A DNA stretch of 64,000 bases from the human T2T-CHM13v2.0 reference genome, Homo sapiens: assembly GCF_009914755.1 (NCBI RefSeq), contig NC_060940.1; one strand, given 5' to 3'. Positions 1 to 64,000 of this stretch are shown in pieces; the first letter of the stretch is position 1, and every line of letters starts with the position of its first letter. The notes below the pieces were generated by a model. It was given only the letters and a program-made list of their open reading frames with translations, did not search any database and was not told the DNA's origin. A program made the translations under genes and the position numbers.

Positions 1-112
1 TGCATGTAATCCCAACTACTCAGGAGGCTGAGGCCAGAGGATCACTTGAGAAGCCCAGGAGTTTAAGACCAGCCTGGGCAACATAGTGAGACTCTGCCTT
101 CATTAAAAAAAA
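1..112 (+). mobile_element. Alu (FLAM/AluJ-like) 3' part
   Basis: tgtaatcccaactactcaggaggctgagg...cctgggcaacatagtgagac followed by an A tail. Confidence 0.85.
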
Positions 113-467
113 TCATGTACATTTTTGTGCATGCTTTAGATCTTTCTTTTTTTTCACAAAGTATTCCTTTAGGACCATACCTTGAGACTATACTAGAATT
201 AATATTGATTATACTACTGGTAGGCAATTACTATATTAAGAATCCTTACTTCTCCTCCTTTGTATCAGTCAAAGCAAAAAAGAATGGGATTTGCCAAAAT
301 GTGATACCTACAAATGAATTGCTGTGTACAATAATCATAATCCTAACCAAACCCTATCAGACTGACTAGCATCGCTAGCAAACTGAGTCAAACTTCAAGA
401 ACATGCTTTCTGGACTAATGAACTAGTAGTAGTTAGAACAGAGTATACAGTAATGCTCCCATATCCA

Positions 468-1324
468 TGACATGGGTGAAAAAACACACTCAACATATTT
501 TTCCTCTGCTCTCACACCACAGCAACAATCACCAACACAGAAGACATCTCTGACCAAATGTTGGTGGGCGAGGGGGATTTATCCCCACCAACAAGCAAGC
601 AATCAGTTCAGCAGCAGACACCAGCTGAGTGTCCTCTAATTCCATTCCCACGTTGTCTAGCTAGAGATAGTGTCAGATCCCACAGCTGAAAGCTCAGTCC
701 CCAAGGCTTCCCCCTCCCCAAACCAGTCACAAGCCTGGGCCTTCAGAACCTCTGACCAACTATCTTCAAGGTTCTCACAACCCCCACCTTGGATTGGATT
801 AATTTGCTAGAGTAGTTCACAGAACTTAGGGAACCACTTACTTACATTTCCTGCTCATTGTAAAGGATATTAGAAAGGATGTAGATGAGGAAGTGCATAG
901 GGCAAGGCATGGGAGAAGGGGTGCAGAGTTCCATACCCTCTGAGGGTACACCACCGTCCAGGAACCACCACATATTCAGCTATCTAGAAGTTCTCTGAAC
1001 CCAGTCCTTTTGGGTTTTTATAGAAGTTTCATTACACAGGCATGACTGATTAAATCAATCGTCATTGGTGATCAACTTAAACTTCGGCCCCCCTCCCTTC
1101 CCATGAGATTGGAAGGTTGGAGGACGGGGCTGGAAGTCCTAACCCTCTAATCATGCCTTGGTCTTTCTGGTGACCAGCCCCCATCCTGAAGCTCATTAGG
1201 GGGCTGCCAGCCATAATGAATCATTCACATACAAAGGGACATCACTTTGGGGATTCTAAGGATTTTAGGAGTTGTATGCCAAGAAAAGGGTTCAAAGATC
1301 GAATACATATTTCACAGTATCACA
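468..1324. mobile_element. MER21-like solo LTR
   Basis: TG...CA ends, MER21-type body; flanked by tcca/tctg, consistent with a CpG-decayed TCCG duplication. Confidence 0.7.
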
Positions 1325-1367
1325 TCTGTGGTTTTGCTTTCTGTGGTTTTAGTCACCCACGGTCACC

Positions 1368-1738
1368 TGATATAGTTTTGCTGTGTCCCCACCCAAATCT
1401 CATCGAGAATTGTAGTTCCCATAATCCCCATGTGTCGTGGGAGGGACCCTGTGGGAGGTAATTGAATCATGGGGGCAGTTATCTGCTGTTCTCATGAGAG
1501 TAAGTGAGTTCTCACAAGATCCGATCGTTCTATAAGGGGCTTTTTCTACCCTTTGCTCTGCACTTCTCCTTGCTCTTGCCATATGAAAGAGGATGTGTTT
1601 GCTTCCCCTTCCACCATGATTGTAAGTTTCCTGAAGCCTCCCCAGCCCTGCGGAACTGCGAGTCAATTAAACCCCTTTCTTTATAAATTATCCAGTCTTG
1701 GGTATGTCTTTATTAGCAGTGTGAGAAATGCTAATACA
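1368..1738 (+). mobile_element. THE1 (MaLR) solo LTR
   Basis: tgatatagttttgctgtgtccccacccaaatctcatc...ctaataca; 5-bp TSD tcacc (1363-1367 / 1739-1743). Confidence 0.9.
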
Positions 1739-2189
1739 TCACCCATGGTCCAAAAATGTCAAATGGTAAATTCCAGCAATAAGCAATTCATAAGTTTTAT
1801 ATTGTGTGCTGTTTTCAGTAGCATGATAGACTCTCCAGCCATCCCATTCCATCCCATCCACAACATGAATATCCCTTTGTCTAGTGTATCTACACTGTAT
1901 ATGCTATGTGCCCATTAGTCACTGACTTCATCTCCTCCTGATATCCAACCAACATCATCATCAAGGCTCATTAATCCAAGATTACTGGAAGCAGATGATC
2001 CTCTTTCTGAAGGTTAATGGTAGCCTAACACTACTTCACATTGCCTATATCATTCACCTCACTTCATCCCATTACAGAGGCATTGTATTACCTCACATCA
2101 TCTTCATAAGAAGAAGTGTGAGTACAGTACAAGAAGATACTTTGAGGGAATATACATACATATATATGTATAAACTTTTTTATAGCATA

Positions 2190-2688
2190 TGTGAAGTCCT
2201 AATTAGAAAAAACAAAAAAAGAGTCAGGCTGGCAGGGCAAGAAGAAAGCAAAGAGATAAAGCAAATAAGCTATGTCTTCCTTTCTTCATGGTCCAGAAAC
2301 TATTTTTAAAAAGAGGAACCAAATAAGTTATAGGTCTCATTTTCTTTCTGGCCCAGGACATATGGCCCTCCAGCACAGATAATGTATATAAGTCACAAAC
2401 TTCCTGCTCACCGCCAAACACTTTAATGTATCAAACCCCTCAGCTGACAGAAGAATGCAAGTTAGATCCCTGCTACCTTGGCATTATCAGTCAGCCTAAG
2501 AACCATCCTATAAAATTTCCAGCAAGGCTTTGATCCCTGGCAGTAGGCTTTTCTTTTGCAGGCTGCCCATTGCCTTCTTGCAACATATTTTCATATCTTC
2601 TATAATGAATCTGCCTTTCTCTAACTGTCTTGGTAAATTATTTTACTGCCATGCCACTGGCCCAGATAGTTGGTACTCCCCTATGACA
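2190..2688 (+). mobile_element. Solo LTR (LTR47-like)
   Basis: tgtgaagtcctaattag...ctatgaca; near-perfect 5-bp TSD gcata/gtata. Confidence 0.65.
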
Positions 2689-3977
2689 GTATATTGTTAT
2701 CATTGTTCTATTTGATTATTAGTTATTGTTGTTAAGCTCAGACTGTGCCTAAATCTTACATTAAACTTTATCACAGATTTATATGTATAGAAACAACATT
2801 GCATATATAGGGTTTGGTACTATGCAAACTCTCAGGAATTCATTGTGGGTCTTGGAACATATCCCCCATGGATAAAGGGAGACAACTGTACTTATTTTGT
2901 TGTCATACAACATAGCTTCTCCAGCTCTTCAGTTAAAATGCTTTAGTTTAGAATAAAATGCCCTATCACAAGGAAGCTAGGTCTATGGGCATCATACTAT
3001 GTTTTATGGCAAAACATAGAAAATAGACCAGAGACAAAGATTCTTGCAAATCACTTTCAGCTGCCAGTGGAGAAGAGTTCAAGACAAATCAATGTACTCC
3101 TTCTCACTAATCCTCTTCTGGGAAAGAGGCTAGTTAAATTTACTTAGTTCTAGCTAATTTATCTGCCCTATGTGTGATATAAATAAGGTTCAAATTTACT
3201 TACCATTTTACCTCCCATGGAAAGAACTACTGAAAAGATCACTTCCTTAAGAGTTTGCCCACTCTGAACCCTACCACTTATTCAGAGAGAAGCTTAAGAA
3301 GGAACAGTGCGGAAGGGGTGCCAAATGTCCAGGGAGTACTATCTGATATAAAAAATATATAAAAACAAAATTATCAACTCACTCAAGCTACCCGAATTTG
3401 CCAAGAGTTATCACTGTGTCTAGTGAAAGAAAAAAAATTCTCTCTCACTTCATGTAAACCAAAACATTTTGATTCTCTTGGCATTTCTCATAACAGAGAA
3501 TCTGGATGTAGATGAGCCATGCTATAATAATATGGACTGTATTCAAACTAATTCCCGAAAGGAAGGGAATCAGTGACAAACATATTTGTTGACCTATGGT
3601 ATTCACTACCTGGTCTTATATTCCATTGCAAGGGATGTATGAAAGACTTTGTGATTTTAGTTTTATAAAGTACAACCTCTTGAGATTGTCCCTTCCTACT
3701 GCTAATGAGTCTATCAGGACCCACCTCATGGAGCAAAATGGTCCAGTTAGTGCTGTGTAGCACTGTGTAGTACCACGTGATGCCATTTTCCCCAACCCTC
3801 CCCATTATGTGGCAAGTGTCTATAGAAATCACACTTTCTCAGCATGTAAAGCATACGTCATCAGATCCTATGCTTATGAATAAAAGGAAAACTAAAGCAA
3901 GGACAGAGAACATCTTAAATGACTACATTCAATTACCACAGAACTTTAATTTTTTTAATATTCAAAATGATACCCAC

Positions 3978-4092
3978 TGATATAGTTTGGCTCTGTGTCC
4001 CCACCCAAATCTCATCTTGAATTGTACTCCCATAATCCCCATGTGTTGTGGGAGGGACCTGGTGAGAGATAATTGAATTATGGGGGCGGTTT
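3978..4092 (+). mobile_element. THE1 LTR 5' fragment
   Basis: Same 5' sequence as the THE1 at 1368, truncated after ~115 bp. Confidence 0.8.
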
Positions 4093-4216
4093 GTAAGTCT
4101 GATGAACTCTGTGGGAGATATTAAAAATGCGGAAGGAGGAGGCAGCCAAGATGGCCGAATAGGAACAGCTACGGTCTACAGCTCCCAGCGTGAGCGACGC
4201 AGAAGACGGGTGATTT

Positions 4217-4588
4217 CTACATTTCCAGCTGAGGTACCGGGTTCATCTCACTAGAGAGTGCCAAACAGTGGGCGCAGGACAGCAGGTGCAGCGCACCGAA
4301 CACGAGCCGAAGCAGGGCGAGGCATTGCCTCACCCGGGAAGCACAAGGGGTCAGGGAGTTCCCTTTCCTAGTCAAAGAAAAGGGTGACAGACGGCACCTG
4401 GAAAATCGGGTCACTCCCACACTAATACTCCGCTTTTCCGACGGGCTTAAAAAACGGTGCACCAGGAGATTATATCCTGCACCTGGCTCGGAAGGTCCTA
4501 CGCCCACGGAGTCTCGCTGATTGCTAGCACAGCAGTCTGAGATCAAACTGCAAGGTGGCAGCGAGGCTGGGGGAGGGGTGCCCGCCAT
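4217..4588 (-). CDS. L1 antisense ORF0-like reading frame (123 aa, C-terminally extended)
   Basis: MAGTPPPASLPPCSLISDCCASNQRDSVGVGPSEPG... matches L1 ORF0; open to the stop at 4217; expression not shown. Confidence 0.6.
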   Translation of the reverse strand: MAGTPPPASLPPCSLISDCCASNQRDSVGVGPSEPGAGYNLLVHRFLSPSEKRSISVGVTRFSRCRLSPFSLTRKGNSLTPCASRVRQCLALLRLVFGALHLLSCAHCLALSSEMNPVPQLEM

Positions 4589-5171
4589 TGCCCAGGCTTG
4601 AGTAGGTAAACAAAGCAGCCTGGAAGCTGGAACTGGGTGGAGCCCACCACAGCTCAAGGAGGCCTGCCTGCCTCTGTAGGCTCCACCTCTGAGGGCACAG
4701 CACAGACAAACAAAAAGACAGCAGTAACCTCTGCAGACTTTAATGTCCCTGTCTGACAGCTTTGAAGAGAGCAGTGGTTCTCCCAGCACGCAGCTGGAGA
4801 TCTGAGAACGGGCAGACTGCCTCCTCAAGTGGGTCCCTGAGCCCTGACCCCTGAGCAGCCTAACTGGGAGGCACCACCCAGTAGGGGCGGACTGACACCT
4901 CACACGGCCAGGTACTCCTCTGAGACAAAACTTCCAGAGGAATGATCAGACAGCATCATTCGCAGTTCACGAAAATACGCTGTTCTCCAGCCACTGCTGC
5001 TGATACACAGGCAAACAGGGTCTGGAGTGGACCTCTAGCAAACTCCAACAGACCTGCAGCTGAGGGTCCTGTCTGTTAGAAGGAAAACTAACAAACAGAA
5101 AGGACATCCACACCAAAAATCCATCTGTACATCACCATCATCAAAGACCAAAAGTAGATAAAACCACAAAG

Positions 5172-6188
5172 ATGGGGAAAAACCAGAGCAGAAAAACTGG
5201 AAACTCTAAAAAGGAGAGCGCCTCTCCTCCTCCAAAGGAACGCAGTTCCTCACCAGCAATGGAACAAAGCTAGACGGAGAATGACTTTGACGAGTTGAGA
5301 GAAGAAGTCTTCAGACGATCAAACTACTCCGAGCTACAGGAGGAAATTCAAACCAAAGGCAAAGAAGTTAAAAACTTTGAAAAAAATTTAGACGAATGTA
5401 TAACTAGAATACCCAATACAGAGAAGTGCTTAAAGGAGCTGATGGAGCTGAAAGCCAAGGCTCAAGAACTACGTGAAGAATGCACAAGCCTCAGGAGCCG
5501 ATCCCATCAACTGGAAGAAAGGGTATCAGTGATGGAAGATGAAATGAATGAAATGAAGGGAGAAGGGAAGTTTAGAGAAAAAAGAATAAAAAGAAACAAA
5601 CAAAGCCTCCAAGAAATATGGGACTATGTGAAAAGACCAAATCTACGTCTGATTGGTGTACCTGAAAGTGACGGGGAGAATGGAACCAAGTTGGAAAACA
5701 CTCTGCACGATATTATCCAGGAGAACTTCCCCAATCTAGGAAGGCAGGCCAACATTCAGATTCAGGAAATACAGAGAACGCCACAAAGATACTCCTCGAG
5801 AAGAGCAACTCCAAGACACATAATTGTCAGATTCACCAAAGTTGTAATGAAGGAAAAAATGTTAAGGGCAGCCAGAGAGAAAGGTCAGGTTACCCACAAA
5901 GGGAAGCCCATCAGACTAACAGCTGATCTCTCGGCAGAAACTCTACAAGCCAGAAGAGAGTGGGGGCCAATATTCAACATTCTTAAAGAAAAGAATTTTC
6001 ATCCTAGAATTTCATATCCAGCCAAACTAAGCTTCATAAGTGAAGGAGAAATAAAATACTTTACAGACAAGCAAATGCTGAGAGATTTTGTCACCACCAG
6101 GTCTGCCCTAAAAGAGCTCCTGAAGGAAGCACTAAACATGGAAAGGAACAACTGGTACCAGCCACTGCAGAATCATGTCAAATTGTAA
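5172..6188 (+). pseudogene. L1 ORF1p, disrupted
   Basis: ATGGGGAAA start; in-frame TAG at 5271-5273 (codon 34, normally Trp); remainder open (RPNLRLIGVPE, YPAKLSF). Confidence 0.95.
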
Positions 6189-6251
6189 AGACCATCGAGG
6201 CTAGGAAGAAACTTCATCAACTAACGAGCAAAATAACCAGCTAACATCATA

Positions 6252-10079
<3,828 letters not shown>

Positions 10080-10344
10080 AACAATGAGAACACATGGACA
10101 CAGGAAGGGGAACATCACACTCTGGGGACTGTTGTGGGGTGGGGGGAGGGGGAGAGATAGCATTAGGAGATATACCTAATGCTAAATGACGAGTTAATGG
10201 GTGCAGCACACCAGCATGGCACATGTATACATATGTAACTAACCTGCTCATTGTGCACATGTACCCTAAAACTTAAAGTATAATAATAATAAAATAAAAT
10301 AAAATAAAATAAAATAAAATAAAATAAAATAAAATAAACTACAA

Positions 10345-11480
10345 AACATATCTCTCCATTTATTTAGGTTTTTCTTTAAATTTTGTCAAAATTGTTTTGT
10401 AGTTTTCTGTTTAAAAATTATAAACTTGTTTCACTAGTTACTCCTAAATATTTACTTTTTTGTACCATTGCAAATCATATCTTTATTTTCATTTTATAAT
10501 TGTTTGTGGCAAAATACAGAAATACAATTTTTGAACATAGGATTATAATTTTAAATTGATGATGTATCAAGCAGCTCTGATAAATTTGCTCATTAACTGA
10601 AATACAATAATATAATAACCAGTGTATAGATTCTTATTTTTTCTACCTATTAATTATATCGTCAATGAGTAATGGAAATTCTATTTCTTCCCTTTTAATC
10701 CTTATCTTTCTTATTCTGTTTTGCCTGTGGTACTGGCTAGGACTTCCAGTACACTGTTGAACAGAAGTGATGATAGTAGACATTCTTGTCTCATTCCTAA
10801 TCTCTGTGAGCAAGAATTTAAAATTTTCCTTTAAACATGATTGTTGTAGGTTTCTGTGAGTACCCCTTAACATGAAAGGGTGTTGAATTTGATCAAATAT
10901 GTTTTCTACATCTATTAAGATGATTTTTCTTCCTCCTTTATTTTGTAATATGAAGAATTACATTTTTATTTTTGTTAATTAATACCAATATTGCACTCCT
11001 AAAAATAATTCAACTTGTGTTATATCTTTCCTTTTTATATATCACTAGATTTCATTTGATCGTATTTTATTAAAGCTTTTCCCATTTGTGGTCATGATGG
11101 GGACTGAATTATAATTTGGTGCCCATGTAAGGTTTTTATATGAAGATTACATAGGCCTCATAAAATGAGGTTGGAAATGTTCTTCCTGCTTCTAAACTCT
11201 CAAAGAGTTTATGTAAGAGTCATACTATATCCTTCTTAAATTTTAAAATAACTTACCAACGAAGCCATCTGAACCTGGAGTTACTCTTCAGATTTTCTAA
11301 TTATTCTTCAGCTACTTTTGGTAAGTTGAGTTTTTCAAGGAATTCATTCTTTTCATTAAAATTTTCAAATGCATTGGTATAAAAGTATAAGATCCTCTTA
11401 GCATCTTTTTTATGTCTGTGTACTCTGTAGTGATGTCCCTTTTTTCATTCCTGATATTGGTAACATTTCTTATATGTAGA
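10345..11480 (-). mobile_element. Old L1M ORF2 fragments
   Basis: Degenerate antisense L1 sequence (gacttccagtacactgttgaa, aagccatctgaacctggag); boundaries approximate. Confidence 0.7.
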
Positions 11481-11809
11481 TCTCCTAGTAGTGAACTTTC
11501 TGTTTTTTTCTTAAAATATTATTTCATTTTTAAAAGACATTTTAATATAGAATACAATGTTCACAGCCTTTTAAAAAAGTTTAGTATTCAATGTTATTCC
11601 ATTGTCTCTGGCATTCATCAGAGATGGACCACAGCATTCTGAAAGACAGGTGCATTTCACCAGCACTGCAACCCCTGAACAGTAATAACCAATAAATTAT
11701 TGACTCATGAACTAAGCTAGGCTCCTCCAATGATAATTTTGTAAACATTTTTTGTAAAGAAAGCTACAAATATTTATTATTATTATTATTATCATCATCA
11801 TTATTATTT

Positions 11810-12082
11810 AGAGATGGGATCTCGCTCTGTCACACAGGCTGGAGTGCAGCAGCGTGATCACAGCTCACTGTGGCCTTGAACTCCTGGGCTCAAGCGATCC
11901 TCCTGTCTTCCTGAGTAGCTGGGACTACAGTCATGTGCCATCACACCTGGCTTATTTTTAAATTTTTTGTAGGGACAGGGTCTTGCCATGTTGCCCAGGC
12001 TGGTCTCAAATTCCTGGCCTCAAACGATCCTCCCCCCATGGCCTCCCAAAGTGCTTATAGGCATAAGCCACCACACCCAGCC
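11810..12082 (-). mobile_element. AluJ
   Basis: Antisense Alu with an (ATT/ATC)n tail. Confidence 0.85.
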
Positions 12083-12419
12083 ATCAATATTTTTTTGCTC
12101 CTTAGAAAATAATGTATAACTTTTCACTGGTGGCTTTTAGGATTTTCTCTTTGTAGTTGGTTTTCAGCCATTTTACTCTCATGTTCTTAAATGTGGTTTT
12201 CTTTGTGTCTATCCTATGGCCCCACAAATCCTGACAGGCTTGGTTACTGCCCATTGCCCTTAAACAGTTGTGGTGATTGCTTATGTTGCTTAGTTTTTAC
12301 TAGATTTTATAGTTATTCTATAAAATACAAGTTACTTCATCATATACAGATAGAACCAGGTGAACCAGCTTTACGGGTAATTCTAGTTACCCTGCTCTGG
12401 TTAAAAATTACTGTTTAGG

Positions 12420-12985
12420 TTATTAATTTAAACAAAGCTATAGCAATCAAAAGTATGTGATATTGATATAAGGATAGAATAAATATAAAAGGAATAGAAT
12501 TGAGAGTCCAGAAATAAACCCATACATCTATGATCAATTGATTTTCTCTAAGGGTACCAAAATCATTCAGTGGAGAAAGAACAATGTTTTCAACAACTGA
12601 TGCTAGGACAACTGAATATCTGGACCAAAAAAGATAAAAATGGACTGTCATCTCACACCACATACAAAAATTAACTCTAATTTATTAAGGATTCAAATAA
12701 AAGAGCTAAAACCGAAGAAAACTTTGGTGTAAACCTTCAGGAGTTTGGATTATCTTTATGATATCAAAAGAAGCAACAAAATAAAATATAAATTGAACTT
12801 TACCAAATTCAAAATCATTTATGCTTCAAAGGACATCAGGAAAGAAAAAAGACAACTAACAAAATGTGAAAAAATATTTGCAATTATCTACCTGATAAAG
12901 GTCTAATATCCAGAATATATGAATAACTCTTACAACTCAACAATAAAAAGCCTGATTTTAAAATGGGCAAAGGATTTGAATATAC
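12420..12985 (+). mobile_element. Old L1M ORF2 3' fragment
   Basis: aaagctatagcaatcaaaagtatgtgatattg...aaatgggcaaaggatttgaat. Confidence 0.75.
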
Positions 12986-14313
12986 ATGTCTCCAGAAAAT
13001 CATTGAGGAGAAAGTATGTATCCCAAAACAAGTTTTTAATGCAGACAAAAGTGCCCTATTCTGGAAAATAATGCCAAAAAGGACATTTATTAGTGGGGAA
13101 GAGAAGCAAGCACCAGGATTTAAGAAGGGTAAGCTAGCTCTAATGTTTTGTGCAAATGCAGTTAGGTTTAAAATCACGACTGCCCTTATCCATAAAACTG
13201 CTAACCCTCAAGCCTTGAAGGGAAAAGATAAACTCCTGCTGGCATCTTTTGATTGTATAACAAGAAGGTTTGGAAAACCAGAATTCTTTTTCTAGATTGG
13301 TTCCATCAATGCTTTGTCCCTGAAGCAAGGAAGAGACTGCCTTTTAAAGTTCTTTTGATATTGGACAATGCCTCTGGCCACCCAAACTCTATGAATTCAA
13401 CACCAAAGGCATTGAAGTGGTCTACTTGGCTCCAAATATGATATCAGCCTCTACATTAGGGGGTCATAAGAACCTTGAAAGGCTCATTACACATGGTACT
13501 CTATGGAAAGAATTGTCAACACTGTGGAAGAAAACGCTGACAGAGAGAACATGAAAGGCTTCAGTAGGATGCCACATCAAGCCCCAAACAATAAACTCCT
13601 GCTGGAGAAAGCTGTGTCCAGATGTCGTGCATGACTGCACAGGATTTATAACAGAGCTAAACAAGGAGATCATGAAAGAGATTGTGGAAATGGCAAGAAA
13701 AAAAATGGTGAAGGGTGAAAGGTTTCAAGATATGACTATTGGGAGAAATTCAAGAGTTAATATACACCACACCAGAGGAATTAACTGAAGATGACTTGAT
13801 AGGGATGAATGCTTCCAAACCAGTGCCAGATGATAAGGAAGAAGACGTAGAAGAAGCAATGCAAGGAAACAAATTGACATTAGACAATCTGGTAGAAGAG
13901 TTCCAATTATTCATGACTGCTTTGACTTATTTTATGACATGGACCCTTCTATGATATGGACACTGAAACTAAAGCAAACAGTGAAAGATTGGTATCATAG
14001 AGAAATATTCTTAGAGAAATGAAAAGCCAATAACGTCAGACAAGAAATTATGATGTATTTCCGTAAAGTTAAACCAAGTGTCCTTGCCTCTTCTGCCTCC
14101 TCTTCCACCGCCTCCACCTCCTCCATCTCTCCCACTCCTGAGATAGCAAAACCAACTCCTCTTCCTACTCTACTTGAAGATGATGAGAATGAGGATGATG
14201 ATCCACTTACACTTAATGAAGTCAACATATTCTATCTTCCTTATGATTTTATTAACAATATTTTCTTTTCTCTAGCTGTGTTATTGTAAGAAACAGTATT
14301 ATATAAATATGCC
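12986..14313 (+). mobile_element. Tigger2 fragment with transposase remnants, lacking the 3' TIR
   Basis: QVFNADKSALFWKIMPKRTFI and VLLILDNASGH (pogo/Tigger DDE-family motifs); 3' part matches the Tigger2a at 21650-21830 but stops at the A tail. Confidence 0.85.
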
Positions 14314-14349
14314 ATAAAAAAATAAAAATAAAAATAAAAATGCGGAAGG

Positions 14350-14458
14350 CTATGCACATCAGGGGGTCGTGGGGTATATGAGAGATCTCTGTACCTTACT
14401 CTCAATTTGCTGTGAATCTAAAACTATGTTAAATAATACAGTTATTAATTTAAAAAAA
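14350..14458 (+). mobile_element. L1MC/MD-type 3' end (right half of the L1PA target site)
   Basis: ctatgcacatcaggggg...ggtatatgagagatctctgtacc...tgctgtgaatctaaaact continues the sequence at 4105-4136. Confidence 0.7.
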
Positions 14459-15029
14459 GATATTTCCTGAACTTGCTATTATCCTATATTATAAAAAGAT
14501 ATAGTCAGCTTGAAAATTGCAAATAAAGATCAAAGTAATATAATATGAATATTATCTCCCAAATTGAAATATACAAAAACACATAAAGCAAATAATTTTA
14601 ATCGCATACTTGGGTAAAAAAATGGATAAAAATGATTGAATATTTTATCTTATTTCATAATTACAAGCAGGGATTTAACACAACATGAATCAAAACTGGT
14701 CCATCCATATAATTAGGATAAATGATAATTTTTACTTTAATTTTGAATCAAAAATTATTATGCTTATTTTATCCAACAATTTTACTGAAAGTTTAATGAG
14801 ATAAGGACAGATCATAATGACCTAATATTGCCATAGTAACTTTTGTACAAATATCTGCCAACTCTTCACCAAATGTCAAAACTGTAAGCAGCATTGCAAC
14901 TTAATATGAATAATGCAACTGAAACCAGTACCATGTTATGTTATATCATATTATTTGCTGTTAAAATAAAATTTTAAGACAACACCAAAAATTATGCCAG
15001 GGCCATAGCTACCACACAGCAAAGATTTT

Positions 15030-15577
15030 ATACAGTAGGCATGAGATGAGACCACCATCCTTAGAAAGGCCTTATTACAAGAATGGCCCTGGGCTGGTGT
15101 TGGGACCTTGGATTTGGGAGGGCTCTCACCATTCCCTTACTGAGAAGAGTGGCTCGCTGTGCCTAAACTGTTTGTGCAAATGTAGCTTACTCTGAACAGC
15201 TGATTTTCTTCTGGGAGTCTAGAATTTTGGTATATGTGAGGGAGAGGATGCCTATGTGACTAGCCTCCATCAAAAACATGCATACTGGGACTTCAGTGAG
15301 AATCTGCTACTGGTAGACAACTTGTGTTGTCAGAATCTGAGGCTGGGGGAATTAAGCACATTCTGGTAACTGCACAGGAGAAGATTCCTAGAGCTTTGTG
15401 TTTGCTTCCCTCCAGACTTCACCACGTGCACCTTTTCCCTTTGCAAATTTTTCTCTGTACCATTTTATTGTATTAAATGTAATAAATCAAAGCCCTGAGT
15501 ATGAATATTTGCTAAGAGCTGTGAGTCCTTCTCAGTTAATCACCAAACCTGAGGTGGTCTTGGGAGTCTCTGAAACA
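15030..15577 (+). mobile_element. ERVL LTR (MER68/MER77-like)
   Basis: gtgcctaaactgtttgtgcaaa...ctgggagtctagaattttgg...gtggtcttgggagtctctgaaaca; left boundary approximate. Confidence 0.65.
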
Positions 15578-15937
15578 ACTGCATCATAGAAAATTTTTAT
15601 TATTTGATGTGTTATATGTAACTACAATCAGAAGGTTGCTTTGCAGAGCATCTGTCCCTAATGTTTTTTTTATTTTATTTTTTCATATTTGCCTTTCAGA
15701 TTCCTATATTTCTATAAACATTTGATGAAAGGTATCAACAAATACATAAAACAATGATGGAAGAAAGTAATGTGAAACAAGCAACAATCCTATTTTGACC
15801 AGAATAAATTTAGAAACCTTGATGATTCACAATATGTTCTACAATACAAAAGTTTCTAGAAAAAGTGTTTAAAAGATCATCGTAATTTTCTCTAACTCAG
15901 CAGGGCTTCATTCATTTTTATAATGATCATGCATCTG

Positions 15938-16110
15938 GTTGGGTGCAGTGGCACATGCCTGTAGTCCTAGCTGCTCCTTTGGCTGAGGCAGAAGGACTGC
16001 TTGAGGCCAGGAATTCAAGCCACAGTCATTCTTGTCAATAGCTACTGCATGCCAGCCTGGGTAACATAGTGAGACCCCATCTCTTTAAAAAAACTAAATA
16101 AATAAATAAA
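15938..16110 (+). mobile_element. FAM (fossil Alu monomer)
   Basis: Monomeric Alu with the tgtcaatagctactgca segment typical of FAM, plus A tail. Confidence 0.7.
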
Positions 16111-18324
16111 AGATTGTGTATCATTCAGGTAACTGTGATAATTGTAGAATAACATATAGCCATCAGATATACTATAATACTGTACTACTGATCATAGAGT
16201 TATGTTTTGTTTTCAATCTTTTTCTTAATTTTTTATAAAACAAAAAAAAATTTTACCTATTAAAGTCAGTTCTTAATAGAACAAGTCAAAATGCCCAAGA
16301 AATGCATCCAAAGTACAGTATGAGTTTTTCATTGTTCCTGCCAAATAGTGAATTTGATTATTAAGGATCAACAGGACTTTTAACTTATTGAAGGGGGAAG
16401 AAAGTTATCTTGTATATAGATGACTAAAATGGTGATAGTCTGATTGCCCACATAATCTAATTAAATCACAGTTACTAATTTCCGAAGAAATGTAATTCCA
16501 GAAAAGCATTTTACATTTAAACTGTGTGAAATAAAACAATTTGTATTTGACAATCCAGGACGCACTTAAAATCTCGGCAGACCATCATCAGTCACCCTGT
16601 CAGATATAAAGAAGTTTATTTAGCATTAGAAAGTAACAGAATACCATATATACTTTAGGATAGGTAGCCAATTCTTTTAAAATCAAATAATAGACATTGG
16701 TCGAATATACATATGTTAGAAATGTGTTCTAATAGTACTTTTTTGTTTAGGGATGAAATTCAAAGGGAAGCAGTGAAAGCAGAGATATCACAAGAGGGAA
16801 GATGAAAACGAAATTACACTAATAAATAGAGTCAGGTACTGACTTCCCTACTGATGTCCCCAGAATTCCAAAAATGCTGAGAACTACTATGTACGCATAT
16901 CACCTCATATTTTTCTGTGATATTACATTAGTGTTCTGCAATAAAATATTTAAAAGAAATCATTTAAAAGAAATCCAAACTGCTGATTTGCAAACTATTT
17001 CTGATCAAAACTTAAAATTCTGTCAAAGCATGGCTGTATTTTGATTCCATGTCAGAGGAAGGATATGAGTATCTGATAATGGCTTCCAGCTGTTGCTGTC
17101 AGGTTTTTGTTTGGCAACACATCCAGAAGAGCTTATCAAGGGTTTGAGTAAAAAACAAGCATTTCCCCAAAAACCAGATAAGAAAGATTACACTTTTCCT
17201 CATGAGGACCCTTAGGTTCTGACAATTCTGGGAAAATGTTGGCACAGGAACTCACCAGTCTAGGCCTGACTCTGTGTAGGTAGCTGCTGCAGTTACAAAA
17301 GAATTAGGTAGGATCGTGGTAGGTGTCTTCCATACTTGAACACCGGAAGTGCCATGTACCTAAATAGTAGACCTTACAACTCTAAAAGTGTTCTTTTGAA
17401 GAGGGCACCACCAAAGAGCTTTTAAAATATTAATTTAACTTACTTTTTAGTAATCTTACTTGTTAGAATTTATATTCCCCCTCCTTGAAATTCTCACATT
17501 TAAAATATTTTTGCAACACCTCATCCTCTGATAACCTCTCCTACTTTTCTCTAGCCACTGCTCAGCCTTCTTTACTAACTTCTTTTCCTCTGGGAAATGT
17601 TGATATTCTCAGGATCTTGCCACTGGCCTTCTGTTTATTCCACGTCTTTCCTATCATGGACAAGCTCATTCAGATCTATGACCTTGCCTACGTTATTCCA
17701 AGTCTGCAGCTCCAACCTCAGTTCTACCTCCAGCTAGAAATGCCTAAAATCCAATTACCTACTGAAAATATCCTACATGAATATTCCATTTAACTCAACA
17801 TGCACAGAAAGAGGTTAGTCATTCCTGCTGATCTGCTGCTCTTCTCCATTCACCTGCAAATCTCCTACTCCTTCCTCATGTCCAGGTTAAATGCTAGTTC
17901 ATGACCTGGAAACTGGTAAATCATCTGAGATTTCTCTCTGTGCCCTAAATTTGTATATCCAATAATCACTAACTCATATTATCTCTGTCTCTTCTCTGTC
18001 TCTGCTTTATATTTCCACTACCACTGGTTCTTAACTACTGGCTTTTATAGGCTACCAACAATTAATATTATTTCTTAAATAAAAAAACAAGCAAAACAAA
18101 TGAAAAAGGCAAAAACCAAGAGAAAGATCAACATTTTAAAATTACTAAGTAGCTTTCTAACATCATTTATTTCACCACGGATGGGTGAAACCCTCATAAT
18201 GGACTGATGCTAGTCCAAGGATTGGTGACAAGGAAGCTATAGCTTTGGCTACTGCAAAAGCTTCCTTTGTCTTACAGTCTCTTTATGTGGTACTTTCCAT
18301 CTATCCTCCATATGAGGAATCATC

Positions 18325-18520
18325 CAACTGCAGGCCGCAGGTCCAACCCAGCCTGCCTAATGGTTTTGTAAATAGTTTTATGGGAGCTCAGTCCTGCCTT
18401 TTGCTTACATATTATCTATGACTGCTTTCACACTACCATGGCAGGGTTGAGTAGATATGGCAGAGACCACGTGGCCTGAAATATTTCCCACCTGGTTCTT
18501 TACATTAAAAGCTTCTTAAT
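18325..18520. mobile_element. MER58A-like hAT element
   Basis: ggttttgtaaatagttttatgggagctcagtc...cagagaccacgtggcc. Confidence 0.65.
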
Positions 18521-19099
18521 ACCATAATCAGAATGTCCTAATACTCAAATCTAATCTTGTGACTTTTCTGCTCACAATTCTATAATGAATTCCTACAGAA
18601 AACATTGCTGCCTCCCTACCGGATGACCATTCCTTATCTTTCTTGCTGGAGAACCACAAGTCTATTTGAATATTTATCATCCTAATACTCCCTCCCCATC
18701 CCCAACAAAAGAAATAACTATTCTAATTTAATCATGGTCATTACATTTGTTTTCCCAGTGCCTGGTTTAGGAATGAGCATTTGGTGTAACAAAGCCAATA
18801 AAATGTGAAAGGAAGCCCACTGCAAGCTTCTGAGTTTTCTCCCTATTTCAAAGAAACATGAGAAGAAAAGCAGCCCTTCCAGCCTTCAGAAATTGTGTTG
18901 TGAGAACATGATATTTGGAGCTCTTGCTAATTAGCCAGCCATGAAAGGAGACATGTACAAAACAGCACAGCTGAAACAGGGACACCAAGTGGGACCCAGT
19001 GTTATCACTGAACCACCCACCAAAGCAACTCTGCTTCCTATTGTTTTAGTCACTGTTAGTTAGGTCCTTTAGTATTTGCAGCCCAAAGCACTCTACCTG

Positions 19100-19570
19100 G
19101 TAAATTTCCCATAGCCTGCAGGATAAGATCTACTCAGTTTAATACTATAAAGTATTAAAAAGTCTATCATGAGCTTGCCTTACCTAGGTTTTTCCCTATT
19201 CCCAACCACTCCCATCTCAGTTTCTGCAACAGCAAAATAGAACTGCTCATAAACCCTGCAAAGTTCACTCAAGCATCTTACCTTTTGCACCTGCTGCTCC
19301 TTCTCCCAAGCACGCCATCTTGTTAGATGTTCCTTCTGCCAAACATGAAAACTTGTCAGATGTTCCTTCTGCCCACATCATCCTTCTGCCTCTTTACCTA
19401 GAAAAGTTCTACCCCTTCTGCATGCTTACCTGAAATCCTACCCACTTTTTAACAGCTTTCATTCCTCACCACATTCTTCAAGTGTCTGGCACATATTTAA
19501 CATAATAAGTGATCATTATACACTTCCAGACGGCATCCAGCACATAGTAGTAGGCACTGAATGAAGTAGC
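19100..19570 (+). mobile_element. L2 fragment (hosts ANKRD26P1 exon 6 antisense)
   Basis: cttttgcacctgctgctccttctc and ccagcacatagtagtaggcactgaatgaa resemble L2 3' motifs; boundaries approximate. Confidence 0.6.
19282..19335 (-). CDS. ANKRD26P1: ANKRD26P1 exon 6 (54 nt; alternative in-frame acceptor would start at 19368)
   Basis: ttttcatgtttggcag|AAGGAACATCT...GCAAAAG|gtaaga; phase 1-1; EGTSNKMACLGEGAAGAK, like the EGTS exon that follows NSNP in ANKRD30 proteins. Confidence 0.7.
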
Positions 19571-19610
19571 AAATAATATAAATGAAAATGATCATAACAA
19601 ACTCCTGACT

Positions 19611-20202
<592 letters not shown>

Positions 20203-20307
20203 TAACATGAAAACAAAAGAAGCTTACTCCCTAAAACACTCTTGATAGTTTATTCATTAAATGGACAAGTGTATAAATGAATAAAAATATTTTATTTGAA
20301 AATTATT

Positions 20308-20597
20308 GGCCAGGTGCGGTGGCTCACACCTGTAATCCCAGCCCTTTGGGAGACCGAGGCGGGTGAATCACCTGAGGTCAGGAGTTCGAGACGTCTGGCC
20401 AACATGGTGAAACCCAATCTCTACTAGAAATACAAAAAAAATTAGCCGGGCATGGTGGTGGGTGCCTATAATCCCAGCTACTCAGGAGGCTGAGGCAGGG
20501 AGAATTGCTTGAATCCAGAAGGCAGAGGTTGCAGTGAACCAAGATGGCATCTAGCCTGGGTGACAGCGCAAGACTCCGTCTCAAAAAAAAAAAAAAA
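20308..20597 (+). mobile_element. AluS
   Basis: Alu dimer with A tail. Confidence 0.9.
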
Positions 20598-20725
20598 GAA
20601 TCTTGAAAAAACACACAGATATGAAATAAGGACAGCTGTAGTCTATTATGAGCACCTTAAAGACCAAGACTACGTGTTTCTCACCTGTAGCTTGCAAAAT
20701 CTAACTTGTAAAAGTTCTTCGATTA

Positions 20726-21046
<321 letters not shown>

Positions 21047-21584
21047 CTAAACTAAAAGTGTCCTCATACAGTTCAGACTGTACAATGTATTTGGTGTCAC
21101 ATCTAGGTAGCATAGTAGCATTTTTGTTATTGCGAAGCACTTTTATACTTTTATTATAATTTGTTGAGCCTAGAGTTGAACTATTTCTGGTATTCGTTAC
21201 AATAACCTTTTGGCTACTGGTAAAAGTGTTTTGTTCTAACAAAATTACTGTTATCATGACAATTAACTAGTGAAGAGAAGAACTTATCTTGTTCTAATGA
21301 AGTAAATGTATCTCATTCAATTTCAAATTAGGAAGAATGAAGTCAATAAGTGAGACCTTGTTGGTATAAGAATATGTAACATGACCTGTGCTTTTCAACA
21401 AGAAAATGCTTTTCTGACTTCTACACTTGGTATCTTCAAAAAAAATAATTTTCTATTAGTATTAGTGCACACTGGATAAGTTTTACAGTTCTTATTGACA
21501 TTTGTTTATGGTACCAGAAAGGTATTGTTGAGTTCCCAGTTTTAAAAAGTTACTTTTTTTAGTGACATAAATCACTATGTAATA

Positions 21585-22002
21585 CAGTTGACCTTTGAAC
21601 AACAGGAGTTTAACCTGCAGCAGTCTAATTATATGCAGATTTTCTTCCACCTCTGCCACCTGAGACAGCAAGACCAATCTCCTTCTTCCTCCTTCTCCTC
21701 AGCCTACTCAACTTGGAGACCATGAGGATGACCCACTTCCACTTAATAAATAGTAAATATATTTTTATTCCTTATGATATTCTTAATAGCCATTTTTCTC
21801 TAGCTTGCTTTCTTGTAAGAATATAGTATAGTAACACACGTAACATACCAAATGTCTTAACTGTTTATGTTATGAATAAGGCTCCTGGTCAATAGTCATC
21901 TAATTCGTAGCTAATTTTGGGGGGAATCAAAAGTTACACACAGGTTTTCAGCTGCACACGGGGTCAGTACTGCTAAATCCTATGTTATTCAAAGGTCAAC
22001 TG
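21585..22002 (+). mobile_element. Tigger2a (MER28) complete non-autonomous element
   Basis: Perfect TIRs cagttgacctttgaa / ttcaaaggtcaactg with TA flanks. Confidence 0.88.
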
Positions 22003-22032
22003 TAATTGACATTTATTTACTAAATAAAAGCC

Positions 22033-22330
<298 letters not shown>

Positions 22331-22764
22331 AATAAAAACCATTTATTTTAAAAATTAAATAGAAGCTCCAATTTCATAACATATCCAGTTTGTTATAATG
22401 AGACTATAAATAAAATATACCACATACTAACTTAAAAATCTTTTTTCTTATTTATACAAAAAAATCATATAAGATTTTAGGGACTACAATTAAAGAAATG
22501 ATTCCTTTCAGATAATACTGTTTGAGATTATAAATTATCTACACACAACTTTTTAAATCTGAAATCTAACCTACTAAAAAGAAATTTAAAACACACACAC
22601 ATATGTGTATATGTGTGTGTATATATATATATATGTGTGTGTATGTATATGTGCAGTTTACATAGTGAGCTTTTAAACTACTCTTTGGTGATTAAAACTT
22701 CCTTGCTCTTATTTGTTAATCTATGGTAACACCACCAAGAGTAATTTACTACCAGAAGTCTTAC

Positions 22765-22832
22765 CTGGATTGCTATTTTGAGGATTTCTAGGTGTCTCAT
22801 TTTCTTTGTATTCAGACATTACTTGGTGAATG
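22765..22832 (-). CDS. ANKRD26P1: ANKRD26P1 exon 5 (68 nt)
   Basis: ttttacacag|CATTCAC...AATCCAG|gtaaga; (S)IHQVMSEYKENETPRNPQNSNP, the family SEYKE..QNSNP exon. Confidence 0.88.
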
Positions 22833-23065
22833 CTGTGTAAAAACGAAATAAGTAAAATTACTATTTTAAAACTGATATAAAAATAATTACCAAAAATGTT
22901 AAATTATTAGAGTATTTCAAATGATATCAGTGTTAATTTTAGAATTTTAATTATCCCATACACTTCCCATTTGTAAGCTCTACAAACTTCTCTTTAAGCA
23001 AAAATAACATGAAGTACTCATGAACTGAAGGCAGTATAGTTCAGTAAATTAACTTGCATTAGCCT

Positions 23066-24014
23066 TGTGGGCGGCAAGCCATCCAGGTGCCAACGCAAGA
23101 GACCGAGGGCACAAGCTGTTCCAGTGTAATAAAATATATAAAATAATAGTTATACTAGATACAGATCATAGATATGATTATGTATTAATATCATTCATCA
23201 TTAGTTTGCAGCAATTACTCTTTATTCCAATATTATAATAATCTTCACTCTAGATAGGAGCTGAGGGAACATAGTGAGAAGTGACCAGAAGACAAGAGTG
23301 CGAGCCGTCTGTTATGCCTGGACAGGGCCACCAGAGGGCTCCTTGGTCTAGCTGTAGCGCCAGCATGTGGGAAGACGCCCGTTGACAAGCGGACCGTGGT
23401 CTGGCGGTAGCGTCAGTGTTAAGGAAAAACACCCGCTACTTAGCAGACAGGGAAAGGAAGTCTCCCTTTCCCCGGAGGAGTTTAGAGAAGACTCTACTCC
23501 TCCACCTCTTGTGGAGGGCCTGACTGATAACCTGCAGTTATCCGGAGGCCTAACCATCTCCCTGTGATGCTGTGCTTCAGTGGTCACGCTCCTAGTCCGC
23601 CTTCATGTTCCATCCTGTACACTGGCTCTGCCTTTTAGATAGTAGTAGCAAGTTAGTGAAAGTACTAAAAGTCTCTGATAAGCAGAAATAATGGCATAAG
23701 CTGTCTCTCTCCTCTGTCTTTCTGCCTCGGCTGACAGGCAGGGAAGAGCCCCCTGTCCAGTGGACACATGACCCACGTGACCTTACCTATCATTGGAAAT
23801 GGCTCACACTCCTTACCCTGCCCCTTTGTCTTGTATCCAATAAATATCAGCGCAGCCTGGCATTCTGGGCCACTACCGGTCTCCGCATCTTGGTGGTAGT
23901 GGTCCCCCGGGCCCAGCTGTCTTTTATCTGTTTGTCCTGTGTCTTTATTTCTACACTCTCTCGTCTCCGCACACGGGGAGAAAACCCACCGACCCTGTGG
24001 GGCTGGACCCTACA
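23066..24014 (+). mobile_element. LTR13-type ERVK solo LTR
   Basis: tgtgggcggcaagcc...ggctggaccctaca; TSD agcct (23061-23065 / 24015-24019). Confidence 0.88.
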
Positions 24015-24887
24015 AGCCTGACAATAATGGAAAGTGTCTTAACTCAGAATAAGCCCTAGCTCCATAACCAAAAGCTACTAGTTCTTGGATGAGTTGCTTT
24101 TGTTAGGTTCAATGTCTTCTTCTAAAAAGTGAGAATTTTACTGTCTTGTTTTACTAGGTTGTTATAAAAACTTGAGATAACGTATTTTGAATGTTCAGAA
24201 AAATAGCGAAGCAATGAAATAATTTGTTCTTGAACTTTATTGGTGAAACTATCTTGGAACTGCAAATAATATCCAATGCGTATTTTTTGTAGGTTCTAAT
24301 ATTGAAATGTTGTGGTACTTGGGAAATATTATTAAGTCCTAATTTTGTTTATTAGGTGTTCTACTCTTTGTGGCTTCTAATTTAGGGCATCTCATATATT
24401 TCATAGTTTGTAACTACATTTATTTATAAACCTATTATCTCATTAAATTAGATAACATTAATTGTCTACTGTTACTGAGCTCATCGATCATACCAAAGGC
24501 AAAAAACTAATAGATATTAAGACCTGCCTTGGACTACTATTCCTTCTTTACAGACTCAAACTCTGAACCAGTAGATCTTTGTTAGAATGATGCTTAATCT
24601 CCATGTTCACCTCCAACTGACATAAAAGATAAAACTCTTTTTGTAAGTTCCATGAAGGAGATGCAAGTTGACATTTTTCTCATTTCTGAGACACATACTA
24701 ACAATATATTTGCACACAACATCCCATGTTTTACTCAGCTCCATTCTCATTCCATAGATCACTGTATGTGAATATTTTTGTAGTGAAAATCACAATTTCA
24801 ATATTAAGTGCCAACCATTTTGCTTTGACTCATGCTGTTTCCTCGGAGCTAGTCAGAAAATTGTCAAATGACCTCCAGGGACTGCAC

Positions 24888-24993
24888 AAAATATGAACCA
24901 CTTCATGAACTTGTGTGTCATCCTTATGCAGGAGCAATGCTAATTTTCTCTGTATTATTCCAGTGTTAGGATGTGTGCTGCTGAAGCAAAGAC
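24888..24993 (-). pseudogene. U6 snRNA pseudogene (full length, diverged)
   Basis: Reverse complement aligns over the whole U6 sequence (gcttcagcagcacac...atacagagaaaattagcat...aaggatgacacacaa...catatttt); no correctly spaced PSE/TATA. Confidence 0.92.
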
Positions 24994-25113
24994 AAAACCT
25001 ACTTTACACGTGAATACTCATGAGTCATGGATGAGACTTAGCTCTGATAAACCCAATAAACCTACTTTGTTGTTGAATGGCTTCCTGTGAGGTAGAATAT
25101 GAAAATATTTTTA

Positions 25114-25482
<369 letters not shown>

Positions 25483-25869
25483 TCATTATTATGGAAAACA
25501 GATTGCTTGAGGATAAAACCACATATTGAAAAAAAAAAAAAAAGAAAGAAAAAGAAAACACACAAATTGGCACCCACTGCTCTAGGGAAGGATAATATAG
25601 AACCTTCCACTCCCTAAGAAAATGTGCTAAACAGCTGTAAAGGCGCCTCAGAGTACAGATCTGGTAACAATGGAGTAAGAAAACACTGATCTCTTTCTGC
25701 AACATTATTTAACCTCTTTGACAGTTTAGAACAATCTCAACTACTATTTGACAGAAAAAAGACAAACAAGGGCCTCAAAGGATAACTTACCACGAATGCC
25801 TCAGCTAAGTCTAAGCTAAGATGTGGGCTCCACAGAAGGTTTCGAGTGTGGGGGAAGGTTGGTCAATTT

Positions 25870-25872
<3 letters not shown>

Positions 25873-25900
<28 letters not shown>

Positions 25901-26179
25901 GAGACGGAGTCTCGCTGTCACCCAGGCTGGAGTGCAGTGGCGCGATCTCGGCTCACTGCAGGCTCCGCCCCCTGGGTTCACGCCATTCTCCTGCCTCACT
26001 CTCCTGAGTAGCTGGGACTACAGGCGCCCGCTACCTCGCCCGGCTAATTTTTTGTATTTTTAGTAGAGACGGGGTTTCACCGTGTTAGCCAGGATGGTCT
26101 CGATCTCCTGCCCTCGTGATCCGCCCGCCTCGGCCTCCCAAAGTGCTGGGATTACAGGCGTGAGCCACCGCGCCTGGCT
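25873..26179 (-). mobile_element. Young AluY-subfamily element
   Basis: CpG-rich, long pure T tract, TSD aaggttggtcaattttct (25855-25872 / 26180-26197). Confidence 0.92.
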
Positions 26180-26945
26180 AAGGTTGGTCAATTTTCTCAC
26201 TATGTGTGTGGCTAAAGCTAGGATGCCCAGCTGTCAGAGCAGGATGCTAGTGCTTTGGGAACAATGGCTGAGCATATATGTATGTGAACTAAAAAAAGTT
26301 ATAGCTATGAAGTCTATGTATGAATCACCATGAAAACTGAGGGCTCTGAATTAGTAAGCGAATCCTGGTGGGAAAAGTCAAGCATTAACAGACTGCAGAA
26401 CCACTTTTAACGGCAATAATGCAGGAAAAGAATCAAAGGAAACAACAGAATGATTAGAATGTCCTTTTCTTCCCTTCCTTCTGACCGGTAAAAGATTGTC
26501 ATTTTTATCCTTCTTGGACTTAGGAAACCCCTTAGGTTCTTGAAAAATTGAAAGAGGAGGGTATAGGAGATAGCCCTCAAAAGACCATACAAGATTTTCT
26601 GCTAAACTGAACATTTCAAGACCCAAATAATTAATTAGAGAAATCAGAGATGTGGCACTATTTTTATCCTACGCATGTGGCTATACTTGGAGTAAAAGGG
26701 ACAATGTTGGGATCTCTAAGGTAAAGATCTCAAAAGTCCTGAGATAAAGAATTCTGCACCCATTGATACTTCTAACCAGTCCAGCCTTTTGCCTGATTTC
26801 TGGCTGATAAAGTGGACTAACTCACTGTCACTCCAAAACGACCTGAATTAAACTATAAAATCTCACCTGATGTATAGGATGCAATAGCTATAATTATTTT
26901 AAGCCTCAATTTAGTGTAAACTAGCCTTCTAATATAAAAACTTGC

Positions 26946-27083
26946 CTAGTAAAAGGACTAAAAATGGCATAATCTTCTGCAGCCCATCTAGACATATCTT
27001 GGGAAAACACATCAGCATTTTGCTGAAGAAGAATGCTGACTATTCTTGCTGATTCACAATGTACAGCAAGAATGAGGGCTGTT
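26946..27083 (-). pseudogene. ANKRD26P1: Cryptic/fossil ankyrin exon of ANKRD26P1 (138 nt, open, acceptor AG>AA, GC donor)
   Basis: [45 protein letters not shown]; gttttAA|A at the acceptor, AG|gcaagt at the donor. Confidence 0.85.
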
Positions 27084-27556
27084 TTAAAACACCAGAGAGA
27101 TAAATTCTTTCTTAGGAACTTTAAGAAAGTTATTTAAAAAGCTAATTTGATATAATATACCAATTTAATATCTTGCCTGTCCATGTAGAATTAAACATTT
27201 ACATGTACTAACAAACATAAGCATCTTGGGTGCTCAAGTGTTCATCTTCATAAATTACCACCAATGCTTAAAAAAAAAAAAAAAAAAAAAAGCCTCTTGT
27301 CCCAGTAGAGTATTATATCATAGAAGTTGCTAACTTAAAGTCCTTTGATGAGCAAGAAACTATGCTGAGATCCCTTATCTAATGTAGGCAAAGATTTAAA
27401 GACAGATACATTGTAATTCAAAATCAGCTAGGGGTCAGATAAGTAAGAGCCATCTGCAGGCAGGAAACAATAATACTAATACTAACGGTAACAATAATAA
27501 TAATCATAGTAGTTTCAGTTAATGATGCCGATACACATGTGCTAGGCACTGAACTA

Positions 27557-27561
<5 letters not shown>

Positions 27562-27614
<53 letters not shown>
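27562..27614. repeat. (TA)n microsatellite within a MIR-like region
   Basis: About 26 TA units. Confidence 0.95.
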
Positions 27615-27618
<4 letters not shown>

Positions 27619-27883
27619 CTTTCTTCCACACAACCACCCTTGAAGGATATATTATTATCCTCCTTTTCATATAGAAAAACATATTTGGTGATAAGTAATG
27701 TTCCCAGGTCACATTTCTAGCAAGTGAGAAAGCTAGGACTTAAACCCAGTCTTGTGTGAATCTAAAGCCTAGCTCTTTTCTCTTTTTCACCCACCTATGG
27801 CTTGTCTTCATTAGAAGAAGAAGTTATTCATTTAAAGCTATATTTTCTTCCTCTGCCCATAGCAATTACAAATAAAAACATCA

Positions 27884-28205
<322 letters not shown>

Positions 28206-28783
28206 CTAGAAATGAAATAGAAAAAACTAATGAACCCACGGTATCTGGTAATAGCAATTAACAGCCACATAGGGATAACTTAACATTACTATTTTTCAAA
28301 GAAAGCAACTTAAAGAGTCATCTAGAAGAAAAAATGATTTTCAACTCCTATTTATGTCTAATATAGCATGTTTAAAGGAAGAGCATATAAGAAGCAGAGG
28401 TTAAAAACTACTATAAAAGGGTTAAGAAGTTCAATATTTATTAAATCTTAAAGTATACTAAAAGTTAAAATCTACATTTCATACAACTAACAAAACCAAT
28501 ATAAAAACACTTTGGTCAGGTCACATGACCAAAAACATCACATTACAAATAACAAACACCAGTCAATATAATAAGAGAAGATGAATCCTACTATATACTC
28601 TTCTCTATGTTGCCCAGTCCAAATAATTGTTTTTCTACTTAACCGATGATTTGTGTTGATATTTTTTACTATATCACAATAATTACAAGTTAATCTTCTT
28701 ATTAATCTAGTATTTCTAACTAGAGAGACTGTTATCACTCTAGAATATCAGTCAGGTTTTAAAAAAAGAACTAATTACTGTAC

Positions 28784-28887
28784 CTTTCAAGCTTAACTGC
28801 AGTTAAATTTTCTTTTTGCTTTCTTAAAAAGTCTTCCATTTGCTGTTTTTGTTCATGTACAGCTAGCAAAAATGGTGTGAGTTCATC
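28784..28887 (-). CDS. ANKRD26P1: ANKRD26P1 exon 4 (104 nt)
   Basis: ttttacag|GATGAACTC...TTGAAAG|gtacag; DELTPFLLAVHEQKQQMEDFLRKQKENLTAVKLE ankyrin repeat. Confidence 0.9.
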
Positions 28888-30159
28888 CTGTAAAACGGCA
28901 AGAGCAACTGATAATTCACAACGTTACATATTTCTCAACTGAGCTGGAAACTTTATATTTATGTAAGTAAGTAAGTCCCTTCCTTTTTATTCTTCTTTGC
29001 TTTTCCGTGTGCTGTTCCTTCCCTTGGAAAAACCCCTTCTCCTCCACCTCACCACATGAACTCTGGTCATCTCCAAAACTCACTTCAATACCAGCTCCAA
29101 TAATCTTCACTTCTGTCACAGCACTTAACATAGTATATTGTAATGATTTTATTGTTTTCCATGTAAACCAAGAGCTTCTTGAGGGCAGGGGCTCTACCTT
29201 TTATCTCTATATTCCCAAATCTTAAGACATATTAGTAAAAGCTTCAAGCGTTTTTATTAATGATCTAAATTATTGCGTCTAGTGTTTCTTAAGCTGCATT
29301 GCAAAGAATGTTTACTTTACCAGATGTGTAACACATCCAGCTACAGCTAAGAATAACCTAGAAAGGCTTATAGGGACGCTAATGAGAAGGTGGTTATTTA
29401 TGGCAAATATAAAAAATGAGAGTTAAATATAAAGAATATTTACCATAAATAAAAAGAATATAGAATTTAGCAGTTTTTTTTTAAACTTCTAAATTTTAAA
29501 ATTCAACTCTGGTGCTAAGGGATTTATATAAAATATAGGCTATATATTATAAACAAATAGAAACTGTCTTGAAAGCCTTGACATCTTTATCAAAATATAC
29601 TGTAAGACGAGAGTTGTCAAATGCTTACAAGGGCAAAGGGGGTGACCTAAGTGAGGTACCTAGGTGGGCACCACAGCAAACTAGAGAACACAGGCCTCAT
29701 AGAAAGGGGTAACCTCTGCACATCAGACCAAACAGTGATGTGGGCTCAAGGGACACCAGATTTGGTTCTTAAGAGAAGCCTAAAATCCAGATTTGTATAT
29801 AAGTCTCCTAAATTTTACCTGTTGACACAATTTATGAAGGCAAGTGAAACATACCTATGGGCCACATTTAGACCGCAGCCCTTGCATTTTTAAACTTGCC
29901 GTGGGTGTGTTGCCAAATGGTTGTGCATAAAGTAAGTATTTGCATGTAAAATATTTTTTCTTTAGTTTCAGATGTTTTACCAAAAAAACAGTTCCCAACA
30001 TATAATAAAATTTGCTACTAAGACTCACACTACCCACTTCAGTAATTTTTCTAGCATTTATTCATTTAAAATCTGTTAGTAAGTAGTTTTCTGAGATTGT
30101 TAGCCAAATAGATATTTAGTTCATAGGAATGCTGAAACGAAATGATTAAAAGAATTTAT

Positions 30160-30532
<373 letters not shown>

Positions 30533-30721
30533 CTATGAACAGACATACTGATATAGCCCATAATACAGCTTCAACAACAACAACAAAATGTTTAGAATTT
30601 GCTACAATTCTAGTTAAGGAAACTCCACTTGTAATAAAGATTTATTGGCCTAATTACCTGAATGGTAACAAAGAGATGTGAAGTCCTGAAGGGGTCAGCC
30701 TCCACTTAGTGAAATACTGCC

Positions 30722-31016
30722 CAGGCTGAGTGTACTAGCTCATGCCTGTAATCCCAGCACTTTTGGAAGCTGAGGCAGAAGGGCTGCTTGAAGCAACCGA
30801 GAGTTTGAGACCAGCCTGGGCAATATAGTGAAACCCTGTATGTACAAAAAATTTAAAAATTGGCTGGGCATGATGGTGCATGTCTGTAGTCTCAGCTACT
30901 CAGGAGGCTGAGGTAGGAGGATCACTTGAGTTCCAGAAGGTTGAGGCTGCACTGAGCTTTGATTGTGCCACTGCACTCCAGCCTAGGTGACAGAGCAAGA
31001 TCCTGTCTCAAAAAAA
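30722..31016 (+). mobile_element. AluJ
   Basis: Diverged Alu dimer. Confidence 0.85.
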
Positions 31017-32683
31017 TTTTTAAAAAGAAAGACTACCCATAGCAAATTTATAAAGACCCGCTGAATGGCAGTAAATAATTAATGGTGGGAAGGAAAAGGT
31101 GTTATTCTGTAAGCTGATAGATATTGCCAACAATATTTCTTTTAGCTTCACAACCACAAAGGTAAAGAAAAATGGGCTAATATTATTGAAAAGGAGAGAT
31201 TTTAAGGAAGTAGTACCTATCAAACTCCAACTCTTCTAGAGATTTCTTAACTCTAGAAGAGCAATTTATATATTACACTTACCTATTCAGTGATTCTTAA
31301 CCAGACATGTATCAGAATTTTGAGGAATTTGCTGTTATTTAGTCAGCGCTGGGGTCTTACTATGTTGCCCAGGCTAGACTCAAACTCCTGGCCTCAAGCA
31401 ATAGCCCCACCTCAGCCTCCTGAGTAGCTGGGACTGTAGCTATGTTTCACCATGCCTGGATCCAAGGAAATATTTGTAAACATGTATGTCTAGGCTTTAT
31501 TAGATTTACTATATCAAAATCATCAGAGGAGAGGTTAGCTTTGTAGAATTTTTTATATTTCCCTAGGTTATGGTGATGCACAATTCTAGCTGAGAACTAG
31601 TGCAATCGACAATTACTTCCATCATCTCTCACCACATGACCAGTTACCTTTATCTTTGAGGATTTGGCCAAAAAGAGGAAAGAGTAAAAGAGAGTTTTTA
31701 CTCTCTGTTTTACATTTACTGAGAGTTTTTTCTCTCTCTTTTACATTTACTGAAAACTCCACACAATTTGTTTGGGTAGGAATAGAATAGGGACTAGTAA
31801 ACTCAAAATCCAACTTGACTTTGCTATTTGTAAGCTCTTTATCTTCCACCTTCCCCTCAGGACAGTCTAGATTTGAGAGCAGTGTTTAGACATTTATCTA
31901 AGCGGCTGTTTCTGCCAGCATAGGATAAGTCAGTTAATTACTTGCTTAAGGGTTTCCCACTTCATCACCACCTATTCACAGCCAAACTGGTTTCCTCACG
32001 GTCCTCCTAAGATTGATCTCTAGATGAGTGAACAACTCATTAACTCTCTCCCAAACTGAAAACTATTATCCCCAAAACTGAAAAGAATCTTGTCTAGACA
32101 CATAAACTGGAAACAAAGAAACAAAAAGCAAACAACAACAAAAAAAACTCTTCTCGGTATTTTCCCTCAATTACCTAATTTCCAAATTGGCCTGCATATT
32201 TCTGGTTGCTCTCCTTTCCTTTTCCATTTTTCCCTTTTAAGCCCTGCTACTGAGAGTTAAATCATTTTCATATATATTACTCTATGTAGGAACTTATCAA
32301 CAGCATCAAGATTTCTGTTTATTTAAAATGTGTTAGCTTTGCTGGCATTTTAAGATAAAGCTTATTTCCAGAGCAAATTTCACTTTCCAGGGTAATTGTA
32401 TAATAATTAGAAAAAAAAACTTGGAAGGAAAAAATTTAAAAGTATTACCTTTTCAAATTCAGTGTTTTCAAAAATTTTACCATAAATACATTTAAAAAGA
32501 TATACCCTCTAATGCTTCTTTAAAAGTATCAATATTTAAAGTAACATTTTATAATTAAGTTATTTCCAAATATTTTTATTCAGGTTATGCTTGAGCTTCC
32601 AAATATGGAAAACTGACCTGTACATAAGTCAATGTTAAAACAAATGCATTTCAAATATTTTGAAAATAAAGTTGGTTGATCTA

Positions 32684-32863
<180 letters not shown>

Positions 32864-32960
32864 TCAGTGTTAGACCAAGAAATAGATTGTAAATTCTAGG
32901 AGTTCAAAATAAGCATTCCACAAGTTTCACCAATGAGTTCTGTTTAAATGATGGATTTTA

Positions 32961-33191
<231 letters not shown>

Positions 33192-34183
33192 TCATCTGAA
33201 AACATAAAATCATCTATATAATTATAAACATTGAGTAGCATGTGATTTCTCTGCCTTCCAAACAAATATTTAATTTTTTATGAAGAAATCACACTTTTTA
33301 CTCTCTCTTATTACTCACTACATTAATGAAAGAGCAGCCTATTTCAATAGAAAGACCTTGGCCTTTGGATTCAGTTCAACTTGGACTGGAATCCTACTTT
33401 AAACTCTGTCACTTCCTACTTATTGCTTAGCCTTTTTTGCCTCGATTTCCTTATTAATAAAGTGGGGTTAAAAACACTGGCTGTCTCACAGGACACTGTT
33501 GTGATGCTTGCATGAGACTCTGTACAAAGTATTTAGACAGTTCCTAGCACAAATAACAGCTCAGTATTTGTTAGGTATTACAATTATTACTAATACTACC
33601 ACTTAACAAATACAAGATTTTAGTTAAGTAAAATGATACAATTATATCTTCTTTGAGATATGTTTAAAGATTAGAGGTAACATTGTATTTTGATCATTCT
33701 GAGTTGCTCACTTGCTCATATTTTAACATCTCTGACATTGGAATCCCACTTACAATTCTTGACTTATTACAACTAAAATTGGCAACATTTAAACAATTCT
33801 CTTATTGAGACATAAAATGACAGGGCATCACAGAATCCATGGTGCCTTGCAATAAGTAGAATTAGTATATACAACACATCTAGGGCCGTTCTAGTCATAT
33901 AAATGGCATTTAAATAAATTTTAGTTCTTAAAAGTACTATGGAACGAGAGGACTGAAAATAAAGATGACAACAAATGTTTAAAACAAACTCATTCTAACT
34001 TTGATTTTCAAAAAAAAAACACTTTAAGCCAAAAGAAATTCAGAATTCAAATGAAAGCATACGGCTTATTTTATTTTCTATTTAGATTTATAGAATGGAT
34101 GTAAATCAGGCACTTTCAATGATTAATATTCACATTTAAGACTGTTAAAAACTTTCAAAAGAGTAGTTATAAGTTATATTTTG

Positions 34184-34493
34184 TGGCCGGGCACAATGGC
34201 TCATGCCTGTAATCCCAGCACTTTGGGTGGCCGAGGCAGGCAGATCACCTGAGGTCAGGAGTTCAAGACCAACCTGGCCAACATGGTGAAGCCCTGTCTC
34301 TTCTAAAAATACAAAAATTAGCCAGGTGTGGTGGTGCACGCCTGTAATCCCAGATACTCAGGAGGCTGAGGCAAGAGAATCACTTGAATCCAGAAGGCGG
34401 AGGCTGCGGTGAGCCAAGATCAGCCAAGATTGTGCCATTGCACTCCAGCCTGGGCAACAGAGACTCGGTCTCAAAAAAAAAAAAAAAAAAAAA
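34184..34493 (+). mobile_element. AluS
   Basis: Full Alu with a small internal duplication (agccaagat twice). Confidence 0.9.
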
Positions 34494-34720
34494 GTTCTAT
34501 TTTGCTATTTTCCACCTTCAGAAATGCTTAAAGGAGGAAGGAAAAGCTTCAGTTGAGATTAAGTTATAATACTCCAATTTTAAATCTCTCAGTTTGCTCA
34601 AGCTAGGCAGGTAAATATGAAGTTTTTAAGGATGAAAGCATCCTGAAAGATAGTAGAATATGTGTACTACATAACAGGTGTCCAGCCTCTGTTTGATGAA
34701 TAAATCGATTGAAAGAATGG

Positions 34721-35000
34721 AGGCTGTGCGTGGTGCCTCATGTCTGTAATTGCAGCTCTTTGAGAGGCCAAGGTGGGAGGATTACTTGGGCCCAGGAGTT
34801 TAAGACCAACCTGGACAACATGGCGACACCCGTCTCTACAAAAAGTACAAAAATTAGCCAGGCATGGTGCGCACACCAGCAGTCCCAGCTACTCAGAGGC
34901 TGAGGAGAGGATCACTTGAGCACAGGAGGTCGAGGCTGCAGTGAACCATAATTGTGCCACTGCACTCCAACCTGGGTGAGATCCTGCCTCAAAAAGAAAA
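34721..35000 (+). mobile_element. AluJ
   Basis: Diverged Alu dimer. Confidence 0.85.
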
Positions 35001-36932
35001 TTATTTTTATTTAAAAAAAATGGAAAAATACAGTTGGGGAGTTCAACATTTTTAAGGAAAACTCCCATAAGATAAAGCAATACTTTTGTAATAGTAATAA
35101 TCACTTATATTTGCTATTTTTTATTTTCATAAGGACACAACTAAACTAAAATTTTTAATCTGTTTTTTTCACATATATAGTAAATCTGTATATAATAAAA
35201 ACATATGTATATAATGAAAATGTACTCATAATAAAACCTTTAAGCACAGATAAAAGGATTCCCCCTTCTCCAAAAAAGGCTAAAAGTTAACTGAAGAGAC
35301 CAAACCGCAAAAATAAAATAATACAAAGTGAGAAATTATTTTTATCTAGGCAAGTTTCATGTATTCTTCTTTTCCCAAGGATTATTTCATTAATAATAAG
35401 CCTTTACTATAACTTTTATACAAACTCATTGCAGAAATCACAGACAAGAAAAAAAGGTACTTATAGTACAAATGCCCAGAAATAAATGTACTCATATTTG
35501 GTACATATTTTCAGCTAAAACAAGAGCATAGTCTGTGTGTATGTACACTCAAAATAATTTTTTCTCAATTTGTATAGCAAAGTACATCTTCACATGTCAA
35601 AATAAGTCTGCATCTAGTCACACCTTCAACGGCTACTATTCCATCCTATGGATGCACTGAAATTTAGTTCTAAAATCCACCATATGAGTTTTTCTTAATA
35701 CATTGAGGTTTTAAGCAGTACTGAGAAAAACAAATTGGATGTATCTCTATTTTTTACAAATATTTCAGTATAATGGAATTGATGAGTGAAGGGCATTTAT
35801 GTTTTTTTTAAATGTGGTGCTTATCACCAAATTCTCTACTTGAAAATTCATCAGCAACTTAAACTTTAAGCAGCCATATAAGTACCACTGTCTTCATCTT
35901 CACAAACTTTGTGGATAGGAAACAGTATTTTATTTCTTTTTTAACATGAATTACTTCTCTTACAAGAAATACTAAATATCTTTTCCTATGTCACTTATAG
36001 ATCTACAAAAGAAGTACTTTGCCCAAATTTAGAATTATTTTCTTGTTGATCTGAATTATCTGTAATATGAAGATACATTTTTCACCTGATGTGTATGTAT
36101 TATATGTGTGTGTTATATGTATGTAGTGTAAATATTTTGCAAGTAGGTTGTCTTTTTTTCTTATTTACAGAGTGTTTTAAGTTTTATTTTGCTAAATCAA
36201 CCTGCAGAATGCTTGCTTGTGAAGTTCTTAAGAAAGTCTTTGTCAACATAAAAATGTATCTGTATAAAAAGGCATGTGTGTCTTCTTCTGGTACTTTCCT
36301 TATTTTGTATACTTAAAATATTTGATCTATATTTCATCAGGAACTTATTTCTGTGACATAAAAATCTAGTTCGTTTTCACCAAACAGCAGGCATTTCATT
36401 TATGAATAATTCACCCTTCCTACTAATCTAAAATGTCAACATTATCAAGTTCTAAATTCTTACATGTATTTGGGCAATTCTAGATCTTCTATTCTGTTTC
36501 ATTCATTTGTCTTTTCAGTTGTTAATAAACAATTTGTGGAAATTAATAGCACATTTTGATATATAGAAAGGCCAGTCTTTCTCACCTCATTACAAAAAAC
36601 ATTTTCATGTCATCATAATAGTAAAACACAGACAACAAGTTTAATTTTAAAATGTTAAAACTTTGATATTTTTATCTGATTTATGTAAAGTTGATAGACA
36701 AAGAGCTCACATCTTAAGAAAAACGAATCTTCCTACTCAAGAACAGGAACGACTTCCCACTTCAAAGTTTCCTTCTAAGGTTCCTCAGTAAATAACGTAT
36801 TTACGTAGATGTACATTTATATAAAAATAAATATTAGATATAATCTGAAGAATTGTTAGCCCAGAAGTTGAAATGTCATGGGAATTATTGCTCTCCTTAT
36901 GCACCTGTCTATAGCGTATATAACTTTATGTT

Positions 36933-37275
<343 letters not shown>

Positions 37276-37349
37276 TTGAAATGTGTCCATTCAAGATAAA
37301 GTGCTGTATAGACTTAATTAACCCCTCCAAGGTCTCCCCAGGCCAGGTG

Positions 37350-38640
37350 CTGTGGAGCCTGCAGAGGCAGGAAAGCCAGGACCCCGGGGTCAGGAGGGAT
37401 CGCCCCCCACCCCGCATCCCCCCGCCAAAAAGGGGGCACTTCTCCCACACACCCGCCTCCTCCCAGTCCCCGCCCCCAGCCCCAGCTCCTGTCACCTTTT
37501 CTTCTTGTCTCTCTCATCCAAGTCAGCGCTCCCGCTCGAAAGGATGCACTCCACCTTGGAGACTTCACCCCGGCTGGCAGCTCTGTGGAGCTTGCCGAGG
37601 TGTTTCTCTTGGATATTGTACCCGCACTGGGCGAAGGGGCTGTCATCGCTCTCGGCGACATCGTCCCCCCTGCAACACCAACAGCCGGTGAAGGAGCAGG
37701 AGGGCCCCTGGCCCTTCTGGCCCCCGAAGCCAGAGCTTCTCCTCATGGCGGAGGCTATCAGAGACACCTCAGCACCAGTCCGCCTATCACAGCCTCAGAG
37801 GCCCAGTAAGACCAAGCCACTCTGGTCAGCCACCACCTCCAACCAGGAAACTTCGCAGTTTCCAAAGTCAGAGCCAGTAACAAGCGAAGCCAACCAGCCA
37901 AGCCGCGCCAAGCGAAGCCGGTATGCCCGACCGCGCATGCGCACCTCTGACAGCTCGTCACTGCGCGTGCGCACAACCGACAGGTGGCCAACCGTTCTCA
38001 GCGCGCATGTGCATGGCTCACGTGTCAGAAACATCGATGACAGCTTGTCACCAGCCCTGCGTTCCCGCCCCACGTCAGTGAGAGTTGGCAGAGTTTTCAG
38101 GACATTCCCCGGAAGGGGAAGGCATCCTGAAGTTCCAGCTACTCTAGCCCCAGTCACGTGTGAAGACGCCATTCCCACGTGGGAACACAGGACTGAGGGT
38201 AGAGCAGCTAGAGAACCTTGGGATGCTGAAGGCCTCGCCCGGGGAAACCCCCATGAGGACACTCTCTGGCGGGCGGAGCTCCTTGCAAATCGCGGCTGCA
38301 GCTCGGGCGCCAGCGAAGGCTGCTGAGCTCAGAACCGAGGACCTCAGAGTAGGCAGCGCACCACTCCCTGCCCAGCCAGCAGACCCTCCCAGCGCAGCTT
38401 CTGGTGCCTGCCTGCACCCGCTCCCCTGGCTTGTGCCTAGAGCCACCTGGATGGAGCCCAGCGGCCCATTCCGCCCCTACGCAGCCACAGCCGCTGCAGT
38501 CCGGCCTGGCTTCCTTGGTTGAGACTGACCCCGGGGCCCGCGCTGCTGGAGGAAAAATAGTCAGAGGAGATGCTGGGTTGCATTCATCTGTGTCATATTA
38601 GAGTCTTTCCTCAGCTGTCTGGGGATCCTGCGCGGTCTGC
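37350..38640. promoter_or_regulatory. CpG island / ANKRD26P1 promoter
   Basis: High GC and CpG; NRF1-type motifs at 37933-37942, 37962-37973 and 38003-38013; CACGTG E-boxes at 38019, 38155 and 38176; ETS ccggaag at 38109. Confidence 0.85.
37496..37746 (-). CDS. ANKRD26P1: ANKRD26P1 exon 1 coding part (251 nt)
   Basis: ccgccATG Kozak context; MRRSSGFGGQKGQGP...LGKLHRAASRGEVSKVE...DERDKKK; donor AAAAG|gtgaca. Confidence 0.9.
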
Positions 38641-38884
38641 TCCATTTAAAAAGTCAGCACATTACCACCTGATTGGAGGCTCAATCCCCTGATGCTTAGC
38701 AACTATGAGCTTTACCAGAGGTCAATCATGGGGCGTTCCCTTAAAAAGCATCCAGTATTTGTACAGTATCTCTGGGGAAATGACCACGAAGGGAGACCTA
38801 AAAAACATTTCTATAAACCTCTGCCCGTAGAGTACAGACCTGGCAGTCGGCATCCTGGAAGCTGAGCATGAGAAGAAAACTAGG

Positions 38885-39593
<709 letters not shown>

Positions 39594-40279
39594 CGATTTT
39601 CTGCTTTTTCAAATCTCACCTTTACCTTTACTTCCAGAAGTACCTGAAAGTGCCAATTCCTGCACCAGGCACTTCCCAGCAGAGAAAACTGACTCCTAAG
39701 CTAGCAGTAGGGAGAACCAAGTCAGTTCCCACTTGTCCATGTGCTTTTCAACTTCCAAATTTTGCATATTTTATTTCCTTTCTCTTTCTTTTTGTGTTTT
39801 TTTTGAGTTTACATATTCTTTTAATCTTCTTACTCTTTGTTACTCTCAAAGCTTCGCTAACATGCTAAGTGATGCATACATTGAATCAGCCATCTCTACC
39901 TAGAACTGAAACTGACTTTCAATCCCCAAAGAAATCCCAGTCCTAAGTTAACAAGAAGAAACACAGAAAACCCTACTCCCCTTTTAGTCTAATGAGACCA
40001 ACCAAATGTCCTCCCTATGGAACTATGAAACAGGAAAGTTCCCACGATCTTGCAATCCAGGCTGTAGTGGATTATAACAGCTACTGTTTGGGACTGCCCA
40101 AAGCGTCTCCTTTTGGTGCACTTGATGCAGACATAACCAGTCATAGCATCTCATTACCCGGGGCAGAGGGATTTATATGCTTCAACCAAGACCAATCAGA
40201 GTCCTTCCCTTGGATAAATACGCGGCTGTTGGAAAAAGCAACTGCAGTAGAAAAAGGGCTTTGAAGATGAAAAGTTGGG

Positions 40280-41630
40280 CGGCACCAGCGAGGGCCCAGG
40301 CGGGAGATGCTGATGAGGCTGGGAGGACGCTGCTGAGCCCCTGTCAGCCTGACAGCCAGCACATGATGGCAATAGAGGAGCTCAAAGTGTGCCTTCTCGG
40401 GGACACTGGCGTAGGGAAATCAAGCATTGTGTATCGATTTGCCCAGGATCACTTTGACCGCAACATAAGCCCTACCATTGAGGTATCTTTTGTGACCAAA
40501 ACTGCGCCTTCTGGAAATGACCTTCACAAGTTCCTCATCTGGGACACTGCTGGCCAGGAACGGTTTCATTCGTTGGCTCATGTGCTATGGAGGATCGGCT
40601 GCAGCTGATACAGTGCATGATGTTACCCAAACAGGATTCATTTCATACAGATGTTACCCAAACAGGATTCATTTCATGCCTTGAAGAAGTGGGATAAAGA
40701 GCTGAAAGAACATGGTCCAGAAAACATTGTAATGACTATTACTGAAACAAGTGCCATCTCTCAGATATTAGGGAGTTTCCCCTGAAGGATGCTGAGGAAT
40801 ATGCTGAATCCGTGGGTGCCATCATGGTTGAGACGAGGGCAAAAAATGCTATTAATATCAAGGTATCAGCCACCAGATCTCATCCTTGGACCCCCACAAA
40901 AATGGAAACAGTGGAGCAATGAAACTTGGGAAGCAAACCATGCAAGCCAGCCACAGATGCTGTTGACCCAAGGGCAGCTGTCCCTGGCACTTGAAGAAGC
41001 CAGACCCCATGCCCTGAGTGCTGCTGAAAGACCCCATGCTCCGTGGCCTGGCACCTCACTTTCAGAAGAGCGAGTGAGCTGGCTTTACATCCTGGAAGAC
41101 CTACAGGGTGGGGCAGGAAATGTCCCTAAAACAGATTTTAGAAAACTCTGGAAAAACCCACCACACCACCACAAAATGGCCGTTAGTATGTGAAATGCAC
41201 ATTGGAGGGATGATACTTATTAGGTAATAAGAGTAGTTACATTTTTGCTAAAAACCTTTAAAAATTCTTGGATTTGTATAAAAGCCTACTGCCTTATTAT
41301 GTGTATGGGATTCCACAGTGGTGTTCCACTCGGATTTCCTGTGCTATCTATCCAAATTTCAGTAACTTCTTCAGTGCCATTGCCTTTGTTACCTAACCAA
41401 CCTTCACTGAAAGGCAGATTTAATTCAGGAGGTTACTTTTTAGCTAGCTTTGGAAGTAAGCCTTTATTTATTACTTTTCTGAAGGATATCAGAGAAGTGT
41501 CAATGGACCATCACTCAGACTGAGACTTGAGCTATTATAGAACCTGGGAAATATGTATTAGAAACTGTTGCCTACACCTCTTTTAATTGGTGAACATTTT
41601 TCTAAGTTGTGGTCATATATAAACAAAAAA
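40280..41630 (+). pseudogene. RAB31 processed pseudogene (coding-derived part 40363-40966)
   Basis: MMAIEELKVCLLGDTGVGKSSIVYRF...WDTAGQERFHSLA...KELKEHGPENIV...MQASHRCC*; intronless, several frameshifts, A-rich end near 41620-41631; outer boundaries approximate. Confidence 0.92.
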
Positions 41631-41684
41631 ACCAAATCAGACTAAATCACTGCATATAATTTTGGGACTGGGAGGCCTAGTTCC

Positions 41685-42190
41685 TCAAAAAGTGAAACGG
41701 AATTAACATATGATAATTACCATAACAGCTGCATTCACAATAGCCAAAAAGGGAAAATAATCCAAATGTCCATCAACAGATGAATGGATAAACAAAGTGG
41801 TCCATGCATACAACGCAATATTCAAATATAAAAAGCCATGAAGCACTGTTGCATGCTGCAACTTGAATGAGCCTTGAAAATATTATGCTAAGAGATCAAA
41901 CAAGAAGTAAAAGACCATATATTGTATGATTACATTTCTATGACATGTCCAGAAGAGGCAAATCCAAAGATGCAGAAAGTAGATTAGCCATTGCCAGAGC
42001 CGGAAGAAGAAGGGATGGAGAGAGAGTAACCGCAAGGGACACAGATTTCTTTTGCGGGTGAGGGACATGTTCTGGGGTTAGATCATGCTGATAGTGGTAC
42101 GACTTTGAGAATATATTAAAAACCACTGAACTGTACACTTTAAAGATTAAATTTTATGATGTATAAATTATTTTGCAATACAAAGAAAAT
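41685..42190 (+). mobile_element. L1MB-type 3' fragment
   Basis: ccaaatgtccatcaacagatgaatggataaac...ccactgaactgtacactttaaa. Confidence 0.75.
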
Positions 42191-42489
42191 AAAGGCAGAC
42201 TCCATGCGGTAGGAAGTGGTTAACCTACTTGACGGATTTATTTTCTCATCATCTTAAATATAAACAGTGGGGAGGGCCGAGTGCTAGCGGGCCTGGGGGA
42301 GTCGGCAGGGCTGGGTCCCCCCTGTTCTCAGAGCCGCTCCAGCCTGCGCCCGAGGCCTGATTACAGAAGGAAACGTGGCCCTTCCGTGCCTGTATCCGGG
42401 GCGGGGAGCTTCTGTCTAGGGAAGGAGGCAAACGGCCTCGGGCATGCCCCCACCTCCAGGAACCAGGGAAATGAGGGTGAGGGCCCCAC

Positions 42490-44960
<2,471 letters not shown>

Positions 44961-45109
44961 GCATGCCCTATTTAGCAACATCTTAAAGTAGGTAGCTCAA
45001 GGTTAACTATATAGACCTGAAAATTATTAAAATGTTACTTTTGAAATATTTTCAGTACAAATTTTTCATAAATTTCATCTGGCTTCCAATAACTGTCCAC
45101 ATTAGGAAG

Positions 45110-45355
45110 GTGTTACGGGCTAATTATGTCTCTCACAAAATTCATAGATTGAAGTTATGCTGAAGTCTTAACCCATGTGCCTTAAAATATGACTGTATTT
45201 CGAGACAGGTCCTGTATATTAAAAGTAAAATGAGGTCTTATGGGTAGGCCCTAATCCAATGTGACTGGCATCCTTATAAGAGATGAGGACACAAACAGGC
45301 ACAGAGTAGAGACCATGTGAAGGCACATGGAAAAAGACGGCCATCTACAAGCTAG
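45110..45355 (+). mobile_element. MLT1 (MaLR) LTR fragment
   Basis: tgttacgggctaattatgtc...ggccctaatccaatgtgactggcatccttataaga. Confidence 0.75.
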
Positions 45356-46305
45356 ACACATGCATATTGGTACTCAAGTGATACCACAGGGGACCCTCTG
45401 TAGGTTTCTGGTGCTGTCTGTGCATCTCCCTCCCTTCCAGTGATCTGCCTTGCAAATTCTGGCTGCCTTGGCCTCTAAGCTCTGACTCTGTCTCCCTGAC
45501 TTAGTGAATTAACCAGGCTTCATTTCCCCTCCCTGTAGTGAGGCCTGGAATCTGCCCTTAAGCACTAAGCTGGTGTAATTGTAGAACTTACTTTTTCAGT
45601 TTTTCTTCTTAGGTATTACTGTTCTGTGTTGCCTGTTACATGACATCTGGAAAACCACTGTCTCAGATATATCTTGTCCAGTCTTCTAGGTAAGGCATGG
45701 GGGTAAACCTACGACCTATTACTCTATCTTGGCTAAAAGCTGGTCTTGAATCTTCCAGATTGGAAGCATTTCCAAAGGAAGTGGGGGACTCTATATTAGT
45801 AGCCAATTGGTAAGCAGGTCAAATTTCTAAGAGTTTCTCTAGCTCATTTTTGTTGAAATTTGACTAAAATGGTTGATGTTTGACTGTGGACACATTTGAG
45901 AATACTTAGATAAAGGGGAGTCTGGGTGGAATGGATCCAGGACATCAACCCTTTCAGCTGAACACATTCACATCCCAGAATCTCAGACATTTCTGGTTCC
46001 ATTTGCTTACATCCAAAATTAAGAGTTTTCTGCACTCAGGCCTATTTGTTTGGGTGATGTCAAGGGTGGGTGGAAATAAAAATCCTCCCTCACTAAGAAG
46101 CCTGTACACTTGTGGAGTTCAGCTTTTACTACTTTCAGGCCAGGTGGACTGGCAACTTTCTCACTGAAACAGTGTGAATAAACTTGGTGTGTAGCTTTTT
46201 AAAACCCATTTGGAATAAAATTGGAACAATTTAGCAAGCAGTTAAGAACTAATTAAATCTTTGCATTGTTTTCATGGGAAACATAATACATTATAGTTAT
46301 TTGTG

Positions 46306-46888
<583 letters not shown>

Positions 46889-46932
46889 TAAAATAAATTT
46901 TTAAGAAGCAGCTTACAACTTCCATTAAGGCA

Positions 46933-47156
46933 TGGGAGGCGGCAGTTGCAGTGAGCCAAGATCACGCCATTGCATTCCACCCTGGGTGACAGAGAGGGAA
47001 GGGAAGGGAAAGGAAAAGGGAGAGGGAAAGGGAAAGGGAAAGGGAAGGGGAAGGAGATGGAGGGGAAGGGGAAGGGGAAGGGGAAGGAGATGGAGGGGAA
47101 GGGGAAGGAGATGGAGGGGAAGGGGAAGGGGAAGGGGAAGGGGAAAAGAAAGAAAA
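46933..47156 (+). repeat. Truncated Alu 3' end plus ~165-bp polypurine tract (GGGAA/GGGGAA/GGAGATGGA)
   Basis: Directly visible. Confidence 0.9.
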
Positions 47157-48343
47157 CAGAACTCATACTGTCAAGAAACCTTATAAAAGTAAGAAATGTA
47201 ATCAAGCTCTCATCCTTAGATGTTTAGTTCCAAGAACCAACTCTCATACAGCCTTTCTCAGTTGAGTTTCTATCACTTACAACTGAAAGAATTCCAGCAA
47301 TGGGCTATAACACAACTATCAAAAGAATAAGGTGGATTTGTATGTACAGACATATTTTTCTGCAATATATTAAGGGAAAATAGCAATAGCAATTCTCAGA
47401 GCATTGATATATTACACCTGTTTTGTTTTTAAAATATATATTTTTTTCTATTAATAGTGAGAACTAAAAAAAGAGGAGAATGTTCACCACATATAAGACT
47501 TTAAAACATATACATATATATATTTAATCACAGAATAAAACAAAATGTTATAAAATTAAATGCTATGCATAAATTTTGCATCAAAGGCCAATTATCAAAA
47601 TTTATTTCAACTTAATTTCCATAGAAGCCTGTGGAATGTACTTCCTAGAAAGGAATAAGAATAAAAACAGCAAACTGAATTACAAAGAAACATGAACAAC
47701 ACGGTTCTTATGAGCTCATCAGTGTTCTATTGAACTTTCTTCAATCTCCCTCTGAAAAGCAAAATCCAGAAAATGATTATTTCACCATCCTTCTGTAACT
47801 CCAGAAAAGTGAAGTGTATATACACTTGAGATCAAATGATCTCTGGGCAGTTTTTAAAAATATATTCGTGTTAATATCTATGGTGCAATAATACAACAAG
47901 AAACTGAAGAAGGGAAATACATCTAAAGAAGCTAAAATAAAATACTCAAATCAGCAAAATAGAATTTTGCTACCTGCCATAAATTCAAGGTCACACTAAG
48001 AGTGGACCATAAGGACAGGACACACAATTAGTCAACACAGAAGGCTATCCTTTCTCCACATCAGTGTTTTCATCTCAAATATCAAACCCATACCCCTCTA
48101 GGGCACTCCCTAAATTCCCTATGCTATACCATTTGAGATGTTTAACTCTCCATGATTGAGGCAAAATGTACTGCATATAACTTAAATAAGAACAAAGTAG
48201 GCCTACTCATTATAATGAATCATGTGAATAAAAATTAATATAAGCTTAGATTTAAGCTAAAATAGACATGAAATCTGAAAAACTCCATGTTATAAAAAGA
48301 AACAAGGAAGGTATAAATGTTACTAACTTATCTACAAAATCTA

Positions 48344-48969
<626 letters not shown>

Positions 48970-49389
48970 GTGATTTTTTTTTAAGTTGAATAAATGGTTT
49001 TTATCTTAAGGCATCACATCTAGAGGCAAAAATTAAAAAAAAGAATAAAAGGTTTTAATATCAACATTTGGCTGAAACTGATGCAGAAATGAACATTACT
49101 TTTTAAACCTCCTTGCAACAAGATTTTTTAAAAGTAAAAATACCTTTCAATGATCAAATAATAAATCTAACATAAATCCTACATTTAGTAGCATCCAAAA
49201 AATAAGAATTATTTTTTACTCAAATTTAAAAAACAAACATAACCACACTTAATGGGAAAAAATGTAATACTCTTTCTAAAGCATGAAAACAGATACCAAA
49301 ATACCATGTATTCTTAAATGACCACATATGCTACACTGACACTATGGCCCACAGTGAGTTTGAAAAGATATAACAAGATTCAATTTTGT

Positions 49390-50558
49390 TATTTCATCAC
49401 TATAATTTTAATCATTAGGCATATTAATGTCACATACAGTTTTTAAAATATAAATATTTTTAAAGCTGTTTTACAATATGATAACAAGAACACCCAGCAG
49501 ATACAGGTTGTACAGTTAATCATTTTGACTGTGTCAGTAATATAATCAGAATACTGTAACGGTAAGAGAAAAATACTTTTTTTTTTTTTTGAGACTGGGT
49601 CTCGCTCTGTCGCCCAAGCTGGAATGCAGTGGCGCAATCACACCTCACTGCAGCCTCAACCTCCTGGGCTCAAGGATCCTCTAGCCTCAGCCTCCTGAGT
49701 AGCTGGAACTACATGCATGCACCACCACACTCAGCTAATTTTTTTTAAATTTATTTTTAGTAGAGACAGGGTCTCACTATGTTGCCTAGGCTAGTCTTGA
49801 ACTCCTGGGCTCAAGTGATCCTCCTGCCTCAGCCTCCCAAAGTGCTGCGATTACAAGCGTGAGCCACCGCCTGGCCCGAAAAATACCTTGTTTTTAATCA
49901 TTCCCATTCAGCAATAGTGAAAATGCTCTATGTACAACATTGGCTCTGAATAACACATTTCATTTCTGCTTCAAACCTCCTATGCTGTCTATCGCTGTTT
50001 TGACGACTGCATAGCTCAACAGAAAAATGCGTCCCATTGACGTCTCAATAATAAGTCTGATTAGGCAGATAAATTCCCAATCATAAAAGCTTTTATTTTA
50101 AGACAAGTATTATGCAAATACAGGATGGAAATCAGACTCACTGTAATTGGGATGAAAAGGCAACTCTAAGAAGAATGCTGTACATATGACACCTATTGCA
50201 TTTTTATGCACTAGTCTTGCATTCCCTTCCTTACTTCCTCGTCTTTGAAGTGCTAAAGGTAATTACACTAAAAAGTTACCACCAGGCTTAATATGAGAGA
50301 ACCATGTGTATAAGAAAGCAAGACTTTCAGATAAGCAATCTCCAAATATTTTCTATTTTATATGCATTTATGATTTTTCTTATAAAGAGGGAGTGTTTTA
50401 TGTGCAACACCTGCAAATGGAAATAAATCTACCTTTCACTCAAGCCCAAATAATCAAATATAAAATACAGACAATACAGCAAACTACAATGGCAGCAGTG
50501 ATTCTTAGGGCAGCATGTGCAAAATCCAGTATTTTGCTATCTACTTACATCACTGTAG
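49390..50558 (-). other. SHCBP1: SHCBP1 3'UTR (contains AluJ 49577-49877)
   Basis: Downstream of the stop; candidate poly(A) signals AATAAA (50092-50097) and ATTAAA (49407-49412) on the minus strand; true end inferred. Confidence 0.6.
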
Positions 50559-50884
50559 TCAGAAAAGAAATGTGCCAAAACTACCTTTCCCATTCCACTT
50601 GAACTGGTTCCCCACAATCCCAACAAACATCTCCTGTGACATTAAGTTGTCATCAGCTTGCGTGATCCCCAGTTCACTCAACCTTTTCTTCTTTATCTGG
50701 CCTTTCTGTGTGGAGGCAGCAATTAGTTCATTTACAATTTCACAATTTCCCTCGACTTGCTCAGAAGGGTCAGTTCTTGCACAAAGCTCCATTTTACCAG
50801 TTGCACACTCAATCAGCTCTTCTAGATCCACTCTTTCAGCCACATCTGGCTCTCCACTTGTCTGAATTTTAAGCGCTTTATTTT
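50559..50884 (-). CDS. SHCBP1: SHCBP1 last coding exon
   Basis: tttctccag|AAAATAAAG; (E)NKALKIQTSGEPDVAERVDLEELIECATG...GNQFKWNGKGSFGTFLF*, recognised as the SHCBP1 C-terminus. Confidence 0.93.
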
Positions 50885-51189
50885 CTGGAGAAACAAACAA
50901 ATAATAACAAAGTTAAATATACAAGCTAACCCAACAAAAACATATATTTCTACACAGTCTTCTCAACAAGCAGCTGCCTTGCTTTCTATACCAAGGTTCC
51001 CTGACCCTCACACAGGATCACCAATTTTGAACTCTTCCTTTACCCTTTTCATCCCAGAATCACTTTTACTCAACAGACATTTCCTGGATAGTTACTATCT
51101 GCTAAGCACTGCGTTAGGAGATAGGATGCACAGATTGATAAGATAGTGCCACTTTTCTAAATGAAGTCCCAATCTAGCAGCTAATTCTA

Positions 51190-51610
51190 GATAGGCCCCA
51201 TGATCCCCACCCCCTGGTATTACTTTCATGCCTATTAAATGGCAGAAGAATTTTGCACTGTAATTTTACAATGTAATTAAGATTGCTAATCAGTTTTCTC
51301 CAGCTGGTTGCTAAAGAGGAAGTCAGAGAAATTCAGAGCATGAGAGATTTGCCTTGAGGGATGTTCTCTGTTGCTGAGATGGGGGGGCCATGAGGCAAGA
51401 ACCTGAGAGCAGCCTCTAGGAGCTGAGTGCCAGCCCCAGCAAACAGCCAGCAGCCAGCAAGAAAATGGAGACTTCAGACCCATGAGCTAAAGGAATGAAT
51501 TCTGCCCATGAATGATATGAATGCGTTTGGAGACAGAGTCTGCCCCCAGAGCTTTCAGATGAGTCCTGTCCAGCTGACACCTTTATTTTACTTTTGTGAG
51601 ACCTGTGAAG
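51190..51610 (+). mobile_element. MLT1 (MaLR) LTR
   Basis: gcagcctctaggagctgag...cagccagcaagaaaatggagacttcag...ccagctgacacctt. Confidence 0.75.
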
Positions 51611-51973
51611 AAATAAAGAACTTGCAGAGATGTAACTGGAGCAGATCCTGAAGGATGACAAGGACTACCCTTTAAACTCTTTCAACCTGAAAAAGCTGAT
51701 TAAATAAATAAACTGCTTTAAACTTTCCTCACCTACATCAAAGCTTAATCCTTCTCTATGACTGAGACTTAATAGTGGTCTACATCATAGCTTGAAGTTC
51801 ACAGATTTCCACTGAGTTAGCTCCCCTTCGCTGCCAAGAAAGGCAGGTGACAGGAAGGCATTTACTTCTACCAATAAAAACAGAGGTAAACTCCACTATC
51901 CCCTCCAGGAAATGCAGCCTTCAGCCTGGCACATTCATTTCACTGTCTCCAGCCTTAACAAACGCCAGTAGGA

Positions 51974-52078
51974 GCCACCATTGCTGTCACACACCCACTG
52001 TTGCTGTCACACACCCACCATAGCATCACACACCCACCATTGCTATCACACACCCATCGTTGCTATCACACATCCACC
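51974..52078. repeat. 20-bp minisatellite, ~5 copies
   Basis: Unit ccaccattgct(g/a)tcacacac. Confidence 0.9.
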
Positions 52079-52345
52079 CTCATTGAAAGCTAACCATGAT
52101 AAGAAGGGAACTGCACAGAAACCACAACATCAAGATTTTGAATGACAGTTGAACTAGTTGACCTTGAAAGTTTCTTTCACAGTCTGTAATGTTATGACTT
52201 AATGTTACCAAGCTTCTCTCTCTCCATGCCCAAGCATATCCCAACAACCTTTTTTAAGGAAGAGAGGAAGACTCAGATCCTTAATCAGCATTTAATGCTG
52301 AAATAAATTATGTCTGGTTTTTATATTAAAAATTACTAAATATAC

Positions 52346-52487
52346 CTTCAGTTCCATCTTCAGCATTTTCTTGCAGGTCAGAGAAGATTGTAGGTTTCAC
52401 CAAGACAACACCATAACCTTCATTATTATGTATTATATTATTCACCATGGATATCTTGGGAATGTCATAATGTTCATCTAAGAAGTC
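52346..52487 (-). CDS. SHCBP1: SHCBP1 penultimate exon (142 nt)
   Basis: gtcacag|GACTTC...CTGAAG|gtatat; DFLDEHYDIPKISMVNNIIHNNEGYGVVLVKPTIFSDLQENAEDGTE; phase matches neighbours. Confidence 0.93.
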
Positions 52488-52832
52488 CTGTGACATTGAA
52501 AACAAATGTTTTAGGAACTGTCATATTCAACATTTCCTGCCTTAAAAATCTTCTTTATTCACACTATTCTAAAAATAAAAGGAAAAAGCTATGTTTAGTC
52601 CCATGTTGTAGCACAGTCTGCACCCTTAGTGACACAGCTTTCCTCTGTCATTTCTGCAGATCTATAGGTAACAGCATTCTCACAAGAGATTCCAATCACT
52701 GATATTATCAAAATGTGTACACTGTTTATGCTTTTCAAAACCAGAAAATAGAACCCAACAATTTAATAAAGCATAATTTGTAGGTAAAACCATTCTATCC
52801 ATTGAAAAGTGGGTGTTTTGGCTGATGCTCAC

Positions 52833-52919
52833 CTTAATGAGGATCCCTTCCTTGCAGTGATGGATCCCATTGTCACTCAGGGTGCACTGACTCCCAGGGT
52901 AGATTTCTATACCAGCACC
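52833..52919 (-). CDS. SHCBP1: SHCBP1 third-last exon (87 nt)
   Basis: ctcacag|GGTGCT...ATTAAG|gtgagc; GAGIEIYPGSQCTLSDNGIHHCKEGILIK (beta-helix-type repeat). Confidence 0.93.
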
Positions 52920-53128
52920 CTGTGAGTCACAGTTTGAGATAATGACAATCAGTTTTTAAAAGGCAAGACTATAAGAGTTTATTACAATTACTTCTTAGCC
53001 TTTAACACAGTACAAATGTACAGCACAAAGATAAAGTACTTTACAGATAAGTTTTACCAGCCATTTTTAATCAACATTTCCATTTGTTCCATTTCTAGCA
53101 AGTTGTTGACAATTTATCATTTTCAAAA

Positions 53129-53154
53129 CCACACACACACACACACACACACAC
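53129..53154. repeat. (CA)n microsatellite
   Basis: About 12 CA units. Confidence 0.9.
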
Positions 53155-56100
53155 GCTAAGAGTGCCAACACTTGATTCTTGCTCTACTCTCTTTCATTCT
53201 AGATAAATGTTTTCTGATTCTGCCAAGAAAAAAAAAAAGTCATTTAACAATTTTGTTGAAAGACACACTTATTCAAAATGACCATTCTCTCAGATACTCA
53301 ATTAGTTGGAGATAAGTATTTGAATTTAGTAAAATATTGTAATTTGAGGATAGAAACAAGACCCCACATTTTCCAAAACGTGTCAGTTTTAAAATACCCC
53401 AACCCAACTTAAAAATCATTTCTATGAGTCCAACAATGGCTTTCCCTACCACACACATTAACATCAGCAGCCAGTTCAAGTGTCATTCAAACAGAGTAAC
53501 CAGAAAGATCAAACATGACACTATTCTCTCATACCTTATGGCACCAAAAAACATAAAAATAGTAAGAATTTCTTTCCTAATGCTATGCAAGGCACTCTGG
53601 AAAACAAAAATGATTCACTCAAACCTCTATAGTTATTTCAGCAACCATTTGGGAATAATTTAATGCACAACAGCATCGATGAAGAAGAGTTGCTGTAACC
53701 ATTGATGACACATCTAATGCATGTATGTTCAGTTAATTTTCTAGTAGCAGTAGTATTCCATGAGAAAACATTTATTATTACTTAACCCTGTACATATGCC
53801 TGAACCATATGTATACACCAATCTAACTCTTTTGTAGAGAGGATTTTAAAAATGTGCTAATTGTGTCTTCTAAGAGATTTTCAGTTTGGGGTTATGTGCA
53901 AAAAAAGATTTTGGGGCGACTATGTTTAAAAATATCTATAGCAAGATGGTTAAAATTAAATATCAAACTGTCAGGAATCACATAAAATTTGTAAAGGAGA
54001 ACAATTTAAACCAGCAGTCATGTAGCAAGTGAAAGTCATATTCAAAATATGTTATGAAAAGGAACAGATAATTTGGCAATTAAAAAGTAACTGAGGAGCC
54101 TGCCACTTCTGGGATGATGGAGTAGATGTCCCTATTCCTCCTGCTAGGTACGACCAAAAACCATGGGCATTATATATAAAACAAGCATAAGACTGAAAAA
54201 TGGAGAGAAGAAGGCAGACCAGCTAGGGACCTCAGGACCCAAGAAACAACACCAACACAGTGGTAAGTTCCTTTCTTTTTGCTTCATAATCCCTAGACTT
54301 GGAGCTGAAGAAGCCAGCAATCCAGTACACCAACAGACATACACCCAAAAAAAAGCTGCTCTAACGAAAGGACTAGGCAACCTAGAAAGAGGAAAACTTT
54401 TAGATAATAATAGCTCTATTCCAGGTAAACACCACAGAGCCAGGACTTTCATCCCCACCAACCACAGTTGCAAGGCCCTCCCTGCAGCAGTGTCAGTGAA
54501 AACTATATGAGGAGCCTGGACTTGTACCCCCACCTGGCAGTGCCAAGACAACCACTCCCTCCCTACTGGGGCAGTGTCAGAGCAGGCCTAGTGGAGATTC
54601 CAGACTTTCACCATTGCCCACTGGTAACAAGACCACTCCCATATATCACAGTGCCAGTGGAGACCATGTAGGAAGCTAGACCTCCCACCCCTACATAGCA
54701 GTAAGAAGGAGCTCCCCCACCCAACTTGGGTATCAATGAACGCCAAGTGGGAACCATGACTTCTACCTCCACCAGTAACAAGATGATACCCATCTACCGC
54801 CAACCCTGTCCCTTCTTGTAGTAGTATCAGAGAAGCCAAGTTAAAACAGAAGATCCAGATTCTCACAACATAATATAAAAATATCCAACTTTCATTTGAA
54901 AATCCCTTGTCATACCAAGAATCAGGAAAATGTCAAAATGAATAAGACAATTAACAGATGCCAAAACCAAGATGTCAGAGATGATAGAATTAACTGACAG
55001 TGATTTTAAAGCAGCCATGATAAAAATGCTTCAATAAGCAATTATGAACACACATAAAACCAATGAAAAATGAAGTCTCAGCAAAGAAGTAGATGATATA
55101 AAGAACCAAATGGAAATTTTAGAATTGAAAAATACAATAACTGAAATAGAAAGCTCAATGGATGTGCTCAACAGCAGAATGAAAACAACAGAGGAAAGAA
55201 TCAGTGAACTGGAAGACAGAACAGTAAAATTTACCCAATAGCAGAGAAAACAGTGAAAAAGAAAAGTAAACAGAGCTCCAGGGGTCTGCTGGAATATAAC
55301 AAAAGATCCAATATTCATGTCATCAGAGTCCTGGAAAGAAAGAGGGTGAGGCTAAAAACATACTTCAAGAAATAGTGACTAAAAGCTCCCAAATTTGGCA
55401 GGATTTGGATAATAAGCCTACAGGTTCAAGAAGCTGAGCAGACACCAAACAGGATAAACTCAAAGAAATCCACGCCAACATACATCATAATTAAACTAGT
55501 GTAAGCTTAAAACAAAAATCTTGAAAGCATCAATTAAAATTTTATGCCTTACCTATAGGAGAGAAAATGTGATTGACAGCATCAGAAACCATGGACGTCA
55601 GATGAAAGACACACAGTATTGTTCAAGGGCTAAAAGAAAAAAAATTGTCAACCCAGAATCCTATAACCAGTGAAAATATTCTTCAGGAATGAGGAGGAAA
55701 TCAAGATATTCTAAGAAGAAGGAAAAATAGGAAAATTTGTCACCAGCAGACGTATCTTCATAGAATGACTAAAGGAAGTTATCTAAACAAAAAAGAAATG
55801 ATAAAAGAGAAGATCCTGGAACATCAAAAAGAAAAAAAAAGAACACACTAAGCAAAGATATAGGTAAATACAATAAGCTTTCCTTCTCTTGAGTGTTCTA
55901 AATTATGTTTGACATTTGAAACAAAAATCATAAAATTCTCTAATATGGTTCTAGATGTACGTACATAAGGCAAATGTTTAAGACAATTATAAAAAGGAGA
56001 TGGTAGAGAATAATAAAAGGAGGCAAGGTTTCTATACTTTACTTGAACTGGTGACACCAGTAAACTGTTATGTACATATAATATACAACCTAGGGCGACC

Positions 56101-56392
56101 ACTAAAAAAGCTATATGAAGAGATATTCTCAAAAACAAATGAAATTCTGAAAAATGTTCAGCTATCCACAGGATGGCAGAAAAAAAGCAAATCAAGAAAT
56201 GAAAAGCATAACAAACAGAAAACACGAAATAAACTAAAGATTTAATATCAATAATTAAATGTAAGTGGTCTAAATACAATTAAAAGACAAAGATTGCCAA
56301 AGTGGATTAAAAACATGACTCAACTATATGCTGTCTACAACTCACTTCAAACAGAATATAGGCAAGTTGAAATTAAAACAATAGAAAAAGAC

Positions 56393-60148
<3,756 letters not shown>

Positions 60149-62274
60149 AATAGAAAAAGACATATCATGCAAACAATAATCAAAGGAAAGCAGGTGTGGC
60201 TATATTCACATCAGATAAAGTAGACTTTGGAGCAAAAAAAATTACCAGAGACAGACATAATCATAAACATGCTGACTCACCAAAAAGACACAGCAATCCT
60301 AAGTGAGCATACACCAAACAGAACTGCAAAATATGTGAAGCAAAAACTAATAGTACTGAAAAGGCAAACAAACAAATTCAGTTATAGTTAGAGACTTCAA
60401 CACCCCTCTCTCAACAATTGGCAGAAAAAAAAAATCAGAAAGAATACAAAAGAACTCAACACCACCAACCAACTTGATCTAGTTGACATTTTATAGAATA
60501 TACCACCCAATGACAGCGGAATACACATTCTTTTCATTTGCTCACAGAATATGTATCCAGATAGACCATATCCTGAGCCATAAAAGAAACCTCTAGAAAT
60601 ATAAAAGAATTAAAATCATATAGTGTGTTTTCCGACCACAATGGAATGAAACTGGAATTCAACAACAGAAAGATAATAGTAAAACTCCAAATATTTAGAA
60701 ACTAAACAACACACTTCTAAATTCTGCACAAACCAACGAATAAAAATAAATATCAAAATTTACAAAACAGCTAGAGCAATGCTGAGAGACAAGTTTATAG
60801 CATTAAATGCTTACATTAGAAAAGAGAAAAAGTCTCAAATCAATAATCTAATCTCTCAGGTGGAAAACCCAAAACAAGTAAAATAAATCCAAAACAAGCA
60901 GAAGGAATGAAATCATAAAAAGAACATAAAAAAGTAAAACTAAAAATTAAAATTAAATCTAAAAAAAGAACATAAGTGAAATTGAAAACAGAACAATTAT
61001 CAAAAAGAAAAAAAACACAGAACAATGAAACAAAGAGTTGGTTCTCAAAAGAGAGAAGACACAAACTACCAACATCAAGCATGAAACAGGGATCATTACT
61101 ATATACCCTGCAGATATCAGAAGAATAAGGAAATACTACAAACAATTCTATGCATATAAATCTGACAACTTAGAAGTAGTAGTCCAATACCACAAAAAGC
61201 ACAAACTACCAAAATATACTCAATATGAAATAGGTCATTTGAATATCCTTTTAACTATTAATGAAATTGAATTCATAATTTTAAAAATTCCAAAAGAGAA
61301 ATCTCCGGGCCCAGGTGATTGCATTGGAGAAATCCATCAAACATCTGAAGAATAAACAGCAATTCTACACAATCTCGTTTACAAAATACAAGAGAAGGGA
61401 ACACTTCAGTATTCATTTTATGAAGCTATTATTATCGATAATAGAACCAGACAAAGACAGTGGCACAGAAAACCAAAACTAGAGTCCAATATTCATGAAT
61501 ATAGATGCAAAATTTCCTAACAAAAGATTAGCAAATATAATTCAGCAATATATAAAAATAATTATATACCATGACCAAGTGGGTTTTATGCCACAGAGGC
61601 AAGGCTGGCTCAAAATTTGAAAATCAACCAATGTAACCCACCATTTTCTGTTTTCCAGTAAGAAAAATCATGCGATCATATCAATCTATCCAGAAAAAAC
61701 ATTAAAAGTCAGCCTAGTCCTGAGAAAGGAACTCAGAAAAAAAGAAGTCAACATCCACTTATGATAAAAATTCTCAAAAAAAAAAAAAAAAAAAAAAAAA
61801 AAGCAGAAATTCTTCAACTTAATAACGAATATCTAAAAACCTGGTCAACCTTATTCTTTTTGATGGAATACTAAATATATTCTCTCTAATATCAAAACCA
61901 AGGTAAGGATGTCTGCTTTCATAGTGCTGGAAATTCTAGCCAGTGCAATAAGGCAAGGGGGGAAAAAGGCATAAAGATTAGAAAAGAAAAAAAAGAACCT
62001 GCACTTATTTGCAGATAACATTACTCTCTATATAGAAAATCCCAAGGAATCTACAAAAACATTCCTATAAGTGTGGTTCAACAAAGTCATAGGATATAGC
62101 ATAAACATATAAAAATAAATTATATTTCTATATACTAGCAATGAATGTATGGACACTGAAATTAATACCATAATCACTCAAAAAAGTGAAATAATTAGGT
62201 ACAAATCTAACAAAACACATACAACATTTGTATGCTGAAGAGTACACAATGCTGATGAAAGAAAACAAAGATTT

Positions 62275-62576
62275 GGCTGGGTGTGGGGGCTCATGTTTAT
62301 AATCCCAGCACTTCGGGAGACTGAAGCAGGAGGACTGCTTGAGCCTAGGAGTTGGAGAACAGCCTAGGCAACATGGCAAGACCCCATCTCTACAAAAAAT
62401 AAAGTAAAAAATGTTAGCTCAGTGTTGTGCCATGCACCTTTAGTCCCAGCTACTTGAGAGGCAGAGTTGGGAAGATGGCTTGAGCCCAGGAGACTGAAGC
62501 TATGCCATAAGCCGTGTTCATGCCACCGCATTCCAGCCTGAGTGACAGAACAAGTCCCTATCTCAAAAAAAAAAAG
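62275..62576 (+). mobile_element. AluJ inside L1M
   Basis: Diverged Alu; flanks gaaaacaaagattt / gaaatcagagattt. Confidence 0.85.
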
Positions 62577-64000
62577 AAATCAGAGATTTTAAATAAATGG
62601 AGAAATACATTGTTTTCAAAGATTGGAAGGCGTTAATCCTTCCCAAATTGACATATGGGTTTATTAAAGTTCCTATCAAAATCTCAGCATGATCTTTCGT
62701 GGATATAGACAAAATTATTTTAACATTTGTATTGAAAAGCAAAGGAACCAGGGTAGCTGAAACAATTTTGAAAAAAACAAAGTAGGAGAAATCACTCTAC
62801 CTGATTTTAAGACTTAATGTATAGCTACAGGTATTGGTGGAGGGATGGCTACACAGATTAGTGAAACAGAATAGGAAAAGAAATGAACCATGACCTAAAC
62901 CTCACACCTTATACCAAAATTAACTAGAAAATGGATCACAACCTTATGTAAAATATAACGCTATAAAAATTTTAGAAAAAAAATAGGAGAAAATCAGGAT
63001 CTATGGCTAGGCAGAGTTCTTATCACCAAAACCTCAACTCATAAAAGGAAAAACTGATACAGTGGACTTCATCAAAATTAAATACTTTGCTCCATAAAAG
63101 GCCATATGAAGAAGGTGAAAAGACAAGCTACAGAGTGGCAAAAAATGTCTCCAAACCACATACCTGACAACGGACTAGTATCTAGAATATACAGAGAACT
63201 CTCAAACCTCTACAGTAAAGAAGAACAAACAATCCAATTAGAAAATGGGGCAAAAGTCACAGATATTTCACTAAAGAGGATATAAGGGTGGCAAATAAGC
63301 ATATGAGAAAATGCTCAACATCATTAACAACTGGGGAAATGACAATTAAAACCACAATGAGATATCACTACACACTTATCAGAATGGCTAAAACAAAAAA
63401 TAGTCAAAACACCAAATGCTCTTGAGGACATGGAGAAACTAGACCACTCAAACATTGCTAGTAGGATGGTACAACTACTCTGAAAACATTTTAGCGGTTT
63501 CTTTAAAAAAAAAAAACCTAAACATGCAACTACTATATGACCTACAATTGCATCCATTGTCACTTACTCCTTAAAAAATGAAAACTGTGTTCACACAAAA
63601 ACCTGTACCCGAACGTTTATAGCAGCTTTACTGACAATAGGCAAAAACTGGAGACAATCTAGACATCCTTCCACAAGTGACAAAACAAACCGTGGAACAA
63701 CCACACATTGGACTATTCCTCCACAGTAAAAAGGAGCAAGCTATTGGTACATACAACGACCTAGGTGAAGCTCCACAGAACCACACTAAGTGAGAAAAGC
63801 CAATCCCAAAGAGCCACATACTGTGTGATTCCATTTCTACATTTTTGAAATGATGAAATAAATAGAAATGAAAAACAGCTTAAGGTGTGCCTGCAGTTAA
63901 GGAAGAGGTTGGTGGGAGAGGCAGGTGAGTTTGGCTCTAGGAGGGCAGCATGAGGGGTCCCTGTGGTGATGGGAATATTCTTCTACTGACAGGATCGATG

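What the first reader, a model, noticed from the sequence alone, without database searches (positions are those of the whole stretch)
4123..14349. Full-length L1 with a ~4-kb 3' transduction: one 10.2-kb insertion
Seen: the 14-mer aaaaatgcggaagg directly precedes the L1 5' end (4123-4136, after TT, i.e. a TT|AAAA endonuclease site). It is absent after the L1's own (TAAAA)n tail at 10338 but recurs exactly at 14336-14349 after a second A-rich tail. Removing 4137-14349 rejoins an old L1MC/MD-type 3' end (gtgggagatattaaaaatgcggaagg|ctatgcacatc...gatctctgtacc). The Tigger2 at the end of the cargo stops at the tail, about 170 nt before the TIR present in the Tigger2a at 21585-22002. Established: L1 readthrough past its weak poly(A) signal mobilises 3' flanks. 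Inference: 10339-14313 was copied from the flank of a source L1 elsewhere. A full-length L1 plus 4 kb of cargo is unusually long, and because the cargo is all old repeats (L1M, AluJ, Tigger2) repeat annotation would hide it.
Basis: partly seen in the sequence, partly recalled or inferred. Interest (0 to 1): 0.85.

Follow-up and report, generated by a model that had tools for sequence, protein, structure and literature searches.

The report
Full-length L1 carrying 4-kb chr17 flank
A single 10.2-kb retrotransposon insertion on chromosome 16 consists of a complete but now dead L1 element plus about 4 kb of chromosome 17 sequence that it copied along, a textbook mechanism in an unusually long and well-preserved example.

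Summary
The 14-mer occurs exactly twice in the window, at 4123-4136 just before the L1 5' end and at 14336-14349 after a second A-rich tail.

The predicted donor exists. Window 10336-14318 matches the chr17 minus strand, 48285440-48284306 plus 48282554-48279711. There are 91 mismatches in 3,957 aligned bases, 2.30%. No third copy was found.

On chr17 the old repeats run through both ends of the copied block:
- An old L1 crosses its start in 33 of 38 hits.
- Tigger2 continues past the poly(A) addition point in 6 of 7 copies.

An SVA sits in the chr17 copy only.

Six old paralogous segments, at 72-79% identity, are colinear with both window flanks. They carry neither the L1 nor the cargo.

One prediction failed: this assembly has no L1PA upstream of the donor block. 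The transduction is therefore "parentless". The source L1 was most likely never fixed.

Verdict: a real L1 3' transduction, about 3.98 kb of cargo in a 10.2-kb insertion. It is a known mechanism, but the cargo is about 2.5 times the longest in one published human set. Ape orthologues could not be examined.

The parts
4123..4136 (+). 5' copy of the target-site duplication (14 bp, preceded by TT, so the target was TT|AAAAA)
   Evidence: Exact match to 14336-14349. These are the only 2 exact copies in the window, and 0 of 100 shuffles gave any.
4137..10273 (+). Full-length L1PA body, 6,137 bp, with both ORFs broken. The surviving open pieces are 248 aa (ORF1 domains), 257 aa (endonuclease) and 701 aa (reverse transcriptase).
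   Evidence: The 5' end is in register with 39 of 39 other genomic L1 5' ends at 93-94% identity. Pfam hits are Transposase_22, Tnp_22_dsRBD, Tnp_22_trimer, Exo_endo_phos and RVT_1.
10274..10338 (+). The L1's own A-rich tail, now a (TAAAA)n microsatellite; no TSD copy follows it
   Evidence: TRF: period 5, 12.8 copies. Sequence read.
10339..14318 (+). Transduced block of about 3.98 kb copied from chr17. It is a mosaic of old L1 pieces in both orientations, an Alu (about 11801-12093) and a Tigger2-like element (about 12994-14318).
   Evidence: Matches chr17(-) 48285440-48284306 and 48282554-48279711 with 91 mismatches in 3,957 aligned bases.
14302..14307 (+). Candidate poly(A) signal (variant hexamer TATAAA), 8-11 nt before the cleavage point. 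The donor has a GT-rich stretch just downstream.
   Evidence: This is inference from position; usage was not shown.
14319..14335 (+). Second, non-templated A-rich tail. The donor reads G at the first position and has no A-run.
   Evidence: Side-by-side read of the window and chr17; TRF (AAAAAT)4.
14336..14349 (+). 3' copy of the target-site duplication
4093..4122 (+). Upstream half of the interrupted old L1 3' end. It is contiguous with 14350 onward once the insert is removed.
   Evidence: Rejoined flanks align across the junction in 29 of 29 loci, reaching 12-43 bp upstream of the 14-mer. Bit scores rise against the native junction in all 6 loci printed, for example L063 from 125 to 152.

Best explanation
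This is one L1 3' transduction event.

Proposed sequence of events:
1. A full-length L1PA once sat on the minus strand of chr17, directly upstream of position 48285440.
2. It was transcribed past its own weak poly(A) signal. In today's sequence the transcript also passed 7 AATAAA and 2 ATTAAA hexamers.
3. The transcript was cleaved and polyadenylated about 4 kb downstream, inside a Tigger2, just after a TATAAA hexamer.
4. The L1 machinery nicked chr16 at TT|AAAAA and reverse-transcribed the whole transcript of about 10.2 kb without 5' truncation. This left a 14-bp target-site duplication.
5. The source L1 is absent from chr17 in this assembly. Most likely it was a polymorphic allele that was lost by drift.
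6. Later an SVA landed in the chr17 copy, and both L1 ORFs on chr16 decayed.

Shown: the TSD, the two tails, the donor locus, continuity of the donor past both block ends, and the empty paralogous sites.

Inferred: the existence and position of the source L1, use of TATAAA as the signal, and the age. The 2.30% paralogue divergence lies between the human-gorilla and human-orangutan divergences as I recall them. That gives very roughly 10-14 million years, in the L1PA3/L1PA4 era.
For: - TSD: the exact 14-mer appears only at the two outer ends, after TT, and not after the L1's own tail.
- L1: full length by 5' register with 39 of 39 genomic L1s, with the expected protein domains.
- Donor: chr17(-) matches window 10336-11471 and 11463-14318 at 96.8% and 97.2%. 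The next-best genome hits are 72-77%. Careful alignment gives 91 mismatches in 3,957 bases, 2.30%.
- Direction of copying: on chr17 an old L1 is continuous across the block start in 33 of 38 hits; 5 stop at or before it. L016 and L017 also span it. Tigger2 continues past the block end in 6 of 7 copies and in the window's own Tigger2a.
- RNA origin: the second tail is not templated in chr17.
- SVA: the 1.75-kb stretch present only in chr17 has the SVA layout, namely (CCCTCT)n, a GC-rich VNTR, a 3' part with 39 dispersed copies at 95-97% identity among the 40 scored, a poly(A) and a 9-bp TSD.
- Empty paralogous sites: L063-65 (77-80%) and L059, L057 and L039 (72-82%) are colinear with window 2757-3977 and 14335-15924. 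None has the L1 or the cargo.
- Parentless transductions are known. In dog, 17 of 18 lay away from any annotated LINE-1 (PMC7980453, passages). In human, only 3 of 6 had a reference L1 at the source (PMC4862182, passages).
Against: - No L1PA lies upstream of the donor block within the 14.5 kb examined, and the site looks like a clean empty site. The source element is therefore inferred, not seen.
- The block start on chr17 (ATTG|AAAC) is only a one-mismatch relative of the TT|AAAA nick site. Such sites are common in AT-rich DNA.
- The terminating hexamer is a weak variant. In today's sequence nine canonical hexamers were passed.
- No sibling insertion sharing the cargo was found. However, only 40 candidates are scored per search.
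- No ape or monkey orthologue could be examined.
Confidence: 0.88

Rival explanations
1. Template-switch or RNA-joining chimera. The L1 reverse transcriptase started on a polyadenylated chr17 transcript that had no L1. It copied that transcript to its 5' end at 48285440, then jumped onto the poly(A) end of a separate L1 mRNA and copied all of it.
For: The donor locus has no L1 in this assembly, and an old L1 runs unbroken across the block start. L1 chimeras with other RNAs are documented (10.1101/2025.02.02.635956, passages).
Against: Documented chimeras place the non-L1 RNA 5' of a 3' L1 part, which is the opposite order (same preprint, passages). This model needs a transcript that starts at an arbitrary point inside an old L1 with no known promoter. 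It also needs a jump exactly onto the end of an L1 tail. There are no extra bases at the tail-cargo junction. L1, tail, flank, tail, bounded by one TSD, is the defining layout of a 3' transduction.
Confidence: 0.07
2. Two separate insertions. First a 4-kb retrocopy of a chr17 transcript landed on chr16 and made the TSD. Later a full-length L1 inserted exactly between the 5' TSD copy and the retrocopy.
For: None specific. It would also yield L1, then cargo, then a tail.
Against: The L1 has no TSD of its own. The bases after its tail share nothing with the bases before its 5' end. The 14-mer is absent after the L1 tail. The second insertion would have to hit one exact phosphodiester bond.
Confidence: 0.02
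3. DNA-level duplication, either segmental duplication or repair-mediated capture, of chr17 sequence next to a pre-existing L1.
For: The chr16 region belongs to a heavily duplicated family, with many paralogous segments.
Against: The copied block ends in an A-rich tail that chr17 does not encode. The composite is bounded by a 14-bp TSD at a TT|AAAA site. The block starts exactly at the L1's tail. The paralogues of the chr16 flanks lack both parts.
Confidence: 0.01

Closest known systems
L1 3' transduction (Moran 1999; Goodier 2000; Pickeral 2000). These citations are recalled. I saw them only in reference lists, and the Pickeral and Szak papers were not held.
   Same: The layout is L1, own tail, downstream flank of a source locus, second poly(A) tail, with one TSD around the whole and a TT|AAAA target. 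The donor locus is identifiable elsewhere.
   Different: Length. The cargo is about 3.98 kb, attached to an untruncated L1. [quoted passage not shown] In colorectal cancer, 248 of 349 somatic transductions were under 100 bp, and germline partnered insertions had a median total length of 1,520 bp (PMC13009371, passages). This example is also old and fixed rather than L1HS, and its cargo is made only of old repeats.
'Parentless' 3' transductions, where the donor locus has no L1
   Same: The donor locus has no adjacent L1 in the reference. This was reported for 17 of 18 dog cases (PMC7980453, passages). It was also noted as a possibility for human polymorphic events (10.1101/2024.04.18.590093, passages).
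   Different: Those cases are young and polymorphic, so the parent may still segregate. Here the event is millions of years old, so the parent was probably lost before fixation.
L1 chimeric retrocopies (U6/L1, Alu/L1 and mRNA/L1 chimeras)
   Same: One TPRT event joins L1 and non-L1 RNA within one TSD.
   Different: In those chimeras the non-L1 part is 5' of a usually truncated L1 3' end (10.1101/2025.02.02.635956, passages). Here the L1 is complete, lies upstream and keeps its own tail.

Membership tests
L1 3' transduction | Sense-oriented L1 at the 5' side that ends in its own A-rich tail | tested here: met
   L1 at 4137-10273 with ORF1, EN and RT domains. The (TAAAA)n tail is at 10274-10338.
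L1 3' transduction | Non-L1 flank follows the tail and ends in a second poly(A) that the donor does not encode | tested here: met
   Block 10339-14318, tail 14319-14335. At that point chr17 continues with non-A sequence.
L1 3' transduction | One target-site duplication around the L1 plus flank, and none around the L1 alone | tested here: met
   The exact 14-mer occurs only at 4123-4136 and 14336-14349. No repeat of the 5' flank follows 10338.
L1 3' transduction | L1 endonuclease-type target (TT|AAAA) | tested here: met
   TT at 4121-4122 is followed by AAAAA. The consensus itself is recalled knowledge.
L1 3' transduction | A donor locus elsewhere, colinear with the flank and continuing beyond both of its ends | tested here: met
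   chr17(-) at 97.7% identity. An old L1 spans the start in 33 of 38 hits. Tigger2 runs past the end in 6 of 7 copies.
L1 3' transduction | A full-length source L1 directly upstream of the donor block | tested here: not met
   No L1PA lies within 14.5 kb upstream on the chr17 minus strand, and the sequence across the start is continuous. Published cases often lack the parent too (PMC7980453, PMC4862182), so this does not exclude membership. It does leave the source inferred.
L1 3' transduction | Poly(A) signal shortly upstream of the second tail | tested here: inconclusive
   Only the variant TATAAA at 14302-14307, 8-11 nt before cleavage, with a GT-rich stretch downstream in chr17. Usage was not shown.
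L1 3' transduction | An empty pre-insertion site | tested here: met
   Six paralogous segments are colinear with both flanks and lack the L1 and the cargo. The rejoined flanks are continuous in 29 of 29 loci. Orthologous empty sites in other primates cannot be tested with these tools.
L1 chimeric retrocopy (template switch or RNA ligation) | Non-L1 RNA lies 5' of an L1 3' part, sharing one tail | tested here: not met
   The order is reversed and there are two tails. The definition comes from 10.1101/2025.02.02.635956 (passages).

The most novel reading that the evidence does not exclude
The chr17 donor is a clean empty site. The composite may therefore not be a read-through product at all. It could be an 'L1-first' chimera, in which ORF2p copied a 4-kb polyadenylated cellular transcript and then switched onto the poly(A) end of an intact L1 mRNA and copied all 6.2 kb of it. 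That would be a chimera class with the opposite polarity to all catalogued ones. Under either reading, the insertion records one TPRT event that synthesised about 10.2 kb without truncation.
Probability: 0.07. Interest if true: 0.55.

Novelty: new member of a known kind. Interest (0 to 1): 0.3.

Why it matters
- It is a clean, fully traceable example that L1 can move about 4 kb of flanking DNA together with a complete copy of itself. This is well beyond the 50-1,600 bp seen among human-specific full-length L1s in one survey (PMC3024322, passages).
- It shows that ORF2p can complete a cDNA of about 10.2 kb in the germ line.
- It shows how transductions made only of old repeats escape repeat-based annotation. 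They may also escape detectors that search only a limited stretch of flank; that point is my inference.
- The donor-copy pair gives a dated paralogue pair, 2.30% apart, that brackets an SVA insertion on chr17.
- I see no functional consequence. The cargo is old repeats, and the insertion lies antisense in an intron of the transcribed pseudogene ANKRD26P1 (hub annotation).

Tried and rejected
- Splicing as the cause of the 1.75-kb difference between donor and copy. Rejected: the extra chr17 DNA is an SVA with its own 9-bp TSD.
- A source L1 further upstream joined by splicing. Rejected: there is no L1PA within 14.5 kb, and no AG acceptor at the block start.
- The 415-bp L1PA 3' fragment at chr17 48277630-48278043 as the source. 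Rejected: it is on the opposite strand, truncated, and downstream of the block.
- Sibling insertions sharing the cargo. None found. Each search scores only 40 candidates, so very short siblings could be missed.
- Treating the 29 loci as independent L1M copies. Corrected: searches show they are paralogous segments of one duplicated family. They count as a few independent witnesses, not 29, but they serve as empty-site paralogues.
- L1 subfamily assignment. Not achieved, because no repeat library was available. The 6,137-bp body fits the longer of the two full-length L1 size classes, which lie about 130 bp apart (PMC10883270, passage). The closest 5'UTR relatives are 93-94% identical without a large gap. 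'L1PA3/L1PA4' is therefore inference.
- Published maximum transduction length. Not found. Several key papers were not held. Supplementary tables of the papers read were not opened.
- Prior report of this locus. No paper held all of 'ANKRD26P1', 'transduction' and 'LINE-1'. This is a narrow search.
Full report
**Observation**

The 14-mer AAAAATGCGGAAGG is present exactly twice in the window, at 4123-4136 and 14336-14349. No exact match occurred in 100 dinucleotide-preserving shuffles. With up to two mismatches there are 5 matches against 0.69 expected.

The first copy follows TT and abuts an L1 5' end at 4137. That end is in register with other full-length L1s. All 39 non-self hits of the 40 scored for 4137-5100 begin at query base 1-14, at 93-94% identity.

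The L1 body is 6,137 bp. It carries ORF1, endonuclease and reverse-transcriptase domains, but only as broken pieces of 248, 257 and 701 aa. It ends in a (TAAAA)n tail at 10274-10338. No copy of the 14-mer follows this tail. A second A-rich tail precedes the second 14-mer.

**Donor**

I searched the window's own assembly with 10339-14313. Besides the self-match, this found one high-identity locus on the minus strand of chr17. Every other hit was 70-82% identical.

Local BLAST places the matches as follows:

| Window | chr17 (minus strand) | Identity |
|---|---|---|
| 10336-11471 | 48285440-48284306 | 96.8% |
| 11463-14318 | 48282554-48279711 | 97.2% |

A careful alignment gives 91 mismatches in 3,957 aligned bases (2.30%). 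Of these, 17 are in CpG context. There are 12 gap events covering 31 bases.

A separate search with the first 562 bases of the cargo again found only chr16 and chr17 at high identity. So no sibling insertion was detected among the scored candidates.

**The 1.75 kb present only on chr17**

This stretch is an SVA on the plus strand. It has these features:
- a (CCCTCT)n run and a GC-rich VNTR with 33-49-bp units;
- a 3' part with 39 dispersed copies at 95-97% identity among the 40 scored;
- a poly(A) tail and a 9-bp target-site duplication.

It therefore inserted into chr17 after the copy was made. It is not an intron that was removed from the transduced RNA.

**Direction of copying**

On chr17 the sequence is continuous through both ends of the block.
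- I used a 400-bp query centred on the block start. Of 38 old-repeat hits, 33 span the start and 5 end at or before it. The chr16 copy matches only from the start onward. Two held loci also span it.
- At the other end, 6 of 7 Tigger2-like copies stay aligned to chr17 for 80-117 bp past the point where chr16 switches to a tail. The window's own Tigger2a at 21643-21940 does the same for 95 bp.

The chr16 tail is not encoded in chr17. The last hexamer before the tail is TATAAA at 14302. Chr17 has a GT-rich stretch just downstream. In today's sequence the cargo contains 7 AATAAA and 2 ATTAAA hexamers that were passed.

**The chr16 target**

I rejoined the flanks inside a script. The rejoined sequence aligns across the junction in 29 of 29 loci. 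With the native 3' junction, the alignments of 5 of the 6 loci printed begin only inside the 14-mer; L039 ran on through A-rich sequence. Bit scores are higher with the rejoined sequence in all 6.

Those loci are not independent repeat copies. They are paralogous segments of a duplicated family. Six of them (L063-65, L059, L057, L039) are colinear with window 2757-3977 and 14335-15924 at 72-85% identity. None has the L1 or the cargo between those flanks.

These segments act as old empty-site paralogues. They speak against the cargo being ancestral at this locus. Orthologous sites in other primates could not be examined.

**What failed**

There is none within 14.5 kb on the relevant strand, and the site looks empty.

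The only young L1 piece nearby is a 415-bp 3' fragment. It lies on the other strand, downstream of the block.

The transduction is therefore 'parentless', which is a described situation:
- In dog, 17 of 18 transduced sequences mapped away from any annotated LINE-1 (PMC7980453, passages).
- In human, 3 of 6 had a reference L1 at the source (PMC4862182, passages).
- A population long-read study notes that progenitors may go undetected (10.1101/2024.04.18.590093, passages and one section).

**Mechanism and rivals**

The layout is L1, own tail, flank, non-templated tail, inside one TSD at a TT|AAAA site. This is the definition of a 3' transduction. I put that reading at 0.88, with the source L1 inferred to have been an unfixed allele.

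- Template-switch chimera (0.07). It is not excluded, because the donor is empty. However, it has the opposite polarity to catalogued chimeras (10.1101/2025.02.02.635956, passages). It also needs a transcript that starts at an arbitrary point in an old L1.
- Two sequential insertions (0.02). This fails because the L1 has no TSD of its own.
- DNA-level duplication (0.01). This fails on the non-templated tail and the TSD.

**Age**

The 2.30% divergence between copy and donor falls between the human-gorilla and human-orangutan divergences as I recall them. That gives very roughly 10-14 million years.

The 6,137-bp body fits the longer of the two full-length L1 size classes, which lie about 130 bp apart (PMC10883270, passage). 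'L1PA3/L1PA4' is an inference. No repeat library was available to confirm it.

**How unusual**

The cargo is about 3.98 kb and the insert is 10,199 bp plus the TSD. For comparison:
- Confirmed transduced flanks of full-length L1HS ranged from 50 to 1,600 bp (PMC3024322, passages).
- 248 of 349 somatic transductions were under 100 bp, and germline partnered insertions had a median total of 1,520 bp (PMC13009371, passages).

I found no published maximum, and several key papers were not held. No paper held 'ANKRD26P1', 'transduction' and 'LINE-1' together.

**Verdict**

This is a long, old, parentless example of a well-known mechanism with no visible functional consequence. It is a new member of a known kind, and interest is modest.

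Noticed in passing
L012:2556-4311 (chr17:48282556-48284311, + strand): An SVA-type retroposon sits inside the chr17 donor block and is absent from the chr16 copy. It has a (CCCTCT)n run, a VNTR, a 3' part 95-97% identical to 39 other copies among the 40 scored, a poly(A) and a 9-bp TSD. It therefore inserted after the transduction.
   Followed up: yes
L011:7630-8043 (chr17:48277630-48278043, + strand): A 415-bp 5'-truncated L1PA 3' end, 97.1% identical to window 9885-10298, lies about 1.7 kb beyond the donor block on the opposite strand. It cannot be the source.
   Followed up: partly
window 2757-3977 and 14335-16027: The flanks of the insertion belong to a widely duplicated segment family. 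Five copies on chr17 at 16.6-20.8 Mb are 78-79% identical. Many pericentromeric and acrocentric copies on chr2, 9, 13, 14, 15, 18, 20, 21 and 22 are 72-76% identical. This fits the ANKRD26-like pseudogene annotated here.
   Followed up: partly
window 3978-4092: A 115-bp fragment of a much younger, abundant repeat, 94-98% identical over 47-54 bp to 39 scored genomic copies. It replaces about 280-316 bp present in the paralogous segments. From memory it looks like the start of a THE1/MaLR LTR; this was not tested.
   Followed up: no
window 10339-14318: In today's sequence the read-through transcript passed 7 AATAAA and 2 ATTAAA hexamers, then ended after a variant TATAAA. Most of the passed hexamers lack a GT-rich stretch downstream.
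   Followed up: partly
window 10341-10360 vs chr17 48285437-48285415: A 5-bp indel lies within the first 20 bases of the cargo, where chr17 has extra bases. This is the stretch that would be the source L1's 3' TSD copy.
   Followed up: no
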